Shown: positions 1-64,000 of the stretch, in pieces
Layout of the letters: each line of letters begins with the position of its first letter
Position numbering within the stretch: position 1 is the first letter of the stretch
From: Squalus acanthias
Taxonomy: Eukaryota
Length of the DNA: 64,000 nt
NCBI GenBank assembly: GCA_030390025.1
Contig: CM059432.1
Span: 19,098,001-19,162,000, forward strand
Reading direction: 5' to 3'
Made by a program: the position numbers and the translations under genes
The notes under the pieces: model-generated
Databases searched by the model: none
What the model saw: only the letters and a program-made list of their open reading frames with translations
Told to the model about the DNA's origin: nothing

Positions 1-150
1 TCTCCACCCCACTCTGAGCTCTCGGTCTTTGGCCTTCTGCATTGTTCCAATGAAGCTCAACACAAGCTTGAGGAACAGCCCTTAAACGTTCTACTTGGAA
101 TTTTGCAACCCTTTGACCTTAATATTGACTTCAACAACTTCAAACCTTAA
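1..150 (+). mobile_element. Penelope-like element 3' remnant (GIY-YIG tail)
   Basis: Similar to the tails at 16910-17050 and 62952-63015 (gaggaacagc...ttcaacaa). Confidence 0.6.
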
Positions 151-484
151 CTATAGCTTCCATTTTCTCTCAGGCAGTACATGCTGGCAATGTCGGATGG
201 GTGTGCCGACATTTCCAGGGAAGGGAGAGGTGAGCAGCTTGTTGCTAGGAGTAAGCTCCCCTCAGCCCTGACGGACCACTGTGCTATTGAACTTACCTCG
301 CCCCTTTAGGTCTTCTCACGTTCTCAGTGGCTTATATTAATAACGTTGATTTCCTTCATTAAGCCTCCTTTTGTCTCCTCCATGTGTCGCTTCAGCCCAT
401 TAGCCATTTTCTGATCCCCATCTTAGCACCTTACAGGTGAGAATTTCCTGGCAGCTGCTCCCCCTTCGCCGGCACTATATCACC

Positions 485-1130
485 AGGAGCTGGACAACGT
501 GGACCACTTTCCATACCTCGGGAGCGTACTGTCAACAAGGGCAGACGTCGATGATGAAGTCCAACACCGCCTTCAGTGTGCCAGTCCAGCCTTCGGTCAC
601 CTGAGGAAGAGAGTGTTTGAAGACCAGGACCTCTAACCTGGCACTAAGCTCATGGTCTACAGAGCAGCAGTGATACCCGCCCTGCTGTATGCCTCAGAGA
701 CATGGACCATGTCCAGCAGGCACCTCAAAGCACTGGATAGGTACCACCAACGCTGCCTCCGCAAGATCCTGCAAATCCATTGGCAGGATAGGCGCACCAA
801 CGTCAGTGTTCTCGCTCAGGCCAACATCCCCAGCATCGAAGCTTTGACCACGTTCGATCAGCTCCGATGGACGGGTCACATTGTCCGCATGCCCGACGCG
901 AGACTCCCAAAACAAGCGCTCTACTCGGAGCTCCGACACGGCAAGAGAGCCCCAGGTGGGCAGAGGAAACGCTTCAAGGACACCCTCAAAGCCTCCTTGA
1001 AAAAGTGTAACATCCCCACCGACACCTGGGAATCCCTGGCCCAAGACGGCACAAAGTGGTGGAGAAGCATCCGGAAAGGGGCCGAACACCTCGAGTCTCT
1101 TCACCAGAAGCAAGTGGAAGCCAAGCGCAG
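485..1130 (+). mobile_element. RTE-clade LINE, C-terminal RT fragment
   Basis: ORF 652 reads YRAAVIPALLYASETW...QLRWTGHIVRMPDARLPKQALY...GGQRKRFKD. Upstream FPYLGS motif and an in-frame stop near 634. Confidence 0.85.
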
Positions 1131-1864
1131 GCAACCCTGCATTTTCCATTTCTGTCAAAAGGGCCACCAGCGAGGTGGGGGCAGCTCTGAGGAATTTTCC
1201 GGCCTCTATTTATTCTCTTGTGCGCGTCTGTGTGTGATGTTTCTTATCCCTTCCCCCATTCACTTGTTCTATTCCTGTAAATGTTGTTCATCTGCAATAC
1301 CTTCCAGTTGTGAAGGGTTTATACCGGAAATGTCAACTGATTTGTGCTCTCTCGACAGATGCTGCTGAGTGTCTCCAGCGTTTTCTGTTTTTGTTTCAAA
1401 AGCAATGATGCTGTTATCATCCAATGTCCCAAAATTAATTTCTTTGATTAGATTTAGATGAGTGCAGGGAGCACACCAGTGATGGGAGCGTAAAAATGCT
1501 TGTATGTGAAATTTATAGGCAAGAGGATAATGAAAGGGGAGTGGCAGCATAGGAGGACACGTTTTCTGAAAGCCTTTAGAAAGGCTTAGAGAACATATCA
1601 ACCCATTGGCAGCCTTTGCCAAAGCTGAAGGAAGATGTGAAAAGCAAAATGAAGGATAAAAAGAACTCCAAGGTGCAGACATGACTCTGCAATCAAGTGA
1701 CAGAGAATCCCAGCACTCAACTCCCTTTCATGGAGCAGAGGTGGGGCTGCATTTGATTCTTGTGTGGAAGCGCCCGTTTCTACCTGATATTCTGCTCAAC
1801 TTAAATGGGGCATAAAGAAAGACTTACATTCATATAGAGTCTTTCACAACCTCAGCACATCCTA

Positions 1865-2602
1865 AACCGTGTCGAAGGCCTTTGTGAGATCAAAGAAGGT
1901 CATGTACAGCGGTTGGTGCTGTTCCCTGCATTTCTCTTGTAGTTGACGCGCGGTGAAGATCATGTCCATTGTGCCCCTTAGTGGGCGGAATCCGCATTGC
2001 GACTCTGGGAGGAGCTCTTCAGCCACTGGGAGAAGGCGATTGAGGAGGATTCTTGCGATGACTTTCCCTGTGGCAGACAGCAGGGAGACTCCTCTGTAAT
2101 TACTGCAATTGGATTTGTCACCTTTCTTGAAGATGGTCACAATTACGGCATCTCTGAGATCCCCAGGCATGCTCTCCTCCTTCCAAATAAGAGAAATGAG
2201 TTCATGTATTCGCGCCAATAGTGCTTCTCCACCATGTTTTAGCACCTCGGCGAGGATTCCATCAGCTCCTGAGGCCTTGTTGTTCTTCAGTTGTCGGATG
2301 GCCTTTTCAACCTCATGCCGGGCTGGGGTTGTGCTGAGGTGGTGGCAGGTAGCATGCTGCGAGATGGAGTTGAGGACACTCGCGTCGAAGACAGATTCTC
2401 GGTTAAGGAGATCTTCGAAGTGCTCCTTCCAGCGGGCACTGACTGCCTCTCTGTCCTTGATGAGTACCTCTCCATCCTTGGCCCGCAGTGGGGTAGGACC
2501 TTGGGTGCTTGGGCCATAGGTGGTCTTGACTGCACTAAAAAATCCACGCATGTCGTGGTTGTCAGCTCGCTGCTGGATATCCTGCACTTTCTCCACCCAC
2601 CA
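1865..2602 (-). mobile_element. RTE-clade LINE fragment (start of RT)
   Basis: ORF 1862-2596: KASGADGI, NYRGVSLLS, ESQCGFRP, FFDLTKAFDTV. Confidence 0.85.
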
Positions 2603-3341
2603 TCTATGATTACTTTTGTAAAGTACAATTCCCTCATGTCACATGACGTTTGCTGCGACTGTACTTAAGTTGCAGTCGGAGGACTCGCAAGATCAGTGAA
2701 AAAGTGAGACCAACACATAAGTGGAACAATGAGCGGGACGGTGTTACAGGGGTAGGATGAACTGACAAGCTATTGTTGCTTCACTCAATTCCTTCAGCAG
2801 TTCATCAAAGCCCTTTGAAAGTGCTCCAGCGCTGTATCATTCAATCACTCTTTTATTATTCTAGTGATTATACCGACTTTATGGCTTCAAAATTTAATCC
2901 TTAGGCACTAGATTACAACATTAGTTTCAATTTTGACCTTTGGGACCTGACTTTGAATCTACCCCAAGCTAGTGTGATTAAATATTCCCTTTCTTTGATG
3001 ATTGTTAAATGTCCAAAGTAAAATAATTTTGGGCTAGCAAGCCAGTCCCCAGTGGGCATGAATCCCCAAATTGCTATTTATTTAGCAAACGTTGACACAA
3101 AATTGGAATTGTCACTCAGAGAAGCCACAGGAATAGTTTGTATAGGTAATGGAAATAGTTCCACGAGTATAATAGAGATTGCTCTTCTGAAGTTGTGCTG
3201 AAGCATGCTCAGTCTGCACTGAGGCTGGTATTAAGTCATATTGGTTGTAGCAAAAGTGTAAGCACATTCTTTATAAATTCCTTTTTGGAGCTACAACCCT
3301 GGCATCTCCCCGACAAAGCGGAAAATTAAGAACCTAAGATT

Positions 3342-4104
3342 GGGCAAGAAATTCGGCTCCCTGGCTTCCCACGGGTGCAAGGATCGCGAGTGCACCTACC
3401 TACCGCGCCTGCCGTTGACCCCTGGGCCCGCGGGGAATTCGGCTCCTGGGCCTCCTCCAACTGCCGGCGTGCAGTGCTTGCGTATCCCAGGGGCGTAGTT
3501 AGTGCGATGCGTCCCCTGGGATCACGTGGGACATGGAGAGCCAATGGCAGCAGACCATCTTTAATTCATAAATTTGACAGGAAGACCTGTCAAATCTATG
3601 AATACAAATCGGCCCCAAAACCTCCCTAAAACTACAAATACATTTTTTTTTAATCACATTTTTAAAATAACTATAAATAACATAAATTAACTATTTTAAA
3701 CAAAAATTTTAATTTTTGAAAAAAATAATTTCACTTTTTAACGGGGCTAAAACTAAACTTACCTTTCTTTAAAGTAATTAAAAAAGATAAATCTGTGAAA
3801 AAAATGTTTAAATTTGAATAAAATCACCACTTACCTTGTTAAAAGAAGGCCTTGCGCCTCCTTTTTCAATGTGCATCTTCTCCGTGCTTACCCTCACGGA
3901 GGAACCTGTAAAAAAAAACGAAGTGCGAGGCGAACGCGCTGGCCCTCCGGCGTGCGCGTTCGACCTATGCACCCCTTCCTTCAGGGGAACGGAAGTGCCG
4001 GTTTCCCGCGCATGCGCAGTGCATGCAAGAAATCGGCACTTTCGTTCTGTCCACGGGTGAGTACATAGTGCGTACTCACCCGTGGCGAGCCTAATTTCTG
4101 CCCC
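3342..4104. mobile_element. Non-autonomous Harbinger-like MITE
   Basis: Imperfect TIRs gggcaagaaattcggctc / gagcctaatttctgcccc, flanks att/aat, no coding capacity. Confidence 0.6.
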
Positions 4105-4267
4105 AATGTCACCAATAATGAGGGTGTCACACAGTGAGTTAGCGCTGGGCTAAAAATCTTTAGCGCAAATTTTTCTCTCTTACCGCTGCGACCATTTTCG
4201 GTGGCCATTAACCCGAGGCTGCGGTGACACCGGCAATCCTCATGGTGGCCACGAATTTCTAGGCCAC

Positions 4268-4880
4268 AAGAACATAAAAAAAATAGGAGCAGGAGTAGGA
4301 CATTCGGCTTTCGAACCTGTTCCGCCATTCAATAAGATCATAGCTGATCTTTTACCTCAACTCCACCTTCCTGCACTATTCCCAAATCCCTTGATTCCCT
4401 TAAAATCAAAAAATCTATTGATCTCTGCCTTGAATATACTCAATGACTGAGCGTCCACAGCACTCTGGGGTAGAGAATTCACAACCCTTTGAGTGAAGAA
4501 ATTTGGCCTCATCTCAGTCGTAAATGGCTGACCACTTATTGTGAGACTTTGACCCCTAGTTCTAAACTACCAGCCAGGGGAAACATCCTCCCAGCATCTA
4601 TCCTGTCATGCCATGTAAGAATTTTATATGTTTCAATGAGATCGCCTCTCATTCTTCTAAATTTAGGGAATATATGCCTAGTTTCCTCAATCTCTCCTCA
4701 TAGGACAAACCCCCATCCCAGGAATCAGTCTGGTGAACCTTTGTTGTACTCCACTAAGGCAAGTATATTCTTCCTTAGGTAAGGAGACCAAAACTGTACA
4801 CAATACTCCAGGTACGGTCTCGTTAAGGCCCTGTTTAATTGCAGAAAGACTTCTTTACTCTTATACTCTAATACTTTTGT
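4268..4880 (-). mobile_element. CR1 LINE 3' end
   Basis: Reverse match to the CR1 3' UTR (ataggagcaggagtagg) and RT C-terminus seen at 23185-23800. Confidence 0.85.
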
Positions 4881-4987
4881 AATTATTTAGCAAACGTTGA
4901 CACAAAATTGGAATTGTCACTCAGAGATACCATAAGAATAGTTTGTATAGGAAATGGAAATAGTTACACTCATATGCCGAGGTATGA

Positions 4988-6372
4988 GCCTGTCCACAAA
5001 AAGCAGGAAAAATCCAATCCAGCCAATAACTGCCCCATCAGTCTACTCTCAATATTCAGCAAAATAATGGAAGGTGTCGTTGACAGTGTTCTCAAGCAGC
5101 ACTTATTCACCAATAACCTACTCACCGATGCTCAGTTCAGGTTCCACCAGGAACACTCGACTCCACAAATGAACAAAAGAGCTGAATTCCAGAGGTGAGG
5201 TGAGAGTGACGGCCCTTGACATCAAGGCAGCATTTGACTGAGTGTGGCATCAAGGAGCCCTAGTAAAATTGAATTCAATGGGAATCAGGGGGGAAAACTC
5301 TCCACCGGCCAGAGTCGTACCTAGCACAAAGGAAGATGGATGTGGTTGTTGGGGGCCAATCAGCTCAGCCCCAGGACATCGCTGCAGGAGTTCCTCATGG
5401 CAGTGGCTGAGGCCCAAGCATCTTCAGCTGCTTCATCAATGACCTTCCCTCCATTATAAGGTCAGAAGTGGGGATGTTCGCTGATGATTGCAGTGTTCAG
5501 TTCCATTCGCAACTCCTCAGTTAATGAAGCAGTCCATGCCCGCATGCAACAAGACCTGGATGACATTCAGGCTTGGGCTGATAAGTGGCAAGTAACATTC
5601 ACGCCACACAAGTGCCAGGCAATGACCATCTCCAGCAAGAGAAAGTCTAACCACCTCCCCTTGACATTCAATGGCATTACCATCTTCGAATCCCCCACCA
5701 TCAACATCCTGGGGGTCACCATTGACCAGAAACTTAACTGGACCAGCCACATAAATACTGTGGCTACAAGAGCAGTTCAGAGGCTTGTTATTCTGCAGCG
5801 AGTGTTTCACCTCCTGACTCCCCAAAGCCTTTCCACCAACTACAAGGCATAAGTCAGGAGTGTGATGGAATACTCTCCGCTTGCCTGGATGAGTGCAGCT
5901 CCAACAACACTCAAGAAGCTCAACACCATCCAGGACAAAGCAGCCCGCTTGATTGGCATTCCATCCACCACCTTAAACATTCACTCCCTCCACCACCGGC
6001 GCACCGTAGCTGCAGTGTGTACCATCTACAAGATGCACTGCAGCAACTCGCCAAGGCTTCTTCGGCAGCACTTCCCAAACCCGCAGCCTCTACCACCCAG
6101 AAGGACAAAGGCAGCAGGTGCAGGGCAACACCACCACCTCCAAGTTCCCCTCCAAGTCACATCTGACTTGGAAATATATTGCCGTTCCTTCATCATCGCT
6201 GGGTCAAAATCCTGGAACTCGCTCCCTAACAGCACTGTGGGAGTACCTTCACCACACGGACTGCAGCGGTTCAAGAAGGCAGCTGACCACCACCTTCTCA
6301 AGGGCAATTAGGGATGGGCAATAAATTCTGGCCTTGCCAGCGACGCCCACATCCCGTGAATGAATTAAAAAA
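4988..6372 (+). mobile_element. Non-LTR retrotransposon RT, 5'-truncated and frameshifted (CR1/L2-group)
   Basis: PVHKK..NPAN..ISLLS, DIKAAFD, FADD region and MEYSPLAW..IQDKAARLIG, followed by an A-rich tail. Confidence 0.8.
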
Positions 6373-7629
6373 ATCATAGTACAAAGAAGAAATCTACTCC
6401 TAATGTTGGAGCAATATATTGAGAGCTTTACTCTGCATCTAACCCATGCTACACCTTACAGAGAAGCATTAAATGCTGGCAATAGGTGGAAAAAAACCTA
6501 GATAAAAGTTTCATTCTCTGACTCTGATAATTCACACCTTGATCATATATAAAAATCTATGTTATAAAAGCACTGACAGTTTTTTCTTGCTTTGTGTAGC
6601 ACTGGACCACTTGTGCTATGAATGTTGTTACTTTTCAGACTATTCCCCATGACACCTCTGTCCACCTCTCACTTTAAATTTACAAAAACAAGAAGAAAAT
6701 GGTAGTCTGATACTAAGCAACAGATCAACAGAGGAAGAAAGTGAAACAGTGCTTTACTTGACTTCAAGGGGCCCATTAAACCTCCTGCAATGCTTGGTGA
6801 TTTTTATAGGAAGAAAATCAATTACGAATATCTTTTAATATTTGTTGCATTAAACATTTTATGGGTAGAGCGCACAGTGGTTAATGGAATAACCAATTTA
6901 GTCCACAACGAGTATTACCTTTTCCAACAACAGTTAGTGACTTCATCACACCTGACCCACACACAACATTCTTCCAAAGACAAGGGTGCTTGCGTCATCT
7001 TTTTTGTGCTCTCTATAAATCATCTGATAACAAGTCACATAAGGTCGCTCCTCAGTAATTAAGCCTCTCTGATCTTGTAAAGTAGAAGAACTAATTCAGA
7101 AATAATGTTTTCACCAAATAGAATTAACTGACATGGTGTAGTGCTCTGTTCAATAAAGGCGATTACGCAGATTAAAAGTAAGAACATTTAATATGATTGT
7201 TTCTCTTGATTGGTCGAGTGAAGGGCATCTTGACAACCACTTCCAAACCGTGTATCTGTCTTGCAATGGCTAAATGTCAAGGTAAAGAAGGACAAACATG
7301 TGTGAAGATAAACCAGTTAAGGTATGAATTTGATGTACTAGGACACTTAACATATTACAGTCGCCAAAAATATATCAAATACAGTGAATTGCTTTGCAAA
7401 AATTATTTTTTAACAGTTTTTTAGGATTTTGAAAGGGGATACAATGATGAACAATAATATATGACTATTGAACAAGCAGCAAGATGTGTTATAACACAGT
7501 AAGTAAAGTGAAATTATATTTTATAATATTTATTGATTTTTTTTTTAAATGTGTAAACTGTCAATTCTGGGTAATGGAACACTTTGGCCACCTTTGTTCA
7601 CTTGCACATAAATGTAAAAGATCATATGA

Positions 7630-7865
7630 TGTTATTCAAAGAATAGCAGGAGAGTTCTCCTGGTGTCCCGCCCAACATTGCTCCCCAACAGCCACCACCA
7701 AAAACTGATTAAATGGTCATTTACCTGATTTGCTGTTTGAGGGACTCTGCTGTGCAGAAATTGCCTGCTTAATGTGCCTACATAACACCAGTGACGATAC
7801 TTCAAAAAGTCATTCATTGGGTGTGATGTACTTTGGGTTTTACAAAGGATTTGATAAAGCACTAT
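7630..7865 (+). mobile_element. DeuSINE-like SINE fragment (3' part)
   Basis: gaatagcagggagagttctcctggtgtcc-like segment matches the SINE at 12552-13012. Confidence 0.6.
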
Positions 7866-8228
7866 GTAAACATTCTTTCCTTTACAGGCTCTCAGCATCG
7901 AGCATTCTTAGGTCAGATGCAGCAGAGTAAAGGTCCCGTCCCTCTGCCTGAACAATGGACATTAATCCCAACCCCAGCAGACCTCCTTTTAATCCACCAG
8001 TGCACATTTCCCCCCACTTCTTATATCAGATGTTACACCCCTGTGTGAAAAAGGGGAGAGGGATAAACCCGATAGCTACAGGCCAGTCTACACACTATAG
8101 GTTTGAGACTGCACGAGTACATAGGGAATCAGATATCGTTTAAATATTCTCAAGCAATATGGGATTATAATTGGCACATCTCTGCTGGGTTACATAGATG
8201 TGGAGGCAGGAATAAAGACAAACTCATA

Positions 8229-8979
8229 GGGGGAAAAATTCGGTATCGCCCATTTTGGGGCGCTAATATCGGCCGGGCGCAAAGTTTAGCTCCCGGCGCT
8301 AATTATCACCTTCGACTGCAGAATTCGCCTCTATCGCCCCTGGAGGTTATTTGAGCGTTAAATCAGGCACTACACACCTCTCTTAAGGCGCAAACATCAG
8401 GGAGCAAGGCACTACCTCAGAACGCTACCAAAGCTCAGGCAATGCCAATTACCATGGAAGCCAGACAGACTGGCGCCGTCCAGTTCTTAAAGGGGAGGGG
8501 CCATCTTGCTGGCCAGCCACACCCTGCTCATTGCAGCCTTGAATCTCGGCCTGGAGAGACCTCAAAAGCAATTGTGTTGGAAGCACTAATGGATAGGCCC
8601 AGGGAAAGAGCTCGGCACTTAGGAACCTCAAAAGTGGTGCTGAGGGCCAAAACTCCTTAGGACAGCGTTAAAACCAAAAATGTTGCCAACAAGAAAAGGC
8701 AGGAAGCGCCCAGCTTTAAATAGCGCTCTCCCAGCCCTTTCCCAACTTGAAAATGTTCCCCTCTACCTGTCGTTCCTAGCGGCAGGCGCTAAGGCAGGGC
8801 GCGCGACTCAATATCCGGTCTGGGGCGTTACTGGGGCGTTGCATGCTTGACTGACGTCACGATGGTCAATTTTGCGAGCGGCGCTAAAATCACTGCGCTC
8901 GGGCGCTAAGTTCCTAGTGCCCCATTACCGCCCCCTGGAGGCGCTAATGGGAGGCGCTAAGCAACCGAATTTCTCCCCC
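8229..8979. mobile_element. Non-autonomous Harbinger derivative
   Basis: TIRs gggggaaaaattcgg / ccgaatttctccccc. Both ends are homologous to the ends of the element at 31553-35066. Confidence 0.8.
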
Positions 8980-9344
8980 TTAACTTTTATTATGTTAGAG
9001 ATAGAAGACCAATTTAGGAACATTTAATATCCAGCTTTGAGTTACTTCCCAATCACTCAGGTGGATAAGTGAATCACAAACTTTTATGTAGTTTTCAATA
9101 CCTAGAATAATGTTTAAATCAACTAGTGACAAAGCACAAGAACAAACATGTTAGAGGGCCAGACAAGAAAGGAGCATGTAAATGGCTATAACTCAGCAGT
9201 GCCATGCCAATTATACCACTTGTTTTGCTGCCCAATATTCTCACGTTCCACAGGTCGTTCCTGACAGAGATGGTAGCCAGGTCTTTTCCAGACCTCTAAT
9301 AATTCCATTACAAACTAATAGCTAGGAAGTCGACAAAGATAATA

Positions 9345-9991
9345 GGACCGATTTTAATTCCTCCACTGGTGTAAATGGGGCGGTATCAGTACGTAGATGG
9401 TGTTGGGTCACTTACAGCCCCATTTATGCTGGCACTCCAGTCGCTCTACTGGGTAGAGTCCTGAGAATGGGCAGCCAGACCATCTGCCTGTTGCAGCTGG
9501 AAGGTCACTTATAATATGCACATCGGGGTCCTATAACGTACATAAGATCCTGATTGCAATTTCCTGGTACAAATGGATGGAGAGCACGCTGCACACACTC
9601 CGCCCATTTCTACCAGGCAGTGAGTGGACTAACCAGCGGTCCTTAAAGGGACCGCCCGCTGGAGGCCGCTCAAAAACCGGCATAGGAAATGTTAAACAAG
9701 GAGTGGTAGTGCTCTTCCTGGGTCCTCAGAAAATACTTCGGGCTGCCGCCAGCCCTCGACCCTCGCGCCCCCCCCCCCGCCCCCACATGTTTGCCCTACC
9801 CCACCCACCCCCTGATTCCGACTGTCAGCCAACTCAGCGTGGGGGCCAGACGATTTCCTGCCATCCCAAAACTGGTGAGCTGCATCGGGGTGCGTCAAAA
9901 TGGCTTGGGCCTCATGCCGGTAAGAACAGGCGAGTTCGGGCATGCTTCAATCGCAGCCTGCCCGTTCTCCACCGGTAGTTACAACCAACCT
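9345..9991. mobile_element. Probable old MITE
   Basis: GC-rich island with weak TIRs. Shares aatatgca.at.ggggtccta with 28340-28560. Confidence 0.4.
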
Positions 9992-11124
9992 AAAATGTCT
10001 TGACTTGTCCTGTAATCTTGACATCACTATCTCCCTCATAGGATGTGTCTGCCTATGCATGTTGGCTCAACTCATGTCAGGATCTCATCCCGTGGGTGAC
10101 AATGTTATCAGTATGCTGCACCATCTAACGCGGTGAGATAACAACTGCTTTATCATTGCTGCACATTCCACTAGTGAGATGATCAACTGTACAGGCTTCA
10201 GAATTACAACCAAAAGAAAGTGTTCACCTTAATTAATCCCCCAAATCCTTGCAGAAAAATCAAAACAGCATTGTTCAATATATAATAGAACTTCTCCTGG
10301 TGGTAGTGCTCTTCCCAGTGCCCTGAGTTCCAATCTGATAAAGTAGAATCGCGAAGGTTTTCTGTAGGAGGTGACCCCAGATGTCTGAACTAAATTACTG
10401 TACAATGAATAAAGAACCAATGGATAAACAAATAAAAGTGCCTCTCCCGTATGATCCTGTTCTCTTTTAAATACCAGCTGTTAAGAAAGTTGTAAAAATG
10501 ATTTAAATTAATAATAGCATTGAGTCACCTTGCACCCAGGATATTATGAGCACCTTTGGTTTTTACAACTTCTTTTATGATCACACAGCATCACTTAAAA
10601 CAAAAATGATTGCTTTGGTAAATTGAAGGCATGCTTTTTTGTACCTAATTTAGAATGAGGTTTAATGATATAACCTAGTCAGGGGATAGAATGAGAGCCT
10701 TAGCATTCAATCCGTGACTGAGGCTTGCAAAAGAAAGCACGGTTTTGTGGCAATTAAAGATTTCTTCATTGAAGTTTTCAAGTAATGCGATTCCACGTTT
10801 ACTTCTTTGGTTTGTGGTGCCGTGCACATTTTCACTGCTGATTGGGACATCTTCAATCTTCTGCCAGCTTATAATTTGTTTAACTTAAAAAAAACTCATT
10901 CATCTTGAGATTCTTGTATTCTGTGTTACTTACCCCAACAATGAATTTTACAGCTCAGTTTAGATAGTTTGCTAATTTATTAGATAGATATGCTGAGCGT
11001 ATCTACCTTTAATCAATAAAAGGTTTTGAATCCAAAGGGATCAATGTTAGTAGTGACCACCTTTGTCATTAGAAATCAGAAGCCGGGAGTATTAAGATTT
11101 CTAAATACAACAGTTATTGCTTCG

Positions 11125-11525
11125 GAACATAGGAAGGAATATAGGAGTATAGGAACATGAGTAGGCCATTCAACCCCTCGAGCCCCTGTTCCACCTTTCA
11201 ATTAGATTATGGCTGATCTGTATCTTAACTCCATCTACTAGGCTTGTTTCTGTAACCCTTAATACTCTTGCCTAACAATAATCTGTCAATGTCAGTTTTG
11301 ACATTTTTAATTGACCCTCAGCCTCAATAGCTTTTTGGGGGAAGAGAGTTCTCGATGTTTACAATGCTTTGTGTGAAGAAGTGCTTTCTGAATGGCCTGG
11401 CTCTAATTTTTAGGTAATGGTCCCTTCTTCTAGTCTCCCCACAAGAGAAAATAGTTCATTTCTATCTACCCTTATCAAACAATTTAATCATCTTAAACAC
11501 CTCAATTAGATCACTCTTAATCTTA
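11125..11525 (-). mobile_element. CR1 3' tail
   Basis: Reverse CR1 3' UTR (ggaacatagga...gtaggccattc). Confidence 0.7.
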
Positions 11526-11614
11526 TGGGTAATCATCAATCAATCCATCCATAGCAAAGGGTTTAGGTATTGTAGCTTGATCGCAACATTAATTCAGCAA
11601 GTCAGAGTCACTTC

Positions 11615-12252
11615 TAGAAACTCAGCTGGACCAGCCACATAAATGCTGTGGCTACTAGAGCAGATCAGAGGCAGGGTATTCTGTGCCAAGGGGCTCACTT
11701 CTTGACTCCCCAAAGCCTCTCTACCACCTACAGGGCACAAGTCAGGAGTGTGATGGAATACTCTCCACTTGTCTGGATGAGTACAGCTCCAACAACACTC
11801 AAAAAGCTCAGCACCTACCAGGACAAAGCAGTCCGCTTGATCGGCACCCCATCCACTAACTTAAACATCCACTCCCTCCACCACCGGCATAAAGTAGCTA
11901 CAGTGTTTACCATGAACAGGATGCACTGCAACAATTCACCAAGGCTTCTTTAACAGCACCTCCCAAACCCGCGATCTCCACCACATAGAAGGACAAGGGC
12001 AATGGGTGCATGGGAACACCATCACGTTTAAGTTTCCCTCCAAGTCACACACCAACCCGACTTGGACATATATCGCTGTTCTTTCTTCGTCGCTGGATCA
12101 AAATCCTTGAACTCCCTACCTAACAGCACTGTGAGAGTACTTTACTACACAGACTGCAGCGGTTCAAGAAGAAGGCCCACCACTGCCTTCTCAAGGGCAA
12201 CTAGGGATGGTCGCCTTGCCACTGAAGCCCACATCCCAAGAAGAATTAAAAG
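11615..12252 (+). mobile_element. LINE 3' fragment, same family as 4988-6372
   Basis: Direct nucleotide similarity; RAQVRSVMEYSPLVW. Confidence 0.8.
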
Positions 12253-12551
12253 AATGATTCCCAAGAATATGTTAAGTTTAAATTGTGGATTTAAATATTG
12301 TGGATTTAAATAAAACATGAAAAACTTTCCTTATTTTTTTTCCCATTTTAGGCAACATTGTTATCACAAAGCAGAGTGGAGAAGGTTGAGGTTGACCATA
12401 TAAAGGTCCTTAGGATTATGAACGGTTATGGTAGGGTAAATAGTGATAGATGGTTTCCACTAGTTGGGGAGAGCACAAATTTAAGATAATTTAAGGGAAG
12501 TTATAGAGAAATTCTTTACTCAGAGGGTGAGTCGAATGTGAAATTCTCTGA

Positions 12552-13012
12552 AAGAAAAAGGAAAGACTTGCATTTATATAGCGCCTTTCATGACCACCGG
12601 ACGTCTCAAAGCACTTTACAGCCAATGAAGTACTTTTGGAGTGTAGTTACTGTTGTAATGTGGGAAACGTGGCAGCCAATTTGCGCACAGCAAGCTCCCA
12701 CAAACAGCAATGTGATAATCTGTTTTAGTTATGTTGATTGAGGGATAAATATTGGCCAGGACACCGGGGAGAACTCCCCCTGCTCTTCTTCGAAATAGTG
12801 CCTTGGGATCTTTTACGTCCACCTGAGAGGGCAGACGGGGCCTCATTTTAACGTCTCATCGAAAGACGGCACTTCCAACAGTGCAGCACTCCCTCAGCAC
12901 TGCACTGGAGTGTCAGCCTAGCTTTTTGTGCTCAAGTCCCTGGAGTGGGACTATGATCCTACAACCTTCTGACTCAGAGGCGAGTGTGCTACCCACTGAG
13001 CCACAGCTGACA
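12552..13012 (-). mobile_element. tRNA-headed DeuSINE (SacSINE1-like)
   Basis: Minus strand has a tRNA-like head (gctgtggctcagtgggtagc, Pol III A/B boxes), a Deu-domain-like core (ggacgtaaaagatcccaaggcactatttcgaagaagagcag) and a LINE-like tail. Confidence 0.75.
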
Positions 13013-16000
13013 CTTAAACCATTGTGAAAGCAAAGTCCGCAAACTTTTTGAAAGGGAACTACTTTGGTGCTTAAAAAAAAAGGAATATTAAAGTGTATCG
13101 GGAGCGAGCAGTAGAGTAGAATTAGGCCAGAAAGCTCATGTGGAGAAAACTGCCAGCACAGATTTGATGCACCAAAGGGCCTGTTTATACACTGTAACAT
13201 TCTATTAATCTATCAGCTCAATTTAGCAATCCCGTGCTCCCAGCGGGGAGCCGTGCTTGGATGAATTGCAGATGCTGAAGCTCTATCTCAGAACTGCAAT
13301 CGCTTCAAGTGTGGCTCCCCACTAAGAGCACAGGACTACTGAACGTACCCACAGGTTCCCTCTTTACATAAGAATTTACAGCATGGAATTTATATTCAGG
13401 AATACACGTGTGTTTCTGAGTCCAAAGAAATTACACTGACATTTTGAAATAGTCAATCATGATCTCATTGAATGGCGGAACAGGTTCGAGGGGCTGAATG
13501 GCCTCCTCCTGTTCCGATGTTCCCCGAGTCCTGAGTGCCCTCATTTACATATATTATAATGAGGGCCAGTGTTGCTACAGTTCTGGGTTTGCAGCTTTTA
13601 CACTCACAGTGCATTCGGTGTGACTCAGACGGAGAATTATAAGGCGTAGCTGTTGCCAGAATCAGCCGAGACAGGCGGGGATAAAGTATGTCTGAGCCTG
13701 AAGAATCTGGAGAGTTTGACCAGCCGTTTCTATAGCTGGGAAAAGCTTTTCACAGTGACTTTTTTTTGCTGTGCTGCTTACATAGACCATCACCTTGGAC
13801 TCCCTCCCTCTCTGCGATCACACCGCCCCCCTCCCCGCTCCCAGCCTACCTTCCTGCCACCCAGGTCGATCTCCGGGGTGGGCAATATTAACAAATTTAT
13901 ACCCTCTCCTTACTGACCTACTGATCAGTAGTAGTAGTTTTTCCCCTGCATACCTAATGAAAACCATTGTAATTTTGAACACCTCATTGTTCTTGCATCA
14001 TGAATGTAGGGAGATGTTAATTTGGCAACGAGATAGCTGCATTGCTCAACTTGCATTGTACACAATAAAAAGTCTCTTTGCATCTTTCCCAGGTAAAGTA
14101 CTGGTGATCAGAAGAAACAAAAGATGAATGTAGCTCACCAAGCCATGATGTCCAAAGGAATATTTCTGTTCTTGTGTGGGGGAAGTTAAATTTGTAGCAC
14201 GGCACCAGTCTTCAGCCAGATAGTACAATAGAATGACAGCTGATGACCCTGAGTAAAAACTAGCGAAAGACAGAATAGAATGGCTAAGCAGAGGAAGATA
14301 CAGGGCTGTTGGGAAAAAGCAGGGCTGTGGGATTAGTTTTGGATTGTTCCAGCAAAGAGTTAGTACAGACACATAGGGCTCAATGGCCTCCTTCCATGTT
14401 ATAAACCTCTAAGGCTGTAAAGAACCAGGAGATTGCAACACTTGATCTGCATTCAGTGCAGGCCTCGTCAATGAAATGTCCATATTCTGGCTACAGGGTA
14501 ATTCTACTCATGCACAGAAGCTGACAACAAAAATATAATACAATAGCAGCAACACCAATTTCCAATTACAACAGTGGGCCGTATAAAAACTGATACTGGG
14601 GAGCTAATAACAGGAAAGATTGCAGCAACGTTCTCACGAGCAGTCAAAATAAAAAGGTACTAAAATGATTTGTTTATTGATTGAAAGGTGTCATTTAGTT
14701 TTTATTTAATAACTTTAATTTATTAACTTTAGATTTGGGGATTGTAGGTATTATATGGAAGACTCACTGCGGCTGAGAAATCTGCCTGGCGACTTCAGCC
14801 AATGGCCACCCTCCCCTCCTCCCTGCCCACCTCCCGCCTTCCCCACCTCCTCTCCTTTCCTGGTGTGAAACCAATTTCTTGACCTACACTTCAAAAGTAA
14901 TTCATTGGCTGTGAAGCACTTTGGTATGTCCTGAGGTTGTAAACTGCAAGTTTTTTTCTTTCCTTCTCTTAGGTGTAGCTAAAATCCAGCATATGTAAAA
15001 CTCGGGAGAGTGGAGCCAGGGAAGACTGAGCATGTGCAGATCCAACTGATGCTCTGTGACATGGTGGAGTTTGAGAAGCAGTGTGTGGGGAAATGGAAGA
15101 TATAAAGGGGAGCAAGAGAAAAGTAGCGAGAAGTGAAGAACTCAGCACTCAGATAGAGCAGCCCAAGCTGGGGTAAGGACAGTCACCTTGGATCAGAGGC
15201 CAGCAAGCAGCATTCTGTGTTGAATACTAGAGAATCTGCTTGACATTGAGTAGCTGTGTTACACAGTGTCCTTATTTTCAAAGATCAGCCTGAGAGGAAC
15301 TTGGAGAGAATGAGAGTACTGACAATAGCCTGGAGAAAGTGAATGCTGGAGGACATGAGGAACGGCATGAGGAACATCTTGCACCCGAAATGCAAGGGAT
15401 ACACTCATAGTGCAGTGCTTCAGTTAGACACCTCTTTCTCCTACCCCTCTTCTGTGACCAGACCCCCTTGCACTAACAGTCCAGGAACCTTCACTCCATT
15501 GTTTTTGAATCCTCCATTTTATCACCTTAAAATCATTGAACTAACTTATGTCAAGGAAATAATGACAAGGCAGACACAGGACTTGCCTTGAAAGCACAGT
15601 GCACACAAAAGTGACAAAAGTGAAAAAGGTTTTAATGTGTACAAGAAAACAAATAGTTGCATATTATGTAATGAAACACCCCAAGTGTCATCCCTCAGTA
15701 CTCTTTTGAACCGACAGCTTCCTAAATCTACCATGGGCAGAGCTGGTGGTAGGTATTGTGTATCTTCCTGGGACTGTTGAGATGCTTGCGGCCGATGGCC
15801 TCTGAGTGCTGGAGTCCGTGAGGGCCCTGCTACAGACTGCTGCTCCTGGCCTTCTGCCGGGGCAATCTGAGGCAGCTGGAATTCAGGCACCATGTCGGGT
15901 ATTGGTTGAGAGGGTGACAAGGGAGGGGGCATGCTGCCATCCTGAGAGAGGTCTCCACGTACTGCACTCGTTTTGCTTTCCTCCCTACCTTGCGGCAGTG

Positions 16001-16289
16001 GCACATCAGTCCTGCTGGCCTGCGGGAGGGAGAATAGACAGGAGGAGATGAGTGAAGCCTCGGAAGCCCCGATCTACTCTGTCCTCCAGCTTCTCGAAGG
16101 TGGAACAGACGTTAGAGCCCAGAGTCTGTATTGCAGCCGTCTGAGCCTCTATCAAGGCTGCAAAGGCTGGTAACTCTGACTCCAGCTGTGAGGGCCCGGC
16201 TGCAGTGTCCCTGGAGGTGGCCACACACTCCAGGGTAGATTGCAGAGTGGAGAACCTGAATTCACACTGTAGCCACTTACCACAAACGC

Positions 16290-19135
16290 ATGACATCTCC
16301 ACTTCTATAACATCTGCCTGAATTTTCTCAACCAAGGATTCCACACCACCATGGTTGACAGGGCCCTCGACCATGTCTGTTCCGTTTCCCACACTTCTGC
16401 CCTCACCTCTTCCCCTCCTCTTCCAGAACCATGATAGGGTTCCCCTTGTCCTCACCTTTCACTCCATCAGCCTCCACATTCAACGGATCATACTCCGCCA
16501 TTTCCACCACCTCCAGCGTGATCCCACCACCAAACACATATTCCTCTCCCGCCAACTTTCAGCATTCCGAAGGGACCGCTCTCTCCTCGACACCCTGGTC
16601 CACTCCTCAATCACCCCAAACACCCCCTCCCCTTCCCACAGGACCTTCCCGTGCAAGCGCAGGAGATGCAACACCTGCGCTTTTACCTCCTCCCTTCCCA
16701 CTGTCCAGGGCCCCAAACACTCCTTCCAGGTGAAACAGCAATTTACTTGTACTTCTTGCAATTTAGTATACTGTATTCGCTGCTCACTATGCGGTCTCCT
16801 CTACACTCGGGAGACCAAACGCAGATTGGGTGACCGCTTTGCGGAACACCTCCGTTCAGTCCGTAAGCGTGCTTGTGAGCTTCTGGTCGCCTGTCACTTT
16901 AATTCTTTGCTCCACTCCCACTCTGATCTCTCTGTCCTCAGCCTCTTACACTGTTTCAATGAAGCTTGAGGAACAGCACCTCATCTTCTGATTAGACACT
17001 TTACAGCCTTCTGGACTCAACATCGAGTTCAACAATTTCAGACCATAACCTCTGTCCCTATTTTTTCACACGGCAGCTGTTGATGATTTACAGCTCTTCT
17101 GGACCCATCTTTTGTTTCTTAACTTGTCCCATTAACATCTCCTTTTGCTTGGTACTATCATACCTTTTGTCATTTAATCTCTCCTGCCTTCCACCCTATC
17201 ACAGACCTTCCCTTTTCTTCCTTCCTTCCCTCCCCCTTTCCCTGCCCCTGCACTTGCTAAAAATCTGCTACATCTATAACTTTTTCCAGTTCTGACAAAA
17301 CGACATTGACCTGAAACGTTGGGCTGGATTTTACGAACCTCGGCGGTTATGTGGTGGGCGACTTCGGTGGCGGGTCCCGACCCTGCTGCTGTCTCCAACC
17401 CGGCCTCTGAAATGAAGTTACCGTGATTGGGCTTGTTAAACCCGCCCAGCGCGTTTGCAGGCCAATTAGAGGAAGCGGGTCTGGTGACGTCATTTGATGA
17501 CGTGTCATCAGCCGATGTCCTTAAAGGGACCATGGCCAACTTTCTTTTGACAGTTGTGCTGTCAGTGTTCTACAGCATTGAGATGCTGAAAACACTGACA
17601 AGCACTGCACAGAGGTGCAGGGCTGCACCCAGGCTCTCCCATGACTCCCTCCATATGCTTATGGAGGGAGTCACAGCACGCAGGGAGGTTCTCTTCCCTT
17701 CCAATGGGCGGAAGAGACCTCCCTAGGAGATCAACACAGCCTGGTTGCACATTGCAGAGGAGGGCACAAGCAGGGATGTGGTCAGGAGGACCTGGGTGCA
17801 GTGCTGCAAATGTTTCAATGATCTCAGTAGATTACGCAACATTAGTACAAAGCCACACTCAACCTCATCCTGCTGTGCCTCTCATCACATCCCCATCACT
17901 CTGCCTTCCCTACCCTACTCCTGCACATCCTTACTCACACCAGCTTACCTTGCACCTCCACCCATCCCTCTCTATCTACATTATCACATCCCCATCTCAC
18001 TAGCCACCCCTCACACGCACCCTCATCCTCATCCAATCATACCAACTAACAACACACAAGGGTAGGCACTTGGGTGTTTTAGCCAATGTTCATGTAAAGT
18101 TTCTGTTATTGTGGTGGCAAACATTGAAACCTTTATTTTCAACACTTTGCATTCTTGGACAGATTTGTGTGCACCTTTGGAGATGGCTTCGTGAGTTTCA
18201 GTGAATGGTGAGACATAACGGTACCCCCCGCAATGGTGATGAGTGTGAAAGAAATGGCTTGGGCATTGTAGGGATGCTTTATGGTACTGGTGTGGGGTGT
18301 GGCAGACAAATGAAGTAAATCTGGCTATGGTGAGGCCATCCCTGGCCTTCCAGGCAGCAATGTGCTTGGGTGCTGATGTCCTGTGTCCTGTGCAGCATCA
18401 GGTGATTGCGGAGAAGGTTGGTGTTGTTGTTGGTGCTGTTGGCGTGCCTGGTGATGCTGGTGTTGGGGCTGATCGTGGTGGGATTCTGAGGACCAAGGTG
18501 AGAGAGTTTCAATGGCACCCATCCTGATGGAATAGATGGCAGGTGAAGTAGAGATGACAGAAGTGATCTGTCAATGGTGGGAGAGGTAATAAGGTCAGAC
18601 TGGATGGAGACTTGTGCAAAGACTTGCAGCATTCTGAATCTGTAGTGGAAATGCAGTTTAGAGAAGCTAGTGGTTACGGGAACATTTCTCAATCAGCTGA
18701 GATCTTTGACTTGACATATGAGGCTGTCAACTCATCAGCTGAAACAATGGCCACTGACCTCCCGCCTCAGTTTCACAGACGAAGTCTGGGCACAGTGGGA
18801 AACCGGTGGGCGACCTGTCAAATCCAAACAGCTGGGAAAAAATCATTGATAAGTGACTGTAAACAAGTCACTAATGATTTTAATTGTCTCCCCCACCGCT
18901 GTGCGTCGGATCTGCTCAGCGCTGATACACCCGACATTTGGTAAAGGTGCATGGTGGCGGGTTCACAGTGGGATCCTGACCCGCTCGGGAAAAGAAACAC
19001 TTTCTCACCTGACCTGCCACCGATCGCGCCTGCTGACCCCCCCACAAAATCCAGCCCGTTAACTCTGTTTCTCTTTCCACAGAGCTGCCTGACCTGGTGG
19101 GTATTTCCAGCATTTTCTGTTTTTATATCTGACTA
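16290..19135 (+). mobile_element. Penelope-like element 3' portion (GIY-YIG), split by a Harbinger derivative
   Basis: ORF 16355: NLVYCIRCSLCGLLYTRETKRRLGDRFAEH. The 3' tail resumes at 19061 (aactctgtttctct). Confidence 0.85.
17321..19057. mobile_element. Internally deleted Harbinger element
   Basis: Perfect TIR gggctggatttt/aaaatccagccc and 3-bp TSD gtt. Myb/SANT remnant on + (17610-17830). Confidence 0.85.
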
Positions 19136-20524
19136 ACACGCTCACTCGCTGTGCCAGTCTCTGCGCTGGTGGCAGCAACATGTGACGTGTGATGGTGTGT
19201 CCTCAGGAGGGATAAGTTCCTCCGAGGAGTTTTCTTCCTCTGTAGGCAGAGTCTCGTGTTCTTCCTGTAAGAGCCCTGGAGGAAAGAAGAAAGGGAGAAA
19301 ATTTAGTAATGGCAGTAAGAAAAAGTAAATTGGCACTTGATTCACTTGACCATACTGGTTGCGGTGCTGAGGTTGGCTGAAGACGCAGTTTGTTGTGAGA
19401 AATGAAGGAGTCCAGGGTTAAATCACTCACCCTACTCTACAGAGCTACCAACCTCGCCAAGGGTGAGTGTGCTACAGGCGCCGCTCATCTCCAGTGCCTC
19501 CTCCATCGGGACCAATTCCACATACTCCCGTGTTCCTCCACCACTTCTGACCCGCTCCCTGGTATTCTGCACTCGCTTCTCCTGCAAAATGGGCAGGACA
19601 GCATTATGAGTGGCTAGCAAGGATGTGTGCTTCTTCTGCATGCAGTCCATAAGGTGAAAGGGAAATTCAGGCAGATGTTATAGGAGTGGAGATGTCATGC
19701 GTTTGCGGTAAGTGGCGACAGGGTGAATTGAGCTAGCTTGCTGAGAGGAAGTGCAAGTCGAGCAACTTAGAGGAGATGAGATGAAGATGGCGTAGTGGCA
19801 GCAGTGAAAGGAGGAAGCAAGAGGTGAGCATGTGTTAGGAATGAGGATGGGAGGTGGTACAGTGTGCCTGTGTGATTAGTGGTGAGGGAAGTGGAGCAAG
19901 GGGTGAGGATTGGTATGAATGGTGTAGGAGGGACCAGTGAGAGTGAAAGCAGGTGCATTGCAAAAGATGAGTAAAGAAGAACGTGTACTGAAATGTCCTG
20001 ATCAAGTGAGGTCACTGAATCCAGGTCCTTGGCATCACAATCCTGCTGCTGATGTCCTCAGCCACCTCAATCCAGGCCTTTGTAGTTGCGGCAACAGGTT
20101 TTTTCTTCCCACTTGTGGGGAACAGCACTTCCCTCCTATTTCTCACTGCAGCTATCATAATATCCAGGGAGGCTTCAGAGAACCCGGAGGCCACCTTTCC
20201 TCTCTTTTCAGCCATCTTCACAATTCGCTCCAATGCTTTACAATCACTGTAATGTAAGTCCTCACTGAATGCTGCCTCCCGTGAAGAGGTGGACTGAGGC
20301 TTTAAATAGTGGCCGGGACTCAGCCTGGAAATTGCGTCATGTGGGTGGGCGGGACACTGCAGACATGCTAATGGGCCGGTAGCATTGTGGAATTGAGGCC
20401 AGGCCGTTAAAATTGGCCAGGCCTACACGTCTCGCGAAGTTGCGGGCTTGTAGCCTGCTTGCGCCGTTGCACGCTCCGTTCCCATCCCCCAATTAAAATC
20501 AGGCTCCATGCCTCTCAAATATTA

Positions 20525-21065
20525 CAAGTTGATAAAGCTGCTAAAAACAAGTTTGCAGGATCCTGGGCTTTATAAATAGAGGCACAGACTACAAAAGCAA
20601 GGACGTTACGGTAAACTTTTATAAATCACTGGTTAGGCTTCAGCTAGAGTATTGTGTCCAATTTCTGGGCAGCACACTTTAGGAAGGATGTCAAGACATT
20701 GGAGAGGGTACAGAGGATAATTACCAAAATGGCACCAGGGATCAGGGACTTCAGTACATGGAGAGACTAGAGAAGCTGAGATTAGAGCAGAGAAGGTTAA
20801 GGGGAGATATTCAATAGAGATATTCAAAACTTCTTTACGCAGCGAGTGGTGAGGACCTGGAACTCGCAGCTGACGGAAGTGGTGGACGCGGAGACACTCA
20901 ATGTTTCCAAGGGGAGACTGGATAGGCACTTGAGGGAAATAAACTTGCAGGGCTACGGGGATAGAGCGGGGGAATGGGACTGACTGGATTGCTCCACAGA
21001 GAGCCGGCACGGACTAGATGGGCCGAATGGCTTCGTTCTCTGCCATTATGACGCTATGACTCTAT
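20525..21065 (+). mobile_element. CR1 3' end with (TATGACTC)n tail
   Basis: LVRLQLEYCVQF-like coding remnant followed by 3' UTR. Confidence 0.75.
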
Positions 21066-21957
21066 GGGGGAGAAATTCAGTATCGCCCCATTTGGGGCGC
21101 AATTATCGGCCGGGCGCAAAGATTAGCGCCTGGCACTAATTATCGCCACCGACTGCAAACTTGACTTTTATCGCCCCTGGAGGTGATTGGAGCGTTAAAT
21201 CAGGCGCTTCACACCTGTCTTAAGGCGCAAAGGCCGAGGATCGAGGCACTACCTCAGAGCGCTGGCGAAGCTCATGTGATGTCAGTCAGCAATGGAACAC
21301 ACACACAATGGCACCGGCCAGTTCTTAAAGGGGATGGTTGATCTTGCTTTCCATCCACATCCTGCTCATTGCAGCCTTGAATCCCGGCCTGGAGAGACCT
21401 GCACATCAAATCTGCTGGAAAGAACAATGGAGAGTACCAGGGTAAGAGCTTAGAGTGCAGCCCCCACAGTCTCTTCTAAATCGATACAAGGAATGGCAAA
21501 TCAAAATGAACCTGCAAAGTGCTGCTCAGTACCCAAAACTCCTTCACACAGCGTTGAATCTCTCCAGAAGTCTCTCTCTCTCTCTCTCAGAATGCGTGGT
21601 TCAAAAATGGCACCAACAATAAAAGGCAGGAAGCGGTCACCTTTAAATAGCGCTCCCCCGTCCCTTCATTACTGCAAAACGCTCCCCTCAACCTGTCGTT
21701 GCTAGCGTCAGGCGGTAAGGCAGGGGGCGCCACTCAATATTTGCTCTGGGACGATACCGGGGCGTTGCGCACTCGACTGACGTCACGATCTGCCGGCGCA
21801 GGAGATCGTGGCGGTAGTGTTTAGCGCCGCCGCAAAATGTCTAGTTAATTTCACGAGCTGCGCAAACATCGCCGCGCCTGGGCGCTAGATGCTTTGCGCC
21901 CCATTAGCGCCCTCTTAAGGCGCTAACGGGAGGCGCAACCAACTGAATTTTTCCCCC
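21066..21957. mobile_element. Non-autonomous Harbinger derivative
   Basis: TIRs gggggagaaattcag / ctgaatttttccccc, TSD tat/tat, homologous to the ends of 31553-35066. Confidence 0.85.
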
Positions 21958-21974
21958 TATGACTCTATAAATTG

Positions 21975-22290
21975 TTTTGGTAGAAAGAAACTTTTTCCAT
22001 TGGCAGGAGGGTCGGTAACCAGAGGACACAGATTTAAGATAATTGGTAAATAAATGAGCAGACATTTTTTCATGCAGCAAGTTGTTACGTTCTGGAATGC
22101 ACTGCCCGAAAGGCTGGTGGAAGCAGATTCAATAGTACTTTCAAAAGGGAATTGGATAAATACTTGAAAAGGAGACATTTACAGGGCTCTGGGGAAAGAG
22201 CAGGGGGAGTGAGTCTAATTGGATAGCTCTTTTAAAGAGCCAGCACAGATACGATGGGCCAAATGGCCTCCTGTGCTGTGTGATTCTGTG
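21975..22290 (+). mobile_element. CR1 3' fragment
   Basis: WNALPERLVEA-like remnant and 3' UTR. Confidence 0.7.
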
Positions 22291-25200
22291 AAGTTCTGTA
22301 TTCTTGCAAAAAGTTTCCCAAGCTTTTTTCTTTGGATATCTTTACACTTAAACCATCGTGACCCTTATCAGTACAAAATGTGTCATTTTACATTGAGAAG
22401 TCAGTGTGAGATACAAGTGCTTCCACATAAGGGCAAGTAAGCAGAACCATTTCATTATTGGTGCAGAGGTCACATCTTTCCTGCTGTATAATTCATTGAG
22501 ATGGTGCTGATGACATGCAGTTACTTTACTCTGAAAACAAAATGACCCCAAGGAAAACACTTTGGACTTTCACATCAGTCCTACACCTACTCACTTTGCT
22601 GGAAGCCTTTTTCATGCATCACTGGGCCGTAATCCACTTACATGCCTGTCAAGACATAATTTTCTGCTTTTTCATACAATTAATCTTGGAAGGCTGATGG
22701 AAAAAAAAAACATATTATAAGAGTCATCTAACTTTACATTTTAATCAGGGTGCCCAAGAGAATTTGAAATGCTGTCCAGCTTTTTTCAGAGGTTAGCATA
22801 TTCTGTCACTGACAACAGCACAGACAAGTCTAAGCATGATTATCCTGGAAGAGTGATGGATGAAAGAAAGGCATATTGTAAAAGTCAATATAAATTTCAA
22901 GAAGAACTCTCCTATTGCTCAGCGAGTGTTTCATCTAGTGTGATACTGACCCACACAAACCAGAAGGTCCCAGGTGTGATTTCGTAATCTATTCTAAAAG
23001 GAAAATGTTTGCTGGATCTAATTGCTATTTCGATGTTGCTAAAAGTTCCTCTGTTCTTGGAATACCAAAACCAAATTGACACACATCTCTGATGGATGGA
23101 AAGTGAACCAGTAGTTAGGATATAAGAATTTTTATTGAATAATTTTAGTCTATTTACCAAAATCATGGACAGCTCCCCATATAAAAACATAGAAAACATA
23201 GAAGATAGGAGCAGGAGTAGGCCATTCGGCCCCTCGAGCCTGCTCCGCCATTTAATGAGATCATGGCTGATCATCCAAACTCAGTACCCTGTCCCTGCTT
23301 TCTCCTCATATCCCTTGATATCTTTAGCCTTAAGAAATATATCTAACTCCTTCTTGAATATATTTACTGACTTGGCCTCAACTACCTTCTGTGGTAGAGA
23401 ATTCCACAGGTTCACCACTCTCTGGGTGAAGAAATTCCTCCTCATCTATGTCCTAAATGGCTTACCCCTTATCTTGTCCTGGACTCCCCCGCCATCGGGA
23501 ACATCCTTCCTGCATCCAGTCTGTCTAGCCCTGTTAGAATTTTATAAGTTTCAATGAGATCTCCTCTCATTCTTCTAAACTGCAGTGAGTATAAGCCCAA
23601 TCGACCCAATCTCTCCTCGTACGTCATTCCTGCCATCCCAGGTATCAGTCTGGTGAATCTTCGCTGCACACCCTCCATGGCAAGAACATCCTTCCTCAGA
23701 TAAGGCGACCAAAACTGCACACAATACTCAAGGTGTGGTCTCACCAAGGCCCTGTACAGCTGCAGCAAGACATCCTTGTTCCTGTACTCAAACCCTCTCG
23801 CTACGAAGGCCAACATACCATTTGCCTTCATAACCGCCTGCTGTACCTGCATGCTTACCTTCAGCGACTGGTGCACAAGGACACCCAGGTCTCGTTGGAC
23901 TTCCCCTTCTCCCAATCTATTGCCGTTCAGATAATAGTCTGCCTTTCTGTTTTTGCCACCAAAGTGGATAACCTCGCATTTATTCACATTATACTGCATC
24001 TGCCATGCTTCTGCCCAATCACCCAACCTGTCCAAATCATACTGGAGTTTCTCGGCATCCTCCTCGCAGCACACACGCCCACCCAGCTTTGTGTCATCTG
24101 CAAACTTGGAGATATTACATCTCGTTCCCTCGTCTAGATCATTTATATATATAGTGAATAGCTGGGGTCCTAGGACCGATCCCTGCGGAACCCCACTAGT
24201 CACTGCCTGCCACTCGGAAAAAGACTCATTTATTCCAACTCTTTGCTTCCTGTCTGCCAACCAGTTCTCTATCCAAGGCAGTACCTTGCCCCTAATCCCA
24301 TGTGCCTTAACTTTACACGCTAATCTCTTATACCGGACCTTATCAAAAGCCTTCTGAAAGTCCAAATACACCACATCCACTGGTTCTCCCTTATCTATTC
24401 TATCAGTTACATCATCAAAAAATTCCAGTAGATTAGTCAAGCACGATTTACATTTTGTAAATCCATGTTGACTTTGTCCAATCCTGTCACTGTTTTCCAA
24501 GTGCTCTGCTATTACATCTTTTATAATGGACACTAGCATTTTCCCCACAACCGATGTCAGGCTTACCGGTCTGTAATTCCCCGTTTTTTCTCTACCACCT
24601 TTTTTTAAACAGTGGGGTAACATTAGCTACCCTCCAATCCATGGGAACTGTTCCAGAGTGTATAGAAATTTGGAAGATGACCAGCAATGCATCTACTATT
24701 TCTAGGGCCACTTCCTTAAGTACCCTATGATGTAGATTATCAGGCCCTGGGGATTTATCGGCCTTTAATGCCGTCAATTTCCCTAACACCATTTCCCTAC
24801 AAATATTGATTTCATTCAGTTCCTCCCTCTCATTGGACCCTATGTTCCCCGACATCTCGGGAGGTTATTTGTGTTCTCCTTTGTGAAGACAGAGCCAAAG
24901 TATGTATTTGATTGGTCTGCCATTTCTTTGTTCCCCATTATAAATTCCCCTGATTCTGACTGCAAGGGACCTACGTTTGACTTCAACAATCTTTTTCTCT
25001 TCACATATTTATAAAAGCTTTTACAGTCAGTTTTTATGTTCCCTGCAAGATTACGCTCGTACTCTATTTTCTGCCTCTTAATTAATCCCTTTGTCCTCCT
25101 TTGCTGAATCCTAAACTGCTCCCAATCCTCAGGTTTACTGCTTTTTCTGGCCAATTTATATGTCCTCTCCTTGGATCTTATGCTATCCCTGATTTCCCTT

Positions 25201-25488
25201 GTCAGCCATGGTTGAGTCACCTTTTTTGTTTTATTTTTATGCCAGACAGGGATGAACAAATTCTGTAGTTCATCCATGCGATCTTTGAATGTTTGCCATT
25301 GCCTATCCACCGTCAACCCTTTGAGTAACATTCCCCAATCTATCCTACCCAACTCGCGCCTCATACCATCGTAGTTTCCTTTATTTAATCAATGATCTGG
25401 AACAGCAGACAGAGGGAACCGCAGTGCAGCAACCAAGAAGAAAGAGTCAAATTGGACCCCTCCGGAGGGTCGCTGCCCTCAGCTTGAC

Positions 25489-27407
25489 ATGTATGCTCAA
25501 GGTGTCAGGAAATGCATCAACGCCAGATTCATCAGCCGCACTCACAAGACAGTGCAGAATGTCACCCGAGCACAACGCAACGCCATCCACGCTCTCAAGA
25601 CCAACCGCAACATCGTCATCAAACCAGCGGACAAAGGAGGAGCCATCGTCATACAGAACAGAATGGACTATTGCAAAGAAGCATACCGACAACTGAACAA
25701 CCTGGAACACTACAGACAGTTACCCGCAGATCCGACCAAAGAACACACCCGCCAACTCAATAGACTGATCAAGACCTTTGATCCAGACCTTCAAAGCATC
25801 CTATGTGCTCTCATCCCACGTACTCCCTGCGTAGGAGACTTCTACTGCCTCCCAAAGATACACAAAGCCAACACACCCGGACGTCCTATCGTATCAGGCA
25901 ACGGAACCCTGTGTGAGAACCTCTCTGGGTACGTCGAGGGCATCCTGAAACCCATCGTACAGGGAACCCCCAGCTTCTGTCGCGACACTACAGACTTCTT
26001 ACAGAAACTCAGCACCCATGGACCAGTTGAACCAGGAACACTCCTCTCCACGATGGACGTATCGGCACTCTACACCAGTATCCCCCACGATGATGGCATT
26101 GCTGCGACAGCCTCAGTACTCAACACCAACAACAGCCAATCTCCAGACGCCATCCTACAACTCATCCGCTTCATCCTTGACCACAATGTCTTCACCTTCG
26201 ACAACCAGTTTTTTACTCAAACACACAGAACAGCCATGGGGACCAAATTCGCACCCCAATATGCCAACATCTTCATGCACAAGTTCGAGCAAGACTTCTT
26301 CACTGCACAGGACCTCCAACCAACGCTGTACACCAGATACATCGACGACATCTTCTTCCTTTGGACCCGCGGCGAAGGATCACTGAAAGGACTACACGAT
26401 AACATCAACAGGTTCCATCCCACCATCAAACTCACCATGGACTACTCCTCAGAATCGGTTTCATTCTTGGACACACGAATCTCCATCAAAGACGGACACC
26501 TCAGCACTTCACTCTACCTCAAGCCCACGGACAACCTCACGATGCTCCACTTCTCCAGCTTCCACCCTAACCACATTAAAGAAGCCATCCCCTATGGACA
26601 AGCCCTGCGAATACACAGGATCTGCTCAGACGAGGAGGAACGCGATGGACACCTACGGACGCTGAAAGATGCCCTCGTAAGAACGGGATATGACGCTCGA
26701 CTCGTCGATCGACAGTTCCGATGGGCCACAGCGAAAAATCGCATAGACCTCCTCAGAAGACAAACACGGGACACAACCAACAGAGTACCCTACGTCGTCC
26801 AGTACTTCCCCGGAGCGGAGAAACTACACCATGTGCTTCGCAGCCTTCAACATGTCATCGATGACGACGAACACCTTGCTAAGGCCATCCCCACGCCTCC
26901 ACTACTCGCCTTCAAGCAGCCGCCTAACCTCAAACAGACCATCGTTCGCAGCAAATTACCCAGCTTTCAGGAGAACAGCAACCACGACACCACACAACCC
27001 TGCAACGGCAACCTCTGCAAGACATGCCAGATCATCAACCAGATACCATCATCACACGTGAGGACACTACCCACCAGGTACATGGTACATACTCATGTGA
27101 CTCGGCCAACGTTGTCTACCTCATACGTTGCAGGAAAGAATGCACTGCGGCATGGTACATCGGCGAGACCATGCAGACACTGAGACAACGTATGAACGGA
27201 CACCACGCAACAATCGCCAGGCAGGATTGTTACCTCCCAGTCGGGGAAAACTTCAGCAGTCAAGGACATTCAGCCTCGGATCTGCGGGTTAGCGTTCTCC
27301 AAGGCGGCCTTCGAGACACACATGACAACGCAAAATCATCGAGCAGAAACTGATAGCCAAGTTCCGCACCCATGAGGACGGCCTCAACCGGGATCTCGGT
27401 TTCATGT
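25489..27407 (+). pseudogene. Penelope RT + GIY-YIG endonuclease (frameshifts near 27040 and 27320)
   Basis: KPADKGG, LPKIHK, GRPIVS, MDVSALYTSI, AMGT, RYIDDIF, FLD; then VVYLIRC..WYIGET..LRQRMNGH in ORF 27024. Confidence 0.9.
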
Positions 27408-27651
27408 CACGCTACAGAACGTGACTCGACATCGCTGTCTGTTTTTCCAGTTTTTAAAAAATAAAAAAAATAAAAAGTTAAAAGCTTAACTGCAGACGGC
27501 AGCATTTGACACGTTGGACCCCCTGTTACCCACTTAGCTGTACTCTGATGTGTCTTTGATGTGTCCCTGATGGATTGTATCTCTACAGACACATTGTTCT
27601 CTGTCTCTATATACTGTGTAATCGATTTGTATTCCCTCACTGTACCTGTAC

Positions 27652-27682
27652 CTGAAGAAGGAGCAGAGCTCCGAAACTCGTA
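27652..27682 (+). ncRNA. Minimal hammerhead ribozyme motif in Penelope pLTR
   Basis: CTGAAGA-a-ggagc aga gctcc-GAAA-ctc-GTA. Confidence 0.65.
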
Positions 27683-28789
27683 ATTTCAAATAAAACTGTT
27701 GGACTATAACCTGGTGTTGTGCGACTTCTCATTTTTGTCCTTTATTTAAATTCAGGACCCTAGTCTCTGAGTCAACTATTTCATTCTCCATCTTAATGAA
27801 GAATTCTATCATATTATGATCGCTCCGCCCCAAGGGGCCCCGCACAACAAGATTGCTAATTAATCCTTTCTCGTTACATAATACCCAGTCTTAGATAGCC
27901 TGGTCTCTAGTTGGTTCCTTGACATATTGGTCCAGGAAACCATCCCGTATACACTCCAGGAATTCCTCCTCCACAGTATTGTTACTAATTTGGTTAGCCC
28001 AATCTATATGTAGATTAAAGTCACCCATGATAACTGCTGTGCCCTTATTGCACGCGTCTCTAATTTCCTGTTTAATGCCATCCCCTACAATATACTATAT
28101 ATTCACAAATTTGTCTTGTATTAAAAAGCTGTTGACTTTTTCCATCAATGTTAATCTGACAATTACCTCTTGGTTGAACTGGTGACACAAGTGCCTTTAG
28201 ATTTGAACAAATTACCTCAAGGTAGAGTCTGAGTTTGCTTGCACATTTTCCTCTGTAGTGAGTTTTCCTTTATCCGGTCCTGGGCTGTTTGAACAGAATG
28301 TTGAGAGAGAGGACAGAAGAGAAGTTGGGTGGGTGTGCGGGGGGCAATTTTTAACTACCGGATATCCGTTTGTCACCTGACAAACAGGCAGCCCTCAATT
28401 GAGGGGCACCTTGATCGCTCAAGTCCCACATGATACAATATTCCGGTAGGCCTGTCATTGGCCGAGCAGCCTGCCCACCTGAGACAGATAGTAGACTGCT
28501 TAAATATGCAAATTGGGGTCCTACGCAGGTTTTAGGACCTCGTTGCAATTTTTAGGTACAAACGGGAGCACTCTGGGAGACAATACATTTGAAACTGGGA
28601 ATTTAAAGTGTGGGGATTCACAGGCGTGTACCTAACTACTGCTATTCAATATCATGTACCTTAGAATCCCAGCACCTCTCTACTTTTATTATTCTCCCAC
28701 ACCATCTCTTTGGACTCACAGTCCCCTAATGAAGTGGGCACATAAAAACCTACTCCGAGGTTTTTATCAGTGCTGTTCTTGGTTTGTCT

Positions 28790-29250
28790 ACATCAGTGAG
28801 AGACATCTTGGGGAGATTTTCAAGTAGCATCCAAAAAGAACCCGAGAATGGGGATGGTCGATGGCTGAGCCAGGAATGGAGCTGGACGATGTTGCAGAGG
28901 CGGAAGTAGGTGGTGTTTGTGATGGAAAGGATATGGTGTGGGCACCTCAGCTCAGGGTTGAATAGGATGCTGAGATAGTGAATAGTCTAGTTCAACCTGA
29001 GACAGTGGCCGGAGGGGGAATGGAATCAGTGACAAAGGTATGGAGATTGTGGGGGTGTGGGGGTGTGGGGGGTGGGGGGGGGGGCGCGGGTGGGGGCAAA
29101 GAAGATGCTTCAGTCTTCCAAATGTTTAACTGGAAGAAATTGCAGCTCATCCAAGACTGGATGCCGGACCAGCAGGCTAACAACACAAAGGCAATGGAAA
29201 GGTTAAGAGAAGACGGTGGAGAGGTAGCGCTGCACTTGTACATGTGGAAC
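28790..29250 (-). mobile_element. Old L2-like LINE fragment
   Basis: IQSWMSCNFFQLNIWKTEA resembles the L2 WM..NFL.LN..KTE motif. Confidence 0.6.
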
Positions 29251-29524
29251 CTCAGAGATCAATGGGGACTCAAAGCCAGGGGTTATCCAGGGATCGTCCT
29301 GGAGTAGTGAATGGTTTTGTCAAAGGGATCGAGGTACTTGATGTGCTCCAGCCAGATCTGGTGATGGATAGCTAAGAACCTGTGAGCTAGATACCCTCAG
29401 GACTGCACCACTAGAGTTGAGAGAACATAGATGGGGTCCACACCAGGGGAAATGACCAGATGGGAGAAAGTAAAAGTTTTACTGTGTATCAAAACTGAAG
29501 GAGAGGGAGTGGTCGAGCAGATCG

Positions 29525-30913
29525 AGAGATTTGAACAAATATTTTGTATCGGTCTGCACGGTAGAAGACACCAAATGCATCCCAATAATAATTGATAATC
29601 AAGGGGCTATAGGGAGGGAGGAACTTAAAACAATCACTATCATTAGAGAAAAAGTACCAGGCAAACTAATGGGACTAAAGGCTGATAAGTCCCCTGGACC
29701 TGATGGCCTGCATCCTAAGGTCTTAAAAGAAATAGTCTACATGGACTTCAGTAAGGCTTTTGACAAAGTCCCGCATGGGAGACTGGTCAAGAAGGTAAGA
29801 GCCCATGGGATCCAGGGCAATTTGGCACATTGGATCCAAAATTGGCTTAGTGGCAGGAGGCAGAGGGTGATGGTCGAAGGTTGTTTTTGTGACTGGAAGC
29901 CTGTGTCCAGTGGTGTACCGCAGGGATCGGTGCTGGGTCCTTTTCTGTTTGTAGTGTACATTAATGATTTAGATATGAATGTAGGAGGTATGGTCAGTAA
30001 GTTCGCAGATGACATGAAAATTGGTGGAGTGGTAAATAGTGAGGAGGGAAGCCTCAGGCTACAGGACGATATAGATGGGTTAGTCAGATGGGCAGAACAG
30101 TGGCAAATGGAATTTAACCCTGAAAAGTGTGAGGTGATGCATTTTGGGATGACTAACAAGACAAGGGAATACACAATGAATGGTAGGACCCTAGGAAGGA
30201 TAGAGGATCAGAGGGACCTTGGTGTGCATGTACATAGATCCCTGAAGGCAGCAGGACAGGTAGATAAGGTGGTTAAAAAGGCATATGGAATACTTGCCTT
30301 CATTAGTCGAGGCATAGAATATAAGAGCAGGGAGGTTATGATGGAGCTGTACAAAACGTTAGTTAGGCCACAGCTGGAATACTGTGTGCAGTTCTGGTCG
30401 CCACACTATAGGAAGGATGTGATTGCATTGGAGAGGGTGCAGAGGAGATTCACCAGGATGTTACCTGGGCTGGAGCGCTTCAGCTATGAAGAGAGACTGG
30501 ACAGGCTGGGGTTGTTTTCCTTAGAGCAGAGAAGGCTGAGGGGGGACCTGATTGAGGTGTACGAAATTATGAGGGGCATAGATAGGGTAGATAGAAAGGA
30601 ACTTTTCCCCTTAGTAGAGGGGTCAATAACCAGGGGGCATAGTTTCAAGGTAAGGGGCAGGAGGTTTAGAGGGGATTTGAGGAAAAACATTTTCACCCAG
30701 AGGGTGGTTGGAATCTGGAACTCACTGCCTGAAAGGGTGGTAGAGGCAGGAACCCTCATAACATTCAAGAAGCATTTAGATGAGCACTTGAAACACCATA
30801 GCATACAAGGCTATGGACCAAGTGCTGGAAAATGGGATTAGAATAGATAGGGCTTGATGGCCGGCGTGGACACGATGGGCTGAAGGGCCTCTTTCTGTGC
30901 TGTATAACTCTAT
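29525..30913 (+). mobile_element. CR1 LINE RT with internal deletion and intact 3' end
   Basis: The 436-aa ORF 29531-30841 joins PGPDGLHPKVLKEI directly to VYMDFSKAFD; also GVPQGSVLGP and FADD. The tail is ataactctat. Confidence 0.92.
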
Positions 30914-31541
30914 GGGGTAAAAATTCAGTTGGTTGCGCCTCCCGTTAGCGCCTTAAGAAGGCGCTAATGGGGCGCTAAGCCGCTAACGCCTGGGCGCAGC
31001 GATGTTTGCGCTGCTCGAGAACTTAACTAGAGATTGTGCGGCGGCGCTAAAACTTACCGCTGCGACCACCTGCGCGCGCAGATTGTGACGTCATTCTGTG
31101 GTGCAACGCCCTTGGGGCGCCCCGGAGCGGAAATTGAGTGGCGCCCCCTGCCTTACCGCCTGGCGCTTCCAACGACCGGAAGACTGGAACGTTATCAATC
31201 GTTCTGGGGCTGGGGGGGGCGCTATTTAAAGGGGGCCTCTTCCTGTCTTTTTCTGTGGTCGACATTTTTGCACCACTCGTTCTGAGAGAGAGAGAGAGAT
31301 TCGGAGAGAGAGAAAGAGAGACTTCTGCTTTGAGTCAACGCTTTGTGAGGTAGTTTTGCCTACTGATCCTAACTTCGCTGGTACTTTGGTTGCTGTCCTT
31401 CATAACTTTGCTTGCAAAGAGACTATGGGGGCTGCACTGATTGGGGGCGTCGTCCTGCTCCAGCTGAATCGGAGGACACAGAGACGCAGAGAGAGAGTGG
31501 CAATGATGGCCCCAAACAGGGCGCGACCTAATTTTTCCCCC
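30914..31541. mobile_element. Deletion derivative of the adjacent Harbinger, inverted orientation
   Basis: 30914-31510 is the reverse complement of ~34468-35066 and 31509-31541 is the reverse complement of 31553-31585. TSD tat/tat. Confidence 0.88.
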
Positions 31542-31916
31542 TATGACTCTATGGGGGAAAAATTAGGTCGCGCCCCGTTTGGGGCGCAAATATCGTCTGG
31601 ACGCAAATATTAGCGCCTGGCGCTAATTATCGCCACTGACTGGAAACTTCACTTTTACCGCCCCGGGAGGTGAGTGGAGCGCTAAATCAGGCGCTGCACA
31701 CCTGTCTTAAGGCGCAAAGGTCGAGCAGTGAGGCGCCAACTCAGCGCGCGAGCGCAGCGCAGCGCAGCTGCTGCCAGTTAGCGAGGGAACACAGACACAC
31801 TGGCGCCGGCCAGTTCTTAAAGCGGGGGGGGCCAACTTGCTCCCCAGCCACACCCTGCTCATTGCAGCCTTGAATCTCGGCCTGGAGAGACCTGTGAATC
31901 CATTTTGCTGCCAAGG

Positions 31917-33084
31917 ATGGAGAGGGTGAGAGAACGAGCTCATCGCTTCACCGAGCGGGCCTTGGATGCTCTGGTTGGCGCGGTGGAGCGCAGAAGATGT
32001 ATACTCTTCCCTGAGAGTGGCAGGAGGCCTTTGCCACGCGAGTACAGAAGAGTGTGGAGGGAGGTGGCTCAGAGCGTCTCCTCCAGGAGCATGGTGCCCA
32101 GGACCCATGTTCAATGCCACAAAAAGTTCAACGACCTCACTCGGGTCGTCAGGGTGAGTGGCTTTTTCTCAATACCTCTCCATCCCTCCATCTCAACCTC
32201 ACTCTATGGCCAGAGGGTCTTAAAACCACAATGCACAACACTCATCCAACACCTATGGCCCTTTCATGAAAGAAACACACACATTCCACACTTTGCATAC
32301 AGTAAGGGCTATTCACCTATGGGAGGCACATCAGGCAAGACCATGGCTGTATATTTACTCAGATGCTGTCCTTTTTCTTGCAGGCCAAGCTGGCGCATAA
32401 TCGGAGACAGCAGCAATGGACAGGTGGAGGGCGGCCTCAGCTGCAACCCCTCAGCGATCTTGAGGAGCGCGTCCACAGGATTGTGGCAAGCCGGGTGATC
32501 GGTCCCGTCGCCACTGGAGATGCCGACCCCGTTCTGGACAGCAATGGTAAGGTCATCACCTTTTTGTCCTCTGTCCTTCCACTTGTCCCTCACAACACCA
32601 GCCTTTGACACTTTCAATCCAACTTGCTAACTCGCTGCACTTATTCCTCCCTTACTGCCACCCTGTCCTCACGCTAAAGCCACTCTTGTACCTCCCTGCT
32701 TTCAGATGGTGATTCACTGCTCCGGATGCTGAAGTGCTGCCCCGTGGGAGTGCCAGTGTGTCGGGCGAGCAGGGAGTTGCTGTCCTCTCTCACGATGACA
32801 GCATTCCTGCTGCCAACACTGTCACTTCTCCACTGCACTTGCCACCGCCTGTAGGACAGACTGCTGCCGCCCATGCAGAGTTGGTGCAGTCTGCAGCCGG
32901 GCCCTCCAGGCCCAGAACTGGTCGAGGCCGTCCTTCAGGGGCATCTGCAGTGTCAGGGTCTGACGATCAGCAGCCTTCCACCAGCCTTGCTGCAGCCACT
33001 GAGGTCCCATTACGGAGGAGCAGTAGGGTTAGAAGGGGGGAAGTGCGCAAGGGAAGGAGATCACCCTCGAAGGGCAAAAAGTAG
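31917..33084 (+). pseudogene. Harbinger Myb/SANT-like DNA-binding protein (3 exons, last exon out of frame)
   Basis: Exon 1 31917-32153 (RFTERALDALV..W..VA..RT..QC.KKFNDL, then gtgagt). Exon 2 32384-32546 (ttgcag/gtaag; TGGG). Exon 3 starts at 32706. Confidence 0.8.
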
Positions 33085-33395
33085 GAGGTGTGACAAAATG
33101 CTGGTCATTTTTTTATTAAAGGCCGAGGTTTGTGGTCCAACTTTTGTTTAGTGTTTTGGACATTATCTCCAGGTTGTGAGAACCAGTTATGTTATTGACT
33201 GTTTTTTTGTGTTTATTTCTATGAGTTTGTCATGAGGAAATGACACACACAGAGTTTGTAAAATAAATACATTTTGTATTCAAAATATACATGTTTGGTG
33301 TTTGGAATCATTGGTGCCTTGGCCGGCTTAGGGGTTGCGTGCTGGGTTCATTGATGTTGTTAGCAATGGCAGAAGCCATTTCCACAGCAGGGGCC

Positions 33396-34553
33396 CTAGA
33401 AGCGGCTTGCTATCAGCCGTTGACGGACGGCCCTTGCAGTTTCACCATTGTGGGCCGCCCTCCCGCCTTGGTGCTGCTGATGATCATCCTCCTCATCCTC
33501 TTCCTCCTCTTCCTCCTCCTCCTCTGGTGATGCTCCAAGGCCTGGTGGCATTGGCTGGGTCCTGACGATTGCCATGTTATGCAACATGCAGCACACAACT
33601 ACGAAGTTGGATACTCGCTCAGGCGAGTACTGCAGGGCTCCTCCAGAATGGTCGAGACAGCGGAACCGTTGCTTCAGCACGCCGATTGTGCGCTCAATGA
33701 TGTTCCTGGTAGCTTGATGGCTCTCATTGTACCGCAGCTCAGCAGGGGTGTTGGGCGTACGGAAGGTGTCATCAGCCAGGTGCTCAATGGATACCCCTTG
33801 TCCCCGAGACGCCAACCAACTGACTTATGCGGTGCCTCGAAAAGTTCTGCCACAGTAGTCTGGCGCAGGATGAAAGCATCGTGGCAGCTGCCAGGATAGT
33901 GGGCATTGACAGCGAGTATCAGCTGTCTGTGGTCACAGACCAACTGAACATTCAAGGAATGGAACCCCTTTCTGTTCCGGAATTCCTCGGCATTCTCATG
34001 TGGAGCACGCAAAGCCACATGCGTGCAGTCAATGGCGCCCTGCACCATGGGGAAGCCCGCTATCCTCGCAAAGCCCAGAGCGCGGTCACGCTGCTTGTCT
34101 GGGGTCATGGGGAAGAGATGAACTCTCGTCTCCTTTTAAGAGGGCATTTGTGACCTGCCGGATGCAGCAATGCACCGCGAACTGGGAGATATTGGCGAGG
34201 TCCCCAGCAGCAGCTTGAAATGAGCCAGTAGCATAGAAGTTGAGAGCCACTGTGACCTTCACTGCCACCGACAGAGACGTCCTGGACCTCAGTTTAGGCT
34301 GCAGATCTGGCTGCAGCAGGTGGCAGAGCTCAGTGACCACCTCCTTGCTGAATCGCAGCCTTTGCAAACACAGCTCCTCAGACATATGAAGGTAGGAGAG
34401 CTGTTCACGATATACCCTGGGAGGGTAAGCTCTCCTGTACATACGCCTGTTGGCCCTCCTCCGTCTGGCCATCATTGCCACTCTCTCTCTGTGTCTCTGT
34501 GTCCTCCAAGTCAGCTGGAGCAGGACGACGCCCCCAATCAGTGCAGCCCCCAT
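33396..34553 (-). pseudogene. Harbinger DDE transposase (HARBI1-like), two frameshifts
   Basis: GAIDCTHV, RNRKGFHSLNVQLVCD, PGSCHDAFIL, GDKGYP and RNIIERTIGVLKQRFRCL spread over three frames. Confidence 0.92.
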
Positions 34554-35076
34554 AGTCTCTTTGCAAGCAAAGTTATGAAGGATAGCAACCAAAGTACCAG
34601 CGAAGTTAGGATCAGTAGGCAAAACTATCTCACAAAGCGTTGACTCAATGCAGAAGTCTCTCTTTCTCTCTCTCCGAATCTCTCTCTCTCTCTCAGAACG
34701 AGTGGTGCAAAAATGTCAACCACAGAAAAAGACAGGAAGAGGCCCCCTTTAAATAGCGCCCCCCCCCCAGCCCCACAGCGATTGATAGCGTTCCAGTCTT
34801 CCGGTCGTTGGATGCGCCAGGCGGTAAGGCAGGGGGCGCCACTCAATTTCCGCTCCGGGGCGCCACAAGGGCGTTGCACCATGGAATGACGTCACAATCT
34901 GCTCGCGCAGGTGGTCGCAGCGGTAAAGTTTAGCGCCGCCGCACAATGTCTAGGTAAGTTCCCGAGCGGCGCAAACATCGCTGCGCCCGGGCGTTAGCGG
35001 CTTTGCGCCCCATTAGCGCCCTCTTAAGGCGCTAACGGGAGGCGCAACCAACTGAATTTTTACCCCTGTGACTCTA

Positions 35077-37770
35077 TAAGTGGCTGCAGAGATAGTGGAT
35101 ACATTGGTTGTAATCTACCAAAATTCCCTGGATTCTGGAGAGGTCCCAGTGGATTGGAAAACTGCAAATGTAACTCCCCTATTCGAGAAAGGAAGAAGAC
35201 AGAAAGCAGGAAACTATAGGTCAGTTAGCCTGACATCTGTCCTGAGAAAATGCTGGAATACATTATTAAGGAAGTAATAACAGAACATTTAGAAAATCAT
35301 AATACAATCAAGCAGCGTCAACATGGTTTTAAGAAAGGGAAATTGTGTTTGACAAATTTACGAGAGTTCTTTGAGGATGTAATGAGCAGGGTGGATAAAG
35401 GGGAACCAGTAGATGTAGTGTATTTGGAATTTCAGAAGGCATTCAATAAGGTGCCACATAAAAGGTCACGGAACAAGATAAGAGCTCACGGGGTTGGGGG
35501 TAATATATTAGCATGGATAGAGGATTGGCTAACTACAGAAAACAGAGAGTTGGGATAAATGGGTCATTTTCAGGTTGGCAAACTGTAACTGGTGGGGTGC
35601 CACAGGGATCAGTGCTGGGGCCTCAACTATTTACAATCTATTTAATGACTTGGATGAAGGGGCTGAGTGTACTGTAGCCAAATTTGCTGATGATACAAAG
35701 ATAGGTGGGAAAGCAAATTGTGAGGAGGACACAAAGAGTCTGCAAAGGGATATAGATAGGTTAAATTGAAAGGATATTTACTAGTCCTAGCCCCTTTAGG
35801 GCTACCCCGGATCAGGCGTATTTCTCAGACGTTCACTTTCAACTAAAGTTTGAGGTAGCCGAATCCTAAAGACACTTAATTTGGTCTAAAGGTCTGGGTT
35901 ATCTCTTCCTAAAGGAAAGGAATGACCCGAGAATGTTACCATCCTCCAGATAGCGCTTTTAATAAGTTTAGCTAGACTGTAACATCCTGGATATTATGAG
36001 GGTCCGGTAAACTCCCTCAGAATTCTGCAACTCCTCACCAAAGAGTGTACAGAGATTGAGTTCGCGAGTTTTTGATACAGAAGTCTTATGTGAGACAATT
36101 CTAAAAATATATAGATTTATTAAAGAACTGACATGCAATCTACAGTTGGTGAATCAGTCAATCGCAACTTTAACAGTTCTAAAAAGAGAAAACATACTAT
36201 CTTTTTAACAGAGAATCTTACTTTTAAATCTTAACTTCGCTACAGTATTACACTTCTTAAAGTTCTCTATACAGGATAGCCATCAATATTAAATACCTTT
36301 GATTCCCGAGGTACAAAGAGTGGTGGACTACAGAGCCGCCTCTGAAGCTGAGAATTGCTTTGCCTGATTAAAGCGAGTCTGATATTCCATTTGAGAGTTC
36401 AATATTTATACCCTTTTCCAGTGGTATCTGCTTTAAGATTTTCTGCTGATGCAAGTTAATTATACCTAGTCATTTTTCTGCCAACCTCTACAATTCGTAC
36501 TGCCACATCAGCTGGTAGCATTACAGAATCTTGTCTCATCTCTGGGTGCTCTAGGGTCACCATATAAAAACGGTGTGATGGCAGGTGTTCCTTACTTTAT
36601 GTCATCTTTACAAGGGCAGATGTTCCTTATCTTATGTGCCATCTTTACGAAGTTTAAATTAGAACACCTTATCCAGGGTGAAGCATTGTTTTGTTCCCAA
36701 AAGGTCAGCTTGTTGGAGCCATGCACCTTCTGTTTCAATAAGGTTATTTATTCAGGGTCAACAAGTGTCTTATCTCAATACCCAGAATGCTTTCATAGCT
36801 ATTTCATAATTAGGTTTCTAAATTTCCAAACCCAGTTTGTCATGTTTTAATAAGGCCAGAATTCTTTCATAAGATAGTGTATTTTTCTGAATAGGTTATA
36901 TGGCTTATTCCTTCACAAAATGAGTGGGCAAAAATTTGGCAGATGGAGTATAATGTGGGAAAATGTGAGGTTATCCACTTTGGTAGGAAGAATAAAAAGC
37001 AAATTATTATTTAAATGGAGAGCGACTACAAAATGCTGTAGTACAGAGGAATCTGGGGGTCCTCGTGCATGAAACACAAAAAGTTAGCATGCAGGTACAG
37101 CAAGTAATTAGGAAGGCAAATGGAATGTTGGCCTTTATTGCAAGGGAGATGGAGTATAAAAATAGGGAAGTCTTGCTACAACTGTACAGGGCATTGGTGA
37201 GACCACATCTGGAATACTGTGTGCAGTTTTGGTCTCCTTATTTAAGGAGGGATATACTTACATTGGAGGCAGTTCAGAGAAGGTTCACGAGGTTGATTCC
37301 TGAGATGAAGGGGTTGTCTTATGAAGAAAGGTTGAGCAGGTTGGGCCTATACTCATTGGAATTTAGAAGAATGAGCGGTGATTGTATTGAAACATATAAG
37401 ATTCTGAGGGGGCTTGACAGGGTAGATGCAGGGAGGATGTTTCCCCTTGTGGGGGAATCTAGAACTAGGGGGCATAGTTTCAGAATAAGGGGTCGCCCAT
37501 TTAAAACGGAGATGAGGAGGAATTTCTTCTCTCTGAAGGACATGAATCTTTGGAATTCTCTACCCCTGAGAGCTGTGGAGGCGGAGTCATTGAATATATT
37601 CAAGGGGGAGATAGACATATATTTGAGCTACAGGGGAGTCGATGGGTTATGGGGAGCGGGCAGGAAAGTGGAGTTGAGGCCAAGATCAGATCAGCTATGA
37701 TTATATTGAATGGCGGAGCAGGCTTGAGGGGCCGAATGGCCTACTCCTGCTCCTATTTCTTATGTTCTTA
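35077..37770 (+). mobile_element. CR1 LINE RT, split by a solo LTR
   Basis: ORFs 35080, 35250, 35575 and 37065. DIDRLN at 35766 resumes as EWAK at 36922. Confidence 0.9.
35767..36917 (-). mobile_element. Solo LTR (1151 bp)
   Basis: TG...CA ends (tgaaagga / tccttcaca), TSD aaat, minus-strand TATA near 36408 and AATAAA near 36119. Confidence 0.8.
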
Positions 37771-38298
37771 TGTGGAAGGATTGTGGTGAATGAAGGACCA
37801 AAGGCTATGCAGTTGGCAGCTCGAAAGTTAAATTATAAGTCACTATGGGGAAGGGTTTTTTTCAGTTTCAGATGCAGAAGGAATTATAAAGCAACATTGG
37901 CAGGGATCGGGAAACTCTTCCAGTTGGAGAATGGCCCATGGTATGGGTTAACCTGAAGAGGTGAAGAAAAAACTTTTAAAAAGGGTGCAAAATTAAATAT
38001 ATCTAAAAAATGAATAGTGCAGAAAAATTAACATTCTGAAGTATTGTCTGGTATCATCGTAGTATTTTATCAAATTTAGGGTAAAAAATAGCTAACAGTT
38101 TCTTTCTTTCCTCATGTTTTCTACTTAAAGACACCATGTGTAGCGACACACTGTGCACAATTTAAGATGAAATGACTGCAAAATGGTAGTCATTAAACCA
38201 GCAGTAGTCATTGATTACGTGATTGATAGCAGCCTTAGTCATTGCTGCTTAGAGTAAACCCCATTGTTAACCATTTCAACACCATCTCAGTGCACCAG

Positions 38299-38795
38299 TA
38301 AATTACTGAAGTAATGGAATGTTGTGTTAAGTAAACCCAGAGATAGTAGGAGGCATGGAATTCGGTAATGTTATGGAAAAGAGATAAGAGTTGGAGACAG
38401 CCTTCATTCAAGAAGCTGCAGAATAGACAAACTGTTTAGAAAACACCTCAAGGATGTTCTGTGAAGCTCACAGCAGAAAAGGGGAGGGAATCATAGACCG
38501 TACTTGTGAAGGTCAGAATGGTGAGATAGCCCAAGCAGCTGCAAGTTGCTATGTATTTTGAAGAAAATAAAAGGTATAAAAGAACAGCTATTGAACACTG
38601 GAAGCAGCACGAAACCAGAGGATGAGAAGCTTCAGTCAATGAACAGACTGTGACTATCTTCTTGTTATGTATCACTTCTTTGTACTGGATGTTTAATGCT
38701 TAATAAACCTGTTTTACTGATACACAATATACCTGTACCCAGAGTGGTTTGTGTAGTCATGGACAAATTATTATAAAGAGCTTTTAAAAGCTACA
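38299..38795 (+). repeat. ERV 5' LTR (5'-truncated, ~64-bp internal deletion)
   Basis: Direct repeat of 49442-50002, roughly 95% identical by eye. TATAAA near 38575, AATAAA near 38702, ends in gctaca. Confidence 0.93.
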
Positions 38796-38797
38796 AT

Positions 38798-38814
38798 TGG
38801 CGCCCAACGTGGGG
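38798..38814 (+). promoter_or_regulatory. Primer binding site, tRNA-Lys1,2 (CUU)
   Basis: TGGCGCCCAACGTGGGG starts 2 nt after the LTR-terminal CA. Confidence 0.92.
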
Positions 38815-39295
38815 AACAAGACATTCAGCAACATTGCAAAAGAAGATAGGGGGCTGGAGTCAGTCACCACTCCCTGTCTTCTCAAAAATGCAGAACCGGC
38901 TAAACAATGAGCTGATTACAAAGCAAAAAGACATCTGTGAGAATTTAGTGTGAAGGTTGTTCTCAGATAAGGATAGCTTGCTTACTAACTGCCACGTAGG
39001 CAAAAGGGAGAAAAAAGGTTCAAACCAAGTTAGAGAACAATCAGGATAAATTAGAAAAAGACAAGCTACGGCTGATAGAAGGGAATGTAACGTTAACGGG
39101 GGTAACAGAAACGTTAACGGGCGAGAAGTCAAAATGGGAAAAAGAGGCTGTAGAGTTAAATAGTAAGAATGAAGTTCGTCAGGGCCGGGTCGGTGCTGCG
39201 ACAGCAATAATGCAGCAACAGAGTATTAATGCAGTTCACGCCAGCGCTGCAATGCAGAACCTTGAGGAGGCTCGGTGTCAGGTAGCCTCCTTAAC

Positions 39296-39392
39296 CTTGT
39301 GATTTCAAATAAAGCTGTTGGAGTATAACCTGGTGTTGTGCGACTTCTCACTTTTGTCCACCCCAGTCCAACACCGGCATCTCCGCATCATT
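39296..39392 (+). mobile_element. Short Penelope pLTR fragment inserted in gag
   Basis: Matches 27680-27740 and 55346-55403; flanked by a cttaac duplication. Confidence 0.8.
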
Positions 39393-40237
39393 CTTAACAA
39401 AGGACAATGACCGTCTTACCAGACAATTAAATGATTCAGCGCCCCCAAATGGAGTCGGACCACAGGCAGTGTCATATTACTATACAACAGTTGGAAAACC
39501 AGCTGGGTAAACAACGGGCTGTAATAGCGGCAGTCACGGGAGTCGACCCCCCCGCGAGTTATGATAAAGAATGTGAGGAGTTAAGTGGAGAACTATATCC
39601 TCCCTTGCTACCCCCTTCCCAAAAGGCCCCCGTCTCTTATGCCACCATCGACCTGGCTAAGAGACCCCCAGCCTATGCTGATAACAATAGCGTAAAAACC
39701 TCAGTGGATGAGCCTCACCTGTTGAAGCCCCAGTTAATGTTCTGACCCGTACCCAAGTGATTCCTAACGCGCCACCAGCTGCTGACGGTGACCAGGCACA
39801 AGCAGCAGCACAACCAGCGGCAGCTCACCCGGGAATGCTGTGGGCGGGTACTTATGAACGATCCCAGCCCCTGAACTATGCAGAACTACAGGCATGTGTC
39901 CAGCAATTCGGACCAGTTAACCCACGAACATGCCCCATAGAGCTAAGGCAACGTACGGTGGGGTTCTGGAATTACCATCCTAATTTTGAGGACAGTGACA
40001 TGAAAAATGTTATACTGTCTGCCTTGACTCTGGACCTACGGACCAGTCTCCCATTCATGGCCTTTAATGTGGGGAACCCCCCTGAATAACTATACAAACA
40101 GCTCTGGGCTTGGACACTATTGATCTGGTTCAGAAATTAAACCAGTCTCAACAAGGGCCTCATGAGACCCCTGCTGCATTCGGGGATCGGTTGTACACTG
40201 TTTATGAGATGATGCAGGCACTCCCCAATGATAATGT

Positions 40238-41750
40238 TGTAAGGTTTCCAAAATTTGCAGATCCCCAAAAACCTAAGGAAAAAGGACTTTGGAACTACCT
40301 CAGAGTGATAAAAATGCATTTGGGCCAAACCTAAGGATTTTAAGACCAAAAAACAAGTTTTGGCATTTTAAAACTATGTCTGGGCCTGTAAAGGGACAAG
40401 GAGGTGGGTTCGACCTCTGTAAAAGCAGTTTGGCTATTGCAGTTAATTACACTGTCTGGGGAACCGGGATGACCTCACTCAAGCCCCAGCAGACATTAAC
40501 ATTTGAACAATAGACCCAGGGAGAAGACAGTCCCACCCAAAATACAGGCCCCATCAAAACCGATTACAGGGCCCATCAGAAACATGCATAATTAAAACCC
40601 ACTCAGGACCATTCTATAGAAAGACCGAGTCCAGCCTAGAAAACTAAACACAAAATCAATCAACTGTAATCAACCAAGGAGACCGACAGGATGCAAACCA
40701 TCCCAAAAGCCATTTGACACTTACAGAGCAGTTACTGGTAACAAGCCCGTCAAAACCAGACAATGAACTGAGTAGATTTGGCGGGCAGATAAGGCCACTT
40801 CAATTCAGTATAATTGAAGGTCCGTTAAGCAGTTCAAGGTCAGTGGCCATCAGAAGAAGAAGAAACAAGAAAGAAGACAAGCCGAGCTGGAAGCGAGTCG
40901 GCATCGCTCACCACTCAGACACACCTGAGTCCAGCTCGTGAAGATACCACCTCGACGGACCTCCAACAACGGTCCCAACACAGTCACCCGGAGCAACAAG
41001 CAGCAACAAGTCACCGACGGCTCCACGAGGTCGACCGACACACTAGACAAGGCCTAAAACCATCGCGGAAACCAAAGGCCTCAAGTAACCAACAACCGCA
41101 TATTACCCACAACTGACCGGGTAATAGCGGGCCACCGCGACCAACAAAGACCAACTCAAGGGAAGAACCCGAAGAACCGCAAAGTTTCCACTCTACAATC
41201 TACTCCTGACTTACCCCTGGGTAAGATTTTCCCAAAGACTCTAAGCACTACTGCTAAACCAAAGAAATTGGGTACTCACCAGATAGATCCAAAACGACAT
41301 CCTACCACATCAGCGGACTCGCGAAGACTGACCAGAGACTCAGGTGAAGTCCTCTACCGCATACGGGGTACGGCAGACACTAACCGCCATAAACAGTGAA
41401 CCCCAAAACCGCGATTTAGCCCAACTGTCAAAGGATTGGTGAGCATTATCCCTGGTCCTTCAAAGCCTAACTTAGCTAGTAAAGTGGGGTTGGGAGGGGT
41501 GAAGTATTGTTCTACTATCATTTCCCTCGCTTGTACCGAAGTGTTCCCCACCTTTAGAGTGTTAACAGTGTCATTATTTGTGTTTTACCTTTTTAATAAA
41601 GATTGAAGTTCTTTCATCAAACTCAGTTGTCTGCTGCACCTTTTGTCACAAGCCCCCAAATAAGTCCAAGGCCTAGAACCAAGGGAGTGGTAGCGATTCG
41701 AACCGCTCAGAAGTCTGAGGTGAAGCTGACACAAACCACCACCCCCTACA
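40238..41750 (+). mobile_element. Solo LTR (1513 bp) inserted in gag
   Basis: tgtaagg...cctaca ends, TSD atgt, AATAAA near 41596. Removing it restores ..ALPNDNVVNGKNEAAFKK.. Confidence 0.88.
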
Positions 41751-42283
41751 ATGTCGTAAACGGGAAGAATGAGGCAGCATTTAAGAAAATATACTTAAAG
41801 AATATTCAGGCCTCACTGTGAGCAGCCTTAGGGCACACTGTCAGCCACAACTCACAATGGACAGACCTTTTAAGAGATGCTAACGCTGCATGGGCCTACG
41901 CTAAAACTCAGGTTCAGTTACCAACAGCAGAAACACCAGCAGTTGAGGGACCCCAGGCCTCCCCAGCGTCACCGCCCCATAAGCAGCCCTTGATATGTTA
42001 GAACTGCGGAAAGGTGGGACACTTTGCAAAAGATTGCTGAGGTCCTAGACAGACAGGCTCTGGAGGTGGGAGGAAAAATAGTAATTACTCGCAATATGGT
42101 CCATCCCGTTCACCCAATCCAATGGAGAGTAAAATAGACGTCCTAGGCTCGTGTATGGAGAGCATGTCATGTATTATGCAAACTCTTGCATTGACCCAGA
42201 TGTCGGGGTACCCCGTGACTCCAACTATGAGCTCGTCATTCCTGCCCCCACCATTGCCCCAACAACCCAACGGCTCACAATGA

Positions 42284-45200
42284 CGGGGTCCGGCCCCACC
42301 AGCCTGGTCTGAAGTGGGGTTCAGACGAGACAGCCATGGTCGACCGGTGGTCCCAGCTTTGCTGCCTGGGGAGCCGACAGCAGACTATGCTAATAGACAC
42401 CGATTCATCTGTTTCAATCCTGCATACGCCAGACCCTGAACGCCAGCTTGAAATAGGCAAAAGTAGCTTCGTAATAACAGGAATCACCGGCGCACAGGCA
42501 CCAGCGTACTCGGGAGAGGAAGTTAGTATTGTTCTGGGTAAACTCCCCGTAAAAATCACCGATCCGTTATATATGTGTATGACAAACGAAATGGGAATAC
42601 TTGGCAATGACACCCTACGGGGAATGACAGCCATTATAGATTACAATCAGAACTGTTTGTGGGTTGAGTCTAAACCGGGAGATGTAGTGCAAATCTCAGA
42701 CGCCCACTCGGTGTTTGCTATAAAGAAGCCTGAGCAGATAGCACTGCCGACACATTCCCTGTCTGCTGTTAACTCCTAAACTGACTAAACACGCAGCAGC
42801 CTTTGCTAAGTCTAAACACAACTGTGGGGGAATGGAAGGGGAAACGCGAATTAATGGTCCACCCCATCGCGTATGTAAACAACACCCAATTCCCTGGTAA
42901 AGTATTCTGTATTTACGAACAGTCATTGCCTCATTAGAAGAACAGGGAGCACTGCGCAAAGGTTTGTTTACCACCAATTCCCCCGCATGGCCAGTTTGGA
43001 AGCCAGATGAATCCTGGAGGCTTACTATTGATTACCGAGCCCTAAACAAAGCTTCCCCACATCAGAGTCCGACTGTTAGTCAAGCCCCTTCGCCATTGAC
43101 ATCTGTAGCCCCCAAAGCTACTGTCTTCTCTACCCTAGACATAGTGAATGGATTTTGGAGTATCCCAGTTGCTCAGGAGGACCAGTACAAATTTGCTTTC
43201 ACGTTTGAGGGGCAGGGCTACACGTTTTCGTGTTTACAGCAAGGGTTTCATAACTCACCATCAATCTTTCATCAATATATGGCACGCACAGTTAAAGACT
43301 TTTCTAAACCATCAGCCCTTCTACAGTATGTTGACGACCTGCTCCTGGCTACCGAAACAATGGAGGAACACCTAAAACTTCTAGATGAGTTGATAGGGTT
43401 AGTACAGAAGGCAGGGCTGAAAATAAATCCAAAAAAGGTTCAGCTGGCAAAAGATGAGGTTATCTTTCTGGAAGTAAAGATTTCAGCGACCTCAGTCCGG
43501 ACCACCAAAAGGTAGAGACTATTCAACGACTCCCATTGCCAGTTTCGAAGACCGCACTGCGATCCTTGTTAGGCTTGGTTGGATATCAGCGAAATTTTAT
43601 TCCGAACTTTGCGGACTTGGCAAAACCTTTGTATGATCTTTTAAAGGGCGATGCGGAAGAGATACAATCCGTATGGGAAGACCACCATACTGCTGCAGTT
43701 AGTGCTTTGAAACAAGCCACGATGCAGGCTACTGCTCTCATTTCCCCGGATCACAGCCAGCCCTTCCATCTTGAAGTAGGTTCCACCCCTACCAGCCTAA
43801 CTGCCATTTTAAGTCAGACCCAAGCAATCAGCGAGACACTAAGCCCCATTGCGTACGCCTCACGTATTTTACGAGTGGTAGAAAGCACATTCTCAGCGTG
43901 TGAGTGCCACCTGTTGGCCACATTTTGGGCAGTCAATCATTTTACTTATATCACCGGACTGCAGAAAGTGACTTTGCATTCACCACACACGCCCCTTAAT
44001 CTGCTGGTAAAACCAAGTGAGACTAAGGTGTCCTCTCAGCGAATCAGTAAATGGACACTTGAATTGTTACAGCGAGACCTGGACATTACTCCTAAACAAA
44101 CTACACCGTTACCTTTTATGCTTGCCTATGAGGGAAGCCCACACCAGTGCCCATTACCAATACTAAATATGGAACCAAACCCAGTAAAGGCCAATGCCAT
44201 ACCTGGAGCTCGAAATGTGTATGTAGACGGATCATCATACTATGTAGACGGCCATCCTGGAACTGGATGTGCCCTCATTGATATGGACGCTCTCGATTGG
44301 TCAGTGGGATTCCAGGTTCCCGCCCACTCCTCCCAACAAGCAGAACTAATTGCTGTAATTCTCGCCACTCACTACACAACTACGGATGAAACTAATAGCT
44401 GGTCCAACAGCAGCTACGTCTGTAATGCAGTTATGGCCCTTCCCCTATATTGTACACATGAGTTTTGCTCATCAGATGGTAAATCTTTATTACATTCTGG
44501 TCTCCTTCGTAAGCTATGGAAAGTGCTCCAGGAGCAAGTCGCTCCCTGTCATGTCGGAAAGGTAGCAGCCCATCAGAAAGATTCATCTCCCCACTCCTGA
44601 GGAAGCTGCCGAGAACGGCTGTCTATTGCCTTGGTAGGTGACGAATGACACTCAGACGCCCGTAGTGGGGGCGGTAACTAAAACCAAAACCATTGATCGT
44701 TTGGCCCTACAGGATTCACACGCTCCCTATGCGCAAGTAATAGCCTGGCATGAACAGGGACGCCCACTACCAGCACCCACCCCATGGGCAAACGCAACTA
44801 TAGTACAACATGTGGCGGATAAAAACCCTCCCCTGCTAATGGTTAAAAACAAAGAGGGAGACTTAGTAGTTTGTATTCCTCCTCAGTTGAAGGAAGAAAT
44901 TCTAGCCCTCTTCCATTCCCACCCGATGGCGGGACATTACTCAGCGGCCACTACACTACAAACATTATTATCTGTTTGCTGATGGCCTGAAATGGAGCAG
45001 CATGTGGAACAACCTGTTAATCGCTGCCTGCCATGCCTACAAACAAACCCTCCTTCATGTTCTAATCGTGCCTTGTTTAGGTCACAGCCCCCTCCCGAGG
45101 GACCATGGACTCACCTACAGATTGACTTTATTGGCCCGCTAACAAAATCCAAGGGTAACTACGAGTACGCACTCGTGGTAATTGATCAGTTCACTAAATG

Positions 45201-45970
45201 GATAGAGGCGTTTCCCACAAGAAACAATAAAGCGCGCAATGCTGCCCGAATTCTCCGGAGTGAGGTGTTCTGTAGGTAGGGATTACCGCTACAAGTGGAT
45301 AGTGATCAGGGTCCACACTTCACGGGGGCAGTTTTCACAACCCTACAAGAAATGTTACAGCACATTGCGCACCATCCACAATCATCAGGGATTGTGGAGA
45401 GGGGGAATTGAACTCTAAAAACAATGCTGCAGAAGCTGTGTACAGAACACCCCACTCAGTGGACTAACATGTTGCCCTTATGTTTAATGGCAATACGTTC
45501 CACCCCACACGGGACTACGAGGCTAAGTCCATATGAGGCTATGACTGGGAGACAAATGCGGATACCAGGACATGTAACATTGGGGAATAACACATCATTA
45601 AAGTTACAACCCTGTAGTCAAAAATGGTTACAAACCTTGATAGATCATATGGACGAGGTGAACAGGCTGGTGGCCATTAACACAGGCAAATCGCGTGAAC
45701 AAATCAAGCGATATTATGATAAGAGGGTAAAACCACTTGAGTATGCGGTTGGGGACCGGGTAATGTTACAAAATTTCTCTCCAAAAAAACACTCATTCGA
45801 GGTAAAATGGAGGGGCCCTCATACCACAGTAGATAAATTAAATCCAGCTGTGTATCTACTGAATGTGCCAGATGGTCCGAAGGGAGAACCTAAACTAAAA
45901 TGGTTCCATATCAATCAGATGAAAACTGTTAAGAATCAAGATGTTACATTTTGGTCTACCCACAGGTTAA
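42284..45970 (+). pseudogene. pol: ERV pol: protease, RT, degenerate RNase H tether, RNase H, integrase
   Basis: PR: LIDTDSS and GILGND. RT: WRLTIDYRALN, LDIVNGFW, QGFHNSP, QYVDD. RNase H: VYVDGSS, QQAELIA. IN: HSHPMAGH/CLPC, LQIDFIGP, SDQGPHF, GIVER, WRGPH. Confidence 0.92.
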
Positions 45971-45972
45971 AG

Positions 45973-48900
45973 ATGTGGCTCTGTATACTGATATTGATGA
46001 CTGGATGTGCAGTGAGCTCTACGGAGGTAACAAAAACTTTTGACATTACCATTAACATCTGTACACCGGATCAAGGAGGCGAATGCGCCCCACTCCCCAT
46101 CTATGGAACGGAACCTTAAATTGTTTGCGGACATAAACAATCAAAGAACCATAGTGGTTCATCTGAGACATATGGGGGGAGTATTCCGGTTTGGATCAGA
46201 AACAGTACAAAAGATAATGTAACAACAACATATGTGACGGGTTGTGGTACATTACAAGAAAAGGTGTATAGTTGGGAAATAAAAGAAGGATATAGTGTGT
46301 GTATCAGGTGCGGGATAAGGGACAGCAAAGGCCCAAATGTGTGGCAATTCCTGAAGAAAAATAATAGAATCTGGGAACAGGTACAAGAATCAAACCAGGG
46401 CCTAGTAGCTTCAGAGAGCAAGGAATACATACAATTATGCTGGCCTCGGTGGTGGAAGAAACACACCGGCCAGTATTCTTGTATTGGGTCAAATATTATC
46501 TCGACCCTAAAAATCAGGGTGATGATTGGCCTTCTATCCCCGAAGATAATATGAAGATTACTTCAGCAGGGAATGAACCCTTTATGACAACCTTTAAATG
46601 TTGGGGAAATTATAGGGACCCCGAGAATGAAGATAGCAGCATAGTAGAATTCAAAAATGCAACAACTGGGTGTCTAAGGGAGGATGGGTATTTCTATAGC
46701 ATTAGGCTCACACCCTATGAGAAAACAAACCATTCAGAACCCCAAGAGGGAGTACTCGAGAAACAATGCCCCCACTTAAAACCGGGACCTAGGAATGGTC
46801 TTGTAATTATCCCTACCTATAAAGCAGTGCATCATCAAGTAATAGCAGAAGTGGCCCCTGTTATCCTCAATTTAACAGACCTAATACTACCAAAGTGGTG
46901 CCCTGACAAAACCGCGCAATTAACTCAAAGAATGCTGCAGCACATTGTTAGCAAATACTGGGAAAAGGCGACTTTGTCGACGAGCATAGAGAAAACAGAA
47001 GAGGCCTTCCGCCACGAGCTTAGTACCACTCAAGAGGAAAGCCAGGGAAAGAGTAGGCGGAGAAGAGAATTGATAAATGATGGGCTCACAGGTTTCAACA
47101 CAGTAACCTCAATAGTTAACTCAATGGACTCTGCAGATTTACAGAGACAAATACAAATGGTAAGGGAGAAATTGAAGGAGATACTCAGTAAGGAAAACAG
47201 CATAGAAAGCGAGGAGCTAAGGGAGGATTAGGTAATGACCATACACCTGCGGGATATCATACACGAGATAGAGGATCACGCCAAAAGAATTAATGATCTG
47301 ATTAGAGAAAACAGAAATGCCTCTGATCAAGCAGCCCATAATGACGTACGCATTATGTACAGGAATTGGCTGATTGAGCAAACTAGGGAAAACCTTCAGA
47401 CCATCAACAAGGGACGTCTCCCCACTTGGGTCACTAATAAACACTTATCAGGGCTATCCAGTTATTACGATGATACAGAACTATGTAAGATCAGAAGTTT
47501 GATTAGGATCCACCCCGTCAAACACGAATGCCATGAGGTAGGGAGTCAAAGGTTGATGGGACTAATACTACAAATTCCTAGTCTAATGAATCGAACCAGG
47601 CCCAACCCCCTATTTCGAATAGAGAATATAGGAGTAGTAAAGGGAAATACTATTAACCGATTTCTCACGGCACCACAATGGTTAGTACAGTTAGAAAAAC
47701 TAACATGGATTGAACCAAACCTACAAGGATGTAATACAAATGAGGATGCCCTTGTTTGCCCATACAGTTTGTACGATCATTCAAAGGACACCTGTGGGTA
47801 TGGTTGGAATGAAGGAAGGTTAAACTGTACTATGGAAGTGACAGGCCCCTCAGATGTAAGAACTAGGACAGCCTACATATGAGAAGGGAGGTATTGTTTT
47901 ACCACTTTAGAAAACTCTTTTAATCACGGAACACTTGAATGTTCAATAACCCCAGGGACCTACTGTATCACACCCACAAAGACTACGGTAATAGGAGGAA
48001 GGATTCTCCTTGCAATAGCCTCACATTACAAGTAGAAGATGATTTAAATATAAATCTAGAAGATTATGTCACTAAATTCGGATATGATAGCCCTGAGCTA
48101 CCTGAAGCCTTAACCGAATTAATAAATCAAGTGAGCACCTCCCAATGCCATTATTATACACTGGTGCAAAGGAATAAAGCCATAGCCAAGGAAATTCCAG
48201 ATATCGAAGATCAAACACACTGGTGGGACATAGGGACAAACATGGAAATTCCTCCTTGGATTAGGATAATTTCCCATGTACTGGTCATACCCAACTCGTA
48301 GTACTGATATGCTTACTATTCCACACCTGCTACCTGAAACACCTAGGGCTGGATTTTGAATGACCCATGGAGTCGGGTTTGGAGGCGTGTGGGGGGTTAA
48401 ATTTGCGGGGTCGGGGTTTCCGACCCCATCCCGACTCCATCCCGCCTGCACGCAATTTTAACAAAATCAGTCACGGGGTTCCCGACTCCGTCCCGCCTCC
48501 AAGAGGCGGGAGAGGCCATTACAGCCCTTAACAAGCCCTAAATTGGGTCTGTAATGCTATTTTGAATCGTTGTAGCTAGTTTAACCCATTTCTGACGTGA
48601 AGTACGCCTGGTGTGAAACACTCCAGTGAAACCTGGCGGGAGCACAAGTGGATAGCTGACTATGAGCTGCAGGTCCACTATTACAACGGAGATGTGATGA
48701 AGGTCGTAGTAGTATTAGGTCTTAAAGTCGCCTCTGATGCTGCTGCATTGAATGTCTTCAGAGACTGCCTGGCCTTTGCTGCGAGAGGACTTGGATGGAA
48801 AAAAATTCATTCTCTCTCTCTCTCTCTCTCTCATATATATCAATTTTCTATCCAGGTCCAATCACATCAAAAGCCAGGCAGGTCCTCTCTGACCAGCAGC

Positions 48901-49218
48901 CAGACAATCTCTGAGAGCAGGCAGTCAGCAATGATGACATCATCACAGGCGGGTTTCAGGCTGAAACCACTAATTGGTTCATGGGTTCCCACATGCTGGA
49001 ACTCAATTGCCCAATTAAGTTAAAATTGCATCATTCATCCACATTAATCTGGAGTCGGGGGGGAAACACGAAATGTGGAGGACATGACCTCAACCCGACC
49101 CCAAGACAAAATCCAGCCCCTAATGTACGAAACCCGATCCCATTTAAATATGATCACAACCCAGAATATCTTAGAGTTACATAAACGTGGGAGAACAAAC
49201 CCGTATGTAAGATTTTAG
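45973..49218 (+). pseudogene. env: ERV env: signal peptide, Ig-like domain, F-like class I fusion protein, TM and tail
   Basis: Signal MWLCILILMTGCAVSS, furin site RRRR at 47055-47066, heptad region, Cys-rich region, TM ~48265-48335. The tail ends YVRF* once the MITE is removed. Confidence 0.82.
48346..49119. mobile_element. Harbinger-type MITE inserted in the env tail
   Basis: TIR gggctggatttt/aaaatccagccc, TSD cta, same family as 58823-59703. Confidence 0.88.
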
Positions 49219-49248
49219 TTTTGAAGGGTCGGCAAAATGCCTCACCCT

Positions 49249-49261
49249 CAAGGTAGGGATC
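49249..49261 (+). promoter_or_regulatory. Polypurine tract
   Basis: aaggtagggatc immediately precedes the TG of the 3' LTR. Confidence 0.6.
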
Positions 49262-50002
49262 TGTAGGATAGAGTGTACCTGTAGGATTTAGTAAACATTA
49301 TTAAGATTCTATAATCATTTTTATATAACTATAATATGTGAAATTGTATGTTAAAAACCTAAAAAGCCTGTATAAAATGGCGAATGGCTGAGACCAAAGC
49401 AGGATGGGAAATTATGCCAACCTGACTTAAAACCTCTGTTATAAATTACTGAAGTAATGGAATGTTGTGTTAAGTAAACCCAGAGATAGTAGGAGGCATG
49501 AAATTCGGTAATGTTATGGAAAAGAGATAGGAGTTGGAGACAGCCTTCATTCAAGAAACTGCAGAATAGACAAACTGTTTAGAAAACACCTCAAGGATGT
49601 TCTGTGAAGCTCACAGCAGAAAAGGGGAGGGAATCATAGACCGTACTTGTGAAGGTCAGAATGGTGAGATAGCCCAAGCAGCTGCAAGTTGCTATGTATT
49701 TTGAAGGGAAAAAAAGGTATAAAGGAACAACTATTGAACACTGGAAGCAGCACGAAACTAGAGGATGAGAAGCTTCAGTCAACAGAACACAGCAAGAGCA
49801 TAAAGAGACCGCGCCGCAGTCACTCGGAAGGAACGCCGGGATTCAATAAACAGACTGCGACTATCTTCTTGTTAAGTATTATTTCTTTGTACTGGATGTT
49901 TAATGCTTAATAAACCTGTTTTACTGATACACAATATACCTGGACCCAGAGTGCTTTGTGTAGTTACGGACAAATGATTATAAGGAGCTTTTAAAAGCTA
50001 CA
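49262..50002 (+). repeat. ERV 3' LTR (741 bp)
   Basis: Inverted termini tgtag...ctaca; direct repeat of the 5' LTR. Confidence 0.92.
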
Positions 50003-50465
50003 GGTACAAATTTACACCATAGTGCTGGTCTGGAGTACGATCACCTGCTGATTATGACCTAAGGACAATTTTTCAATGGATTACTCCACCCCACGTTCCC
50101 TTCAGGCTCTAGCTTTGCATATAGAGTCCTTTGTTCATACATCAGTTTGCAAATATATGTCCCTTTTCCCCAACAATGCAATTGATTCATCTTTTCTTTT
50201 TTCTCCCTGTTATGCACACCTGATTCTCTAATACTGGTTACAAAAACAGAATTACCATAAATAAAATGGCAGCTTGAGTGAGCACCAAGATCGCTGATAT
50301 TATGCCCATTTTGGGCACAAACCAAAAATTTCCCTGATACATGGCGGGTCATTAAGGTGTCACGTTTTCTGGAAATTAGCTACATTTTTCCAAGATGAAA
50401 TATTCCTGGATGAGATACATTGATTTTATTGAGACTGAATACTTAGAAACATGCTTTGACATATA

Positions 50466-50667
50466 GGGGATCATTTTCAACGTCGGTGCGGGGGAGGGGC
50501 GGTGGGCAGGCAGGGGAACTGACAGTCGCAGATCGTCCGCCTGTTATGCGCTCTGCCCGATTATCTTTCAATGGAAAGTAAAAGGGAGTGGGGTATATAT
50601 AACAGGCGGCCAATCTGTCATCACCAGTTTCCCGCCCCTCTCCCCTCCGAAGTTGAAAATTACCCCC
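50466..50667. mobile_element. Short MITE (Harbinger-like)
   Basis: TIRs ggggatcattttcaacgtcgg / ccgaagttgaaaattaccccc, TSD ata. Confidence 0.7.
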
Positions 50668-51289
50668 ATAGTGACTAACAATTGGCTACGAATGGGCCAG
50701 TCACCAATGAAATGTACAGGGCTAAAAATGTGCCAGCTATGAATGAATGGAAATCTCTCCACATGCTCCTTGAGAAAATCACTGAGTCGTTTCATCCATT
50801 ATGACTCAAATCACTTTATTATCAAACACCATACTAATGATATCCATTAGCTCAGCATTTTTGGATAATTGTCCCAGAAAATATGGAGTGCTGTAAAATA
50901 TAAAATCAGATAGCTACCTCAGAAATGTTCTCACTCCAGTAACTTACATCTGTTTCTTTTCTCTTAATCCATTCAAATATTTTTTCAATCTGCTCACTCT
51001 CATCATTCTATTTCTTTCCACCCCGAGCAATTTCTTGAATCCAGGAATATAAACCAGTTTATAATGCAAGCATTAATGAGACTCATTCTGCGATGCCTCC
51101 AATTGTATTCTCTCTGAAATATCTATCCAGTTCCCTCTTGATTTTGCCAAGACTCTCTGCCTCAAATGCCTCCCTTGGGCCCTGTGTATTCTATGCTCAT
51201 CACCTGCTGTGTAAAATAGTTAAATGTCTGTTCACGTTACCGCTTCTGAGCTTGACTCGCTCGGTGCATCCAACATCATGTCATGGATG

Positions 51290-51650
51290 AGCCAGACTTC
51301 CTCTGGCTAAGCACTGGCAAGACCCAAGTGATCCTGTTTGATTCTTGGGGGAAACTCCCGCACCCACACTCCTGATTCCAAATTGCCCCTTGGCTGCTCC
51401 CTCAAGCTGAGCCCAACAGTGCACAGCTTTGGTGTCCTGCATGACCAGCTCTGTGTTTCGAACCTCACACAGTCCATCACAGTCCATCACCAAGACAGCC
51501 TATTTTAACCTCTGAAATGTCCATCACCTCTATCACCCTTACTGTGTTGAAACATCCAGGGTCAACTTTTCCAACATCTCCCTAATGGACCTCCTGAGCT
51601 CCACCCCTATATAAGCTCCAACTCATTCACAATTCTGCCACCCCCCCCAT
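51290..51650 (+). mobile_element. Old L2-like fragment
   Basis: Degenerate L2-like sequence (tggatgagcc...aagctccaactcattcacaattctgcc). Confidence 0.45.
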
Positions 51651-51661
51651 GCTAGAGAAGA

Positions 51662-52495
51662 AGCATAGAATCACAGAATCTTACACCGCAGAAGGCGGCC
51701 ATTCGGCCCATCACGTCTGTGCCGGCTCTTTGAAAGAGCTGTCCAATTTAGTCCCACAGCCCAGCTTTTTCCCAGTAACCCTGCAAATTAGTCCTCTTCA
51801 AATACATGTCCAATTGCCTTTTAAAAGTTTCTATTGAATCTGATTCCAACACCCTTTCAGGTAATGCGTTCCAGATCTTAAAAATCCTCTCTGTGAAGAC
51901 ATTTCTCCTACATTTCCCCTCTAGTGCTATTGCCAATTATTTTTAATATATGACCTCTGGTATACCGACCCACTTGTCAGAGGAAATAGTTTATCCATAC
52001 TTGCTCTATCAAAACTCCTCATAATTTTGTATACCTCTATTAGGTCGCCCCTTAACCTTATCTGTTCTAAGGAGAAAATCCCAGAATCTCCAATCTCTCC
52101 ACATAACTGAACTCCCTCATCCCTGGTATCACTCTGGTAAACTTCCTCTGTACCTTCTCCAAGGCCTTCACACCCTTCCTAAAGTGTGGTGCCCAGAATT
52201 GTACACAATACTCCCGCTGAGACCGAACCAGAGATTTGTAAAGGTTTAGCATGACTTCCTTGCCTTGCCCTGCCACCTTCAAAGATTTGTGAATTTGCAC
52301 CCCCAGGTCCCTCTGCTCTTACACCTCCCCTCCAAATAGTACCATTTAGATTTCACTGCCTCTCCATGTTGTTTCTCCCAAAGTGCATCGCTTCACACTT
52401 GTCCGCATTAAATTGCATCTGCTATGTGTCTGCCCATTTTACCAGTCTGTCTATGTCCTCCTGATGTTTGCTACTATCATGCTCACTATTTATCA
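51662..52495 (-). mobile_element. CR1 3' fragment
   Basis: LYKSLVRSQREYCVQFWAPHFRK and WNALPERVLE. Confidence 0.85.
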
Positions 52496-52499
52496 TCAG

Positions 52500-54881
52500 A
52501 ATCCAGTTTCCCTGAATGAAACCCCAGATCCCCATTGCTCAACACTTCCCCACCTTACCATCCCTATGTCACGGACCATCACAGCATCTTTTTGGCCACA
52601 ATGCTGAAATGAGAGCCACCACAAAACAAACATTCCAAATTTATAAATCAATCAATCCAAAACATAACAAAGACAACTAATCACCCTTGTGCAATCCCTT
52701 AGTGCCTGTCTTGCGTGTGCCTTTGCCTACTCTAGTGCTCCTACGAAGTGTTACCCCAGTGGCTACAGCATGGCTGGCGGAAGGCTGCTGACTTTCAGTG
52801 GGTGAGACTGCAGATGACCTTGCAGGACGACCTCGAGCAGCTCCGGGCTTAACAGGTCCAGATGTGAACTCCAGCACCTTGGCATGGGTGGCAGCAATCT
52901 GGGCTGGCTGGCTGACAGGCAACAGCAAGGGCACTGGCGGAGTGGCAGTGGTGGGAGGATGAATGCTGTCATCCTGAGAAAGGAAAGCTGGTTCGTGCTC
53001 TACGGAGCCACTGCCACTCCTCCGGGGCAGCACCTCAGCAATCCTAGTAATCTGTTGGAGGACAGACTGCTGGACTGCTGTGATACCCTGCAAACCCCTT
53101 TCAACATGCTGGCAGTAGTCTGAGCTTGTGTGGCAGCAAGCTGAGACTGTAGGAGAGCAGCCTGAGCCTGCTAAGCTTCCACTGCCACACTCATACGTTG
53201 GGCCGCTTCCCTTGTGCTGCAATTGAAGCTGAAACATCGCCCATCAGGCCCTACATCATGGTTGGGTCCACAAGTACGCTGATGGAGTTGCCCATCACTT
53301 CCATCTTGGAAATCATGGGCTCCAAGCTCTGTGCAAAGTCCTGTGCAAAATTGGTGCTGGACTCCTCCATGCTCCTTGACAGTGACAACAGGCTCTCATA
53401 ACAACAGGCAGGCCTGCAAATGTACCAAGTATTTCGGTGTGCATGTCCATCAGCCTTCTTCTGTAGGCCACCCCATCAAAGTCCTCATCTGAGTCGTCTG
53501 CAGCAGAATTCGTGTGCGGCCTCGCCCTCTGGGGAGCTGGCACCTGCGTTACCCTTTCCCCCTGCCCTGGCTGCAGGCCACTCATGCCCGGTGACTCACC
53601 ATGTGCAAATCCCCCTCTAAAGTAGGCGCAGTGCCAGTATCTGAGCTGGTGCCTGCGAGTGTGAATTCGAGTGATGGTGTCTCTTCTTCTCCATCACTCT
53701 CCTCTTGCTCTTCCTGCACTGCCTGGCCAGGCTGGAGTTCTGAGGTATCTGAAAGGAGAAAGGCACAAGGACAGGGTTGTGGCGAGGCGAGGGGTTGAAA
53801 GCAAGATGTGCATGTTTACACCACCAGCAGCTTGAGCTTGTAAGTGAGAAGAGATTGTGGGATGAGGGGGAAGTAGTATGTGAGAAGTAGGATTAAATAT
53901 GAGCATACTATCACCTTCAATGGTTCCAGCCTCGCTGCTCGCCACGGCCTCAGTGACGACCCCTCCAATGATGTCGAGCACCATCTCCTCCAACTGGGAA
54001 AGGATATGCAGGCTTGCCCATCCCCTGCCGGTTAGCTGCTGCTACCTGCAGTTAAGAGAGAGGGAAGTGTGTCAGTGAGTGTAGTGCAATGTGTTTGGCT
54101 GATGTGTCTGTCATAGTTGAATGGCTGGCAGTGTGTGCAAGGTGTGAGATGTGGGCTTGAGGCCTGCAGCAGTGATAAGTGTGTGAGGGTGAGGTGAAGC
54201 TATAAATGTGAGGTATGAGTCATAGTTGATAGAGATTGCTGGTAGGTGAGTGATGGGGTTGTGGTGCATTGAGCAATATGTGAGGCTAGTGGTGCAGTTG
54301 GTGAGCGACGGCATTTGAAGATGCATTCACTGATCTTGACCACTCGTGTGAGGTCATTGAACTTCTTTTGCCACTGTATCCAGGTCCTCGGGGCAACACT
54401 GCTGGCATTGACCATGTGGGCTATCTGCTCCCACTGCCTTCACTGTGTGTGTCTGGAGGATCTTCTGGCCCCCTGCGGGTAGAGGACATATCCTCTCCAT
54501 TCCACCCCCTGCACTAACACCTCTAGTGCTGTGTCCGAGAACCCTTTCTCTGGCCTGTTGAGCCATTATTCAGTCACATTTGCCTCCACAACCAGTTCCA
54601 GCAGCTGCTGCAAGCAGAATGCACCTCCCTTTTAAGAGGTGCAGACTGCCTTTAAGAAATGGAGGCTAGTTTTAATTGATGCTAGCCTCGCATGAACTTG
54701 GGCTCCTGCTGAGTGTTCAGCCACTCAGCAGCGCATTCAGCGCTCGGCTGAATGCTGCAATCATTGTAATTAGCAGGCAGCACAATGGTCGCGTGCTGCC
54801 TGCATTCCTTTCAACGGGCGTAGACCGATCGCGCATCGTGAACCCCGCGCCCGTTTTCGTGTCCAATCCAATTTCTAGCCC
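52500..54881 (-). mobile_element. Truncated Harbinger element with a spliced Myb/SANT-like gene remnant
   Basis: PRTWIQWQKKFNDLTRVVK at 54335-54400, further exon-like pieces down to 52677 similar to 32734-33084, and a TIR-like end aatttctagccc. Confidence 0.78.
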
Positions 54882-55182
54882 ATGATATTTGGCTGCCCTC
54901 GTCTTTGAAGGTGTGTTTGGATTTTCAGTGTTGGATGGAAAATGTAATTGTTTTTTGGCTTTTTACACAGGTTCATCTGCATTTTCATTCGTGTATTATG
55001 TGCTATTGCTGTATAAGCCTACATTGCAAGGCTTTTATGTAGCACTCTTTTCCTTACAGTCTTGCTAATAACTACAATTTCACTTGCAACAAGCAATATG
55101 CTCAGGACTGGAATTGCTTTGTGGGTTCCAATGGCACTCCATACTTTGCAGGAGAAAGATCACTTCAGGAGGATAGTAGCCA

Positions 55183-55403
55183 TGATGTGGAGATGCCGGT
55201 GTTGGACTGGGGTGGACAAATGTAAGAAGTCGCACAACACCAGCTTATAGTCCAATAGCTTTATTTGAAATCACAAGCTTTCAGAGCGCTGCTCCTTCAT
55301 CAGATGAAGTCGACTTCACCTGACGAAGGAGCAGCGCTCCGAAAGCTTGTGATTTCAAATAAAGCTGTTGGACTATAACCTGGTGTTGTGCGACTTCTCA
55401 CTT
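55183..55403. repeat. Back-to-back Penelope pLTR fragments forming a spacerless palindrome with two hammerhead motifs
   Basis: Arms 55225-55311 and 55312-55398. Hammerhead cores at 55320-55348 (+) and 55275-55303 (-). Confidence 0.85.
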
Positions 55404-55514
55404 CATGAGGAGACATTAAAAGGCAGGTGCATTTCTCTCAGGTGCAACGTATGCATTGTCCTTACCACAGGCTCTATAGTTTACTGGCCTAGACAGTCCA
55501 CACAAGAGGTTATT

Positions 55515-58210
55515 TCACAAATTTAGTGCTCATAGGATTGGGGGTAATACATTAGCGTGGATTGAGGATTGGTTAACGGACAGAAAACAGAGAGTCGGAA
55601 TAAACGGATCATTTTCAGGTTGGCAGACTGTAACTAGTGAAGTACCGCAAGGATCAGTGCTTGGGCCTCAGGGAGTTACAATCAATATCAATGACTTAGA
55701 TGAGGGGACCGATTGTAATGTATTCAAGTTTGCTGACAATACAGTTAGGTGGGAAAGTAAGCTGTGAGGAAGACACAAGGAGGCTGCAAAGGGATATAGA
55801 CTGGTTAAGTAAGTGGGAAAGCACATGACAGCTGGAAAATAATGGGGAGAAGTGTGAAGTTACCCACTTTGGTAGGAAAAATAGGAAAGCAGAATATTTT
55901 TTAAATGGTGCGAGATTGGGAAATGTTGGTGTTCAATGGGACCTGGGTATCCTTGTACACGAATCACAGAAAGTTATCATACAGGTACAGCAAGCAATTA
56001 GGAAAGCAAATGGCATGTTAGCCTTTATTACAAAGGGATTGGAGTATAAGAGTAAAGATATCTTATTACAACTATATAGGGCATCGGTGAGACTACACCT
56101 TGTAAAGTTTCGCAATTATCGCGATTCAAAATAACATAAGAGAAGCAGATTCGTTTGATCAGTTTTATTAAACGAAATGCTGTCCTGATAATAAAGGACA
56201 CAGAAGCCTGTAAAATGGCCACCGAGCATCATGGCAGAAGCTTCCAGAAATACAGTGGGCAGACAAGATGGCGTCGAATAAACATTCAATATAAGATTGG
56301 ATCATACTCGGTAAACATTGATAAAGACAGGATGCAACCTGTTTGCATTTGGAACAATAGCAAAGATATAAGTGCTGGAATCGTTTTCCATGCACAAGTA
56401 AGGACCATTGTACTGGGCAATCGAAGGCCCATCCAGACACATCAATACACAAATACCCCCTCCCGGCTCTACAATGAGAGAGACATCGATGGGTGATTAA
56501 GCAAGTATTCGGGGGCCCCCAAAACCAGTCAGGGAGACGATTCATACACATCCTGGCTGGGTCAACAATGGGGAAAAACATTAACGGATAGTTGGCCAGT
56601 TTCAGGTGCTACCGAAACCCGTTAAAGAGAAGAATCGCCCCATGCTGGGAGTTTTGAGCACCAATATTACACAAACGACAAACATTAAGATTTGAGCAGG
56701 ATATAAGGGAACACAGCACTATAACTATAGTGAACAAATGTCCATCGCTCTCTTGACTCGCTCGATCGCTGGCTGAAGCTCTTCCTTAGGGCTGGACTTT
56801 GCTGACTCTAGACTTTTAGCCGTACTGGTCGATCATTCGAATGTTGGGTGGAGCTCAATCGGAACGAGCCGCCCCGACAAGGGCAAGTAACAGGGTGCAC
56901 CATCCCGAGTGTCGGTAAACGGTGTCTGGACCCGGAGGCCCGAAGAGACGAGACGAGACGAGAAGAAAAGGAGAAGAATCCACGTGCCGCCACGGTCAGT
57001 AAACCCCGACCGCGCCCGAAAATATAAATAAAGAACTTTTCATTGAAGTCTACCGACAACCGGTGTCGAGCACAGGAAGACTCTTCTTTGAACTGTGTCC
57101 GAGGTCCGTCGAGTTCTTCATGACAACAGGGAGTCTGGCCTGCTTGTCGCAGCAGCGAAAATAAACAAGTGGGGTACAGAGACCCTTCCAAACACGTGAC
57201 AGTCAGGCGCTGCAGCGAAACGAGCCGAGTGCCTCACTTTAAAAATTCTCCGAAGTAACACGAGTGGTGAGCATGATTTCCGATCCTACAAATCTAGACA
57301 TTATTAAGGGAGGGTGTTTTAATAAGGTTAAGATATAATGTGTTCCCCTTTCTACGATGTGCCGTGTGTTCTCCATTTCCACAGACCAAGCTTTATGAAT
57401 GCATGTATACTTGTACTCTCGTTAATTTGCGCCTATGACATGTACTTCATGATTTTGGACGCTATGCAATAAAGATTTCCATTTCGCACTATTCAACCGA
57501 GTCTATTTGAGTTTTCTCTGCATTACTGCTCCCTGCACCGAAGTCCAGTGTTAGAACCATAAGGGCGAGTGGGTCGAACCACTCACAGGTGCTTATTGCA
57601 AAAAAGCTAGCCGGAGACCAGAGCAAGCAATAGTATTAGGCAACGAAGGCCTAACCTCGCACCAGCACCGTCTGAGACACGCAACCCTTACAACCTGGAG
57701 TATTGTGTACAGTTCTGGACTCCTTACCTAAGGAAGAATATACTTGCCATAGAGCGAGTACAACGAAGGTTCACTAGACTGATTCCTGGGATGAAGGGAT
57801 TGTCCTAGAGTTTAGAAGAATGAAAGGTGATCTCATTAAAACATAAAATTCTTAAGGGGCTTGACAGGGTAGATGCTGGGAGGATGTTTCTCCCTGGCTG
57901 GGGAGTCTAGAACCAGGGGTCACAGTCTCAGAATAAGAGGGTCAGCCATGCAGGATTGAGATGAGGAGAAATTTCTTCACTCAGAGGGTGGTGAATCTTT
58001 GGAACTCTCTAGCCCAGAGGGCTGTGGAGGCTCAGTCGTTAAGTATATTCAAGATAGAGATCGATAGATTTTTGAATATTAAGGGAATCAAGGGATATGG
58101 GGATAGTGCGGGAAGGTAGAGATGAGGTAGAAGATCAGCCATGATCTTATTGAATGGCGGAGCAGGCTCAAGGGGCCAAATGGCCTAATCCTGCTCCTAT
58201 TTCTTATGTC
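55515..58210 (+). mobile_element. CR1 LINE RT, decayed, split by a solo LTR
   Basis: VRLHL at 56100 resumes as LEYCVQFW after 57692; 3' UTR present. Confidence 0.88.
56101..57692 (+). mobile_element. Solo LTR (1592 bp)
   Basis: tgtaa...ttaca ends, TSD acct, TATA-like near 56701, AATAAA near 57468. Confidence 0.88.
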
Positions 58211-58822
58211 CTTCCTGGGCATGTCAGAGGAGACTGGTCTTCAGAGTCTCCATAAAAGAAGCTATACCTTCTCCTGGAGGCTGACCTACAGCCAACTTGT
58301 ACCAGACAGCTCACCTTGTGGGTGTGAAGGTCACTTCTACATTAAACATCTACACCAAGATCCATCTCTTTGATCAAGCTTTTAGTCATCCCTCCTAATC
58401 TTTCACTTCCTAGATTGATGTCTGTTTTCACAATGGCTATTAAGTAACCACTTTGGGATGTTTCTTTATGTTAAATATGTAATGATAATGCAAGTTGTTG
58501 TTGCCTTCTCCTGCTTATGTGCTCACTTGCTACAAGTATTGTACAGATTGTTGAGACTGCTCATCGCATCTTGACAGGCATGGTGTATTGTGCATTCCAA
58601 GGAGGGCACTCTGAGTTCCAAGCAGTGCCTCATACCCATCTCAAACAGAGGCCGGTTGCTGCTCCATCACAGCCATACATTTTATGCCTTCAAATTGGGT
58701 TTCTTTTCCTAGCAATTGTCCTCTCCACCAGGCTATCCTTGGCAAACTTTGACAAATAGTTTAAAACCACTTTGGGCCTTTATAAAAGCTAAACAATATT
58801 TTCCTTCATATGCAGACACTTA

Positions 58823-59703
58823 GGGCTGGATTTTCAATGACCCGTGGAGTCGGGTTTGGAGGCGTGTGGGGGGTTAAAGTTGCAGATTCGTGGGTCCCGA
58901 CCCCATCCTGACTCCATTCCGCCTCCACGCAATTTTGACAAAATCGGTCGCAGGGTTCCCAACTCCTTCCCGCCTCCAAGAGGCGGGAGAGGTCATTAAA
59001 GCCCTTAAGAAGCCCTAAATTGGCTTTGTAATGCCATTTTGAAATGTTTTAGCTAGTTTAACCCTTTTCCGACGTGAAGCATGCCTGATGTGAAACACGC
59101 CAGTGAAACCTGGCGGGAGCACAAGTGGATAGCTGACTATCAGCTGCAGGTCCACTATTACAACGGAGATGTGATGAAGGTAGTAGTAGTATTGTGATGA
59201 AGGTAGTAGTATCAGGTCTGAAAGTCGCCTCTGATACTGCTGCATTGAATGTCTTCAGAGACTGCCTGGGAGGACTTGTCTCTCTCTCTCTCTCTCTCTC
59301 TGAGATGCTGCTCATTTTGCATCCAGGTCCTCTCACAGCAAAGGCCAGGCAATCTCTGTGTACTGTGGGGATTAAAGCAGGGACAGGGTACTGGACTTGG
59401 ATGATCAGCCATGATCGTATTGAATGGTGGAGCAGGCTCGACGGGCCGAATGGCCTACTCCTGCTCCTAGATTCTATGTTTCTATCTCTGAGACCAGGCA
59501 GTCTCTGACCTGCAATGACGACATCATCAGAGGCGACTTTCAGACTGAAACCACTAATTGGTTCATGGGTTCCCACATGCTGGAACTCAATTGCCCAACT
59601 AAGTGAAAATTGCATCAATCTCCCACATCCAATCGCAGGCGGGTGGATAACACAAAATGCGGATGACATGACCCCTTCCCGCCCCAGTATCAAAATCCAG
59701 CCC
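58823..59703. mobile_element. Harbinger-type MITE containing a CR1 tail fragment (~59362-59487)
   Basis: TIR gggctggatttt/aaaatccagccc; high similarity to 48346-49119. Confidence 0.85.
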
Positions 59704-59712
59704 TTTTGAATG

Positions 59713-60785
59713 GTGCCAGCCAAGGCTCAGTGATAGCACTCTCGACTCTGAGTTAGAAGGTTGAAGGTTCAAGTCCCACTCCAAAGTCTTCAGCACAAAA
59801 TCTAGGCTGAACCTTCAGTGCAGTACTGAGGGAGTGCTGCATTGTCGGAGGTGCCGTCTTTTGGAAGAGATGTTTTGGATGAGATGACATTCAACGGCAT
59901 TACCATCGCCGAATCCCCCACCATCAACATCCCGGGTGTCATCTTTGACCAGAAACTTAACTGGACCAGCCACATAAATACTGTGGCAACAAGAGCAGGT
60001 CAGAGGCTGGGTATTTTGCGGCGAGTGTCTCACCTCCTGACTCCCCAAAGCCTTTCCACCATCTACAAGGAGTGTGATGGAATACTCGCCACTTGCCTGG
60101 ATGAGTGCATCTCCAACAACACTCAAGAAGCTCGACACCATCCAGGACAAAGCAGCCTGCTTGATTGGCACCCCATCCACCACCTTAAACATTCACTCAT
60201 TCCACCACCGGTGCACCGTGGCTGCAGTGCGTACCATCTACAAGATGCACTGCAGCAACTCGCCAAGGCTTCTTCGACAGCACCTCCCAAACCCGCAACC
60301 TCTTCCACCTAGAAGGACAAGGGCAGCAGGCGCATGGGAACACCACCACCTCCAAGTCCCCCTCCAAGTCACACACCATCCTGACTTAGAAGTATATCGC
60401 CGATCCTTCATCGTCGCTGGGTCAAAATCCTGGAACTCCCTACCTAACAGCACTGTGGGAGTACCTTCACCACACGGACTGCAGCGGTTCAAGAAGGCGG
60501 CTCACCACCACCTTCTCAAGGGCATCTAGGAATGGGCAATAAATGCTGGCCTTGCCAATGATGCCCACATCCCATAAACGAATAAAAAATAAACCAAGGC
60601 CCTGTCTGCCCTCTCAGGTGGACGTAAAAGATCCCATGGCACTGTTTTGAAGAAGAGCAGGGGAATTCTCCCCCAGGGTCCTGGCCAATATTTATCCCTC
60701 AACCAATAAAACAAATTATCTGGTCATTATCTCATTGCTGTTTGTGGGACCATGCTGTGCACAAATTAGCTGCTGCTTTTCCAGT
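59713..60785 (+). mobile_element. DeuSINE-like SINE split by a LINE insertion
   Basis: tRNA-like head at 59713; the Deu core resumes near 60590 (ggacgtaaaagatcccatggcac). Confidence 0.75.
59883..60590 (+). mobile_element. LINE 3' fragment, same family as 4988-6372
   Basis: Near-identical to 5660-6370. Confidence 0.85.
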
Positions 60786-61009
60786 TTGCAAATCTGCTGC
60801 TAAACTGCACTTTAATCAGTATTCTTACATGACAATCTTTTTTACCTTTCTCATCAATTATAGTGTTATCTACCTTACCAAACTCTCCTTCGAAGTTCCA
60901 CACATTTGAGTAAATTTTTAACTTGCTACCCAGGCAGAAACCTGATACTGTGGATCAGCCGCCTATTATAAATTTCGCTCAATTTTAAACTCCATTCATT
61001 TCAATGGAA

Positions 61010-61555
61010 GCACAGTACTCCAGATGGGATCTGACCAAGGCTCTGTACAACTGAAGCATAACTTCCACCCCTTTGTATTCCAACCCCCTTGAAATAAAAG
61101 CCAACATTACGCTAGCAATTTTTGATTACTTTTTGTACCTGTGCATGAGCTTTTATTGATTTGTGCATCTAGACACAGAAATCCTTTGGTCCTCCACAAT
61201 TTCTAATCTCTCGCCATTAAGAAAATATTCTGATTTGTCTGATCCAAAGTGGATGACCTTGCATTTCCCCACATTGAACTCCATCTGCCACAGATTTGCC
61301 CACTCACTTAACCTGCCTATGTCCCTTTGCAACTTCCTGTTCCCAACTACACACCCCCTTACTGTGCTCCTAACTTAGTGTTATTCACAAACTTCTTCTA
61401 TTCCTTCATCTAAGTCATTGATATGTGTGGTGAAAAGCTGAAGCCTCAGTATAGATCTTAGGGAGCACCACTTGTCATATCATGCCAATCAGAGTACGTT
61501 CCATTTATCCCGACTCTCCGTCTCCTACCTCCCAACCAATTACCAACCTATGTCA
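61010..61555 (-). mobile_element. Old CR1 fragment
   Basis: Degenerate reverse match to the CR1 RT. Confidence 0.65.
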
Positions 61556-62951
61556 CAACTGTTGTGTTTAATAAAGGTTTTGCACTGAAATTTGAAATGG
61601 AAAATTGTATTGGACATGTGGATTGTCGCTCTTCGATCAAAGTTTATTATTGATGGCTAGTGGTAAATTTATGATCTTGGAATTTTTTTTACAGTGCTCT
61701 GTTACGTCTGAAAAAGATGACAGATTTTTATTAGAGGACGATTTGTATCACTGTAATAGTTCAGCTCAAAGGTAGCGGCCTGGTGATTGCACATCTAATT
61801 ATGAAGTTAATCAACTGACTGGTTGAATGGATATTCTCATTAACCTCCTTTTAGTTATCACTGCCAAATGTAAGTAATAACAAGTGACCTTCTTTTCCGC
61901 ACCATCTTCCTAAGCCCTAACTGAATTTCATTATCAGTTTTTGACATTTTGAGATTGGGCATCGGGCCTCATTTAAATCAGACCAGTGAGTTACGTCCCG
62001 AGGCAGCTCGCTGGCGAAGCGGATTAAAATTTCAGGTCACGGTGTCGCCGTGTGGCAGAACACAGTCATGCCCTCCCTTATGTTTGCAGCCTCTGCTCAA
62101 CTGATGTGTGTGATACAGATAGGTATGTGTGATACACGGCGCACCTCTGGTGCAGCATGAACTATCTGGCATTCCACTATTGGTCTTCATTTTCTTCCTC
62201 CAAAAAAAGTAATGAAAAGTAACACTTAGAAACATAGAAGATAGGAGCAGGAGTAGGCCATTCGGCCCTCGAGCCTGCTCCGCCATTCAATGCGATCATG
62301 GCTGATCATCCAAATTCAGTACCCTGTCCCTGCTTTCTCCCCATATCCCTTTTTCCCTTTAGCCTTAAGAAATATATCCAACTCCTTCTTGAATCTATTT
62401 AATGAATTGGCCTCTACTGCCTTCTGTGGCAGAGAATTCCATAGGTTCACCACTCTCTGGGTGAAGAAATTCCTCCTCATTTCTGTCCTAAATGGCTTAC
62501 CCCTTATCCTTAGACTGTGACCCCTGGTTCTGGACTCCCCGACCATCGGGAACATCCTTCCTGCATCTAGTTTGTCCTGTCCTGTCCTGTCCTGTCAGAA
62601 TTTTATAAGTTTCAATGAGATCCCCTCTCATTCTTCGAAACTCTAGCAAATATAAGCCTAATCGACCCAATCTCTCTTCATACGTCATTCCTGCCATCCC
62701 AGGTATCAGTCTGGTGAATCTTCGCTGCACTCCCTCCATGGCAAGAACATCCTTCCTCAGATAAGGCGATCAAAACTGCACACAATACTCAAGGTGTGGT
62801 CTCACCAAGGCCTTGTACAACTGCAGCAAGACATCCTTGCTCCTATACTCGAATCCTCTCGCTATGAAGGCCAACATACCATTTGCCTTCTTAACCGCCT
62901 GCTGCACCTGCATGCTTACCTTCAGCGAATGGTGCACAAGGACTCCCAGAT

Positions 62952-63394
62952 TTCGTTTAGGCACCCTACAGCCCTCTGGACTCAATATCGAGTTCAACAA
63001 TTTTAGATCATAACCTCAGCCCCTATCACAATTATATTTTATTTTTTCATCCACCCTTTTGTTTGACCCCCCCCTTTTTTTTTCCTCCTCGAAGCTGGCA
63101 GGTGTCCTTCATTCTGCCAGTGCATTTCACACTTCATTTAGCCTCAACCTGTCACATTAACACCTCCTCTTGCCTTGATCATCTCTTAATGTCTCTCAAT
63201 GTCTCTTAATCTCTCCTTTTGTTCTTTCATCCCCTCCCCCTTTTCCCAGCTTTATCCTTGCTTTAAATCTATTTCATTTCCTGCTTTTTCCAGTTCTGAT
63301 GAAAGGTCTTCGACCTGAAACGTTAACTCTGTTTCTCTCTCCACGGATGCTGCCTGGCCTGCTGAGTTTTTCCAGCGTTTTCTGATGTTATTTC
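62952..63394 (+). mobile_element. Penelope 3' fragment inserted in CR1
   Basis: 12-bp duplication ggactcccagat at 62940-62951 and 63395-63406; tail similar to 16990-17320 plus 19058-19130. Confidence 0.85.
63296..63324 (+). ncRNA. Minimal hammerhead ribozyme motif
   Basis: CTGATGA-a-aggtc ttc gacct-GAAA-C-GTT with palindromic aacgtt. Confidence 0.7.
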
Positions 63395-64000
63395 GGACTC
63401 CCAGATCTCGTTGCACTTCCCCTTTTCCCAATCTATTCTCATTCAGATAATAATCTGTCTTCCTGTTTTTTGCCACCAAAGTGGATAACCTCGCATTTAT
63501 CCACATTATACTGCATCTGCCATGCATCTGCCCAATCACCCAACCTGTCCAAATCATACTGGAGTTTCTCTGCATCCTCCTCACAGCACACACGCCCACC
63601 CAGGTTTGTGTCATCTGCAAACTTAGAGATATTACATCTAGGTCCCTCGTCTAGATCATTAATATATATTGTGAATAGCTGGGGTCCTAGCACCGATCCC
63701 TGCAGTACCCCACTAGTCACTGCCTGCCACTCAGAAAAAGACCCGTTTATTCCAACTCTTTGCTTCCTGTCTGCCAACCAGTTCTCTATCCAAATCAGTT
63801 TCTTACCCCCAATCCCATGTGCTTTAACTTTGTACGCTAATCTCTTACGCGGGACCTTATCGAAAGCCTTCTGAAAGTCCAAATACACCACATCCACTGG
63901 TTCTCCCTTATCTATTCTACCAGTTACATCCTCAAAAAATTCCAGTAGATTAGTCAGGCATGATTTACCTTTTGTAAATCCATGTTGACTTTGTCGAATC

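Follow-up and report, generated by a model that had tools for sequence, protein, structure and literature searches.

Does a provirus with a fusion-type envelope gene in a shark genome mean that lokiretroviruses have colonized cartilaginous fishes? The window analysed here, a stretch of 64,000 nucleotides, contains a near-complete provirus that the original prediction read as a loki-like element and as a possible extension of the lokiretrovirus host range. The predicted cartilaginous-fish host is borne out by RAG2, which places the genome among sharks. As to the element, we hold with considerable confidence that its env is homologous to loki Env and encodes a predicted paramyxovirus-F-type fusion protein, and that the element carrying it is a dead copy of a canonical retrovirus from an early-branching, probably class III group, loosely like snakehead retrovirus (SnRV), that also occurs in frogs and coelacanth.

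Anatomy of the provirus

All parts of the provirus lie where they had been predicted, with small corrections. It is a real element, laid out as LTR–PBS(Lys)–gag(CCHC)–PR–RT–tether–RNase H–IN–env–LTR, with the following features.

38299..38795, +, 5′ LTR; first 180 nt missing, and a further 64 nt of the 3′ LTR sequence absent internally
38798..38815, +, primer-binding site for tRNA-Lys(CTT)
39000..42283, +, gag; holds two inserts, its frame disrupted by stops and frameshifts
39296..39392, no strand assigned, insert 1, a short repeat fragment with a 6-bp target-site duplication
40238..41750, +, insert 2, solo LTR of a different LTR element (TGTA...TACA) with a 4-bp target-site duplication
42281..42283, +, gag stop codon; pol-like sequence continues in frame, as in the SnRV layout
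42387..42758, +, degenerate protease region (Pfam RVP 0.004)
42802..43485, +, RT polymerase domain (YVDD) of canonical-retrovirus type (Pfam RVT_1 3e-31)
43497..44585, +, tether (degenerate RNase H) and second RNase H
44659..45924, +, integrase with HHCC, core and GPY/F-like C-terminus; three in-frame stops
45973..49220, +, env, broken, split by insert 3
48346..49119, no strand assigned, insert 3, a miniature DNA transposon bounded by terminal inverted repeats; target-site duplication of 3 bp
49262..50002, +, 3′ LTR, complete, 741 nt, TGTAG...CTACA

The LTRs are a pair, as claimed: over 497 aligned columns they differ by 20 substitutions (K2P 0.042), and another 64 columns are gaps. The missing 180-nt start of the 5′ LTR was found nowhere else within the window, and because it is lost no target-site duplication can be read for the provirus. 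The start of the 3′ LTR was confirmed in 5/5 other copies examined; genome-wide, 1274 candidate copies of this LTR were counted (40 of them scored), and the provirus family numbers hundreds of copies. From 38798 the primer-binding site is complementary to the 3′ end of this genome’s own tRNA-Lys(CTT) genes, in agreement with the predicted primer. Among five other LTR copies followed by a primer-binding site, three were of Lys type and two carried a different site, so we dropped this feature as a diagnostic trait.

The copy is dead, interrupted by stops, frameshifts and the three insertions, whose boundaries fall exactly where they had been drawn and whose target-site duplications are CTTAAC, ATGT and CTA. 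The repeat of insert 1, putatively a Penelope-like 3′ end, also flanks other loci of this genome; the solo LTR of insert 2 has 4448 candidate copies (40 scored), and a second copy of the insert 3 transposon lies at ~58816-59703 of the window.

A Pfam scan of 15 provirus segments recovered the predicted order PR–RT–tether–RNase H–IN through RVP, RVT_1, RT_RNaseH_2 (9e-20) and RNase_H (2e-8), these last two in one frame, and through rve (2e-5) and Integrase_H2C2 in the integrase. The N-terminal part of gag is coiled-coil-like and its middle capsid-like. Of the two gag motifs in the original prediction, the CCHC stands, as one knuckle (41996-42037) interrupted by a stop codon, and the MHR-like motif is weak (Pfam Gag_p30 E=0.02).

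Position of the polymerase among retroviruses

Dual RNase H is common to all retroviruses and hence undiagnostic for lokiretroviruses. The best named matches of the window RT are frog and coelacanth Pol proteins (52-56% identity), followed by SnRV at 47% (178 bits), foamy viruses at 33-38%, loki at 35% and gypsy at 29%. The RT tree put the window on the non-loki side (96/95), and in the RT+tether tree, with nine loki and five gypsy rows, loki formed one clade (99/99) and canonical retroviruses another (100/99), the window lying inside the latter with Xenopus, frog and coelacanth sequences (98/96). An AU test on RT+tether rejected grouping of the window with loki (p=0.003 and 0.009); with RT alone, grouping of the wider clade with loki gave p=0.04 and 0.07, at which exclusion is not firm. 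The RNase H tree, of only 160 columns, joined loki to foamy viruses (93/85) with the window on the other side. The window family is a shark-specific subclade (100/100 in RT and RT+tether trees), and in all trees, whose references lacked ERV-L, its clade fell outside class I, class II and foamy viruses.

Besides ERV-L, the trees were built without ERV3/ERV4, Odin and fish foamy-like references. Also left out were foamy, gamma, beta and delta genomes nearly identical to others, the fragmentary sequences P0015, P0017, P0035, L026 and L051, and the majority of copies from the shark genome itself; the RT+tether and RNase H trees and the second IN tree contained no class II viruses. The SnRV reference agrees letter for letter with the SnRV row in the loki paper’s alignment; gypsy references were gathered at a cut-off looser than E<=1e-60, at which none were returned.

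In the loki paper’s RT alignment, P-F-G occurs in 24/24 loki rows and P-Q-G in 15/15 canonical rows seen; the window RT reads x-Q-G at this place and shows none of the loki signature motifs. Compared with lokiretroviruses (lokiorterviruses; Wang & Han, PMC7947760, PMC9040795), the window is alike in its dual RNase H, its F-type Env with a predicted basic cleavage site and its related integrase, but its RT, tether and RNase H lie outside the loki clade, it carries a gag CCHC, which is an SnRV trait seen in 0/16 loki frames examined, and no smc gene was seen in the window. We thus give almost no credence to the reading first proposed, a true lokiretrovirus: its dual RNase H, an F-type env nearest to loki, a loki-side integrase and the RT-only p=0.07 for the wider clade speak for it, but the RT+tether AU tests, the trees including that of RNase H, the missing RT signature, the 35% RT identity, the gag CCHC and the absence from the window pol of the long protease-RT insert of the compared loki Pol all speak against it. 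Both the RT+tether position (100/99) and the LTR-gag-pol-env-LTR structure with a primer-binding site are those of a canonical retrovirus, and since the element is not loki, the claimed host-range extension fails at this locus.

Foamy viruses also use a Lys-type primer-binding site, and they supplied the best PDB sequence match of the window RT (foamy Pol, 2e-34). Foamy Env moreover has a paramyxovirus-F-like core (PMC11468914). A foamy-like ERV of cartilaginous fish is nonetheless very improbable: grouping with mammalian foamy viruses was rejected (AU p=0.011), the RT clades are separate, the tether/RNase H match to foamy viruses is among the weakest, the env profile matches foamy Env negligibly (~2%), and the window has a gag zinc knuckle and a gag stop in frame with pol. 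The same AU result, obtained with mammalian foamy references, led us to reject Spumaretrovirinae as a placement, together with the knuckle, which foamy Gag lacks.

Class III Pols group with SnRV and ERV-L-type elements, apart from classes I and II and from foamy viruses. ERVs of this class may carry a gag zinc knuckle and a GPY/F-like integrase motif (Chong 2014), and both are present in the window element. ERV4, which lacks the gag zinc finger and the GPY/F motif and makes a 5-bp target-site duplication (Chong 2014), was rejected because both motifs are present here. Gypsy elements have a single RNase H, Odin elements have no env and the RT of both lies outside retroviruses; the dual RNase H, the env and the RT+tether position (in trees without Odin) set the window apart from either.

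The closest named virus by RT is SnRV, known together with the SnRV-like ERVs of clade Huo or class III (Han 2015, PMC4422223; Xu 2018, PMC6001957; PMC12193657). It shares with the window one CCHC knuckle of similar sequence, a gag stop in frame with pol and an env alignable over ~290 columns (94%), but the primer-binding sites differ, the integrases are far apart (96 bits), the window env is closer to loki Env than to SnRV Env, and no accessory ORFs were seen between the window env and 3′ LTR. Because SnRV is sister of the window clade at only 83/53 in the RT tree, and is not its sister in RT+tether trees, the name ‘SnRV-like’ should be taken loosely. In every domain the window is closest to ERV Pols of frogs and coelacanth annotated ‘NYNRIN-like’, including those of Xenopus tropicalis (tether/RNase H up to 55% and IN up to 51% identical to the window); they differ in host class, and their frog members have the window env type, window-type Pol and env occurring in one predicted frog product. 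SnRV-like ERVs are already published for Callorhinchus (chimaera), and clade III makes up the majority of chondrichthyan ERVs; with class III the commonest ERV kind in cartilaginous fishes, the provirus as such is ordinary.

Integrase and envelope affinities

The 3′ half of the coding region looks towards lokiretroviruses. Among named reference viruses, loki is nearest to the window IN (229-236 bits, versus 96 for SnRV IN). A first IN tree grouped the two (97/97), and a second, without CGIN1, placed them in one 17-row clade (94/95) within which loki was a monophyletic subclade (100/100) and the window lay outside loki proper. The loki-side integrase runs counter to a purely canonical origin, which does not predict such grouping. 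An RT-like topology for IN was not rejected (p=0.25), and the integrase as proof of recombination is unsupported for that reason.

The window env begins near 45973 with a signal-peptide-like sequence, followed by a weakly Ig-like N-terminal part, a predicted basic cleavage site (~47058-47069) and a membrane-proximal part (~47939-48345). Pfam and PDB sequence searches with env alone gave no F-protein match, and an env profile against the PDB returned only foamy gp130 (E=0.99); the link to F came only via fold search, in which an AF2 model of moderate quality (pLDDT 64.5, pTM 0.45, TM ~0.3) matched hPIV3 F (E 1.9e-9), RSV F and foamy Env (1.2e-5), predicting a paramyxovirus-F-type fold for the ectodomain. 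Similarity to Mononegavirales F and a basic cleavage site, a loki trait, would thus be present in the window env, and the F-like env of the original prediction held up, with loki Env closest among reference envs.

This closeness was found in both directions. Against 282 reference ORFs, a profile of 25 env relatives ranked two loki sequences first (2e-17 and 4e-17), ahead of a short hydrophobic match (2e-6) and SnRV (0.004). We rejected the explanation that true loki Envs had inflated the profile, since the 35 env relatives include no loki Env (25% identity in the best long match) and a profile restricted to the 11 closest again put loki on top (1e-6). Conversely, a loki Env query of the whole genome gave four matches, all (4/4) in the window’s own env family, and so found no loki env fossil there. 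The env profile also matched SnRV and WDSV Env weakly (94% and 75%).

Ancestry of the envelope and loki fossils elsewhere

As laid out in its sequence, the virus when active would have used tRNA-Lys(CTT) as primer of reverse transcription, probably made Gag-Pol by readthrough of the gag stop, as in the SnRV layout, and probably expressed Env from a spliced RNA using the acceptor-like site just before 45973. Cleavage at the basic site may have split Env into two subunits that fused membranes by an F-type (class Ib) mechanism. Germ-line integration would have been followed by spread to hundreds of copies and by decay, in which this copy gathered stops and frameshifts, lost the start of its 5′ LTR and received the three insertions.

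How a canonical polymerase came to stand beside a loki-like env admits two histories. In one, a lokiretrovirus donated IN and env, or only env, to the ancestor of a canonical class III retrovirus through a single crossover downstream of RNase H. Adjacent IN and env are both nearest to loki, unlike RT, tether and RNase H, and loki-type fossils occur in the same genome; on the other hand, the RT-like IN topology stands at p=0.25, loki forms its own IN subclade with the window outside it, env identity to loki is only ~18-25%, and the weak SnRV and WDSV profile matches fit old shared ancestry. We regard such recombination as unlikely. Most likely, canonical retroviruses and lokiretroviruses had an ancestor in common whose F-type env has been retained here. 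A fuller version, which we put forward tentatively and at somewhat less than even chances, is that an unnamed early-branching canonical lineage of sharks, coelacanth and frogs keeps the ancestral F-type env and IN that it has in common with loki, env having been gained once before the split, in the same genome as the first loki fossils from a cartilaginous fish.

The window env likely bears on whether canonical retroviruses and lokiretroviruses gained env once or twice. Independent gains have been argued partly on the ground that the Envs of the two groups ‘did not share detectable similarities’ (Wang & Han, PMC9040795). A canonical-RT lineage whose Env matches loki Env both ways and has a predicted F fold would run counter to that argument; if the shared ancestry is true, env was acquired once, against the published preference for two independent gains. 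Together with the published foamy Env structure, the loki-like env opens the idea of one ancient F-type envelope to a direct test by env phylogeny.

The host list on which the original prediction relied was correct in lacking chondrichthyans (0/6 cartilaginous fishes in the original survey) and mistaken in including birds (Aves 0/146; Wang & Han). The host-range extension that fails for this locus apparently holds elsewhere in the genome, where degraded loki-type RTs lie at four other loci (C7:114.567 Mb, C9:93.87 Mb, C7:55.09 Mb and C22:59.77 Mb). An exact loki-motif pattern had 0 matches in the genome and 0 in viral contigs, missing these degraded RTs, which were recovered by protein search. 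They fill the only jawed-fish class that stood at 0/6 in the original survey, and bear on the age and spread of lokiretroviruses.

Structure and decay of the provirus

The original prediction placed a near-complete provirus in a probable cartilaginous fish, at 38299..50002 of the window, and we found its parts in place. The host is a shark: the 3.71 Gb assembly carries a single RAG2, which is 93% identical to that of a hexanchiform shark cluster, compared with 82-85% for other sharks and rays, 75% for Callorhinchus and 60% for coelacanth. The terminal features of the provirus are as follows.

38299-38795, 5′ LTR, first 180 nt missing
38798, primer binding site (PBS), complementary to the 3′ end of the tRNA-Lys(CTT) genes of the same assembly
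49262-50002, 3′ LTR, with ends TGTAG...CTACA and a start shared by 5/5 other copies examined

The tRNA-Lys(CTT) genes were located as 203 pattern matches, and ARAGORN agreed in both of the two that were checked. Pfam searches of 15 stop-free segments recovered reverse transcriptase (RT), integrase and two RNase H domains within one frame, together with a weak protease match. The gag gene encodes a single CCHC knuckle, and its stop codon is followed in frame by pol-like sequence. No gene is intact in this copy: pol is split across four frame segments, and there are three stops in the integrase frame and two in the main env frame. Each of the three inserts, whose predicted boundaries proved correct, has its own target-site duplication: one is a short repeat fragment, another a solo LTR of 1513 nt (4448 candidate copies in the genome, 40 scored) and the third a miniature DNA transposon. 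Between the two LTRs there are 20 substitutions over 497 aligned columns (K2P 0.042) plus a 64-nt gap. As this divergence corresponds to ~10 Myr at a mammalian rate and ~95 Myr at the shark rate assumed in Han 2015, the age of the provirus is bracketed only.

By RT the family numbers 431 candidates, with the 39 other scored copies 87-95% identical, and by LTR it numbers 1274 candidates in the genome. Five LTR copies (L128-L132) carry at least two PBS types, Lys in 3/5 and another, possibly tRNA-Arg, in 2/5. The window is dense in CR1-type LINE 3′ ends and SINE-like tails (for example at 36996-37700), and a LINE/SINE-type 3′ end lies directly upstream of the truncated 5′ LTR. Inverted repeats (94-98% over ~600 nt) enclose ~3 kb at 30914-35066, a unit that is probably a young DNA transposon.

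Placement of the reverse transcriptase

Lokiretrovirus sequences were absent from PDB and from the viral contigs searched, so we gathered natural ones as references. These included three metagenome contigs (L044-L046) bearing the RT signature of the lokiretrovirus rows in Dataset S3 of Wang & Han, with a lokiretrovirus-type Env in both contigs that extend to env. Lokiretrovirus Pol proteins of teleosts, lamprey and frogs, and gypsy outgroups, came from a homologue search, and no named chondrichthyan appeared among 120 of its 162 matches. Record L013 is snakehead retrovirus (SnRV), its RT agreeing letter for letter with the SnRV row of the Wang & Han alignment; it was used alongside foamy, gamma, epsilon and class II genomes.

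The provirus had been proposed to be lokiretrovirus-like, an identity that the RT, the trees, the topology tests, the RNase H and the CCHC knuckle all oppose. The identity of its RT to Pol of frogs and coelacanth is 52-56%, against 47% for SnRV, 33-38% for foamy viruses and 35% for lokiretroviruses. A conserved RT motif reads P-F-G in 24/24 lokiretrovirus rows and P-Q-G in the 15/15 canonical rows viewed, and the window has the x-Q-G form. The RT tree placed the window on the non-lokiretrovirus side (96/95), and the tree of RT plus tether made lokiretroviruses sister to everything else (99/95). With nine lokiretrovirus and five gypsy rows, the latter analysis recovered lokiretroviruses (99/99), canonical retroviruses (100/99) and a clade (98/96) in which the window's family joins Xenopus, other frogs and coelacanth. 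Lokiretrovirus identity was largely refuted by these trees and by the AU test on RT plus tether, which rejected a union with lokiretroviruses using six rows (p=0.003) and 13 rows (p=0.009); RT alone gave a weaker result (p=0.04 and 0.07). Grouping with mammalian foamy viruses was likewise rejected (AU p=0.011). The second RNase H falls outside the group of lokiretroviruses and foamy viruses, which Wang & Han describe as group I. A CCHC knuckle is present in SnRV Gag and in 0/16 long lokiretrovirus frames, some of unproven Gag coverage.

We place the provirus among the canonical retroviruses but in neither class I, class II nor the foamy viruses, and so probably in the class III grade (clade Huo), a placement limited by the absence of ERV-L, ERV4, Odin and fish foamy-like rows from the trees. 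SnRV is tied to it only loosely, with 83/53 support in the RT tree and a sister position in 0/2 trees of RT plus tether, and the latter trees put the window's clade near the base of canonical retroviruses. SnRV-related ERVs have been reported from elephant shark (PMC4422223), clade Huo from all vertebrate lineages (PMC6001957, PMC8922424), and clade III as 2843 of 4861 ERV RT loci across six chondrichthyan genomes (PMC11089739). Like the window provirus, SnRV/Ovex1-related ERVs can carry a zinc finger in gag together with a GPY/F motif (Chong 2014, PMC4299795). Other distinct class III-like ERV families of the shark genome (L095 on contig C3432, L079, L084, L087 and L088) have RTs 47-65% identical to that of the window; one of them, present as several near-identical copies, has a pair of CCHC knuckles.

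Envelope and integrase

The window env, translated with X at both stops, yielded 34 relatives; among ten looked up, eight were named, comprising sharks and a skate (7/8) and a frog (1/8). An AF2 model built from 25 of the env family sequences (pLDDT 64.5) matched the F proteins of hPIV3, RSV, NDV and henipavirus (best E 1.9e-9), foamy Env (E 1.2e-5) and diverse other viral F-type glycoproteins. Against 282 reference-genome ORFs, the profile of these sequences scored lokiretrovirus Env highest (2e-17 and 4e-17); foamy matches were confined to short hydrophobic stretches (2e-6 at best), walleye dermal sarcoma virus (WDSV) scored 1.5e-4 and SnRV 0.004. Comparison by hhalign gave 98% for lokiretroviruses, 94% for SnRV, 75% for WDSV and ~2% for foamy. 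We ruled out that true lokiretrovirus Envs had swollen the profile: none was found among the 35 env family sequences, and a profile from the 11 closest still ranked lokiretroviruses top (1e-6), as did the window env alone among seven reference Envs (E ~1e-5). In reverse, lokiretrovirus Env searched against the whole genome gave four weak matches, 4/4 in the window's env family. The predicted likeness to lokiretrovirus Env is thus upheld by profile search, hhalign and reverse search. As frog gene models join the same Pol and env types (P0004 with P0029, P0003 with P0047), this pairing is not peculiar to the window copy.

The provirus is best read as a class III ERV with a lokiretrovirus-related envelope of predicted F type. 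Wang & Han 2022 (PMC9040795) reported no detectable similarity between canonical and lokiretrovirus Envs and favoured independent gains. In the passages covered, from sources including PMC12287698, PMC12440569 and bioRxiv 2023.10.26.564294, with subscription journals and Repbase outside this scope, neither lokiretroviruses in sharks nor the env link was described; PMC9447858 contained none of the six terms looked for, and an anamniote Env survey (bioRxiv 2021.11.23.469661) covers gamma-type Env.

The integrase scored 229-236 bits against lokiretrovirus integrases versus 96 bits against that of SnRV, and integrase trees grouped it with the former. As RT does not take this side, integrase and env may possibly have been acquired by recombination with lokiretroviruses. 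However, an integrase topology like that of RT was not rejected (p=0.25), so recombination is possible only; retention of an ancestral integrase and env would account for the observations with no such exchange.

From the observed parts, their order and decay, tree positions and env homology, a life cycle can be proposed. Reverse transcription would be primed by tRNA-Lys, Gag-Pol would be made by readthrough of the gag stop, as the SnRV layout suggests, and env would be expressed from a spliced message. By analogy with foamy Env (as described in PMC11468914), Env would be cleaved at a basic site and then drive class Ib (F-type) membrane fusion, and reinfection or retrotransposition could have spread the family to hundreds of copies.

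The N-terminal part of env (46120-46551) has a weak immunoglobulin match (Pfam Ig_3, E=0.0024), and the annotation of a shark relative reads 'Ig-like domain-containing'; this part is a possible receptor-binding module. In a shark and a frog, seemingly full-length open env genes of the window's type carry host-protein annotations, P0020 (Chiloscyllium punctatum, 739 aa) and P0029 (Pelodytes ibericus, 723 aa), and may be young proviruses or co-opted genes. The SnRV (L013) and WDSV (L064) env frames align to the env profile across ~290-340 columns, and WEHV/WDSV Env was present among the viral fold-search matches; an F-type envelope may be a general feature of fish retroviruses.

Lokiretrovirus-type sequences elsewhere in the shark genome

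Wang & Han 2021 (PMC7947760) reported lokiretroviruses in 0/6 chondrichthyan and 0/146 bird genomes. A lokiretrovirus RT query against the shark assembly gave 149 matches of at most 42% identity and one of 53% (150 scored of 14,883 candidates). Degraded lokiretrovirus-type RT was found at four loci, that of the 53% match and three more.

L092:4440-5218, contig C7 at ~114.567 Mb
L123:406-1121, contig C9 at ~93.87 Mb
L125, contig C7 at ~55.09 Mb
L126, contig C22 at ~59.77 Mb

The value of the finding lies in these separate probable fossils and in the envelope link, more than in the provirus itself. No LTR or env was found at the four loci, where the pieces are short and old, and weak lokiretrovirus Gag-like sequence was seen upstream in both L092 and L124. 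The loci are on chromosome-scale contigs, among repeats common to the window, and are separate from the window provirus. All four have lokiretrovirus Pol as best match (37-59%) and carry the lokiretrovirus RT signature, and four pieces from the L092 and L123 loci fell inside the lokiretrovirus clade (95/91 and 94/99). We consider it very probable that the RT sequences at the four loci are true lokiretrovirus fossils in a shark.

Follow-up and report, generated by a model that had tools for sequence, protein, structure and literature searches.

We propose that positions 46243 to 46604 of the window (the whole 64,000-nucleotide stretch of Squalus acanthias DNA analyzed here) encode the Ig-fold N-terminal SU head of an elasmobranch ERV env, a domain already present in the common ancestor of two or more env clades and likely receptor-binding. 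We give this reading a probability of about 0.6. The Ig-like domain is conserved and under purifying selection.

The provirus and its env gene

The env gene lies within a decayed provirus, between an LTR pair near 38.3 and 49.4 kb. Two direct repeats mark the LTRs (38299-38598 versus 49442-49741, 97%; 38636-38795 versus 49843-50002, 93%). Pfam matches in the pol region comprise RVP, RVT_1 (E=2.8e-31), RT_RNaseH_2, RNase_H, Integrase_H2C2 and rve, and no Pfam match was obtained for the gag region or for the short ORFs that follow env ahead of the 3' LTR. The features are as follows.

38299..38795, plus strand: 5' LTR, direct-repeat part (repeats versus the 3' copy)
42231..45972, plus strand: pol remnants spread over several frames (protease, RT, RNase H, integrase; Pfam)
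45973..46020, plus strand: start of env, with a hydrophobic N-terminus resembling a signal peptide (MWLCILILMTGCAVSS) (translation; kept in other copies)
46117..46119, plus strand: in-frame TAA breaking the env of the window copy (a sense codon here in other copies)
46243..46494, plus strand: Ig-like domain, strands A to F (near-invariant positions in two clades)
46495..46577, plus strand: FG-loop insertion of lineage-dependent length, holding the frameshift of the window copy (spacing, frame switch)
46578..46604, plus strand: PFMTTFKCW, probable G strand, read in the frame of 46506 (aligns to a conserved segment of both clades)
46605..46790, plus strand: beta-rich linker with conserved Cys, from the Ig-like domain to the pre-cleavage block (alignment)
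46791..47051, plus strand: most conserved pre-cleavage block (NGLVIIPT .. VILNLT .. WCP and a helix-like stretch) (near-invariant columns)
47052..47066, plus strand: polybasic furin-type cleavage motif SRRRR (sequence)
47067..48350, plus strand: fusion (TM) half (translation, tblastn)
49442..50002, plus strand: 3' LTR, direct-repeat part (repeats versus the 5' copy)

When the RT was compared with the PDB, foamy-virus PR-RT ranked first (E=2.1e-34, 122 bits), above Ty3 (88 bits), MLV (60) and HIV (47-59); this is a ranking by PDB scores rather than a tree, and lokiretrovirus RT is absent from the PDB. By its pol, the provirus thus appears foamy-like (class III-like), its RT being closer to spumavirus RT than to those of other PDB retroelements.

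The env frame starts with the ATG at 45973 and contains a single TAA at 46117-46119, after which it reads WEIKEGYSVCIRC .. NVWQFL .. YIQLCWP .. HTGQYSC. The stop at 46117, the Cys codons at 46309 and 46480 and their spacing of 57 residues, all described in an earlier note on this DNA, are present in the translation. On its N-terminal side the Ig-like domain has a pre-A Cys (46243), an 'EG' (46285-46290) and a CxxC (46300-46311), the second Cys of which (codon 46309-46311) is the canonical B-strand Cys. A C-strand Trp (46342), an E-strand Cys-Trp (46438-46443) and G-x-Y-x-C (46468-46482) follow, with the F-strand Cys at codon 46480-46482; the 57-residue gap between the two Cys lies within the ~55-75 expected for strands B and F of an Ig domain. 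These strands are assigned by homology to an AF2 model of the domain from a second env clade (clade B, below).

The C-terminal border differs from that given in the earlier note, which had placed a frameshift near 46530, the G strand at 'TLKIRV' and the end of the domain at 46527. Other copies leave the frame of the window copy at residue 131, and tblastn switches frame there, placing the frameshift at about 46503-46512. The 'IRV' is therefore an out-of-frame reading. The conserved G segment (PFMTTFK.W) is found in the next frame at 46578-46604, beyond the inserted loop, and ends in a Trp that is nearly invariant across both clades.

Downstream, the pre-cleavage block carries an N-glycosylation sequon (NLT, 46869-46877) and, judging from the order of its motifs, may represent an F2-like part. 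A single R-x-K/R-R site occurs at the homologous place in four of the five long ORFs examined. The fusion half consists of a polar/hydrophobic segment, a long helical-looking repeat, a Cys-rich beta region, a second helix-like stretch and a predicted membrane anchor (near 48255-48345), in that order; in the window copy, two stops (47229 and 47880) and two frameshifts (near 48026 and near 48290) interrupt it. An intact Env would thus comprise a putative signal peptide (the hydrophobic N-terminus), a short leader that contains Cys, then the Ig-like domain, the beta-rich linker, the pre-cleavage block, the furin site and a long class-I fusion half. In the window copy, the Ig domain would be disrupted by the upstream stop and by the frameshift within the FG loop.

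Distribution and conservation of the Ig-like domain

The Ig-like env segment has at least 150 matches in the Squalus acanthias genome, at 100 to 43% identity, which bears out the frame claimed in the earlier note as the coding one and shows that the segment is no private insertion. In some copies the segment still shares a single uninterrupted frame with the furin site and the fusion half, as seen in long ORFs of 748, 654 and 796 aa. A second env clade, clade B, is 20-27% identical to clade A, to which the window copy belongs, and carries the Ig-like domain in a more canonical version (PCPQLKI..VTEGKRVCLRC..WWWLRK..GIYVCV). Near-invariant positions in both clades include the two Cys, the Trp of strand C and G-x-Y-x-C (W42, G84, Y86, C88); 26 of the 32 aligned rows retain the full canonical Cys pair, and in the L037/L038 lineage the canonical Cys of strand B is missing. 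Half of the ten public relatives span the N-terminus, and the motif is found in all five of those. The Ig-like motif also occurs in relatives from a skate and from a sawshark. Public databases label the relatives solely as 'uncharacterized' or bury them in chimeric gene models.

Between lineages, the dN/dS of the Ig core (0.11-0.25) is as low as that of the conserved pre-cleavage block (0.12-0.38); the linker (46605-46790) gives 0.17-0.38. The values for the FG insertion range from 0.31 to 1.15 and derive from 3-7 synonymous and 9-16 nonsynonymous differences. The distance from the F-strand Cys to the G-strand Trp is 19, 26, 40-42 or 54 residues, depending on the lineage. The framework would have been held constant, while the FG loop, in a CDR3-like position, may have grown and varied between lineages. 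Because the domain is common to two env clades of such low identity, it is, as judged from the alignments, an old feature of the virus lineage that was in place before two or more env clades split.

Fold, origin and role of the head

Searches against Pfam returned weak Ig matches. The 144-aa frame piece of the window matched Ig_3 at E=0.0024, but its 18.8 bits fall short of the 30-bit cut-off. Weak Ig_3 matches recur in the corresponding region of 17 out of 60 family pieces (best E=3.6e-5), in four of six clade-B ORFs and in the 796-aa ORF; the other two clade-B ORFs (L036 and L037) had no Pfam Ig match, nor did three long ORFs scanned whole at E<=10. No member scanned reached the gathering threshold of Ig_3 (PF13927) or I-set (PF07679), and we therefore file the domain as Ig-like, outside those families.

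Profile comparisons with the PDB point to the same superfamily. With a two-clade profile, IgSF proteins account for 18 of 22 matches (best DIP-alpha, E=3.9e-4), and with public relatives added for 27 of 33 (best E=1.3e-4). These alignments are in register at the B-strand Cys and at Y-x-C, and HMMER pairs the Cys of the window family with the canonical Cys of MLCK, DIP-alpha and CD8 alpha. A whole-Env profile matched Ig domains in four of four cases. The non-Ig proteins among the profile matches include ArfGAP1 (E=9.4e-4), MOG1 and CapZ. A phmmer search of the 748-aa ORF against the PDB gave a single row, a chance coiled coil (E=4.4), a homologous-protein search with residues 1-400 of a clade-A ORF returned nothing, and an ESM Atlas lookup of the Ig segment gave no usable match.

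The usable AF2 model, of middling confidence (pLDDT 65.3, pTM 0.59), is that of a clade-B homologue, 20-27% identical to the window lineage, and not of the window sequence. Its seven strands follow the Ig order (A', B, C, C', D, E, F); F is preceded by a short turn, and the G strand is barely formed. A Foldseek search with this model found nothing at E<=0.001 (best 0.015, TM 0.42-0.55); among the rows listed, all 48 are entries with antibody-type V domains. The N-terminal 258 aa of the window subfamily, modeled from a one-clade alignment, reached a pLDDT of only 30.4 and were unusable. For the window's own lineage, an Ig fold would follow by homology to the modeled clade-B domain. The idea in the earlier note of an Ig-like domain ahead of the fusion module is thus supported by recurrent weak Ig matches in two clades, and we conclude that the N-terminal part of env very probably folds like an Ig domain, on support that is consistent but moderate.

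Against this, the segment might be some other small, beta-rich, disulfide-bonded domain in which EG..C, W and G.Y.C arose by convergence or chance. In keeping with that, every sequence match lies below curated thresholds, hhalign of the Env Ig profiles with 12 host titin I-set domains gave a probability of 2% (P ~0.02; the register was right, but the match too weak to use), the G strand of the clade-B model is unformed, the window lineage yielded no usable fold and the L037/L038 lineage lacks a canonical Cys. We nevertheless regard it as quite unlikely, as independent weak matches fall in one superfamily and in the same register in two such distant clades, the whole-Env profile picks out Ig domains alone in the PDB, and both the strand order of the model and its ranked structural neighbors are uniformly Ig. 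If the fold is that of an Ig domain, its source comes into question. The earlier note suggested possible capture from the host, and we consider it very improbable that the domain was taken from a host gene recently enough to name the cellular donor. Such an origin would suit a signature nearer to cellular I-set/V-set domains than that of the gamma-type RBD-C reportedly is, and has a described precedent in the capture of a SIRP-like IgV by a retroviral Env (bioRxiv 10.1101/2024.03.17.585361). However, a profile of the N-terminal 258 aa of clade A found no protein at E<=0.001 in a search of 1.84 billion, and the closest cellular Ig domains, at E ~1e-4 and ~20% identity, are scattered over unrelated IgSF proteins (DIP-alpha, neurotrimin, CD8 alpha, CRTAM, basigin, MLCK). 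The host titin I-set comparison (P=0.02) also speaks against it, as does a domain that predates the split of the two env clades. The Env domain does share with cellular I-set/V-set domains (DIP-alpha, neurotrimin, CD8 alpha, MLCK/telokin, basigin) an EG-x-x-V-x-L-x-C B strand, the C-strand Trp, a G-x-Y-x-C-x-x-x-N F strand and the Cys spacing of 57. It differs from them in its ~15-25% identity and sub-threshold scores, in an added CxxC in strand B and Cys-Trp in strand E, in a W-x-x-W-W before strand F and, in the window lineage, in an FG segment longer by ~21 residues. We found no sign of recent host capture; an ancient capture of an Ig domain from a host may have occurred.

The Ig-like head is most likely a receptor-binding (attachment) module. 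A real Ig-like domain could instead serve as a cap shielding or stabilizing the prefusion trimer or as an immune-modulating or decoy surface, the receptor site then being the downstream beta-rich region or the fusion scaffold itself; we think this unlikely, if less so than a non-Ig fold. The fusion scaffold of pneumovirus F can itself bind receptor. The receptor role of the head is a prediction; in favor of the alternative, the region at 46605-46790 is likewise conserved under purifying selection. In addition, the RBD of foamy-virus Env is described as a separate module of another fold, so that F-type scaffolds vary (PMC11468914). On the other side, class-I proteins usually carry their attachment modules as an independently folding head N-terminal to the scaffold (PMC11468914; for gamma-type RBD-C, bioRxiv 10.1101/2024.03.17.585361). 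The most variable part lies at the CDR3-like loop, which suits a contact surface and equally an antibody target.

Comparison with known envelope proteins

To our knowledge, Ig-type receptor-binding heads are otherwise known for gamma-type retroviral Envs only. The RBD-C of gamma-type Envs (MLV, FeLV, HERV-Pb1) is described as a modified IgV-like domain, and a host-derived, SIRP-like IgV RBD is reported to have been captured by an alpha-like Env (bioRxiv 10.1101/2024.03.17.585361); the statement in the earlier note that no retroviral env with such an architecture was known was thus too wide. Like both of these, as portrayed in that source, the shark domain would be an independently folding Ig-type domain at the SU N-terminus, and like RBD-C, whose enlarged variable loops carry receptor specificity, it has an enlarged variable loop. 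Unlike gamma-type Envs, the shark env has no C-x6-CC in its TM half (five long ORFs checked). These ORFs contain no CC dipeptide, and their sole SU CXXC is that of the Ig B strand. The post-cleavage ectodomain is far longer than in gamma-type Envs, and the domain signature is nearer to cellular I-set/V-set domains. On these sequence features, the shark env is not gamma-type. RBD-C structures were not among the PDB profile matches (E<=10; E<=1) or the structural neighbors listed, which is mere absence of evidence.

By sequence comparison, the foamy-like pol is paired with an env other than foamy-virus env. Foamy_virus_ENV (PF03408) had no match at E<=10 in four long ORFs (P0004, P0005 and the L034 and L070 ORFs), although it has 11 true matches elsewhere in the genome (best E=3.2e-22). 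The shark virus resembles foamy viruses in its RT, in the long fusion half of its class-I Env and in the addition of a receptor-binding module (putative in the shark env) to a fusion scaffold. It differs from foamy-virus Env gp130 in having a short signal peptide instead of the foamy leader peptide; furthermore, the foamy RBD is reported to be non-Ig and inserted, whereas the shark Ig-like domain is N-terminal. The F-type scaffold is described as accepting RBD modules either N-terminally (coronavirus spike) or by insertion (foamy virus) (PMC11468914).

We infer an F-type nature for the shark fusion half, for which sequence comparison gave no match and a language-model lookup a lead. PF00523 had no hmmscan match in the window pieces or the long ORFs; a whole-genome search with it found nothing at reduced sensitivity (a stricter first look), so that little is shown by it, and the whole-Env profile search of the PDB contained no F or foamy Env chains. 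In the ESM Atlas, the clusters nearest to the clade-B fusion half were Baculo_F, Fusion_gly and CoV_S2 (scores of 0.93-0.94 for the Fusion_gly and Baculo_F clusters), which is a lead only. We know of no ~260-aa N-terminal extension in the F2 of F proteins, unlike the shark env. With lokiretrovirus Env and paramyxo-/pneumovirus F, as outlined in the lokiretrovirus paper, the shark env shares a signal peptide, R-x-K-R, a fusion peptide, a coiled coil and a TM anchor in the same order (PMC7947760). The abstract of that paper does not include cartilaginous fishes among the listed hosts, and the paper makes no mention of 'immunoglobulin' (0 occurrences) (PMC7947760). Domain II of the F scaffold is also described as Ig-like and follows the heptad repeat within the TM half (PMC11468914); we rejected its identity with the Ig-like domain of env because the latter precedes the cleavage site by ~190 residues.

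A more far-reaching scenario, which we offer tentatively and consider doubtful as a whole, is that an ancient foamy-like virus of cartilaginous fishes joined a cellular-type Ig domain to the N-terminus of an F-type (paramyxovirus/foamy-like) scaffold, and that insertion and tandem duplication later lengthened the FG loop, which would have determined receptor switching between lineages. If true, such an Env would combine 'attachment plus fusion' in one protein, a design undescribed for retroviruses, and would represent the third independent arming of the F scaffold with an RBD, after those of the coronavirus spike and foamy viruses. Since this retrovirus lineage is abundant in elasmobranchs, a small soluble domain would offer a handle on its receptor. 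If the fusion protein is, as seems probable, of F type, its conserved Ig-like head would be one more example for the idea that the F scaffold gained attachment modules repeatedly (PMC11468914).

The provirus and its env gene

We identified a provirus spanning 38.3-50.0 kb of the window, in which direct repeats flank an env gene and pol remnants (Pfam RVP, RVT_1, RT_RNaseH_2, RNase_H, Integrase_H2C2 and rve). Among solved structures, the RT piece is matched best by the foamy-virus PR-RT (E=2.1e-34, 122 bits), ahead of Ty3 (88 bits), MLV (60) and HIV (47-59), suggesting that the element is foamy-like by pol. This copy carries a dead env, with stops and frameshifts along its length. Approximately 1 kb (48350-49440) separates the env end from the 3' LTR repeat; ORFs of 140 and 89 amino acids in this interval had no match in a Pfam scan, and may represent an accessory gene or plain decay.

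Features of the provirus and its env (window positions, forward strand)
38299-38795 and 49442-50002: LTR direct repeats, 93-97% alike
45973: ATG, env start, downstream of the pol remnants
46117, 47229 and 47880: env stops in the window copy
~46503-46512, near 48026 and near 48290: env frameshifts in the window copy
~46243 to 46494: strands A to F of the Ig-like domain
46495-46577: FG-loop insertion, with the window copy's frameshift inside
46578-46604: probable G strand, PFMTTFKCW
47052-47066: polybasic cleavage site, SRRRR

An earlier note, made from the sequence alone, had placed an immunoglobulin (Ig) domain at 46270..46527 in this env. Translation past the stop at 46117 gives the reading it described, and the Cys codons at 46309 and 46480 are indeed 57 residues apart. 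The frameshift it expected near 46530 lies further upstream: the match of other copies to the first frame ends at residue 131 (46512), and the tblastn frame switch falls at 46503-46512. Thus, the 'IRV' of its proposed G strand was read out of frame.

Conservation of the Ig-like segment

The segment is not a private insertion, as the 3.7-Gb genome contains at least 150 scored matches among 2881 candidates (100 to 43% identity). By the Nei-Gojobori method, dN/dS ratios between lineages are 0.11-0.25 for strands A to F and 0.12-0.38 for the conserved pre-cleavage block; those of the FG insertion (0.31-1.15) derive from few differences. Given that decay after integration only raises dN/dS, the low ratios indicate that the frame of the Ig segment is coding, and that the Ig framework was strongly constrained during virus replication.

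The anticipated linkage of this segment to the fusion half in one ORF was found in other copies, with open frames of 748, 654 and 796 amino acids. The first two start at a signal peptide, span the Ig-like segment and a polybasic site, and continue into the fusion half, and the window's own subfamily has a 663-amino-acid frame of the same layout, beginning just upstream of the Ig-like domain. The third, similar in overall layout, belongs to a second env clade (clade B) that surfaced by searching with L036, the most divergent copy. The Ig segment of clade B shares 20-27% identity with that of the window's subfamily and comes closer to the canonical motif (PCPQLKI..VRVTEGKRVCLRC..WWWLRK..GVEVCW..GIYVCV..VSIAFIRQW). 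Clade B (L056-L070, e.g. L070:161-2551:-, located on other contigs) is very abundant and young: one query matched at least 119 places at 90-100% identity, many with ~800-amino-acid open frames. In one copy (L065:229-600:+), a dinucleotide repeat has expanded within the F strand, which reads VCVCVCVCACVCV.

Near-invariant in both clades are a pre-A Cys, E-G, the first Cys of CxxC, the C-strand Trp, L and K, followed by W-E, the E-strand Trp, W-W, G-x-Y-x-C and a G-strand Trp. The canonical B-strand and E-strand Cys also reach 90% in the alignment that includes public relatives, and the canonical Cys pair is present in 26 of the 32 aligned rows. One sub-lineage (L037:2297-2692:- and L038:2323-2718:-) lacks the canonical B-strand and E-strand Cys together and retains the other Cys of CxxC and the F-strand Cys; its disulfide pairing may differ from that assumed, or its copies may have multiplied after their death.

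The F-strand Cys and G-strand Trp lie 19 residues apart in every one of the 13 clade-B rows and 26 apart in the copies L036 and L041; the spacing is 40-42 for the window's subfamily and for L037/L038, and reaches 54 where a subfamily has undergone a tandem duplication. The window lineage thus holds an FG-loop insertion of ~21 residues. The duplication, of ~14 residues within the insertion (IPEYDVKITSAGYE / IPRDDIEITAAEHK), occurs in L026:1600-2034:+ and its relatives and is absent from the window's subfamily.

Protein searches recovered 10 public relatives, five of which reach the N-terminus, all five with the motif. Named sources are the elasmobranchs Rhinoraja longicauda, Pristiophorus japonicus and Scyliorhinus torazame. 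These proteins are labeled 'uncharacterized' or 'hypothetical', or are buried in chimeric models; the sawshark models P0007 and P0013 ('Niban 1-like' and 'ZFP2-like') are chimeras of retroviral env pieces and host exons.

Evidence for and against an Ig fold

We consider it probable (about 0.8-0.85) that the segment has an Ig fold. The Pfam family Ig_3 matched a 144-amino-acid piece of the window copy (E=0.0024), but at 18.8 bits against a 30-bit cut-off. Of 60 family pieces, 17 also matched Ig_3 at the corresponding position (best E=3.6e-5), two matched 'ig' and two I-set; Ig_3 likewise matched four of six clade-B ORFs and the 796-amino-acid ORF. All Ig sequence matches fall short of the curated Pfam threshold, and three long ORFs scanned whole against Pfam had no Ig match.

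Against the PDB, a one-clade profile matched a single chain, the smooth-muscle MLCK Ig domain (E=0.12). The two-clade profile matched 22 chains at E<=10, 18 of them of the Ig superfamily (IgSF), led by DIP-alpha (3.9e-4), CD8 alpha (0.0053) and MLCK (0.0073) and including neuroplastin, neurotrimin, contactin-6, Dscam, basigin, CRTAM, an scFv and Robo1. Once segments of four public relatives were included, the profile matched 33 chains at E<=1, and 27 of these were IgSF (best 1.3e-4); both profiles also matched a few non-Ig proteins. A whole-Env profile matched four chains, all Ig domains and all on the Ig-like segment. Alignment to 12 host titin I-set domains with hhalign gave a probability of only 2% (P ~0.02), albeit in the right register.

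The AF2 model of the clade-B domain (124 amino acids, 32-row alignment; pLDDT 65.3, pTM 0.59) shows strands 22-26, 32-37, 45-50, 62-64, 71-76, 79-84 and 93-99, assigned in Ig order as A', B, C, C', D, E and F, with a short turn ahead of F and a scarcely formed G strand. All 48 Foldseek matches listed for this model are entries with antibody-type V domains, none at E<=0.001 (best 0.015). For the window's own lineage, which presumably shares the fold, folding failed (pLDDT 30.4).

Env scaffold, origin and relation to known Envs

Past the Ig-like domain, a beta-rich linker leads to a block (NGLV.IPT .. VILNLT .. WCP and a helix-like stretch) that is conserved better than any other part of the protein. 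An N-L-T glycosylation sequon just ahead of the helix-like stretch (46869-46877) is near-invariant in both clades. A single R-x-K/R-R site follows the block in four of five long ORFs, and the fusion half extends ~340 residues from cleavage site to membrane anchor.

A gamma-type Env was ruled out, as C-x6-CC was not found in the five long ORFs. Four long ORFs had no match to Pfam Foamy_virus_ENV at E<=10, though true matches sit elsewhere in the genome: G000:C6:123319039-123320142 and 10 further places hold foamy-type env remnants (PF03408, best E=3.2e-22), distinct from the window's env family. By sequence, the Env also matched neither Pfam Fusion_gly nor any F or foamy Env chain. In the ESM Atlas, the clusters nearest to the fusion half carry Baculo_F, Fusion_gly and CoV_S2 (0.91-0.94), a lead towards a possible F-type fusion half. 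We rejected an equation of the N-terminal domain with F-type domain II, which is Ig-like too but sits in the TM half (PMC11468914).

We propose that the Env precursor would be translocated and trimerised, then cleaved at the polybasic site, with the N-terminal Ig-like head placed outside the fusion scaffold. The loop end of this head may contact a host surface molecule, the FG loop being its lineage-variable part, and such putative binding would release the fusion half.

The earlier note had suggested capture from the host. A profile of the N-terminal 258 amino acids matched none of 1.84 billion proteins at E<=0.001, PDB matches are spread among unrelated IgSF proteins (E ~1e-4 or worse), and the domain is older than the split of the two env clades; a recent capture is therefore unlikely, and no cellular donor can be named. 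An ancient capture is possible.

Accounts of shark foamy-like endogenous retroviruses cover pol only (PMC5512871) or report no detectable Env domains (PMC10699275). Lokiretrovirus Envs are described as similar to F, in an article that makes no mention of immunoglobulin and whose abstract does not name cartilaginous fishes among the hosts (PMC7947760). Our search, which covered the literature on cartilaginous-fish endogenous foamy viruses incompletely, found no published Ig-like domain in such an env. We conclude that a real, conserved Ig-like module is present on an elasmobranch retroviral Env, with only a broken copy in the window. Foamy-virus Env is an F-like scaffold with an inserted receptor-binding domain (RBD) of another fold, a scaffold that, according to its authors, takes receptor-binding modules N-terminally or inserted (PMC11468914). 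The earlier note knew of no retroviral Env described with this architecture; however, the RBD of gamma-type Envs is a modified IgV-like domain, and one SIRP-like IgV captured from a host is reported (bioRxiv 10.1101/2024.03.17.585361). An Ig-type RBD on a retroviral Env is thus already known, and the elasmobranch module adds a variant.
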